Below are positions 1 to 40,801 of a DNA stretch of 40,801 nucleotides, piece by piece. The translations under genes and the position numbers were made by a program. The notes beneath the pieces were generated by a model. That model had not been told where the DNA came from and did not search any database. It saw only the letters and a list, made by a program, of their open reading frames with translations. Source of the stretch: Candidatus Heimdallarchaeota archaeon (GTDB lineage Archaea > Asgardarchaeota > Heimdallarchaeia > JABLTI01); assembly GCA_019056785.1 (NCBI GenBank), contig DXJV01000075.1:1-40801 (forward strand). The letters are read 5' to 3'. The first letter of the stretch is position 1, and each line of letters starts with the position of its first letter.

Positions 1-81
1 ATTTGATTTATAAGCAAAAAGATATTGGTGACAATCTAATAAAAACATATGTAATCTGACAAAAAAGAATGACCTTATGGG

Positions 82-1023
82 ATGACAACTACTATGCTCA
101 AGTTTGCCGAACTCCAAACAGCCACAGCGGCAGCATTAGAAAGCTATTATGAAACTGCCCGGAAGCTGAGCGAACAGCATTTTGGCAAGACACTTAAAGT
201 GTATTATCCTGGCCGGGACTTTCCGTCTGTGAGCATCACAGGCTCCTTCTGTGCACAAAATTGTCTCTATTGTAATAAGCACTATCTGCAGCAAATGGAA
301 GCTCTCACCACCCCTGAAAAGTTAGAAGCCTTCGCTTTTAACTTAGCACGACGAAAGGGTAAGGGCCTTCTCATTAGTGGTGGTTATAACACTGAAGCTC
401 GCTTACCCATTGAACCCTTTCTTCCCACCTTAGCCAAAATTAAAAGAGAGACAGACTTAATTCTCAACCTTCACCCAGGGTTGGTAAGTGAAGAGCAAGC
501 GAAGGCTTTTGCTGAAATAGGAATAGATGAGATTTCTTTTGACTTGGTAGTAAATGATGAAGTCATTCAAAAAGTCATCAACCCGAACTTGACCGGTAAA
601 GACTATCTCAGAGCTTATGCTGCTTTAAAAAATGCTGGTTTGAAAGTAGCACCTCATATTATGCTGGGGCTTTTTTTTGGCGAGATGCAAGGAGAAATTG
701 AGGCAGTAAAAGCCGCTTTTTCCTTTGACCCGAAGCTGATTGTCTTTCTTGCTCTGATCCCCACAAAAGGAACCCCAATGGCAGCGGCCCCTCAAATTGC
801 TCCGGCAGCCCTTGGAAAAATGTTAGTATTCACGAGGATGAACAGACCGGAAATAGAGCTGTCCCTTGGTTGTATGCGGGTCAGGAAACGAGAGTATGAA
901 ACAATTGCCCTTAAGGCAGGGATAAATAGGCTTGCAGTTCCGAAACACGAGACGCTCGCAATTGCAAGAGACAAATTTGAAAGAGAAATAATAAAGGCAA
1001 ATTATTGTTGCACCATCGACTAA
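82..1023 (+). CDS. Radical SAM protein, LipS1-like (biotin-synthase-related; probable component of the archaeal LipS1/LipS2 lipoyl synthase)
   Basis: CxxxCxxC (SITGSFCAQNCLYC), plus GCMR (LGCMRVR) and a C-terminal CC (YCCTID), matching the GC(M/A)R and CC motifs I recall for Thermococcus LipS1. Confidence 0.7.
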   Translation: MTTTMLKFAELQTATAAALESYYETARKLSEQHFGKTLKVYYPGRDFPSVSITGSFCAQNCLYCNKHYLQQMEALTTPEKLEAFAFNLARRKGKGLLISGGYNTEARLPIEPFLPTLAKIKRETDLILNLHPGLVSEEQAKAFAEIGIDEISFDLVVNDEVIQKVINPNLTGKDYLRAYAALKNAGLKVAPHIMLGLFFGEMQGEIEAVKAAFSFDPKLIVFLALIPTKGTPMAAAPQIAPAALGKMLVFTRMNRPEIELSLGCMRVRKREYETIALKAGINRLAVPKHETLAIARDKFEREIIKANYCCTID

Positions 1024-1037
1024 GCTACGGCCAATGT

Positions 1038-1832
1038 TCACTCGAGACGTTCAATGGATTTAACGATTTTTCGGAGTTTCTCTTCACGCTCTTTGATCAT
1101 TTTCTCGAGAGAACGGTTATTAGAAAGCAGTTCAGAGTATTTAGATTTGAGCTCGTCATTTTGTTGCTTCAAGAGAATGAGTTGCTCTTTTGCTTTTGAT
1201 AAAACATTGCGCAACTTTTCGATTTGCTCATTCTTTTCGAAAAGCTCTTCTGAAATGGCACTTATTTGCCGCTCAAAGTTCTGACTAATGCCCTTCTGAA
1301 TATTCATTGCTTCTATTTCTTGGGATTTACATCTATCCCTCAGTTCTTGTACCAGATTCTCCAATTCAGTTATTCGCTTCTCTGTTCCCTCAGATGTGGA
1401 CATAGACTCTGTCAGCATTTTATACTGCATGAGTTCTTGATCTTTCTTCTCGATTGTTTCCCGGAAAGACTCAGCAATTTGCTCTTTCGCTTTTTCAAAT
1501 GCCGCCTCTTTTTCTACAAGCATTGCCTGGAGTTTTTTGTCATACTCTTCCTTTATAGAATCTAATGACTGTTGGACGAGTTTAAGGTTATTTTCTAAAA
1601 GCGTGTATTCAGAGAATAAAGAACGCCACTCAGCTGCAGATGAGAGAATGTAATCCCTAGCAAGTGGATGAATCAATTCCCAGTTTTCGCGAATGATTTG
1701 ACTAAGGATACGATGTTCTTCACTTACGTGAGACTCGTCATAAAGTGGAAGCTCGATGATATTATTAATGGGTTCGTAGTTGGGTAATTGTGTCCAAAGG
1801 GTTTTTGGTTTCTTTGAACGAAATTTTGCCAC
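1038..1832 (-). CDS. Coiled-coil protein of unknown function
   Basis: 264-aa ORF. About 70-aa globular N-terminus, then about 190 aa of E/K/Q/L-rich heptad sequence without prolines. Divergent from the Rab-like gene. Confidence 0.75.
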   Translation of the reverse strand: MAKFRSKKPKTLWTQLPNYEPINNIIELPLYDESHVSEEHRILSQIIRENWELIHPLARDYILSSAAEWRSLFSEYTLLENNLKLVQQSLDSIKEEYDKKLQAMLVEKEAAFEKAKEQIAESFRETIEKKDQELMQYKMLTESMSTSEGTEKRITELENLVQELRDRCKSQEIEAMNIQKGISQNFERQISAISEELFEKNEQIEKLRNVLSKAKEQLILLKQQNDELKSKYSELLSNNRSLEKMIKEREEKLRKIVKSIERLE

Positions 1833-2074
1833 TTTAATTGCTCCTCAATAGCTGAAACATTATTTAATGATAATAATAATAATAATACAAGCAAAGCCAT
1901 TATATGAATGCTTCTAATGAATGTGAAAATGTTTTCCAAGAAATTTGAACTGAAAAAAAGTGATTGCAACTAATTTCTATCCATTAGAAAAACTTAATTT
2001 CCAGAGAAGTAATCATTTAGTAAAAATAGACTCTATATTTAGAGATTAAATTATTTAGGAGATATGAAAAACAA

Positions 2075-3385
2075 ATGACTGAAATTGAACGGGAATTTGT
2101 ATTTAAAATGGTCCTTATGGGAGAAGGATCTGTAGGAAAAACGAGTATCCGTTCGAAATTCATGGGAGTGGGGTTTAAGAGTGAATATATTAAAACCATT
2201 GGAGCGGATTTCGCTTCAAAAGCGGTTGTTGTCGGAAAAAATAAAGTGCACTTTCAAATCTGGGATCTTGCAGGACAAAAAATGTATCGGCATGTCCGCT
2301 CTTCTTTTTACAGCGGATGCAAATGTGGTTTTCTCGTCTTTGATTTGACACAGCCGGAGACTTTGGAAAAACTCGACATGTGGGTCGATGAAGCAATTGA
2401 ACACTCAAATGGTTTCATTAAAATCTTCATCATTGTCGGAAATAAAAATGACTTAAAAGATCAGCGCAAAGTGAAACGCGAAGACGTGGACAAACTGCTG
2501 AAAAAACTTCAAGCAATGGAAGATATCGATGCTGCGTACATTGAAACTTCAGCCAAAACAGGTGAAAATATTCAAGAAGCCTTTGAAATGATGGGAAAAA
2601 TGTTTCTGGAACGCGAGGGTTTCCCTCGGAAGGGGCAGGGCACGGAAATTGATGATGTAACACTCGAACGACATCATCAAGAAATCCTTCCGTTAATCTC
2701 TGTGCCTGGGGCCCCTATTAAAGATGAAACTGCAAAGCAAAAAGAAACAGAAGAAATCGATTTGAGCGGCCTGAGTACCGAAGAAGTTCAAGGAATTATG
2801 AAAACAATTCTCGACAAGATAAATCAACTAACGCAAATAACCACAGCACTTGAAGAGCGACTTTTACTCATAGAAGCGAAAAAAGGCTCGACAACATCCA
2901 CTTCAGCTGACCTGACTGAAATAAAGGCAAAGATCGATTTGCTCGAACGACAACTGGAGCAATTCTCAATTGCAGTGGACCATACGCCCAGCCAAGAAAA
3001 AACGGTGACTGATTTCCCAACAACAGAAACACGACCAACAATTCCGGTCCCTTCAATAGACGAAATTAAGAAAACAGACGTACTACCAGAAGTGCCAAAG
3101 TTTGAAGTGCTAGATAGAGCATCGCTGGACTCTATGAAAGTGGTGGAAGATGAGGAGGAAGAAGAAGAGCAAATAACACAAATTCTCGAACAAACAGAAA
3201 AAATCTCAGCCGAGACTCAAGAAATCGCAGCCACAAAAGAAGAAGGGAAAAAGAAAGGGAAAGAACCCGAAAAGAAAGAAGAATCAAAAAAGATACCACA
3301 ACGCTGCCCCCGTTGTGGGAGCAAACTCGCATTCATCAAGCAATATAAGCGATGGTATTGCTATCACTGCAAAATTTATGTCTAA
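2075..3385 (+). CDS. Rab-like small GTPase fused to coiled coil, acidic linker and C-terminal zinc ribbon
   Basis: G1 GEGSVGKT, G2 YIKTIGADF, G3 WDLAGQ, G4 GNKND, G5 ETSAK; C-terminal CPRC...WYCYHC. Confidence 0.92.
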   Translation: MTEIEREFVFKMVLMGEGSVGKTSIRSKFMGVGFKSEYIKTIGADFASKAVVVGKNKVHFQIWDLAGQKMYRHVRSSFYSGCKCGFLVFDLTQPETLEKLDMWVDEAIEHSNGFIKIFIIVGNKNDLKDQRKVKREDVDKLLKKLQAMEDIDAAYIETSAKTGENIQEAFEMMGKMFLEREGFPRKGQGTEIDDVTLERHHQEILPLISVPGAPIKDETAKQKETEEIDLSGLSTEEVQGIMKTILDKINQLTQITTALEERLLLIEAKKGSTTSTSADLTEIKAKIDLLERQLEQFSIAVDHTPSQEKTVTDFPTTETRPTIPVPSIDEIKKTDVLPEVPKFEVLDRASLDSMKVVEDEEEEEEQITQILEQTEKISAETQEIAATKEEGKKKGKEPEKKEESKKIPQRCPRCGSKLAFIKQYKRWYCYHCKIYV

Positions 3386-3438
3386 ATTAACAAAAGAAAC
3401 GCCTTAATAGAGGCATTTTTTTCATAGGTGGAAAAGTA

Positions 3439-4647
3439 ATGAGTAAAGTTGCAATTGTTAAGATAGAGAATAAGCAAATCGAATTGGCAGTTCGAAAAGC
3501 AATTGACCTTTTGGGGGGGATCACGAAATTCATTTCGAATGAGGAGAGAGTCCTCTTAAAGCCAAATTTACTCAGTGCCCCTGAAAACAAAGAAGCGTTA
3601 GAGAAAATACGGACAGACCCTCGAGTATTAGAAGCATTAATCAAACTTCTCATGGAAAAAAGGAGCCCAAAAATTATGGTTGGAGATTGTAGCGGTGTGG
3701 GGGAAAAAGGCGGAACAAAAGAAGCCATCAGAAAAAGTGGTTATTTAGTATTAGAAGAAAAATACCAAAACGTAGAAGTTCGCAGCTTGGAAGCAAGAGG
3801 ACCGGTGCATGTGGATATTAATGGTAAAAAACTGAAAAGTGCAACAGTTGCCAAAGATGTGATGGAAACAAAAGCAATAATTAATGTCCCAAAAATGAAG
3901 ACACATTCACTAACGATTTTTACAGGTGCAGTTAAAAACCTCTTTGGAACAATTACCGGCGGAGACAAAACACGCATCCATTCTCTCGGAGGCACACTAA
4001 ACGGTTTTTCCCAATGCCTGGTAGATCTTTATTCATTCGAAAGAGAAAAGATCAAATTAAATGTTATGGATGCCAATGTTGCTCTTGAAGGGTCCGGCCC
4101 CGGAGCAGCAGGAAAGGCAGTGAAAATGGGTTTGATTTTAGCAAGCGAGGATGCTGTCGCGCTTGATGCCGTTGCTGTAACGTTAATGGGGATCGCCCCT
4201 GAAAAAGTGCCCACCTTGCGTTTTGCCCACGAGCAAGGGCTGGGAGAAATTGATATCGAGAAAATAACAATCCTCGGCGAACAAATAATTGACCATAAAA
4301 GAAAATTCAAATTCCCCAAATCGGCGAGGATAGCGTTTCTACCATTTCAACGATTTAGCAAGATACTACAAAGATACCCGAAATATAAAAGCGGCTGCAT
4401 TAATTGTCAAAGTTGTGTGAAAGGTTGCCCGGAGCAAGTGATAACCATTATAACGAATAAAAAAGGGGAACCTCAACCGCGGATTAACTTAAAAGGGTGC
4501 ATCGCTTGTTACACTTGTATTGAAATCTGCCCTGAAGCTTGCTATGGTTACGAATCTCGAACGTTGCGAAGAGTAATCCTTGTTTTTAGTGCTCTCCTTG
4601 TAGTAGTAGCAGCACTCATTACCTTTTTGGTTTTATTCTTACGATAA
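3439..4647 (+). CDS. DUF362 family Fe-S protein with 2x[4Fe-4S] ferredoxin domain and C-terminal TM helix
   Basis: VLLKPNL, TDPRV, PKMKTH, TGAVKNLFG, DAVALD motifs; two CxxCxxCxxxCP; hydrophobic tail VILVFSALLVVVAALITFLVLFL. Confidence 0.88.
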   Translation: MSKVAIVKIENKQIELAVRKAIDLLGGITKFISNEERVLLKPNLLSAPENKEALEKIRTDPRVLEALIKLLMEKRSPKIMVGDCSGVGEKGGTKEAIRKSGYLVLEEKYQNVEVRSLEARGPVHVDINGKKLKSATVAKDVMETKAIINVPKMKTHSLTIFTGAVKNLFGTITGGDKTRIHSLGGTLNGFSQCLVDLYSFEREKIKLNVMDANVALEGSGPGAAGKAVKMGLILASEDAVALDAVAVTLMGIAPEKVPTLRFAHEQGLGEIDIEKITILGEQIIDHKRKFKFPKSARIAFLPFQRFSKILQRYPKYKSGCINCQSCVKGCPEQVITIITNKKGEPQPRINLKGCIACYTCIEICPEACYGYESRTLRRVILVFSALLVVVAALITFLVLFLR

Positions 4648-4753
4648 AATACCAAAGCTAATCTTTACTCATTTAAGCATTACCAGTACATGGTAGAAAA
4701 CATTTTATTAAACAAAACGAAGAGAAAATGATTAACCAACAGAGGTAATGTAA

Positions 4754-5572
4754 ATGCTGAGTACCGAGGTTGAGATTTCTCCTTTAGCATTTTCAAAAAT
4801 CATCGATTGGGCATCTTCTAACACCGAGCGTGAAGTGGGGGGATACCTGATTGGTGAAGTAAAAGACAAGCGAGTAATTATCAAAGAAGCAGTTTTTGCA
4901 GTGGCAGAATCCAACCCAACTTTTGTTGCCTTTGATAATATGATACAATTTCGAATAATCGAGGAATTGGAGAAAAAGGGCGTAAAAGATGCAATCGTTG
5001 GCTGGTGGCATACTCATCCAGGAATGGGAGTATTTCTTTCGAGCACCGATATTACTACACAAAAAATCTATCAAGCACTCCTCCCTGAAGCCGTTGCAAT
5101 GGTGAATGATGGAAACAACTATAGTAGAACACAAAAACAGAATGATTTTAAGACAGGCTTCTTTCGAGTACAAGGAGCAAAAGCGCAAAAAGTCAATTAC
5201 TCAGTAATGACAGATCCAAACAAATTGTTGTCCCATCTAACAGAATATCTCCAACAAGAAGAAAACATTACCAATATTATTCAATCATCAACAGCAAGTG
5301 TAGCGAATTCATTGAAAGATTTTGTTGCCACAAAAGAGTTAATAGAAGAAAGTACAGCAGTATTAAAACAAGTATTGACAGAGACATACACGACGTTAAA
5401 AAATCTTCACCAAACAGAAAAGAAGCAACAAGAAGAAGTCCAACAAAAGATTCAAGCACTAGAAAGGAAAGTGCAAAAACAAGGGAAACTACTTTTTTAT
5501 AGTATGTCAGCTGCCCTCCTATTAATTATTCTCGAGTTGGTTTTTCTAATCATCTTACTAATACGCAGTTAA
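4754..5572 (+). CDS. JAB1/MPN+ (JAMM) metalloprotease, Rpn11/CSN5-like, with coiled coil and C-terminal TM anchor
   Basis: EVGGYLIG and VGWWHTHPGMGVFLSSTD give the intact E...HxH-x7-S-x2-D JAMM motif; Q/K/E coiled coil; hydrophobic C-terminus. Confidence 0.9.
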   Translation: MLSTEVEISPLAFSKIIDWASSNTEREVGGYLIGEVKDKRVIIKEAVFAVAESNPTFVAFDNMIQFRIIEELEKKGVKDAIVGWWHTHPGMGVFLSSTDITTQKIYQALLPEAVAMVNDGNNYSRTQKQNDFKTGFFRVQGAKAQKVNYSVMTDPNKLLSHLTEYLQQEENITNIIQSSTASVANSLKDFVATKELIEESTAVLKQVLTETYTTLKNLHQTEKKQQEEVQQKIQALERKVQKQGKLLFYSMSAALLLIILELVFLIILLIRS

Positions 5573-5669
5573 AAAAGGCTCATTTTACATGGAATGAAAG
5601 AAAAGTGATTGCTTAAAGAGAAAGCTATTTGAAGGAAAGGCGTATGAATAGAATAATGAGGAATGTGTT

Positions 5670-6398
5670 TTGGGGTCAACTGAAAAATCAATTCCGGAAC
5701 TCATCGATGAGCTCGAAAACTGGGACGATGCAACCCGTGAAGCTGCGGCAAGAAAATTAGGCGAATTGGAAGAAGAAGATGCAATTGAACCCTTAACAAA
5801 ATCATTACTCACAGACAAATCGGAAGATGTACGGGCAGCTGCTGCCGAGGCTCTAGGACGCTTTTTCAGTAATAAGACCGTTGCGGCAAAATTAGCAGAA
5901 CAGATGACCAAAGAAAACTCGCCAATCGTTCGGGTTGCAATTGCCGGTGCTATTGGGAGAATAGAGGATTATACCGCCGCAAAGAAGATAATCACTCAAC
6001 TCAAGAAAGAAGAAGCCAGCTGGGTGAAAGAAGCTATCATTGAAGCGCTTGGCAACTATTCAGGAAAGGAAATTGTCACAGCTTTAGTCAATCAATTGAA
6101 AAACGAACCGGCAGAGGAAGTCCGCGTCCAAGCGGCAAAATCCTTGGCGAAAATCGCGCCGAAAGGCATCCTAGATGAGATTCTTTCGATCTTCCAAAGC
6201 GAGCGGTCAGATGAAGTTAAAAGCTATTTAACCGAAGTGATTGCAGAAAACCCCGACATGAAAGCTGTGGAGATTCTTGTAAACGCTTTAGAAGATAAAG
6301 AGTTCAATCTAACGCGAGCCGCAGCAGCGGAAGCTTTGTATAAAATCGCCAAGAAGTTGGGTTATAAAGACGAAAATGAACTCATCGATTCACTTTAG
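5670..6398 (+). CDS. HEAT-repeat (PBS-lyase-like) protein
   Basis: Repeated VR/xR-xxAAxALG units of about 31 aa (TREAAARKLG, VRAAAAEALG, VRVAIAGAIG, VRVQAAKSLA); TTG start. Confidence 0.88.
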   Translation: MGSTEKSIPELIDELENWDDATREAAARKLGELEEEDAIEPLTKSLLTDKSEDVRAAAAEALGRFFSNKTVAAKLAEQMTKENSPIVRVAIAGAIGRIEDYTAAKKIITQLKKEEASWVKEAIIEALGNYSGKEIVTALVNQLKNEPAEEVRVQAAKSLAKIAPKGILDEILSIFQSERSDEVKSYLTEVIAENPDMKAVEILVNALEDKEFNLTRAAAAEALYKIAKKLGYKDENELIDSL

Positions 6399-6504
6399 TG
6401 AAATGAATGAAGGGATCTCTCAGAAAACTTTTTCGAACAGAGGTATTTAAAAAAGAGTAGTGAAATAGTTAAGCTAAAAAGAATGTTCCCTCGAGGTCTG
6501 ATGA

Positions 6505-7626
6505 GTGACTGATCGTTTTCCTCATAAAGGCATTTCGAACCGAAAAGAAGCCCATATTGATATTTGTTGTCAACAAACAGAAAAAATCCTTATGAAGCGT
6601 TCTAATGGCTTTGAAGACATTGAATTCGTCCACAATGCCTTTCCAGAGATTAATTTTGCGGAAATTTCGCTAAAAACAACCTTTCTTGGTCACACTTTTA
6701 ATTATCCCGTTTTCATTTCATCCATTACCGGTGGGATGGAAAAAGGATTAAAGATCAACAAATTACTCGCTCAAGTCGCTGAGGATTTTGGGATTGGTTT
6801 AGGGGCGGGCAGTCAGAGAATAGCACTGGAAGACGAATCGAAACAGGAATCCTTCACCATTCTTAGAGCTACAGCCCCTCATGCCTTCATTGCTGCGAAC
6901 CTTGGCATTGTTCAATTTAACAAAGGTTATGGAATAAAGGAAGCAAAAAGAGCAATTGAAATGCTAGAAGCAGATGCGCTCATTCTCCATACAAATCCCT
7001 TACAAGAAGCCATTCAACCTGAGGGCGACTTCGAGTTCAAAGGACTTTTACAAAAAATCAAAGGCCTTACAAAGGCAGTAGATAAACCAATAATAATAAA
7101 GGAAGTGGGTGCAGGGATTTCATTCGAAGTTGCTAAAAAATTGATAGCAAGCAATGTAGCAGCAATAGAAGTTGCGGGAGCAGGAGGAACAAGCTGGGCT
7201 GCAATAGAAGGATTGCGGGCAGCACAAAGACACGAACTTTTAAAACAAGAAACAGGTGCACATTTTCGAAATTGGGGGATCCCAACAGCAATTAGTACTA
7301 TCGAAGTGTTAAGCGCAACGCAAGGCCAGTGTGAAATTATAAGCTCAGGTGGAATTCGTACGGGAATAGAAGCGGCAAAAGCACTCGCGCTCGGCGCAAA
7401 ACTTGTGGGTGTTGCCTTGCCAGTTGCCTGTCTTGCAGCCACAAAGACTGAAAAAGAATTAAAAGCTTGGTTAAACCAATTTATTTATGAACTAAAGGTA
7501 ACAATGTTTATTCTCGGGGCAAAAAATCTCGAGGCACTCAAAACAGCCCCGATTTTAATCACCGGAAAAACGAAGGATTGGTTGCTCACAAGAGGGATTG
7601 ATCTTCCAAAACAAGTACAAATTTGA
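6505..7626 (+). CDS. fni: Isopentenyl-diphosphate delta-isomerase, type 2 (FMN-dependent)
   Basis: RKEAHI, SSITGG, GSQR, HTNPLQEAIQPEGD, KEVGAG, GAGGTSW, WGIPT, SGGIRTG motifs. Confidence 0.96.
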   Translation: MTDRFPHKGISNRKEAHIDICCQQTEKILMKRSNGFEDIEFVHNAFPEINFAEISLKTTFLGHTFNYPVFISSITGGMEKGLKINKLLAQVAEDFGIGLGAGSQRIALEDESKQESFTILRATAPHAFIAANLGIVQFNKGYGIKEAKRAIEMLEADALILHTNPLQEAIQPEGDFEFKGLLQKIKGLTKAVDKPIIIKEVGAGISFEVAKKLIASNVAAIEVAGAGGTSWAAIEGLRAAQRHELLKQETGAHFRNWGIPTAISTIEVLSATQGQCEIISSGGIRTGIEAAKALALGAKLVGVALPVACLAATKTEKELKAWLNQFIYELKVTMFILGAKNLEALKTAPILITGKTKDWLLTRGIDLPKQVQI

Positions 7627-8465
7627 GGTTAAAAATGATGAATGAACAAATTGATGACGAGTCTCCCTTTAAAGAAGACTTACAACCTTTAATAGAAATA
7701 CTTGAAGAGGACCCTGATTGGAACAAACGATTCGGCGCTGCAAGTAAACTCTTTAGACTAGGAAAAGAAAAAGCTGTTGACCCCTTACTAAAGGCATTAC
7801 AAAATGATCCCCACCCAGAAATCCGCCGATTTGCAGCAGACTTATTAGGAAGGCTAGGAGACCCTCGAGCCACATGGGCATTATTGGCTGCTTTACGTAA
7901 GGGATTATTAGAAAAAGAAACAGTTATAGTTCATCATACAAAACAAGCACTTCTCAGTATAAAGAGTGCAGATTTACCACGAATCTTGAAAGATACAATC
8001 GAGGATGAGCAGGAATTTTTTGAGATGAAGCTTACAGCTGTTCAACTTCTTGGGAGCATTGCAGATACTCAGAGTGTACAGCAATTAATCAATATAATAA
8101 AAAACCCAAAAACCAACGGAAGGATACGAGCAGCAGCAATAGAACAGCTTGTTTATACTGGCCATCTCTCAGCGCTTCAATTAATTTTGGAATTACTAAC
8201 GTTAACGTCTAATAAAACGTTCCAAAAAGTTGTTTTACGAGCGTTGGCAAAAACCCCTTTTAAAAATAAATCGGTCGTCTTTCGTATAGGTGAAGCGTTG
8301 TTAGGCATTATGGAAAATCAAGAGAAGTTACGAGAAAAGAAAGACGAAGAGATCAGCACCCTTGCAGCAGAAGCAATGAAGCAGCTGGCAAAAAATGTGG
8401 GATTGGAATTCGACAAATTCATGGATGAATTGATTAGAATTCGGATGAAAAAAAAGAAAGAATAA
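7623..8465 (+). CDS. HEAT-repeat protein
   Basis: KRFGAASKL, IRRFAADLLGRLGD, IRAAAIEQL repeats; abuts fni. The true start may be the ATG at 7635 or 7638. Confidence 0.85.
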   Translation: MRLKMMNEQIDDESPFKEDLQPLIEILEEDPDWNKRFGAASKLFRLGKEKAVDPLLKALQNDPHPEIRRFAADLLGRLGDPRATWALLAALRKGLLEKETVIVHHTKQALLSIKSADLPRILKDTIEDEQEFFEMKLTAVQLLGSIADTQSVQQLINIIKNPKTNGRIRAAAIEQLVYTGHLSALQLILELLTLTSNKTFQKVVLRALAKTPFKNKSVVFRIGEALLGIMENQEKLREKKDEEISTLAAEAMKQLAKNVGLEFDKFMDELIRIRMKKKKE

Positions 8466-8597
8466 TACTTCTTACAGAAAAATTTAAAATAGTGCCCCGA
8501 AACAATCTTCTTTCAAGAAATTACCTCAGCGATGACTAGCTAAGCACTTTATCTCGAGTATTTAGCGATGAGGAAGCTTGAGGAGGATAAATCAGAA

Positions 8598-8969
8598 ATG
8601 AGTAAACCATTCTATGTAAATGTAGATGTGCCTGAAGAGTTGAAACAAGAAGCTTTAAAGGTTCTTGAAAAAGCAAGAGATACAGGAAAAACCAGAAAAG
8701 GTACCAACGAAACCACAAAAGCAATTGAACGCAATCAAGCAAAACTTGTGGTAATCGCAACAGATGTGCAACCACCGGAAATTGTGATGCACTTACCCTT
8801 GCTTTGTGAAGAGAAAAACATTCCCTATATTGTTTGCGGCACGAAAAAGGACATCGGAAAAGCCATTGGACTTGACCGCCCTTCTGCAAGTGCAGGAATC
8901 ATTGATGCTGGCACAGCAAAAGATGCTCTTAACTCACTTGTAACAAAACTCAAGGCATTGAAGAAATAA
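8598..8969 (+). CDS. rpl7ae: 50S ribosomal protein L7Ae (eL8)
   Basis: [44 protein letters not shown]. Start set at ATG 8598 (MSKPFYV), after an AGGAGG site. Confidence 0.98.
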
Positions 8970-8980
8970 TTGCTTGAGGG

Positions 8981-9238
8981 TTGATGAGTAAAATGAGTTC
9001 CAGAAAAGACGATCAAAGCGATTTTGGCGAGGACAGAGCCTTTCCTGCTGAAATCGTCCAAGTTGTAGCACGCACCGGAGTGACTGGGGAAGTGTTACAG
9101 TGCAAAGTACGTGTCCTTGAAGGGCCTGACCGGATGCGAATTATCACCCGCAATATTAAAGGACCAGTTCGTGTTGGAGATATCTTGATGCTTCGAGAAA
9201 CAGAACGGGAAGCACGGCGAATGCGAGGGAGAAGATAA
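8981..9238 (+). CDS. rps28e: 30S ribosomal protein S28e
   Basis: [18 protein letters not shown]...[24 protein letters not shown]; canonical position after rpl7ae. Start may be ATG 8984 or 8993. Confidence 0.98.
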
Positions 9239-9254
9239 AGGAGCACGATGAAAG

Positions 9255-9476
9255 ATGAAGAAACAAACTTGCGCCTTTTGCGCCTCGCCTATTGAGCCGG
9301 GAACGGGAACAATGTATGTTAAAAACGACGGCTCAATTTTATGGTTCTGTTCACGGAAATGCCGGGTCTCAATGATCGAGTTCAAACGAAACCCCCGAAA
9401 ATTGAAATGGACAGAACGATACGAAGCGAAGATTCTGACAGGCGGACGTTCACGAAGAAGACGTGGTCGAAGGTAA
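9255..9476 (+). CDS. rpl24e: 50S ribosomal protein L24e
   Basis: [21 protein letters not shown]...FCSRKC...RNPRKLKWT. Confidence 0.98.
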
Positions 9477-9504
9477 CAAAATATCGTTCCTCGCCATAAC
9501 ACGC

Positions 9505-9525
9505 CTTTTTTTATCTTTTTTTCTT
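9505..9525 (+). terminator. Oligo-T archaeal terminator after the ribosomal-protein operon
   Basis: Two consecutive T8 runs about 30 nt after the rpl24e stop. Confidence 0.5.
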
Positions 9526-9594
9526 GACAGAAGCATTAAATTCTTATTTTATAATCGTTGAAAGTTAATTGCTAAATGTAATGGAGTAAGAAGA

Positions 9595-10209
9595 ATGAAG
9601 TATGACTCAGAATTAAAGAAGGCAGAAGAATTTGAAAACCAGGGAAAACATCTGCAAGCAGCAAAAATCTTCGAAGAAATTGGGAGAAAATGCATGCGAG
9701 AAAGTGGTATAGAACGAAGTGAAGCCCCAAGAATAATTGCAAAAAGCATTGCTCACTACCTCCTCGCTGAGAAAAAGGAACATGCAAGAGACCTCGCTTT
9801 TCAAGCGGTCTTTATGAAAGAGGAACATCCCCTCTTATCCATCCAAATCGAAGCAGCAATTGCCTCTAAGAAAAAAATCGTTCGCATCTTTGAAACCTCG
9901 AGTATTCCAAAGAAAATCACTGAGGATGACCCCTTGTTTCGAAAAATTCCTGAAAATCGGAAGATGTTAAAAGAAACTACTGAAATAACTATTAAGCGCT
10001 TTTGGGAGGGGACATTGTCCGGAAAATTCGAAGAGAAATATGACCTCTTGGAGCAAAAACACGCAAACATTCAGGAACTGATCAACTTCATTCTCGCGAC
10101 TAAAACAGGCGTCAACGTTATTGGTGCAGAGATGGCAAACGGTAAAAAAGTGCTCGTTTTAACAGCAGTAACATTCAATGAGAATCCCGTTGAAATCATT
10201 CAGCTCTAA
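9595..10209 (+). CDS. Hypothetical protein (TPR/SNAP-like helical N-terminus, alpha/beta C-terminus)
   Basis: 204-aa ORF with genome-typical composition; AEEFENQGKHLQAAKIFEEIG resembles a TPR-like helix pair. Confidence 0.7.
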   Translation: MKYDSELKKAEEFENQGKHLQAAKIFEEIGRKCMRESGIERSEAPRIIAKSIAHYLLAEKKEHARDLAFQAVFMKEEHPLLSIQIEAAIASKKKIVRIFETSSIPKKITEDDPLFRKIPENRKMLKETTEITIKRFWEGTLSGKFEEKYDLLEQKHANIQELINFILATKTGVNVIGAEMANGKKVLVLTAVTFNENPVEIIQL

Positions 10210-10243
10210 AGACGAAGATGCCATCAAGGGGTAACTAAAGAAG

Positions 10244-10550
10244 TGGCAAGTCCCCATGCTCGATGACTCAACTAAAACCCCGCTACCAACGGTTACCTCC
10301 ACGCCGCACCCCCAGAGGCATGCCTAACGAGGCGGACGGCCGCTCACTTCCGTGCCTAACCGAGTTGGCCTCTACGCTTTCTGACCTTGCCCTCCGGCGA
10401 AGGTCTCGGCGATTAGACATCTTCTAGGACGGCGCTTCGACGGCTTCCGTTGGGCGCTTGAATTAGTCTTGTCACCTCACATGGGTCTTCGGCCGGCTAT
10501 AGAGCGTTTGCCGTTGTAGGGTAGCCCTAGCACCCCGCCTAGACTTGCCA
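10244..10550 (-). ncRNA. ffs: Archaeal signal recognition particle RNA (7S RNA)
   Basis: 307-nt GC-rich stretch with no ORF. Ends pair (TGGCAAGTC / GACTTGCCA, helix 1). The minus strand shows helix 6 GACCUUCGCC-GGAG-GGCAAGGUC and helix 8 UAGGCAC-GGAA-GUGAGCG (SRP54-binding loop with GNRA tetraloop). Confidence 0.93.
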
Positions 10551-10571
10551 AGTTTTTTGATGACAATCAGC

Positions 10572-10580
10572 CTTAAAAAA
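10572..10580 (-). promoter_or_regulatory. TATA box of the SRP RNA gene
   Basis: Minus-strand TTTTTTAAG about 22-30 nt upstream of the predicted RNA 5' end at 10550. Confidence 0.6.
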
Positions 10581-10627
10581 TATTCTGTTCAGAAGAATTA
10601 ATAGAGAAAGAAGTGCTTGAACTGTCA

Positions 10628-11647
10628 TCACGGCGAAGGGTCGCTTTTGAGAGAGTTTTTTTGAAAAAGAGCCTCGAGCATCTGACAGCCTTTACAAATG
10701 ACTGTTTTCGAAGGTTCAGAACAGATTTTGCAAAGAGTAATTTTAGAAAAAGGAAGGGGAGTTTTATCCGCAGTGCTTCTTTGAGAGGTTAAGCTATGAA
10801 TGCTATTTCGTATTGCACCTAATGTTCCCGGGTATTTTTCCTCGATGGTTGTTAAGAAATCTCGGACATCCAGGCGCATTGCTTCCACAGCATATGGGCA
10901 TTCAGTCATATGATAGGTTAATTGATTATAAAAAGCATAAAGGACGACACTTCGTTCTGCCACCATTTGAAGAGGTTTCACTCGAGGAACAAACAAATCA
11001 TGTGCCTTTTCTGTGGGGGTGAGAGTGTTTTGAAGAAGGCGGGCTACGTCTCCTCGAAGAAGGTTTAACAAGATCGTTTGGGAAACATCATTGAGATTAT
11101 GCCCTGTAGCGACTTTATCACCTTCGACTACGCGGGCTGCATAATTTAAAGCTTTCCGACGGAAAACACCACAATAGGAGCAAGGAGCATGTTGGATTAA
11201 TTTCGTCTGGCGGGTAGAAGGGAGGGTCTGGCGCAGCTCTCTCGAACGAGCAACAATCTCATCGAGAGTATAGCCAAAAAGCTCCTTAAACGAGAACAAA
11301 CGAAACTCAATGCCCAGCCGTTTTGCATTCCTGCGAGCAATTGGTAAACCATCATCTCGATAGCCGGCAATGCCTTCATCAATACAGACAGCAATAAGCT
11401 CAGAAGGAAAGTCACGTTCAAGTTGATAAAGTATATCAAGAAGCACGACACTATCTTTCCCTCCTGAAAGTCCGACAACAATTCGATCATCTCGTTTGAA
11501 TAGTTTGCCTTTCTTAATGGTACGACGAACAGTATCCACTACCCACGTACTGAAACACTTACTACAGAGAAACCTACCGTCAGTTGGGCGATAAGTGTCA
11601 GCTACACGCTTTTTGCATTGATAACAGAGAGGGGGGTTGGCTGGCAA
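10628..11647 (-). CDS. ncsA: tRNA 2-thiouridine synthetase, NcsA/TtuA/Ctu1 family (TIGR00269-like)
   Basis: N-terminal Zn finger CxxC...CxxC, PP-loop SGGKDS, DEGIAGYR, CSYCGVFRR, TGHNLND, CPY, C-terminal Zn finger. Confidence 0.92.
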   Translation of the reverse strand: MPANPPLCYQCKKRVADTYRPTDGRFLCSKCFSTWVVDTVRRTIKKGKLFKRDDRIVVGLSGGKDSVVLLDILYQLERDFPSELIAVCIDEGIAGYRDDGLPIARRNAKRLGIEFRLFSFKELFGYTLDEIVARSRELRQTLPSTRQTKLIQHAPCSYCGVFRRKALNYAARVVEGDKVATGHNLNDVSQTILLNLLRGDVARLLQNTLTPTEKAHDLFVPRVKPLQMVAERSVVLYAFYNQLTYHMTECPYAVEAMRLDVRDFLTTIEEKYPGTLGAIRNSIHSLTSQRSTADKTPLPFSKITLCKICSEPSKTVICKGCQMLEALFQKNSLKSDPSP

Positions 11648-11686
11648 TGTCGGGATCTCCGAATAAAGAAAAGGTAAAAGAGCCTT

Positions 11687-12862
11687 TTAACGTATTGGGA
11701 TAAATCCGAATTTTATAATAGGGATTATTAATACCGCAAGGAATAACGCAAGGGCGAGGAAGCGGAAGATATCGAGAATAATAAGAGCTGTTTTCTCTCG
11801 TTTGAATATCGTGAAGAGGAAGGGTGCAAGCAATTTATCACCATCTAATAGAAAAGGAATTGGCAATGCATTAAAGAGAACCGACCCAAAAGTAACAACA
11901 ACTATCCAGAGAAGTTGCTGCTGGAAATAATTGGGGAAAAATTTCCAAGCAAGACGAGTTTTGGGGGCACGATAATCAAGTGTGTAGACGCCGAGGTAAC
12001 CCCGAGAGTCGTCATCCGGGTGGACACCAAGACGAACATCGATCGTCCCTTTGGTGGTATTTAAAACAATCAATTGATTAGGTTGAGTGGCATTCATGAG
12101 GATAGTGAAAGTAGTGACATTATACAGGTGAGTGTTGTTTAAAGAATACAACACCATCCCACGTTCCAACCCTGCATTTGCTGCGGGAGTATTAGGAATG
12201 ACTTCTTGAATTAATACGCCATCAACAGGAGCATAAAAGGGATTAAGAATTGCTGGAGCATAGAAGAGTAAGGGGAGGGTTAGTAAGCCTACAAGCAAAT
12301 TGGGGAACATTCCCGAAGCAAAAGTTCGCATCCGGGTCCAATAAGAAGATTTTTTCAAGGATTCTTCTTCAGGTTCAACAAAGGCGCCAAAAAAGATGGC
12401 AAAGAATGCTAATCCTGTCGATTTTAACTCCACACCATCAGCATGGCTAACAACGCCATGTGCTAACTCGTGGGGGATCATTGTGAGGATAATAGGAATA
12501 ATTAGATAAAGAGTGGTCTTGAAAGAAATGGTCACACCGGGGATGATGATACCTACCGTAGGAGCACCTTCCACCGGGGAATTCGGTAAAAGCGTGATAG
12601 TCAAGGAATAGAGCAAAGCCGCAAAAGAAGCAAGCATGCATAAAAAGCCAAAGACAATAGAAACATTACCAAAGAGGATCCAAAAACGGGCGTGCTTTTT
12701 TGCCAGGCGTTCAATAAACTTATTGAAACGTTTTGTGCGAATTAAGAGGAAAAGTGGACCCAATGTCCAGCCGTAACGTTCATCTAATTTGAAATAGCGG
12801 CCAAGAATGTAAATAAGAAACCAAATGGAAGCAAGAATGAGAAACGAAAAGATCCAATGCAC
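11687..12862 (-). CDS. Site-2 protease family (M50) intramembrane zinc metalloprotease with PDZ domain
   Basis: HELAH (HExxH) within a TM region, GAFVEP, NALPIPFLLDG (NxxPxxxxDG), PDZ-like VIPNTPAANAGLERG. Confidence 0.93.
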   Translation of the reverse strand: MHWIFSFLILASIWFLIYILGRYFKLDERYGWTLGPLFLLIRTKRFNKFIERLAKKHARFWILFGNVSIVFGFLCMLASFAALLYSLTITLLPNSPVEGAPTVGIIIPGVTISFKTTLYLIIPIILTMIPHELAHGVVSHADGVELKSTGLAFFAIFFGAFVEPEEESLKKSSYWTRMRTFASGMFPNLLVGLLTLPLLFYAPAILNPFYAPVDGVLIQEVIPNTPAANAGLERGMVLYSLNNTHLYNVTTFTILMNATQPNQLIVLNTTKGTIDVRLGVHPDDDSRGYLGVYTLDYRAPKTRLAWKFFPNYFQQQLLWIVVVTFGSVLFNALPIPFLLDGDKLLAPFLFTIFKREKTALIILDIFRFLALALFLAVLIIPIIKFGFIPIR

Positions 12863-12998
12863 AGCCAGTTACCTCTTTTTGTCTTTCAACTTAATTTTCT
12901 ACCTTCCAATGCAAAATGGGCTTATAAAAAATCTATCATAACTTTCTTGAAGAAGGAGACATATACTCTCTTGCAAGAAGCATTGCTTTTGATGTGTC

Positions 12999-13718
12999 AT
13001 GAAACGCAAAGGTTCAGGAGTAAAACCAAAAGCCACTGTAGATGCAAAAAAAGTGATTTACTCGAGAGAGCATTGGGAACTTTTAACTGCTTTGAGACAA
13101 CAAGCACGTGAACTTATGGAACTGCTACAAAGGGAGAACATATCCAGCCTTGTCTATGGGTCTGTCTGTCGAGGGGATGTAAATAAAACAAGTGATATTG
13201 ATGTTTTTATCCCCTACCAAGTATCATCCTTTCTCATTGAACTAGCAGTCGAAAAAGCAGGCTATAATATTTATGGGAAAAAGATCGTGCAAGCAACACC
13301 TAAACATGTTGTGAAAGGAGAGATCATGCTTAAAGAAGACATTAGCATCACTTTTCCGCTTACCTCCTTGCGGGAACGAGAATTTGATTTCATCAGGTTT
13401 GGCGGGAGCTTGAGCCTAGAAGAGCTCCAAAAAAACAAACGTGTACCAGGCGTTGACAAGCGACTTGTACTTATAGAGCCCATCGAAAAGGGGCATTGGG
13501 AATCGCAAGTACTTGGTTTTGAATCTCTTGTTGCAAGAAAAGTGGGTGTGGATGTCGAGCTCGTCAAAGAGCGTGTGAGAATTCTAACAACTCGAGATAA
13601 AAAAGGACGCACAGGTGTTTATTTAAAACGAGAGCTGGGATGTGATGAATCAATAGAGGCAGTCTTTAAAGAGCTCAAAGACAGTGACCCTATTGTAAGA
13701 AGGCGCTCTAACAACTAG
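12999..13718 (+). CDS. Pol-beta superfamily nucleotidyltransferase (conserved archaeal, COG2413-like)
   Basis: YGSVCRGDVNKTSDIDV (GS-x10-DxD); RVPGVDKRL and R-x4-GRTGVYL family motifs. Confidence 0.85.
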   Translation: MKRKGSGVKPKATVDAKKVIYSREHWELLTALRQQARELMELLQRENISSLVYGSVCRGDVNKTSDIDVFIPYQVSSFLIELAVEKAGYNIYGKKIVQATPKHVVKGEIMLKEDISITFPLTSLREREFDFIRFGGSLSLEELQKNKRVPGVDKRLVLIEPIEKGHWESQVLGFESLVARKVGVDVELVKERVRILTTRDKKGRTGVYLKRELGCDESIEAVFKELKDSDPIVRRRSNN

Positions 13719-13730
13719 AAATTAGCAGCT

Positions 13731-14882
13731 ATGGAAGGAGCAATTGAGATGAAAGAAAAAATCCGCACATTAGAAGGGGGGTCAATATTAAAAGGAGAAT
13801 TGCCAGAAGGGTGTAAAATTTGCCGACGAGGAGCAGAGCTCTTCTTTTTTGTCACGGGAAAATGCAGTGAAAGTTGCTTCTACTGTTCCCTTGCCGGGGC
13901 AAAAAGAGGAAAAAGTCTCATCTTGGCAAATGAACGGCCTGTGAAGAACTTCGCCAATGTAATGATCGAAGCCACAAATATGAATGCTCTTGGCGCAGCA
14001 GTTACGGGCGGCGACCCCCTCCTCTGTATTGACACGACCATTGAGTATATCAGAAAAATGAAAGAGGCGTTTGGGAAGAAATTTCATATTCATCTTTATA
14101 CATCAGGGAGATACGCGACAGAGGAAAACCTTTCGAAACTTTTTCAAGCGGGACTAGATGAGATTCGCTTCCACCCCCAAAATGATGAGCAAAGAAAAGC
14201 AATTGCAAAAGCCCTTACCTTTGACTGGCAAGTGGGAGCAGAAATACCGGTGATCCCAGGAACAAAAAAAGAAACACTTGCATTTCTGGATTTTCTCGAG
14301 AGTTTGGGCGGAGTCAGCTTCTGCAATTTAAATGAGTTAGAAGCAACAGAAACGAATTTACCTGCATTAAAAGAACATGGGTTTGAATTAGTTAACCAAG
14401 AAGGAGCAGCCATAAAAGGAAGTAAGGAACTCGCTAAAAAGCTGTTACTGGAAACAAACTACTCTTATACGCTTCATTTTTGTAGTGCGAAAACAAAAGA
14501 TGCAGTCCAATTTCGAAACAGATTGATACGTACTGCAAACAACATTCGAAAGCCCTACGAGGAAGTGCAAGATGGCATGCTCGTGAAGGCAGTTATCGAA
14601 ATCCCGAAAACGCTGATAGGTGAAGAAGTATTAGAAACACTTGCAGAAGAGTATGAAGTTGACCCAGAGTTAATTGCCCTGCCAACAGAGGACAGACTTG
14701 AAACAGCATGGTTTATAGCCGATGCTCTAAAAGAAGTGTTGAAAGAGAGATTCGAAATTACGGGTATTTTTGTTACCTATGAATACCCAACCTTTCAAAG
14801 AACATTAATTGCAAAAATACCGCTGTTAGGAGAGAAAGACTCTTCGGCAAAGAAACAAACGACTCAGCGGAAAAAAAGGTAA
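13731..14882 (+). CDS. Radical SAM protein (conserved archaeal, COG2108-like)
   Basis: GCKIC, CSESCFYC (CxxxCxxC), TGGDPL, HIHLYT, GLDEIRFHP, NLNELE. Likely start is ATG 13749. Confidence 0.9.
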   Translation: MEGAIEMKEKIRTLEGGSILKGELPEGCKICRRGAELFFFVTGKCSESCFYCSLAGAKRGKSLILANERPVKNFANVMIEATNMNALGAAVTGGDPLLCIDTTIEYIRKMKEAFGKKFHIHLYTSGRYATEENLSKLFQAGLDEIRFHPQNDEQRKAIAKALTFDWQVGAEIPVIPGTKKETLAFLDFLESLGGVSFCNLNELEATETNLPALKEHGFELVNQEGAAIKGSKELAKKLLLETNYSYTLHFCSAKTKDAVQFRNRLIRTANNIRKPYEEVQDGMLVKAVIEIPKTLIGEEVLETLAEEYEVDPELIALPTEDRLETAWFIADALKEVLKERFEITGIFVTYEYPTFQRTLIAKIPLLGEKDSSAKKQTTQRKKR

Positions 14883-14970
14883 AAAAGAAAAGAAAGGGAA
14901 AGAACAATACGGCCATTTCCAGGCAAAAGCTTCCAATATTTTAAAAGTAAATTTTCATATTATTACACTC

Positions 14971-15642
14971 ATGAGCTCTAAAAACAAAGCAACCTTTATA
15001 GTTGTAAATATTATTGGGACGCTTCTCTTAACAGCAATTTTAGAGGCAATTGATTTCCTCTATGCCGGGGTTCAGGAGAAATTTCTTACTAACATAAACC
15101 CAAGTTATACACCAAATCTAGCGCTGGCAAATAAAATAATCATCGCGTGTTCATTGACAGCCATAGGAGCATTGATTACCTATCTGTTGTTGGCAGTCTT
15201 TCTTATTCGTCGAGAAAAAATAGAACAACAACTTAAGGATGAGAAAATGCTGGATCAGAGTGATAGCTTGAATTTTCAAAAGTTTCAACGAGAAATTGGC
15301 AGCTCCATTGAGGTGTTAAAGGATCTCTTCATTTTTCAAATTTTAATTGTTATACTTTCTGGACTCTTTAGCTTTCTAAAGTTCCTCTGGGCATTCTCCA
15401 AATATCGCTCGTACACTCAACTCTTTATTGAATATTATTTGTCTAATGTCGCTTCGATTTTGGTGAGCCTTTCCATCTATCTTGTGTTGGCATTCATGAT
15501 GAGCTACTTGATAATTTCAGCCCTTCAAAAATATATCCGCCTAAAGGTTATTTCAGAAAAATATCAACAAGCAATGGCAAAGGTGTTGCAAAATTTTGAC
15601 AAATTGTTGGCAGAAGAACAAACTGTCCATGAGAAGAAATAA
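14971..15642 (+). CDS. Hypothetical 4-TM membrane protein
   Basis: Four hydrophobic segments in two pairs separated by a charged loop. Confidence 0.75.
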   Translation: MSSKNKATFIVVNIIGTLLLTAILEAIDFLYAGVQEKFLTNINPSYTPNLALANKIIIACSLTAIGALITYLLLAVFLIRREKIEQQLKDEKMLDQSDSLNFQKFQREIGSSIEVLKDLFIFQILIVILSGLFSFLKFLWAFSKYRSYTQLFIEYYLSNVASILVSLSIYLVLAFMMSYLIISALQKYIRLKVISEKYQQAMAKVLQNFDKLLAEEQTVHEKK

Positions 15643-15650
15643 AAAGTGAG

Positions 15651-15989
15651 TTGACGTGGCTGTTGAGACGAAGAAGCGATGATTTAGACAAATGGATTGC
15701 CATTCTTTCTAAACTAGCACAATGTGAAGATGGCACATCCGACGATCAAAACCTAGGGCTTTCATTCTATGCAATTCGCTCAACAGCAGTCAGTGACTAT
15801 CACAAATTAACGGAAATTCTGGCTGACATGGAAAAAAAAGGGTTCATAAGAGTTATAGAAGAAGAAAAGGAATTACCAGATGGTGGGAGAACAACAATTA
15901 AACGTTATAAAATAACCTTAAAAGGAATGCAAACATTGTTTCAAATATTAATCCCCGCTAGAGATGCACTTCGAAAACTCGACTATTAA
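15651..15989 (+). CDS. Winged-helix (PadR/MarR-like) DNA-binding protein
   Basis: LTEILADMEKKGFIRV...RYKITLKG wing signature; 8 nt after the upstream stop codon. Confidence 0.7.
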   Translation: MTWLLRRRSDDLDKWIAILSKLAQCEDGTSDDQNLGLSFYAIRSTAVSDYHKLTEILADMEKKGFIRVIEEEKELPDGGRTTIKRYKITLKGMQTLFQILIPARDALRKLDY

Positions 15990-16050
15990 ACGTACAAAAA
16001 AGACTAAGCAGGAACACCAATTAATGTTAAACACTAATCAAGGCGAATAA

Positions 16051-16206
16051 ATGATGGGTATAAATAATTCAACAGAAAAAGAAGAAATCAAAGAAAAAAA
16101 AGAAAAAAGAAAGGAGAAGGTGCGACGAGTGTTTATGTACATCGGCGTTTTATGTTTGATTGCGTTGTTAGTTGGAATTCCGGTAATGTTTTATTTTGTC
16201 CGGTAA
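16051..16206 (+). CDS. Small (51 aa) tail-anchored membrane protein, below the ORF-track cutoff
   Basis: Hand translation: MMGINNSTEKEEIKEKKEKRKEKVRRVFMYIGVLCLIALLVGIPVMFYFVR*. Fills the gap before the convergent pepF stop. Confidence 0.6.
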   Translation: MMGINNSTEKEEIKEKKEKRKEKVRRVFMYIGVLCLIALLVGIPVMFYFVR

Positions 16207-16219
16207 TTGAAGCGAGGGA

Positions 16220-18010
16220 TTATTTCTTAGAAACCAATTTTTCAAGTTCAGAGACAAAATACTCGAAGCGTTTCAAGCCAAGTTGCCAGAAAGATTTGTC
16301 AGTAACATCCAGCCCAAAAATTTTGCCTATTTCTTTCGGAGAAAGGCTTCCGCCTGCTGCAAGAGCTTTCTTGAATTTCGGAATGAAACTCTTACCTTCA
16401 TCAAGGTACTTTTGATACAAAGCATAAACAAACAATTGGGCATAAACATAGGGGTAGTTATAAAATCGGAAGTTTGGCATGAAATAATGGGGTTTCATTG
16501 CCCATTCAGATTCCATAACATCAAACCATTCTACAACATCACCATAAATTCGGTCGCGGTTTTTTGTCCAGTATTTAGAAATTGTTTTGAAATCCAAATA
16601 TTCTCCTCGTTTGATAGCATCATACAGATCTTGTTCAAACCAAGCTCGAGCACTGACTTGAAAAGCAGCCATTCCCGCACCATCAAGAACGCGACAAATA
16701 ATTGCTATCTTTTCTTTGTCGTCTTTCGCCTTCTTTAGCAGTAAATCCGTTAGCAAAAGCTCGCCAAAGATAGAAGCTGTCTCGGCAACAACCATAGGAA
16801 TACCACCATTCAAGATCGTTTGCTCTCGAGTGAAATAGTAATCATGAGTGGCGTGACCCAATTCATGGGCAAGAGTGTAAATGTCACTTAAATTCTGATT
16901 GAAACTTTGCAAAATGAAAGCAGATTTTCCTTTGAACCAGCTGGCACAGAAAGCACCATTTCGTTTGCCAAACCGTGGCGAAGCATCGATGTGGTTTCGC
17001 TTAAACATATCACGAACAGCAAAAGCATATTCATCATCAAAAGAACTATAGGCTTCGGTTACAAGCGCTTTTGCTTGCTCCCAAGTAAAATGCATTTCCG
17101 GTGCGTCAGGCAACGGGGCAACAATATCATGGTTTCCCAGTTTAGGTAAGCCCATAAGCTTTGCTTTAAGTGTTAAATACTTGCGATAAAGTTTCGAGCC
17201 ACTATCTATTGCTTCGAGTAAATTGTCAATGGTTTCTTGGTCCGTGTCGTTAGCGATTAAACTGTCATGCATTTCAGAGTCGAATTTGCGGCGCTTAACA
17301 ACATTCACCCAATCATTGCAAATGTTGCGCAAACACGAAGCGAATATTTCCCCATCTTTTCCCAACAAGCTATAAATGGCTTTATTAGCCGACTCTCGTG
17401 TTGCTCGGTCCGGATGCGGGAGTAAGCCATTTGCAGCGCCATAGGGAAGCTGTTTCTTCTCGCCCTCTACTTCAACTTCAAAGATGCGGGTATTAAGCCA
17501 CTTACTCTGGAGCTGTTGCCATCCCTGGACGCCGAATTGATCCTTTTCGATAATAATCTGCTCTTCGATCTCAGAGAGCTGATGAGGAACATCTCGACGG
17601 AGTTTTTCGAGAAAGTGCTTGTAATTTGCAAGCTCCTTACTGGTTATTAAAGCGGGCTTTTCATACACAAGTTTTCCAACATCAAGCCAAAGAAAAGCAA
17701 GCTTCTTTGCAAGTTCAGCCTGTAACTTCTGTACACGATCATTAAGGACTTGAGTTTCTGGAAGAGTCATATTAGCACTATATGCAAGACTAGCAAAAAG
17801 CCCCAAATCCCGCAGATCAAGAATATACTCTTCATAATCTTCTAAAAGCTTCAGAAGTTTTTCCGCATTCAGAGAAGCAATTTTCCCTTTATAATTCTTC
17901 ACAAGGCGATCAGCTTTCTTTGTCAGATTCGTGATTGCCTTTTCAATTTTAGGATCATCAATGCTTGGAAAAATGCCTGATAAATCCCAAACGATTTCTT
18001 CACTTTTCAT
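16220..18010 (-). CDS. pepF: Oligoendopeptidase F (peptidase M3B)
   Basis: N-terminal WDLSGIF, GKRNGAFC, TLAHELGHATH (HExxH), AETASIFGE, PHYF...FYNYPYVYA. Start set at ATG 18010. Confidence 0.95.
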   Translation of the reverse strand: MKSEEIVWDLSGIFPSIDDPKIEKAITNLTKKADRLVKNYKGKIASLNAEKLLKLLEDYEEYILDLRDLGLFASLAYSANMTLPETQVLNDRVQKLQAELAKKLAFLWLDVGKLVYEKPALITSKELANYKHFLEKLRRDVPHQLSEIEEQIIIEKDQFGVQGWQQLQSKWLNTRIFEVEVEGEKKQLPYGAANGLLPHPDRATRESANKAIYSLLGKDGEIFASCLRNICNDWVNVVKRRKFDSEMHDSLIANDTDQETIDNLLEAIDSGSKLYRKYLTLKAKLMGLPKLGNHDIVAPLPDAPEMHFTWEQAKALVTEAYSSFDDEYAFAVRDMFKRNHIDASPRFGKRNGAFCASWFKGKSAFILQSFNQNLSDIYTLAHELGHATHDYYFTREQTILNGGIPMVVAETASIFGELLLTDLLLKKAKDDKEKIAIICRVLDGAGMAAFQVSARAWFEQDLYDAIKRGEYLDFKTISKYWTKNRDRIYGDVVEWFDVMESEWAMKPHYFMPNFRFYNYPYVYAQLFVYALYQKYLDEGKSFIPKFKKALAAGGSLSPKEIGKIFGLDVTDKSFWQLGLKRFEYFVSELEKLVSKK

Positions 18011-18304
18011 CAAAATTCTACAACCTAACTTAACAATAATAATTATCAAAATTTTAATGATTAAAGATAAATTAAAGTTTTATGTAATTTTTCTAAAGTG
18101 AAAAGCCAGCAAACCTTTGCCTTATAAACCGGTAAGAAATAAACAAGCAAACTATCTCACAACCGGGCAAAGAAAAAAATTACTTCAGTGAAGAGTTTTA
18201 CTAGATATACCGAAAAATCGTTCTACAAGCCTTTTAAATATTAAAAGAGACGTTTATTATAGTTTTAACCTTCTAGTATAGGATTTTTGAGGGTGACACG
18301 ATTA

Positions 18305-19459
18305 ATGAAGAAACCAAAGATTTTGAAATCTCGCAAAGGAGTAAGCACGGTTTTAGCAACGATCTTCCTGATTGGCATTACCGTTGCTTCTGTAGGATTT
18401 ATTTATTCGATGTTATCTTCATACACCAAATTCAATTCAAAAGTAGATGCTGCTGGTGTTGTAGAAGTAACAGATTATGATAACGACGGGCTTATTGATT
18501 CCATTACCTTACCTTTAACCAATAAAGGAATGAAGAGTGCTATTATTGAAGGTGTAAAGGTTGTACAAAACGATCAAGACCATTTATGGTTCACGTTTGA
18601 TACCGAAGTGAAAATTAGTGCAATTGAAAAAGTTAACCTCTATGCGCTTTCTTCGGAACAACAAATCCAGTTCTTTATCCCCTTCCATGTTGAAATTACT
18701 TTTGAAGATGAGAATTATGTTTCTCCGGGCTACATCATCTCAAATTCAGATGAAGTCCCAATGGAGATTCTTCCTACAATTATTGAAGGAGGGGACCCCA
18801 GCTTTTCAGCTTTTGATTTATTGGTAAGCCAGACCGCAGATGATGCGGCTTATGGGAAAAAGAAATTCCCAACAGATATTGGTTATTCTCCTACAAGATG
18901 GTTTATCTTGGGAGAATTTGAAGATAATAACAAACGCCCTGACCTTTCAACTGATTTTATTGCCCTCTGTGGACATGGAAATGAACTCGATTTTGCCCCC
19001 TACCTAATGGATGAACGAACGTTCACAAATGGGAATATTGGAACGCAGAGTGGCCAAGAAGTTATCCCCTATGAAGATGGAGGGGATCATCCTGGGTTGA
19101 TTGCCTTAAACAAATATGGCAAATGGGATAAAAAAGATGACCTAAATTGGGGCAAATATGGCATCGTCTATATGTGGTCCTATATTTATGTTCCAGGAAC
19201 TGAAGCTATAACAGTAAGCATTGGAGCAAATGGTGCAAGTGAATTTAAAGTCTACCTCAATGGGGAATTCCAGGTCGAAGGCAATAAAATGAAACATTGG
19301 TACACAAATGATGGAGTAATACTTAACGCCGGGTTGAATTTAGTATTGATGAAAATATCAGCAAAAACTAATGCACACTTTGCTGGACAAGTAGTGTTTT
19401 ATAACAATGCAAATTTGGCTGCTTGCTATTCTGTGTGGCCAACAATCAACGACTTATAA
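18305..19459 (+). CDS. Type IV pilin/archaellin-like protein (class III signal peptide) with a large C-terminal beta-sandwich, PA14-like domain
   Basis: Basic leader KSRKG|VSTVLATIFLIGITV; DYDNDG Ca-binding motif; WSYIYVP...FKVYLNG...LNAGLNLVLMK pattern. Confidence 0.8.
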   Translation: MKKPKILKSRKGVSTVLATIFLIGITVASVGFIYSMLSSYTKFNSKVDAAGVVEVTDYDNDGLIDSITLPLTNKGMKSAIIEGVKVVQNDQDHLWFTFDTEVKISAIEKVNLYALSSEQQIQFFIPFHVEITFEDENYVSPGYIISNSDEVPMEILPTIIEGGDPSFSAFDLLVSQTADDAAYGKKKFPTDIGYSPTRWFILGEFEDNNKRPDLSTDFIALCGHGNELDFAPYLMDERTFTNGNIGTQSGQEVIPYEDGGDHPGLIALNKYGKWDKKDDLNWGKYGIVYMWSYIYVPGTEAITVSIGANGASEFKVYLNGEFQVEGNKMKHWYTNDGVILNAGLNLVLMKISAKTNAHFAGQVVFYNNANLAACYSVWPTINDL

Positions 19460-19472
19460 AGCAAACTAATAT

Positions 19473-28093: not shown

Positions 28094-30157
28094 TCAACGC
28101 TTTTTAATGGTATGCTCTACCGGAACAATACCCTCAAGAGGGATTTTTTGGAGACAATGAGGACAGGTACCATTTGCTTTGACCCATTCTTGGAAGTGCG
28201 GGAGGTGCCCTTTAGCTTCACAGAGGGGGCAGAAACCATAAGTTTCTCCAAAAGAGATGGGCAATTTACAGATCTCACAATGAGGAATGGGTTCACCACA
28301 ATCAGGACAAAGCTTAAAGTCCTTTTCGATGGGATAACCACAGTTATGGCAGGTATAACTTCCAACCTCTTTGAAGCTGTCGAGAATCTTGGAAATAGCT
28401 TCTTCAGCTTCGATGGTTTCATCTTGAAGGATTTGTGGGATTCTTACGACATCTTTTTGCACTTGAAAAGCAAGCTCGTCGGGAAGCTCAAGCAACCATT
28501 TCTCAAGCTCCAGGGTATCTTTGAATTTTAGCAAACTGGCCATGCGTTCGAGAGAGATTTCACTATAACGTTTGATTATCTTGCGAAGATTTAATTCGCG
28601 CTCTTTTTGAAGGGCAATTTCAGCTTCAGCAGTTTGAAGCTTCTCCAAAATGTCTTGTTTCTTCAGCTCCAATTCATACATGACTTGCTTCTGAGCAAGA
28701 TTGCGTTCTACAGCACCAGACTCATAAGCTTGGATAAGTTCTTCATAATCATCAAAACCGATTTTCTTGCCGATCTCACTTAACATGAATGCCGTGAGGG
28801 AACGAAGCAACGAATCCTTATCTCTCAACAAAGGAAGAAGCTCAGGAATAGCCTTCAGAGGTTCAATATCAACAATCATTCGAGTCGCTTCATCTTTTAT
28901 GTCAATGTCATCAGTATTCTTAATTAGGCCAACTAACGCAGACGCATAACCTTTCTGTCCGAGCTTTAAGAGAGTTTCTTTAACAATTTCAAGGATTGCT
29001 TCATCCTCCTCGAGGTTTTGAAGCATATCCACGAGAGGAGGAATATCATTTACTCCACCAATTAATCCCAGTGCTTTACCAGCTGCCTTGCGAACATTAA
29101 AACTCGAGTCTTCATAAAGAATGGCAGTTAAAATTGTGCCGGAATTTGCAGCATTAATCTCCACAAGAGCATTTATGGCTTTGATGCGAATGTCATCATC
29201 CGAATCATTCTCAATAACAGATTCGAGGGCATGAATAATATCCTCTCCACCTATTTTAGCAAAGGCATCAATAACTTCCATCCGGAGGTCCTTGTTAAGC
29301 TCATCCTGCAAGATTTGAATCAGAATGTCTGTTGCTTCTTTGGAACGGATGTTCCCAAGAGCCTGGACCGCCTTCTCCCGTACGAGAATGTCCTCATCTT
29401 CCATGGCAGTCTCGAGCAGAATGGGAATGGCTTCTTTCGCGCGGATCTTCCCCAGAGCTTCAGCAGAGACTGCACGCTCATAAGATTGTGAACCTTCCAT
29501 AAGTCGGGCCATAAGTTTAGGAATAATCTTACTATCGCCAAGCTCGCCAAGCACAGCTTCAATGTTAACCTTGATCTCATCCGAGGAAACCTTTTTGTGC
29601 AGTTTTTTCAGCTTCGAAATGATCTCTTTCGTGCCAATTTTTGCTATCGTCTTAATAGCTTCGATACGCACTAATTCATCCTCTTCCTCATTAGCGGCAA
29701 TTCGTTCGAGAAAAGGGACAGCATCAGAGCCGGTAACACGCTCGAGTGTTTGAATGGCATAATAACGAATGGTTCGCTCCTCATAATCTGTAATGAGAGT
29801 CTTAATGGTTCGTTCGGCTTTTTTGGCGGCTTTACCAATCTTGGAGAAGGTATCAAGAATTAGCTGGAGAATTTCTTCGTCATCATAAAAACTATCGATT
29901 AAATCAATTAAATCAGGAACGGCTTTCTCTGCTTTTGCACCGAAGTTGCCAATAGTCTCTATAACCAAATAAAGAACATCATAGTCGGTTTCATTATGCA
30001 ATGTCTCAATAAGATCATTTAAGGCGCGTTCAGCTTGTTCTTGGAGAGACTGGAGCTCCTGAATGGCCTCAAATCGGACAGCTTCGTCAGGGTTATTGCG
30101 CAACTGGTACACAAGCTCTTTAATGCGCTCATTCAACTCTTTTTGCTCTTCACTCAT
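28094..30157 (-). CDS. HEAT-repeat protein with PCI-like winged helix and C-terminal zinc-ribbon + RING-like domain (putative E3 ligase)
   Basis: More than 10 HEAT units (VRFEAIQEL, VREKAVQALG, VRKAAGKALG); RYSEISLERMASLL; five CxxC pairs plus GHxxHxxxW. Confidence 0.85.
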   Translation of the reverse strand: MSEEQKELNERIKELVYQLRNNPDEAVRFEAIQELQSLQEQAERALNDLIETLHNETDYDVLYLVIETIGNFGAKAEKAVPDLIDLIDSFYDDEEILQLILDTFSKIGKAAKKAERTIKTLITDYEERTIRYYAIQTLERVTGSDAVPFLERIAANEEEDELVRIEAIKTIAKIGTKEIISKLKKLHKKVSSDEIKVNIEAVLGELGDSKIIPKLMARLMEGSQSYERAVSAEALGKIRAKEAIPILLETAMEDEDILVREKAVQALGNIRSKEATDILIQILQDELNKDLRMEVIDAFAKIGGEDIIHALESVIENDSDDDIRIKAINALVEINAANSGTILTAILYEDSSFNVRKAAGKALGLIGGVNDIPPLVDMLQNLEEDEAILEIVKETLLKLGQKGYASALVGLIKNTDDIDIKDEATRMIVDIEPLKAIPELLPLLRDKDSLLRSLTAFMLSEIGKKIGFDDYEELIQAYESGAVERNLAQKQVMYELELKKQDILEKLQTAEAEIALQKERELNLRKIIKRYSEISLERMASLLKFKDTLELEKWLLELPDELAFQVQKDVVRIPQILQDETIEAEEAISKILDSFKEVGSYTCHNCGYPIEKDFKLCPDCGEPIPHCEICKLPISFGETYGFCPLCEAKGHLPHFQEWVKANGTCPHCLQKIPLEGIVPVEHTIKKR

Positions 30158-30270
30158 TCTTTTATCAAATCCAAAGAAAGTTTGTATTATGTAAGATTAG
30201 ACAAATAATTATGTGCAGTTTTCCTTTAAGAAGTTTGATTTTGAGGCAGAAGAAAAAGAAAGAAAAGAAT

Positions 30271-30725
30271 TTAGAAGGCGACTTTTAAGCCACCTAACTC
30301 GAGATGGTGTTTGTCGTGCTCCCAGATTCTTAACAAATTCTCAGAACGAAGAAACGATTTCTCGTCGGTAACAATCTCAGGAACAGAGAGGAGGCTTTTA
30401 AACTGGTTAAGAAGTTCCGTACGTGTTTTTTTGAATGATTTTTTAAGTTCTACCAGAGATAAACCTTGCTTTTGAGCGATTATTTTATCATTCCATATAT
30501 TGTAGTCGAGCTTCTGTTTTTGATGAGAGAATTGGAATCCTTCTAAAGCATTAGCCTTTTTAGCTTTACAAGCACGAATTAGTTCGTTGTCCCACGACCA
30601 AATATGAATGAGAAGCTCTTTGAGTCCCAACCATTCGGGAGCGCAAAAGAGTCTCCCAAGCCACTAATGATCTTTGTGGTTTATTCTGTTCGAGTGATAT
30701 GATCTTTTAGAGTAAGAGCAAACAT
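30271..30725 (-). pseudogene. DinB/ClbS-like four-helix-bundle protein, 5'-disrupted
   Basis: LKELLIHIWSWD, DYNIWND and WEHDKHH motifs are intact. The upstream ATG (30725) runs into TAA after 14 codons and is in a different frame, and the ORF's own frame has a TAG shortly upstream. Confidence 0.55.
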
Positions 30726-30786
30726 GGTTTAGACATGGGGAAAAACACATTAATTTATATTTCTTACTTACGCAAAGTGACTACAA

Positions 30787-31785
30787 ATGACCCTCCGACC
30801 GGCAAAACAACAAAAAGGCGGTTATGTAATCAAAACCTTACGCGAAAAAGGAGCCGAGACAATAGAAGGTTTAAAGAGAGAGGGAGTGCTGGATCAAACG
30901 AGGGAGGTGGTAGCCGACGGGGAGTTTCTCTGGATACCGGTAAAAAAGAAGATTAAAGGTGCTAAAAAGAGAGTCATGCCACAAAAAAAGATGAAACACT
31001 TAAGAAAAAGTTTGAAAGAGGAATTTGGGCTCAAGGCTTTCGACGTTATTGGAGAGACAATTGTTCTTTTCCTCCCTCAAGAATTGGAGGAGAAAGCACA
31101 AGAAATTGGGGAGTATCTTTTAAAGCTCTACCCAAAAGTGAAAGCGGTCTATAAAGAAGTAGGAAAAACCAAAGGAACATTTCGAGTGCAACAGAAAAAA
31201 TTGCTAGCCGGAAGTGGCTCAGAAACTATCCACACTGAACACGGCTTAAAATTCAAGCTGGATGTCACAGAAGTGTTTTTCTCACCACGCCAGTTAACCG
31301 AACGATTACAAATCACAAAATTTGTAAAAAAAGGAGAAAAAGTCTGCGTCTTTTTTTCAGGGATAGGAGCAATTCCAATTTACTTAGCAAAATATACTGA
31401 AGCAAAAGAAATAATCGGTATAGAATTAAATAAAAAGGCGCATGACTACGCTTTGCAGAATGTAAAATTAAACAAAATAGAGCCCCAACGAGTGCAACTA
31501 ATAAATGATGATGTTCGAAAGGTTGCACGGAAATGGGAGAAGGAAAAGAGAACGTTTTCACTGGTCATACTTGCAGAACCTAAAAATGAGCCCTCAATGT
31601 TTCAAGAAGCGAAGACCATTCTTAGAGAGAAAACAGGAAGGATTTTACTGTCCTTTGTGGGAACAAAAGCAATTTATGAACGAAGGATTGCTGAAATAGA
31701 AAAAGAAGGATTTATCGTCAAAAAAATCTTTGAAAAGAAACGGCTTGGTCCACAGGAAAGCCGCTATCTACTACTATGCCAATAA
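30787..31785 (+). CDS. Met-10+/Trm5/Tyw2 family tRNA-modifying SAM-dependent transferase
   Basis: FDVIGE, GTFRV, ETIHTEHGLKFKLD, FFSPRQLTER, FSGIG, GIELN. Motifs are somewhat divergent (VFFSGIG, LAEPK). Confidence 0.85.
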   Translation: MTLRPAKQQKGGYVIKTLREKGAETIEGLKREGVLDQTREVVADGEFLWIPVKKKIKGAKKRVMPQKKMKHLRKSLKEEFGLKAFDVIGETIVLFLPQELEEKAQEIGEYLLKLYPKVKAVYKEVGKTKGTFRVQQKKLLAGSGSETIHTEHGLKFKLDVTEVFFSPRQLTERLQITKFVKKGEKVCVFFSGIGAIPIYLAKYTEAKEIIGIELNKKAHDYALQNVKLNKIEPQRVQLINDDVRKVARKWEKEKRTFSLVILAEPKNEPSMFQEAKTILREKTGRILLSFVGTKAIYERRIAEIEKEGFIVKKIFEKKRLGPQESRYLLLCQ

Positions 31786-32026
31786 TAGGCGTGTTATTGG
31801 AACAGTGCCTTTTTAACTGGAAAAAACGATTATTTAGCCGTTTTTTCAACTACAGCTATTTATTACTGACTCTTTTTTTTATCCGATAGAGTAAAATTAC
31901 AAAAACAAACGTTCATTTTTACCTGTTCTTACCTACTTTTTTAAGATAAATAGTAAACGATAATCTTTTTTAGATTAAGAACATACATAATTAGTTTTTA
32001 AACAAAAAAGGAGCAACAAAGGAAAA

Positions 32027-33685
32027 ATGAACAGTCAGAATAAACAGGATTTTGTTGTCATCTCTAAGGCAAAGCCAATGAATTACAAAACCAATTATGT
32101 TTATTTGCCGAAAGATTATGGCTCAAAGAACTATTTTGAACGAGCAGACGTCCAAGCAATCCGAAATGTTGTTTTCCAAAATCTGGACATATTAAATGAC
32201 AAAAGCCAATTTCTCCAGAAGATGCGAAATAAGAAGCTCATCCTTAAACCAAATCTTGTTGGCGTTTTTCGTGACATCGGCTTCTCACCTGCAATAGTCC
32301 CCCAATCGACTGACCCGAGAGTATTAGATGCCATTGTCGAGTACTTTACGCCATTTGTTGATGAGATCATTATTGCCGAAGCATCAGGAAGTGGCTTTCC
32401 TACAAGAACATCATTTAAGTTGGCTGGGCTTGACAGATTGGCCAAATATAGGGGCATTCAATTAGCATGCTTAGAAGAACAGCCAGTTGAGAGATACTAT
32501 TTGCCAAAAGCTAAAGCAATGAAGGAATGTCTTATTCCAGCTATTTTCGGCGAAGTGGTCCGGAAGGAAGCAAGCTACATTTCCATCCCAAAAATGAAGA
32601 CAAACATGTATACCGAGGTGACTTTAGGGTTTAAAAATGCCATGGGGATTATCCCCTTAAATTTGCGTCAAAGAGACCATAACTACAATCTTGAACAAAA
32701 ATTGGTGGACCTCTTATTCCTTCTAAAACCTGATGTGACAATCATTGATGGAATTGTTGGAGGGCAAGGGCAAATCCCCGCAACCGCCGAACCAATTGAA
32801 AGTGGTATTGTTATTAGCGGAACAAATGTCGTTGAAACAGACCGTGTCGCTACAGAGATCATGGGATTGAAAGCAGAGAAAGTAAAACTCATCCACCTGG
32901 CTAAAAAAATGGGCTTTGGAAATGACAGCATAGAAATCATAGGTGAGAAAGAACCAATACCCTTCAAACAAGCAGACCCCTCGTTAATGAACGATGCCTT
33001 CCACGAAAAATTCCCCAAAGTTACCGCCCTTATTGGTCATCAGTTAAAAACCGCACCAAAAATAACCGACTTGAAGAAGGTAAAGAAGAACGATTTGAAA
33101 AAAATGGAGTTGGCATGCCGTGGTGGATGTCTAGTAGCTACACGAATGGCCTTCGAATTGTTAGCCGCTGAGGAACAAAAAATCCCTCCAATGACTATTA
33201 TCATTGGAAAAGGCGTCATTGTAAATGGCAAGGGCCCATATTATTTTAACAGAGAGGGCAAAGTATACACATTGAAAAAAATAGCCGAAATCAAACAACC
33301 CGTACTGGCAGTAGGAAGCTGTACAAGTCACTAAAAAGATCTTACAGACATCTATATTGAAGGCTGTCTCTTCCATCCCGGCTTAGTGCATGTGAAACTC
33401 CACAAACTAACAAAGTCAAAATGTAAAATGACCGGCTTTAAAAATAAACATTTATTGAAACTAATAACAGACACACTAAAAATGCGAAAAATACGCCGCA
33501 AACGGATAAAAAATGGACAATATGTTGACATCGGCCTAGACGAAGTTGAAACTGAAGCACAATACCCAAAAACCACCATAGACCCAACATTGGACTTTAT
33601 TGAATGGGAGCTCGCAGAAATGACAAAACAGCGGAAAAAAGCGCTTATAAAAGACGAATGGAAGTCACTTATGATCCTTTTCTAG
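32027..33685 (+). pseudogene. DUF362 family Fe-S protein interrupted by an in-frame TAA at 33332-33334
   Basis: LILKPNL, TDPRV, PKMKT, KNAMG, IIDGIVGG, ACRGGC. The frame continues VGSCTSH*KDLTDIYIEGCLFHP into ORF 33386-33685 (offset 1359 nt, same frame). Confidence 0.75.
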
Positions 33686-33711
33686 GGGAGAATTTTCCCC
33701 TGCCTTTTTTT
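33684..33711 (+). terminator. Hairpin plus T-tract after the DUF362 gene
   Basis: AGGGGA-GAATTT-TCCCCT followed by GCC and T7. Confidence 0.5.
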
Positions 33712-33840
33712 GTATATCCTCTTGAAATTTTGAGTCAGGCTAAAAAAGCAAAGTGGTATTTTGATTAAATTGCCCGTTCGGAAAAATTCCGATTACATAA
33801 TATTTATATTTTTCAATTTGAAGAAGAGTCTATCTTTTGT

Positions 33841-34365
33841 GTGGAGATGAAATTAATGAAACCAATAAGCCTTTGTCTTGTACAGATTGGTAATAAGGGT
33901 ATTGAACTTGTGAATTCATATCCGAACGTTTTGCCAGCTGAGGTTACAAACCAGATCATCCTCAAGTCGATGCCTTTTGGGGCGAAACATGGGGATTTCA
34001 TCACAACAAATTCAGGGCAGCTATTTCTTTCCGGATATGTTTTCAAAATCCCCAGAGAAAATGAAAGGGACAATTTAGCATCCATCGTTGCAGTTTATGA
34101 TTCTGAAAAATACAACCCTCCGGCGATAAAGAAACTCTTTTCAATAACAATTGAAAAATTAACTGAAAATAAGTTAGTGAATATTGAAACAATTGAAAAA
34201 ATCTTGCCAGAAATTTATAATGGTATGAGCAAAGGGCATTTAAAAATAAAGATCAGCTCCATTGTGACTTTGGAAATCGATTTTATTACTGAAGAAGAAA
34301 AGGAGAGCCCCACAGACCCCACCGAAGAGATTGTCTCAGACGTACAAAGAGAGTTGTGGAAATAA
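33841..34365 (+). CDS. uDENN/longin-like protein, putative GTPase regulator
   Basis: LVQIGNKGIELVNSYP...IILKSMPFG...DF...GYVF...ASIVAV resembles upstream-DENN domains; first gene of the operon with the Arf-like GTPase. Confidence 0.6.
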   Translation: MEMKLMKPISLCLVQIGNKGIELVNSYPNVLPAEVTNQIILKSMPFGAKHGDFITTNSGQLFLSGYVFKIPRENERDNLASIVAVYDSEKYNPPAIKKLFSITIEKLTENKLVNIETIEKILPEIYNGMSKGHLKIKISSIVTLEIDFITEEEKESPTDPTEEIVSDVQRELWK

Positions 34366-34391
34366 GCGCAAAAGAAAGGAGAAATGTAGAA

Positions 34392-34925
34392 ATGGCTTTT
34401 ATTTTAAAATTATTTAAAAAAATAAAACAATCAAATGTAACTATTGCCGGCTTGGATAATGCCGGAAAAACGGCTTTTGTAAATTATCTCATTAAGGGGA
34501 CATTTGTGCCCACAGTACCAACGGCCGGAATTAACCGGGAAACCATAAATCTGCCAAAACTTCAGTTGGCAGTTTATGATTTGGGGGGACAAGAGAAATT
34601 CCGGGGGCTCTGGACACAAGTAAATGAAAAAGCAAATGGCCTAATCTATGTCATCGACAGTACCGATAAGGCGCGATTCGATTTAACGCTCCAAATCCTC
34701 TATGAGATTTTAGAGACACAAGTCAATGAGCTGATACCGGTCTTGATCCTTTTACATAAACATGACCTCCCGGAAAGAATTGAGTTAGAGGAATTCCTGG
34801 CGAAGACAGACTTTACACGATTTAATGTCAAATGGTCCTGTTTTGAAACCTCAGCAAAAACCGGTGAGGGGATCATTAAAGCTATGACCTGGTTTATTAA
34901 AGAATTGGAGGCACAAACCCAATGA
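34392..34925 (+). CDS. Arf-family small GTPase
   Basis: G1 GLDNAGKT, G2 TVPTAG, G3 YDLGGQEKFR, IYVIDSTD, G4 variant HKHD, G5 TSAK; amphipathic N-terminus MAFILKLFKK (ATG 34392). Confidence 0.93.
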   Translation: MAFILKLFKKIKQSNVTIAGLDNAGKTAFVNYLIKGTFVPTVPTAGINRETINLPKLQLAVYDLGGQEKFRGLWTQVNEKANGLIYVIDSTDKARFDLTLQILYEILETQVNELIPVLILLHKHDLPERIELEEFLAKTDFTRFNVKWSCFETSAKTGEGIIKAMTWFIKELEAQTQ

Positions 34926-35857
34926 ATGGTTTTACCATCTTTTTCCTCGTGAATAGCGATATAAGCGTTTTAGCGTGCATTCTTTTTTCATCCAGCTTAT
35001 TAGCAGTTTTAATTAGAAAACGGACAATGGGGACATTGTTACTTTGGATCACCTTTTTGTCAACAACTTTTGCGGAAATACTTTTGGGGATAAGCTTTCA
35101 TTTAGAAGCTCTCTCAGCAACAACAATGACAACAGTTACAGAAGCATTGTCCTATACAAGTTATATCTTATTCGCATCGAATATTGTATTCCTTTATGCT
35201 TTTGGCAACAGGTTAATTTTACGAGACAACAGCTTTATTCAGTTAGTTTATTTTGTTGGGTTTGTTTTCCCGCTGGCGCTCCCTGTCGGACTCATTTTTA
35301 AGAACATCCTCGAGTTTCACGACCCAAACCTCTATACAAAAGTCAGTTTAACAATATCTAATCTTAGCATTGTTATGCCTGTGCGGTCGATAGCCCTTTT
35401 GGCCATTATGGGGCCACTAGGCATATCAGCATTCTTACGAATCGTCATAAAAGCCATTCGTATCCAGCGTGGTACAAAAGATAAAATAGCAAAGGAAGGG
35501 TTCAAGTACATCTGGCAAGGAACCTTCTTATGGTACATGGGCTATACGCTGTTATTTGCAACCTTATGGTATATACCGGTCTTTTCAACAAATCCAGTTT
35601 TGATAGTGATCATTTTCATGGTAAAACTGATCTTCTCAGATATTATCGGCTTCCTCCTCCTGTATTTAGGATGGGTGATGCCAGATTGGTTGAAGCGACG
35701 TTTGGGAACGAAAAGCTGGATTGCTAAGGTTTATACCGGCGAAATAAAAGTAAGCGAAAAAAAAGAAACAACAAAATCATTTGTCTACAAACAAGAGGAA
35801 CATACACAACAACAAAAAACAGGTTTTTCAGCTGTGGTTGAGGTAAGTGACAAGTAA
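34922..35857 (+). CDS. Seven-transmembrane protein of unknown function
   Basis: Seven hydrophobic segments by eye and a charged cytoplasmic-type tail; ATGA overlap with the GTPase stop. Confidence 0.75.
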   Translation: MNGFTIFFLVNSDISVLACILFSSSLLAVLIRKRTMGTLLLWITFLSTTFAEILLGISFHLEALSATTMTTVTEALSYTSYILFASNIVFLYAFGNRLILRDNSFIQLVYFVGFVFPLALPVGLIFKNILEFHDPNLYTKVSLTISNLSIVMPVRSIALLAIMGPLGISAFLRIVIKAIRIQRGTKDKIAKEGFKYIWQGTFLWYMGYTLLFATLWYIPVFSTNPVLIVIIFMVKLIFSDIIGFLLLYLGWVMPDWLKRRLGTKSWIAKVYTGEIKVSEKKETTKSFVYKQEEHTQQQKTGFSAVVEVSDK

Positions 35858-36442
35858 AAACAACAAATGGTAGAAAATATTATTATTCAACACTTACCAA
35901 GAAAAACCGATTTTTTCCTTTTTTTCTTTGCTAACAGTTTGGTTTCTTTTATAGTTTTTCAGCCTTAATTTTCTAGCTATTTCTTCTTCGAGTGTAAATT
36001 TGAGGAAGGCAATATGGAAAGTCATACATTAAGAAGATCGGAAACTCTCAAGCTAATGGAAGCAAAGAACAAGATGGTGCCTACTCCTTTCTAAAAGTTC
36101 CTTTCTTCATACCTACTAAAAAAAAATTAACTGAAAACTAACATAACAAAGCGCCTTAACAAAAACAAAAAGCTACACCCTCTTAAAACTAGATTTAAAT
36201 ATTTATCAAATCCAATTTTTATTACCATATATTAAGAGAAGTGAAAGTTAAATTGTTGAAGAAAAAACATCTTTCAGCAGTACTGATTTTACTGTTCTTT
36301 TTTATCTGGTTGGTTTGTTTTATGTTAACTATTCTCCTTCTCCCGGCATTGTTACTCGTTTAGGTGCTGATTGTGCAACCAAAAAATAAGTATACTTTTT
36401 AAACTGGTTCACTAATAAATTATCAAGAGGATTGAATGAATC

Positions 36443-36820
36443 TTGCACAAAGAAGAGGTAGAATTATTGCTAAAAAGAAGCAAGAACTTTTACGATGGTG
36501 CTAAGCAACGGTTTGAAAAAGGTGACTGGGATCTCGCTTGTTTCCTTGCAGAACAATCTGTTCAATTGTATCTAGAGGCATGTATCTTATAGGAAGCGGG
36601 ACAAACTCCAAGAACCCATTCTTTGCGCCAGCTACTTGCGCAGCTTAGTCTGGTTATTGGTAAAAACCTCGAGTATGACCGTAAAAGTTTATTTTTACTC
36701 GAGAGCGCTTATTTCAATGCTCGGTATATTGCTATTACTTATGATGAAGAACAAGCAAAAGACGCTTTGAAAATTGCCAAGGAGTTAATGGCTTATGTCA
36801 AAAATTCTCTCACTCAATAG
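36443..36820 (+). pseudogene. HEPN-domain protein (HEPN-MNT toxin) with an in-frame TAG at 36590-36592
   Basis: Hand translation from TTG 36443: MHKEEVELLLKRSKNFYDGAKQRFEKGDWDLACFLAEQSVQLYLEACIL*EAGQTPRTHSLRQLL...LESAYFNARY; typical archaeal HEPN motifs. Confidence 0.82.
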
Positions 36821-37139
36821 AGCTCGCTATCTGCTGTTAAAAAAATATCGAAAGTATCTTGAACCAATAAAAAGAGCCTACTTGGAGTTTTTACCTGATG
36901 CAAGGCTTTTCCTTTTCGGTAGTGCGCTTAGTGGCGATTTGGTTGCTGCTAGTGATATTGACATCCTGATTTTAACGAACAAAGAATTTAAGAATCACAT
37001 GGAGCATGCAGTTGTAGTCATCGGCATTGAAGACCGTATTGGCTTGCCTTTTGTCCATCCTTTTGAATTCCATATAATGACTCGCACCAAATATCAGCGA
37101 TTCATTTCTACTACTGGTGCTCAATTAGAAGAATTCTAG
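36795..37139 (+). CDS. Minimal nucleotidyltransferase (MNT antitoxin)
   Basis: LFGSALSGDLVAASDIDILI, PFEFHI; overlaps the HEPN gene. Confidence 0.88.
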   Translation: MSKILSLNRARYLLLKKYRKYLEPIKRAYLEFLPDARLFLFGSALSGDLVAASDIDILILTNKEFKNHMEHAVVVIGIEDRIGLPFVHPFEFHIMTRTKYQRFISTTGAQLEEF

Positions 37140-37358
37140 TTTTACCTTTTTTAGTGTAGACGGGTTTAGATTATGGTCATGCAAAAAATATTTGCGAGCT
37201 AAATCGTAGTACCAAAGGAAAAATGGATTTTCAAAATATTTTTTGGGTGAATTTTATCTTTCTTGAAGAGATAAGAGAAATCGTCATTAATCTTCGATTT
37301 GAACCAATGCCTTGTGAGTTCCCTCTTTGTTATTCAGACAAACAAATTGAAACAAAAC

Positions 37359-39191
37359 TCATTTTTTCTTAAAAGGCACCTCGACTGGTATTACCCCCTG
37401 TAAAGGCAATTCTTGTAAACAGCTTGGGCACTTGCCTTGAGTTTTTACCCATTCTTCAAGATGATGGAGATGGCCTTTTGCCTCACACAGGCTACATTGT
37501 CCAATGAGCTCGCCAAAGGAGATGGGGAGCTTGCAAACATTGCATTTTAAAAGTTCTTTCCCACAAGCCGAGCAAATTGGACTCTCAGGCTGTTCGATGG
37601 GCATGCCACAATAATAACAGGTTGAATATTGCACTTTTAGATTATTAATTAAGACATCAGTATTTTCCTTTCGAATAAAGACCTGCTCTAATTCTAAGTA
37701 TTCACCAACAGAAGGATTCTCACTGATTAGGTTTTTTAATAAAACTTCCATTTTCTCTTCTGGAAAATCAACAAACTTTGCGATCCTCGGAAGAGTAATT
37801 GGAATGTTTGGCCTTACTTGTGAAAGTAACTCTAAAATTTTGGGAAAAACTTTATCCTTATTTCTATGGAAGTTAACCTCCTGTTCGATCTTTCTTTGAT
37901 CAAATGGTATCTTTAGCCAATGATGAGCCTGTTCGAGTTTTTTCAAAACTCTTTCATCCAACCCATTTTTCACTAAAAAATCCAGTAAAACATCTCTTGC
38001 TTCTTCAAGCTTGTTTAATTCTTTAAGAAAATTATAAACATGATCGACGGTTTCATAGCTACGAGGTCCCAACTTGACTAATTTTTGGCAATAATAATAG
38101 GCTTGTTCTAGATCTCGTTTCCACACTTTTTCGGAAGGTCCCCCCACAATTAGAATGGAAGTTTTATAAAGGGCCATTAATTTGAGCAACCAACGTTCAT
38201 TATTAGGTTCTAAATCATGTAACATTTTATAATATTGCACCGCAAGAGCATAATTTTTCAATTCAACCCAAATTGTAGCAAGTTCAGACAAAGCTTCTTT
38301 TTGTTCTGGCATTTCTTCAATGATTTTTTGGAGCGTTCCAATTTGAGCCTTCTTGTTTTTAATCTTCCCAAACGCAGCCGCAAGCTTAAAACGAGCTTTA
38401 AGAAAGGTGGGGTTTATTTTAAGACAACGAAGGAAGAAGGGGATTGCAGCATGAAAGTCTCTGTAAAAATAACTCAAAATTAACCCGCGAACATAAAGAA
38501 GGATGTAGTTTTGCTTTTCTTTTTTCAGCAGCAAATTAATTAGTAATTCGACGTCATGCATATAGTTCACACCAAAGGCTTCTTTATTTGTACCTCTTGG
38601 AATATCAAAGCCAAAAAACTCGATGCCCTTTAGAAGAGTCATTATTGCTTCGCTCAAATTATTGAGGTGATAATAAAGAAGACTTAAACGCACCCACCCG
38701 TAAAAGAAATCCTTTTTTAAGGCGACTGCTTTTTTCCAACCAACCAAAGCGCAATCTGTTTTTTTCACCACCTCGAGTAAAAGACTAATATCTGCAAGAA
38801 AAAGATGATTGGACAGGCTAGCAAGATAATCAGTTAAACCCCCAAATAAGGAACCAATGGTTTGCAGATACTGTTCAATGAGTTTCTTATCAGTATACCA
38901 AGTGGTTAGAACAACCCGAGTAAATCGGGGAAAATATTTGAGTATATCCTTTCCGATTTTTTTCATCACGATTAATACACTAGTACGTTGTTTGCTTTTT
39001 ATTGTAGGATCAGAGAGAGCCTTTAACAGGATATTAGGAAGCTCGTCACTTTTGAAAAGTAAACCATTAATAACCCAACCATCTACTATCTTCGAAACAA
39101 CACAAGAATGATCATTTTTTATCTGAAAAAGATGTTCAAGCTTAGTCTTCAATTTTCCCACCAAAAGAAAATCCATAAACCACAAAAACAA
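37359..39191 (-). CDS. TPR-repeat protein with PCI-like winged helix and C-terminal zinc-ribbon + RING-like domain (putative E3 ligase)
   Basis: TPR units (AAIPFFLRCLKINPTFLKARFKLA, AVQYYKMLHDLEPNN); ITLPRIAKFV; same Cys/His module as 28094-30157. Confidence 0.85.
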   Translation of the reverse strand: MFLWFMDFLLVGKLKTKLEHLFQIKNDHSCVVSKIVDGWVINGLLFKSDELPNILLKALSDPTIKSKQRTSVLIVMKKIGKDILKYFPRFTRVVLTTWYTDKKLIEQYLQTIGSLFGGLTDYLASLSNHLFLADISLLLEVVKKTDCALVGWKKAVALKKDFFYGWVRLSLLYYHLNNLSEAIMTLLKGIEFFGFDIPRGTNKEAFGVNYMHDVELLINLLLKKEKQNYILLYVRGLILSYFYRDFHAAIPFFLRCLKINPTFLKARFKLAAAFGKIKNKKAQIGTLQKIIEEMPEQKEALSELATIWVELKNYALAVQYYKMLHDLEPNNERWLLKLMALYKTSILIVGGPSEKVWKRDLEQAYYYCQKLVKLGPRSYETVDHVYNFLKELNKLEEARDVLLDFLVKNGLDERVLKKLEQAHHWLKIPFDQRKIEQEVNFHRNKDKVFPKILELLSQVRPNIPITLPRIAKFVDFPEEKMEVLLKNLISENPSVGEYLELEQVFIRKENTDVLINNLKVQYSTCYYCGMPIEQPESPICSACGKELLKCNVCKLPISFGELIGQCSLCEAKGHLHHLEEWVKTQGKCPSCLQELPLQGVIPVEVPFKKK

Positions 39192-39415
39192 TAATTGAGA
39201 AACTATAAAAAGATTTCATTAAAAAAGAGCAAGTTTGAAACGACCAATAACCTATTTTAAATCGAAAAAGAAAAGGATCCGAAAAAGAGTTTTAAACCAT
39301 ACTTACTCTCCAATCGAAAACTATTGTTGAATATTATCAGTTTTTCTTTATCACAAGAGCGGTTTTGAGAAAACAATAAATATTAAAATGAATAAATTTA
39401 ATATGGTGAGCGTTT

Positions 39416-39715
39416 ATGCCCGTTACAATAACAACAAGAGTGGAAGATAAACTTGCAAAACTGATTGATAAAATTGCTCGAGAAGAAGGAATGGACAGGT
39501 CAACGGTGATTAGAAGATTTCTCATCAGTTCAACTAAAGAATGGCAAATAGAAAAGTTTCTTAGAAAATACGAAGAGGGGGCGATAACCTTGTGGCAAGC
39601 AGCGGAGAAATGTGAATTATCATTATGGGAAATGATTGCTGAAGTGAAAAAAAGGGGAGTCAAAGTACCCTATACAATTGAAGAGCTGCAAGAAGATTTG
39701 AAGGGATTAGTATGA
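39416..39715 (+). CDS. Antitoxin: RHH/CopG + UPF0175 domain
   Basis: TITTRV...IDKIAREEGMDRSTVIRRFL; YEEGAITLWQAAE...V.YTIEELQEDL. Confidence 0.88.
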   Translation: MPVTITTRVEDKLAKLIDKIAREEGMDRSTVIRRFLISSTKEWQIEKFLRKYEEGAITLWQAAEKCELSLWEMIAEVKKRGVKVPYTIEELQEDLKGLV

Positions 39716-40215
39716 GCGTCGTAACAAACGCAACCCCACTAATCTATCTAACAAAAATTGGAAAACTTCTCTTACTAAAACGAATTTTCGGTTCAGTGAT
39801 CATTCCAGAAGAAGTTAGAAAAGAATTAGTTGATAAAGGAAAGAAACTTGGAAAGCCGGATGCTTTTATTATAGAACAAGCCATAGAAGAAGGATGGCTA
39901 AAGGTCGAAATAGCAAAGAAGCTTTCCCTTCCAATGAAATTGCACGCCGGTGAAGAAGCAGTAATAGCAATAGCAAAGGAAAAGAAAGTCAAGAAAGTAA
40001 TTATAGATGAAATTGCAGCTCGAACTGCAGCAAAAATTATGGGACTAACACCAAAAGGAACGATATATATTCTACTGAAAGCATTAGCCATAAAAGAAAT
40101 CACACTTGAAGAATTCATAGATCTATTAGCAAAACTCCTGGAAGTGGGATTCAGGTTAAAAGAAGAAATTTATCTTGAAGCAATTAAAAAAGCTAAAGAA
40201 ATTGCTAGAACATAG
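39712..40215 (+). CDS. PIN-domain toxin, DUF3368/VapC-like
   Basis: VVTNATPLIYL, IPEEVRKEL, LHAGEEAVIAIA, IIDEIAAR, GTIYIL, GFRL; ATGA overlap with the antitoxin. Confidence 0.9.
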   Translation: MSVVTNATPLIYLTKIGKLLLLKRIFGSVIIPEEVRKELVDKGKKLGKPDAFIIEQAIEEGWLKVEIAKKLSLPMKLHAGEEAVIAIAKEKKVKKVIIDEIAARTAAKIMGLTPKGTIYILLKALAIKEITLEEFIDLLAKLLEVGFRLKEEIYLEAIKKAKEIART

Positions 40216-40374
40216 GGATAAAAGGGAAAAAGAAGAGTAAAAAAAACTCAATAAAGAACCTTCTACGTTTGATTTGGGTTCATGGGCTTATTCTTTAAAA
40301 CAACAGGAGCTCTGTTTTATTGTAGAAGAAACAATAAAAAAGGCATTTCACCCCCTAGAAATTGTTGAAATGAA

Positions 40375-40587
40375 ATGAGTGAATTCATCCCCGGTTTAGA
40401 ATTGAACAGGCGTTTCTATAATGAAATTGTAAAACCAATTCTTAAAAAGAACTATCCTAATCTATCTTACTCGGTTGCCAGAATAGGATTTGGGTCGGAT
40501 GTACTCGGTTTTGATACGGAACGTTCTACTGATCATGATTGGGGTCCAAGGTTAGAGCTCTTCCTTGAAAAGAAAGAGTATGAGTAG
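40375..40587 (+). pseudogene. N-terminal fragment of a DUF4037-type nucleotidyltransferase-fold protein
   Basis: GLEL..FY, IGFGSDVLGFDTERSTDHDWGPRLELFL; only 70 aa, whereas the family normally runs to several hundred residues. Confidence 0.7.
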
Positions 40588-40789
40588 CCTCATCTTTGTT
40601 TTTCAACCATGGAAAGTTGGCTTCATAAGTCATTGCGTAGATTTTTGGAAGCATAGAATGCATCGCAGAAAGGCAGAGCTTACCTTTAACTTCACCCTCT
40701 TCGAAAATAATTCTATCCCCGATTTTATGACCAGCTGCGCAAGTGCCTTTTTGGGAAATGACTTCAACAACAATTCTTTTGTAGGGCAT
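40526..40789 (-). pseudogene. TIGR04076-like protein, C-terminally truncated
   Basis: VISQKGTCAAGHKIGD, LCLSAMHSMLP, FPW; lacks the expected CPD motif and runs into the antisense strand of the opposing fragment. Confidence 0.65.
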
Positions 40790-40801
40790 AAAACATCACA
40801 A

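What the first reader, a model, noticed from the sequence alone, without database searches (positions are those of the whole stretch)
28094..39191. Modular E3-like family: HEAT or TPR solenoid plugged onto a shared PCI-like + Zn-ribbon + RING cassette
Seen: the C-termini at 28094-28351 and 37359-37619 align with 48 identities in 86 columns by my hand count (CKLPISFGE, CxLCEAKGHLxHxxEWVKxxGxCPxCLQ). The N-termini are unrelated repeat classes. Both proteins have a PCI-like segment (YSEISLERMASLL; ITLPRIAKFV) before the cassette. Inference: domain shuffling generating E3 ligases with interchangeable substrate adaptors and a common E2-binding or scaffolding end.
Basis: partly seen in the sequence, partly recalled or inferred. 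Interest (0 to 1): 0.7.

Follow-up and report, generated by a model that had tools for sequence, protein, structure and literature searches.

The report
Asgard solenoid proteins with ribbon-RING tail
Two unannotated genes of a Heimdall-group Asgard archaeon join different helical-repeat "adaptor" domains to the same three-zinc tail. The tail is most likely a ubiquitin-ligase handle, and it is related in sequence and predicted fold to the tails of the eukaryotic IFT-A and GATOR2 coat-like complexes.

Summary
The two tails align at 49/87 identities (E 2e-32). The N-termini are HEAT repeats in one protein and TPR repeats in the other, with no similarity between them.

The shared unit is a 4-Cys zinc ribbon plus an eight-ligand C4H2C2 RING, not "PCI + ribbon + RING". 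Both proteins have a winged helix (WH) in front of the tail, but the two WHs belong to different sequence families. Only the HEAT protein's WH scores as PCI by Pfam and by fold (Rpn12, CSN8). Among 144 cassette sequences, 86 have neither WH type.

The genome holds 13 ORFs with this finger, six of them with the ribbon. Public data hold 648 cluster representatives at E<=1e-10. The cassette is almost always C-terminal, behind HEAT, TPR, LRR, solute-binding or membrane-anchored domains.

The RING half resembles active RING-H2 ligases and the small RING of Asgard ubiquitin operons. The whole cassette matches IFT144/WDR19, IFT122, MIOS, WDR24 and WDR59 tails in sequence and fold. The genome encodes ubiquitin (ending GG), a canonical E2 and E1-like enzymes.

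Best reading: modular RING E3 ligases (about 0.5). Rival: a non-catalytic dimerising scaffold, as in GATOR2/SEA. No activity has been shown.

This scan had already noted the same family in other Asgard genomes. I found no paper describing it.

The parts
28094..30157 (-). Gene for P0001 (687 aa): HEAT solenoid, long helix, PCI-type winged helix, linker helix, zinc ribbon, RING
   Evidence: ORF and translation. Pfam. Model of residues 490-687 with pLDDT 94. Public copies are annotated 'hypothetical protein'.
28718..30157 (-). HEAT-repeat solenoid of P0001 (about residues 1-480)
   Evidence: Pfam HEAT_2 at E 7.3e-59 in seven stretches, plus HEAT_PBS, HEAT and HEAT_EZ.
28367..28687 (-). Long helix, winged helix (type WH1, PCI-like) and linker helix of P0001 (residues 491-597)
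   Evidence: Pfam PCI scores 25.1 bits against a cut-off of 22, and 27.9 bits in the genome search. Fold matches: Rpn12 Z 7.9-8.1 (29% identity over 59 aa), CSN8 Z 6.1-6.8, eIF3k Z 5.8, PCID2/LENG8/Csn12.
28298..28351 (-). Zinc ribbon of P0001 (C603, C606, C617, C620)
   Evidence: The four Cys are conserved in at least 141 of 144 cassettes. Pfam DZR hit at 603-646. Two beta hairpins in the model.
28154..28279 (-). RING finger of P0001 (C627, C630, C643, C646, H651, H654, C665, C668; pattern C4H2C2)
   Evidence: Ligands are conserved in at least 139 of 144 cassettes. Fold matches: Prp19 U-box Z 8.2-8.7 at rmsd 1.3-1.4 A over 56-58 aa, and RNF4, Ring1b, TRAF6 and EL5 RINGs. Profile hits to RNF126, EL5, RNF38 and Arkadia.
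37359..39191 (-). Gene for P0002 (610 aa from TTG; probably 605 aa from the ATG at 39176): TPR solenoid, long helix, winged helix (type WH2), linker helix, zinc ribbon, RING
   Evidence: ORF and translation. The identical 605-aa protein and 48-58% identical orthologues occur in Heimdallarchaeota. Model of residues 340-610 with pLDDT 88.
38178..38696 (-). TPR repeats of P0002 (residues 166-338)
   Evidence: Pfam TPR_19, TPR_2, TPR_1, TPR_14 and TPR_8.
37629..37898 (-). Long helix, winged helix (WH2) and linker helix of P0002 (residues 432-521)
   Evidence: Model secondary structure. Fold matches to CSN2, CSN4, proteasome-lid and eIF3 subunits at Z 8.4-9.2, tied with CAP, MarR and Z-alpha winged helices at Z 8.0-8.8. 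No Pfam PCI hit.
37563..37619 (-). Zinc ribbon of P0002 (C525, C528, C540, C543)
   Evidence: Alignments A1 and A6. Regex positions.
37419..37544 (-). RING finger of P0002 (C550, C553, C566, C569, H574, H577, C588, C591)
   Evidence: Alignments A1 and A6. Whole cassette against the WDR19 tail: Z 9.6. Prp19 U-box: Z 8.2 at rmsd 1.5 A.

Best explanation
P0001 and P0002 are two members of a large Asgard family of modular RING-type ubiquitin (or ubiquitin-like) E3 ligases.

The constant part is a C-terminal, roughly 85-residue, three-zinc cassette. It consists of a 4-Cys zinc ribbon, a fixed 6-residue linker, and an eight-ligand C4H2C2 RING of the same type as the small RING protein of Asgard ubiquitin operons.

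The proposed mechanism is inferred. The RING docks the genome's Ubc-type E2 charged with the GG-ended ubiquitin-like protein. The variable N-terminal module (HEAT in P0001, TPR in P0002; LRR, solute-binding ectodomains or membrane anchors in relatives) selects the substrate or the cellular location. The winged helix and its flanking helices, PCI-type in P0001 and a different family in P0002, dock the ligase to partners or oligomerise it.

Shown here: the domain anatomy, the homologies, the family size and the presence of the ubiquitin toolkit. Inferred: E2 binding, catalysis and substrate recognition.
For: - Tail homology: 49/87 identities, E 2e-32, on unrelated HEAT and TPR bodies.
- Twelve metal ligands are conserved in at least 139 of 144 cassettes. 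The three positions that contact E2 in canonical RINGs (established knowledge of RING-E2 complexes) are also conserved: V/I between the first two Cys (140/144), Trp in the central helix (131/144) and Pro after ligand 7 (140/144).
- RING/U-box fold in high-confidence models (pLDDT 94 and 88). Prp19 U-box Z 8.2-8.7 at rmsd 1.3-1.5 A; RNF4-UbcH5a, Ring1b, TRAF6, CHIP and EL5 follow.
- The cassette profile hits active RING-H2 ligases by sequence: RNF126 7.5e-7, RNF24, EL5, Arkadia, RNF4, RNF38, RLIM.
- RING-only paralogues in the same genome pass the Pfam zf-RING_2 cut-off.
- The RING half is 35% identical (E 8e-13), with the same ligand spacing, to the 81-aa RING encoded in a RING-Ub-E2-E1 operon of another Asgard genome. 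The Caldiarchaeum counterpart of that operon has been reconstituted as an E1/E2/RING cascade (PMC5654768, by its title and abstract).
- The genome has a ubiquitin-family protein ending in GG, an E2 with the HPN motif and catalytic Cys (120 bits) and three ThiF-type E1-like genes.
- Modularity: 13 finger ORFs in this genome. Public data give 2620 hits, 648 of them at E<=1e-10. The cassette is C-terminal in 129 of 138 full-coverage representatives. Partners include HEAT, TPR, LRR, LVIVD, SBP_bac_5 and membrane segments.
- In a 251-genome sample of the phylum, the finger and E2 are present or missing together in all 28 families, including 0/59 for both in one family. Every family whose best match is strong enough for the full cassette also has E2. 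This last point uses best E-value as my proxy for the full cassette.
Against: - No biochemical data exist. P0001 and P0002 themselves do not reach the Pfam zf-RING_2 cut-off.
- The 'linchpin' basic residue after the last Cys, which primes E2~Ub in many active RINGs, is Lys or Arg in only 33 of 144 cassettes and is Leu in both window proteins.
- The closest full-length relatives of the cassette (IFT144, IFT122, MIOS, WDR24, WDR59) use it structurally. MIOS also keeps the hydrophobic, Trp and Pro positions, so these residues do not separate a ligase from a scaffold.
- Neither gene sits next to ubiquitin, E1 or E2 genes, and their neighbourhoods are not conserved in relatives.
- The family-level co-distribution with E2 rests partly on RING-only proteins, and related genomes are not independent samples.
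Confidence: 0.5

Rival explanations
1. The ribbon-RING tail is a non-catalytic assembly module. Tails of different paralogues pair with each other (RING-RING or ribbon-RING heterodimers) and tie HEAT, TPR and membrane-anchored proteins into larger scaffolds. This is how the homologous tails of Sea2/3/4 (GATOR2 MIOS/WDR24/WDR59) and IFT-A subunits work. It can coexist with E3 activity.
For: - The whole cassette, ribbon included, matches the IFT144/WDR19 tail best by fold: Z 10.3 at rmsd 3.0 A over 85 aa, and Z 9.6 for P0002.
- It matches by profile: IFT144 6.9e-7 and 2.8e-6, MIOS 7.8e-6 (1.1e-5 with only the six own sequences), IFT122 5e-5, WDR24 8e-5, WDR59 9e-5.
- The spacing CxxC-x10-CxxC-x6-C(xxC) is identical in MIOS and WDR19. 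The CxxC-x4-H-x2-H-x3-W layout that follows is also present in MIOS.
- In IFT-A the RING fingers bind partner subunits (bioRxiv 10.1101/2022.08.09.503213).
- The genome has six ribbon-RING proteins that could pair.
- The loop KLPISFG between ligands 2 and 3 is far more conserved than a generic RING loop.
Against: - Unlike IFT144, whose finger has lost one zinc site (alignment), the Asgard cassette keeps all eight RING ligands.
- It is much closer to the operon-encoded small RING E3 (64.6 bits; 35% identity) than to any eukaryotic tail (at most 32 bits).
- In the sampled phylum the finger is found only where E2 is found.
- P0001 and P0002 have no beta-propeller and no Sec13/Seh1-like partner is evident.
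- Pairing of tails was not tested here.
Confidence: 0.27
2. The winged helix plus zinc ribbon form a nucleic-acid-binding or regulatory unit, so the proteins would be solenoid-linked transcription or RNA regulators. The C-terminal finger would then be a generic treble-clef zinc module unrelated to ubiquitin.
For: - The WH of P0002 matches DNA-binding winged helices (CAP, MarR, PurR, Z-alpha) as well as it matches PCI subunits, at Z 8.0-8.8.
- The Pfam PCI model also fires in control genomes that have no PCI complexes.
- Zinc ribbons are common in archaeal transcription factors (general knowledge).
Against: - 86 of 144 cassette proteins have no such WH.
- About half carry membrane segments (74 of 138 by a crude hydrophobicity count).
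- The finger matches RING/U-box folds at rmsd 1.3-1.5 A and RING-H2 ligases by sequence.
- The structural neighbours of the P0001 WH are mainly PCI subunits.
Confidence: 0.06

Closest known systems
C-terminal ZnF + RING domain of IFT-A subunits (IFT144/WDR19, IFT122) and of GATOR2/SEA subunits (MIOS/Sea4, WDR24/Sea2, WDR59/Sea3)
   Same: It is the same two-part unit at the extreme C-terminus of a helical solenoid: a 4-Cys ribbon, a 6-residue linker and then a RING. The spacing CxxC-x10-CxxC-x6-CxxC is identical, and in MIOS so is CxxC-x4-H-x2-H-x3-W...CP. Profile E-values run from 6.9e-7 to 1e-4 over the whole cassette. It is the best structural match for the whole cassette: WDR19 1250-1337 at Z 10.3 and 9.6; WDR59 at Z 6.0 with 28% identity.
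   Different: The eukaryotic proteins have N-terminal beta-propellers and belong to coat-like complexes. P0001 and P0002 have only HEAT or TPR repeats plus a winged helix. The IFT144 finger is degenerate, with site-I ligands lost, whereas the Asgard finger keeps all eight. The eukaryotic tails are known as structural connectors (PMC9646525), and the role of the Asgard tails is unknown.
Small RING finger protein (srfp) of archaeal ubiquitin operons (Asgard; Caldiarchaeum subterraneum cascade, PMC5654768)
   Same: The C4H2C2 ligand pattern and spacing are the same. The RING half of P0001 is 35% identical to it (E 8e-13). It is the best match of the cassette profile in genomes that lack the full cassette (64.6 bits). 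It is encoded in a RING-Ub-E2-E1 operon.
   Different: The srfp is about 80 aa, has no ribbon, solenoid or WH, and lies in the operon. P0001 and P0002 are 687 and 605 aa, lie outside any ubiquitin operon, and carry an extra zinc ribbon.
Eukaryotic RING-H2 E3 ligases (Pfam zf-RING_2: RNF126, RNF24, EL5, Arkadia, RNF38, RLIM, RNF4)
   Same: The RING half aligns with them at E 7.5e-7 to 1e-4 and shares the RING/U-box fold. The V/I, Trp and Pro positions are conserved.
   Different: Ligands 3 and 4 form a CxxC knuckle followed by x4-His, not C-x-H-x2-H. Ligand 6 is His, not Cys. A linchpin Arg/Lys is mostly absent. P0001 and P0002 fall below the Pfam cut-off.
PCI domain subunits of the proteasome lid, COP9 signalosome and eIF3 (Rpn12, CSN8, eIF3k type)
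   Same: P0001 residues 501-558 pass the Pfam PCI cut-off. A helical stretch followed by a WH matches Rpn12 (Z 7.9-8.1, 29% identity), CSN8, eIF3k and PCID2.
   Different: There is no evidence of a PCI/MPN complex. The PCI model is not fully specific. The WH of P0002 belongs to another sequence family and has no PCI signal by sequence.

Membership tests
RING-type E3 ligase (RING-H2 / zf-RING_2) | Eight conserved zinc ligands in cross-brace order | tested here: met
   C627, C630, C643, C646, H651, H654, C665 and C668 are conserved in at least 139 of 144 cassettes. The pattern is C4H2C2 with CxxC-x4-H, a variant of the canonical C3H2C3 spacing.
RING-type E3 ligase (RING-H2 / zf-RING_2) | RING/U-box fold | tested here: met
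   Predicted models match the Prp19 U-box at Z 8.2-8.7 and rmsd 1.3-1.5 A over 56-58 aa, followed by RNF4, Ring1b, TRAF6, CHIP and EL5. The zinc geometry itself could not be measured because no model coordinates are returned.
RING-type E3 ligase (RING-H2 / zf-RING_2) | Score above the Pfam zf-RING_2 gathering cut-off | tested here: not met
   P0001 and P0002 have no zf-RING_2 hit at E<=1. RING-only paralogues in the genome do pass it (28-34 bits), and 42 of 127 family representatives hit at E<=1e-3.
RING-type E3 ligase (RING-H2 / zf-RING_2) | E2-contact residues (hydrophobic residue between ligands 1 and 2, Trp in the helix, Pro after ligand 7) and a linchpin Arg/Lys | tested here: inconclusive
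   V/I is present in 140, Trp in 131 and Pro in 140 of 144 cassettes. The linchpin is K/R in only 33 of 144 and is Leu in both window proteins. MIOS, a structural RING, keeps the same three positions.
RING-type E3 ligase (RING-H2 / zf-RING_2) | Binds E2~Ub and stimulates ubiquitin transfer | not testable with these tools
   This needs a biochemical assay. The cognate Ub, E2 and E1-like genes are present in the genome.
ZnF-RING C-terminal domain of IFT-A / GATOR2 / SEA subunits | 4-Cys ribbon directly followed by a RING at the C-terminus, with matching spacing | tested here: met
   HMM alignments to WDR19, L. tarentolae IFT144 and MIOS cover profile positions 5-89 with the same CxxC-x10-CxxC-x6-C spacing.
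ZnF-RING C-terminal domain of IFT-A / GATOR2 / SEA subunits | Significant sequence and structure similarity over the whole unit | tested here: met
   Profile E-values are 6.9e-7 (IFT144), 7.8e-6 (MIOS), 5e-5 (IFT122), 8e-5 (WDR24) and 9e-5 (WDR59) in a database of 177,635 sequences. Foldseek top hits are 8bbg_A at 3.5e-5 and 7uhy. Z is 10.3 and 9.6 against the WDR19 tail.
ZnF-RING C-terminal domain of IFT-A / GATOR2 / SEA subunits | Protocoatomer body: N-terminal beta-propeller(s) followed by an alpha-solenoid | tested here: not met
   P0001 has only HEAT repeats and P0002 only TPR repeats, and neither has a propeller family hit. A few family representatives carry LVIVD propeller repeats (4 of 127); these were not examined further.
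ZnF-RING C-terminal domain of IFT-A / GATOR2 / SEA subunits | Tails heterodimerise to build a multi-subunit complex | not tested
PCI domain (Pfam PF01399) | Score above the Pfam PCI cut-off | tested here: inconclusive
   P0001 scores 25.1 bits against a cut-off of 22, and 27.9 bits in the genome search. P0002 has no hit, and neither do any of 31 relatives of its WH type. The model also passes its cut-off in 1 of 14 control genomes.
PCI domain (Pfam PF01399) | Helical repeats leading into a winged helix, with PCI subunits as nearest structures | tested here: inconclusive
   For P0001, Rpn12 (Z 7.9-8.1), CSN8, eIF3k, PCID2 and Csn12 dominate the WH matches. For P0002, CSN2, CSN4, lid and eIF3 subunits at Z 8.4-9.2 are tied with CAP, MarR and Z-alpha. 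All Z values are in the range the tool calls 'middling'.
Archaeal ubiquitin-operon small RING finger protein (srfp) | RING of this sequence type | tested here: met
   35% identity, E 8e-13, with the same ligand spacing. The cassette profile scores 64.6 bits on the operon RING.
Archaeal ubiquitin-operon small RING finger protein (srfp) | Small stand-alone protein encoded with Ub, E1 and E2 | tested here: not met
   P0001 and P0002 are 687 and 605-610 aa and have no ubiquitin-system neighbours. Orthologue neighbourhoods likewise lack them.

The most novel reading that the evidence does not exclude
The Asgard ribbon-RING cassette is the archaeal forerunner of the C-terminal ZnF-RING domains that hold together the eukaryotic coat-like complexes GATOR2/SEA and IFT-A. 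On this reading, Asgard archaea already use it to pair solenoid proteins into multi-subunit scaffolds, possibly coupled to ubiquitin transfer. A hallmark connector of the protocoatomer family would then predate eukaryotes and derive from a ubiquitin-operon RING that acquired a zinc ribbon.
Probability: 0.2. Interest if true: 0.85.

Novelty: new variant of a known kind. Interest (0 to 1): 0.6.

Why it matters
Ubiquitin ligases with swappable substrate adaptors, and coat-like complexes held together by ZnF-RING tails, are both regarded as eukaryotic inventions.

This work shows that a Heimdall-group archaeon, and many other Asgard lineages, carry a large, diversified family of solenoid and membrane proteins that end in the same ribbon-RING unit. 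The unit is related in sequence to both the archaeal ubiquitin-operon RING and the IFT-A/GATOR2 tails.

If the tails are active ligases, Asgard archaea already had an expanded, adaptor-based E3 repertoire, including receptor-like membrane E3s. If they are connectors, they bear directly on the origin of protocoatomer-type assemblies. Either outcome can be tested with recombinant proteins. The genes are currently annotated only as 'hypothetical protein' or 'tetratricopeptide repeat protein'.

Tried and rejected
- **Complex prediction.** I ran the genome's E2 (P0162) with the cassette alignment and three zinc ions. The job gave no verdict: score 0.29 against a mark of 0.32, and the controls were not run. 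It is not evidence either way.
- **Cassette tree.** A tree of 144 cassettes labelled by upstream WH type was meant to count domain swaps. With 95 columns, only 17 of 141 branches are well supported. The labels need 27 changes, but supported branches force only 1-2, so the number of swaps cannot be estimated.
- **Homology of the two WH families.** hhalign gives 1.9% probability. Profiles of either WH family against PDB sequences give nothing significant; the best E is 0.12-0.27, with RPN5, eIF3a and a PCI protein among the non-significant hits.
- **Conserved gene neighbours.** There are none. Orthologue contexts differ, and the flanking ORFs are not homologous.
- **Recent gene conversion between the two tails.** Rejected: DNA identity is 60%, and each tail is nearer to its own orthologues.
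- **The search for related loci.** The 144-row alignment failed for lack of a conserved stretch. The 6-row alignment found only Asgard/Heimdall MAG records plus one MAG labelled Bathyarchaeia.
- **Phylum-wide co-distribution with E2.** I first read this as applying to the cassette. A check of five genomes showed that hits outside the class are often RING-only, so the claim was narrowed.
- **Literature.** No paper combines Asgard with GATOR2 and RING. The listed results for Asgard with IFT144, WDR19, MIOS, Sea4 or IFT122 contain no Asgard paper.

Full report
**What is there**

The window is a whole 40.8-kb contig (C14) of a 2.87-Mb, 82%-complete genome. Earlier notes of this scan place the genome in the Heimdall group of Asgard archaea. 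Public copies of the two proteins come from Heimdallarchaeota or 'Asgard group' MAGs.

The finding spans two minus-strand genes. P0001 is window:28094-30157 (687 aa). P0002 is window:37359-39191 (610 aa from TTG; the database form is 605 aa from the ATG at 39176). They are separated by unrelated genes: a Trm5/TYW2-type methyltransferase, a DUF362 protein, an Arf-family GTPase with two unknown neighbours, and a nucleotidyltransferase.

**Check of the observation**

- BLASTP aligns only the tails: 49/87 identities, E 2e-32. No other segment reaches E<0.2.
- P0001 carries HEAT repeats (HEAT_2, E 7e-59, seven stretches). P0002 carries TPR repeats (E 7e-8 to 1e-6).
- The tails are 60% identical as DNA, and each is nearer to its own orthologue representative (67% and 70%). 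They are old paralogues, not a recent duplication or conversion.

**Anatomy of the tail**

I aligned the six ribbon-bearing paralogues of this genome and then 144 cassettes from this genome and public data. Twelve metal ligands are conserved in at least 139 of 144:

CxxC-x10/11-CxxC (zinc ribbon) - x6 - CxxC-x12-CxxC-x4-H-x2-H-x10-CPxC (an eight-ligand C4H2C2 finger)

AlphaFold2 models were built with these alignments:

| Model | Residues | Alignment depth | Mean pLDDT |
|---|---|---|---|
| P0001 C-terminal part | 490-687 | 113 rows | 94 |
| P0002 C-terminal part | 340-610 | 31 rows | 88 |

Both models show the same order: helical repeats or a long helix, a winged helix (strand-helix-helix-strand-strand), a linker helix, two zinc-ribbon hairpins, and a RING-like finger with its central helix.

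**Is the finger a RING?**

- A search of 48,161 representative PDB chains that does not rely on Foldseek puts the Prp19 U-box first for residues 136-194 (Z 8.2, rmsd 1.4 A over 56 aa). RNF4 bound to UbcH5a, Ring1b/Bmi1, TRAF6, CHIP, Pex RINGs and EL5 follow. A second look at Foldseek's own list gives the same picture.
- The tool warns that Z values of 7-8 are 'middling', so I looked for sequence support. The 144-row profile hits RNF126 (7.5e-7), RNF24, EL5, Arkadia, RNF4, RNF38 and RLIM over its RING half.
- Seven RING-only paralogues in this genome are linked to the cassette by phmmer (down to E 1e-10) and by the iterated HMM search. Five of them pass the Pfam zf-RING_2 cut-off in the genome search.
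- The RING half of P0001 is 35% identical (E 8e-13), with identical ligand spacing, to an 81-aa RING encoded in a RING-Ub-E2-E1 operon of another Asgard genome.
- Conclusion: the finger is a RING of the archaeal 'small RING finger' type. P0001 and P0002 themselves do not reach the Pfam cut-off. The ligand 3/4 pair is a CxxC knuckle, not C-x-H.

**What the whole cassette resembles**

- Foldseek's best PDB hits for the P0001 model are the tail of IFT-A subunit WDR19/IFT144 (8bbg_A, E 3.5e-5), GATOR2 (7uhy and later entries) and the yeast SEA complex.
- VIA-align gives WDR19 residues 1250-1337 a Z of 10.3 (rmsd 3.0 A, 85 aa) across ribbon plus RING. For the P0002 model Z is 9.6.
- By sequence, the profile matches over positions 5-89: IFT144 of Leishmania (6.9e-7), human WDR19 (2.8e-6), MIOS (7.8e-6), IFT122 (5e-5), WDR24 (8e-5) and WDR59 (9e-5).
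- With only the six sequences of this genome, MIOS is the top hit (1.1e-5). The printed alignment shows the same CxxC-x10-CxxC-x6-CxxC ... CxxC-x4-H-x2-H-x3-W ... CP layout.
The scan has therefore found this family before on other DNA.
- I found no paper that connects Asgard proteins with these eukaryotic tails. A 2026 preprint lists 'RING-type E3 ligases' among Asgard-eukaryote alpha-solenoid clusters without this analysis (PMC13734099).

**The 'PCI-like' segment**

The two winged helices are nevertheless not one module:

- Profiles of the P0001 type (WH1, 17 sequences) and the P0002 type (WH2, 21 sequences) do not match each other (hhalign probability 1.9%).
- Among 144 cassette sequences, 27 have WH1, 31 have WH2, none has both and 86 have neither.
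- WH1 passes the Pfam PCI cut-off in P0001 (25.1 against 22 bits). Its structural neighbours are mainly PCI subunits: Rpn12 (Z 7.9-8.1, 29% identity), CSN8, eIF3k, PCID2/LENG8 and Csn12.
- WH2 has no PCI hit in 31 relatives. Its matches to CSN2, CSN4, lid and eIF3 subunits (Z 8.4-9.2) are tied with CAP, MarR and Z-alpha winged helices.
- The Pfam PCI model also passes its cut-off in one of 14 control genomes, so the PCI label rests mostly on fold for P0001 and is open for P0002.
- The constant cassette is therefore ribbon plus RING. The WH is a second module that varies separately.

**How modular the family is**

In this genome an iterated HMM finds 13 ORFs:

- Six have ribbon plus RING: P0001 (HEAT-WH1), P0002 (TPR-WH2), a 407-aa membrane protein with WH1, a 453-aa helical protein, a 1014-aa two-segment membrane protein, and a 167-aa membrane protein.
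- Seven have the RING only, one of them with TPR repeats.

A search of 1.84 billion cluster representatives gave 2620 hits, 648 of them at E<=1e-10.

- The cassette is C-terminal in 129 of 138 full-coverage representatives, in proteins of 63 to 1250 aa.
- About half carry hydrophobic segments, by a crude count.
- N-terminal partners include TPR (about 9 of 127), HEAT_2 (6), PCI (5), LVIVD propeller repeats (4), LRR and an extracellular solute-binding domain. Many have no Pfam family.
- HEAT bodies occur with both WH types.

This is what a shuffled, adaptor-plus-handle family looks like. I could not count swap events because the 95-column tree is poorly resolved.

**Ubiquitin toolkit**

- The genome encodes a ubiquitin-family protein ending in GG.
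- It encodes a 152-aa Ubc-type E2 with the HPN motif and catalytic Cys (120 bits), plus two weaker UQ_con hits.
- It encodes three ThiF-type E1-like proteins.
- In an even sample of 251 genomes of the phylum, the finger (174 genomes) and E2 (176 genomes) are present or missing together in all 28 families. One family is 0/59 for both, and the single positive genome in another family is the same for both.
- A check of five genomes showed that outside the Heimdall class many hits are RING-only operon proteins, so this supports a link between the RING type and E2.
- For the full cassette I can only say that every family whose best E-value is strong enough for ribbon plus RING (my proxy) also has E2. 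Related genomes are not independent.

**Mechanism**

The best-supported reading is a modular RING E3. The solenoid or ectodomain picks the substrate or place, the WH docks or oligomerises, and the ribbon-RING recruits E2~Ub. Evidence in its favour:

- The full ligand set is kept.
- The V/I, Trp and Pro positions used by canonical RINGs to hold E2 are conserved (140, 131 and 140 of 144).
- The RING is close to the operon RING, whose Caldiarchaeum counterpart belongs to a reconstituted E1/E2/RING cascade (PMC5654768, title and abstract).
- It co-occurs with E2.

Evidence against or neutral:

- The linchpin basic residue is mostly missing (33 of 144; Leu in both window proteins).
- There is no operon link and no conserved neighbourhood.
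- MIOS, a structural RING, keeps the same three 'E2' positions.

The main rival is the role the homologous tails are known to play in eukaryotes. Sea2, Sea3 and Sea4 tails heterodimerise and hold the SEA cage together, with 'a ubiquitin-related function' still undetermined (PMC9646525). IFT-A RING fingers bind partner subunits. Six ribbon-RING proteins in one genome, and the very strongly conserved KLPISFG loop, would fit such pairing. The two readings are not exclusive.

**Verdict**

It is right about the modular ribbon-RING handle, the RING nature and the ubiquitin context. It is too generous in treating the PCI-like segment as part of one shared cassette. E3 activity is not shown.
- The feature is a new variant of a known kind: a prokaryotic, highly diversified family built on the ZnF-RING unit previously known from eukaryotic IFT-A and GATOR2/SEA tails. 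Its members are currently annotated as hypothetical proteins.

Noticed in passing
window:33841-35857 (+): Three tightly packed co-directional ORFs lie between the two ribbon-RING genes. The middle one (34356-34925) is an Arf-family small GTPase (Pfam Arf, 130 bits). The flanking ORFs (33841-34365 and 34922-35857) have no Pfam family, and their starts and stops overlap the GTPase gene, which suggests an operon.
   Followed up: no
G000:C60:45765-48806 (L014) and G000:C47:102312-103532 (L016): Two further ribbon-RING paralogues are membrane proteins. One is a 1014-aa protein with hydrophobic segments near residues 15 and 670 and no Pfam family before the tail. The other is a 407-aa protein with two hydrophobic segments and the same PCI-type winged helix as P0001.
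   Followed up: partly
P0118, P0081 (public representatives): These are receptor-like members of the family. P0118 has an extracellular solute-binding domain (SBP_bac_5), then a membrane segment, then the ribbon-RING. P0081 has an LRR array plus the ribbon-RING.
   Followed up: partly
P0093, P0128, P0129 (public representatives): These are exceptions to the C-terminal rule. WH2 plus ribbon-RING sits in the N-terminal half and is followed by a conserved domain of about 300 aa, rich in aromatic residues and of unknown family.
   Followed up: no
L056 (G001:C1:1061566-1064733): A 1.4-Mb Asgard genome of another family has a compact RING (81 aa)-Ub-E2-E1 operon. A divergently oriented gene beside it matches the UQ_con and UEV models (an E2-variant-like protein).
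   Followed up: partly
G000:C75:24191-24346, C98:114046-114195, C11:51058-51222: Three other ORFs of this genome pass the Pfam PCI cut-off (23.5-27.4 bits). The same model also passes its cut-off in one of 14 control genomes, so these may be generic winged helices.
   Followed up: no
The genome search sample of the phylum: One family of 59 sampled genomes, most of them over 90% complete, has neither the RING finger nor any UQ_con E2. Three smaller families also lack both. The ubiquitin toolkit and this RING type therefore appear to be lost or gained together.
   Followed up: partly
window:24994-26448 (+): A PALP (threonine-synthase-fold) domain is fused to a PadR-type winged helix.
   Followed up: no
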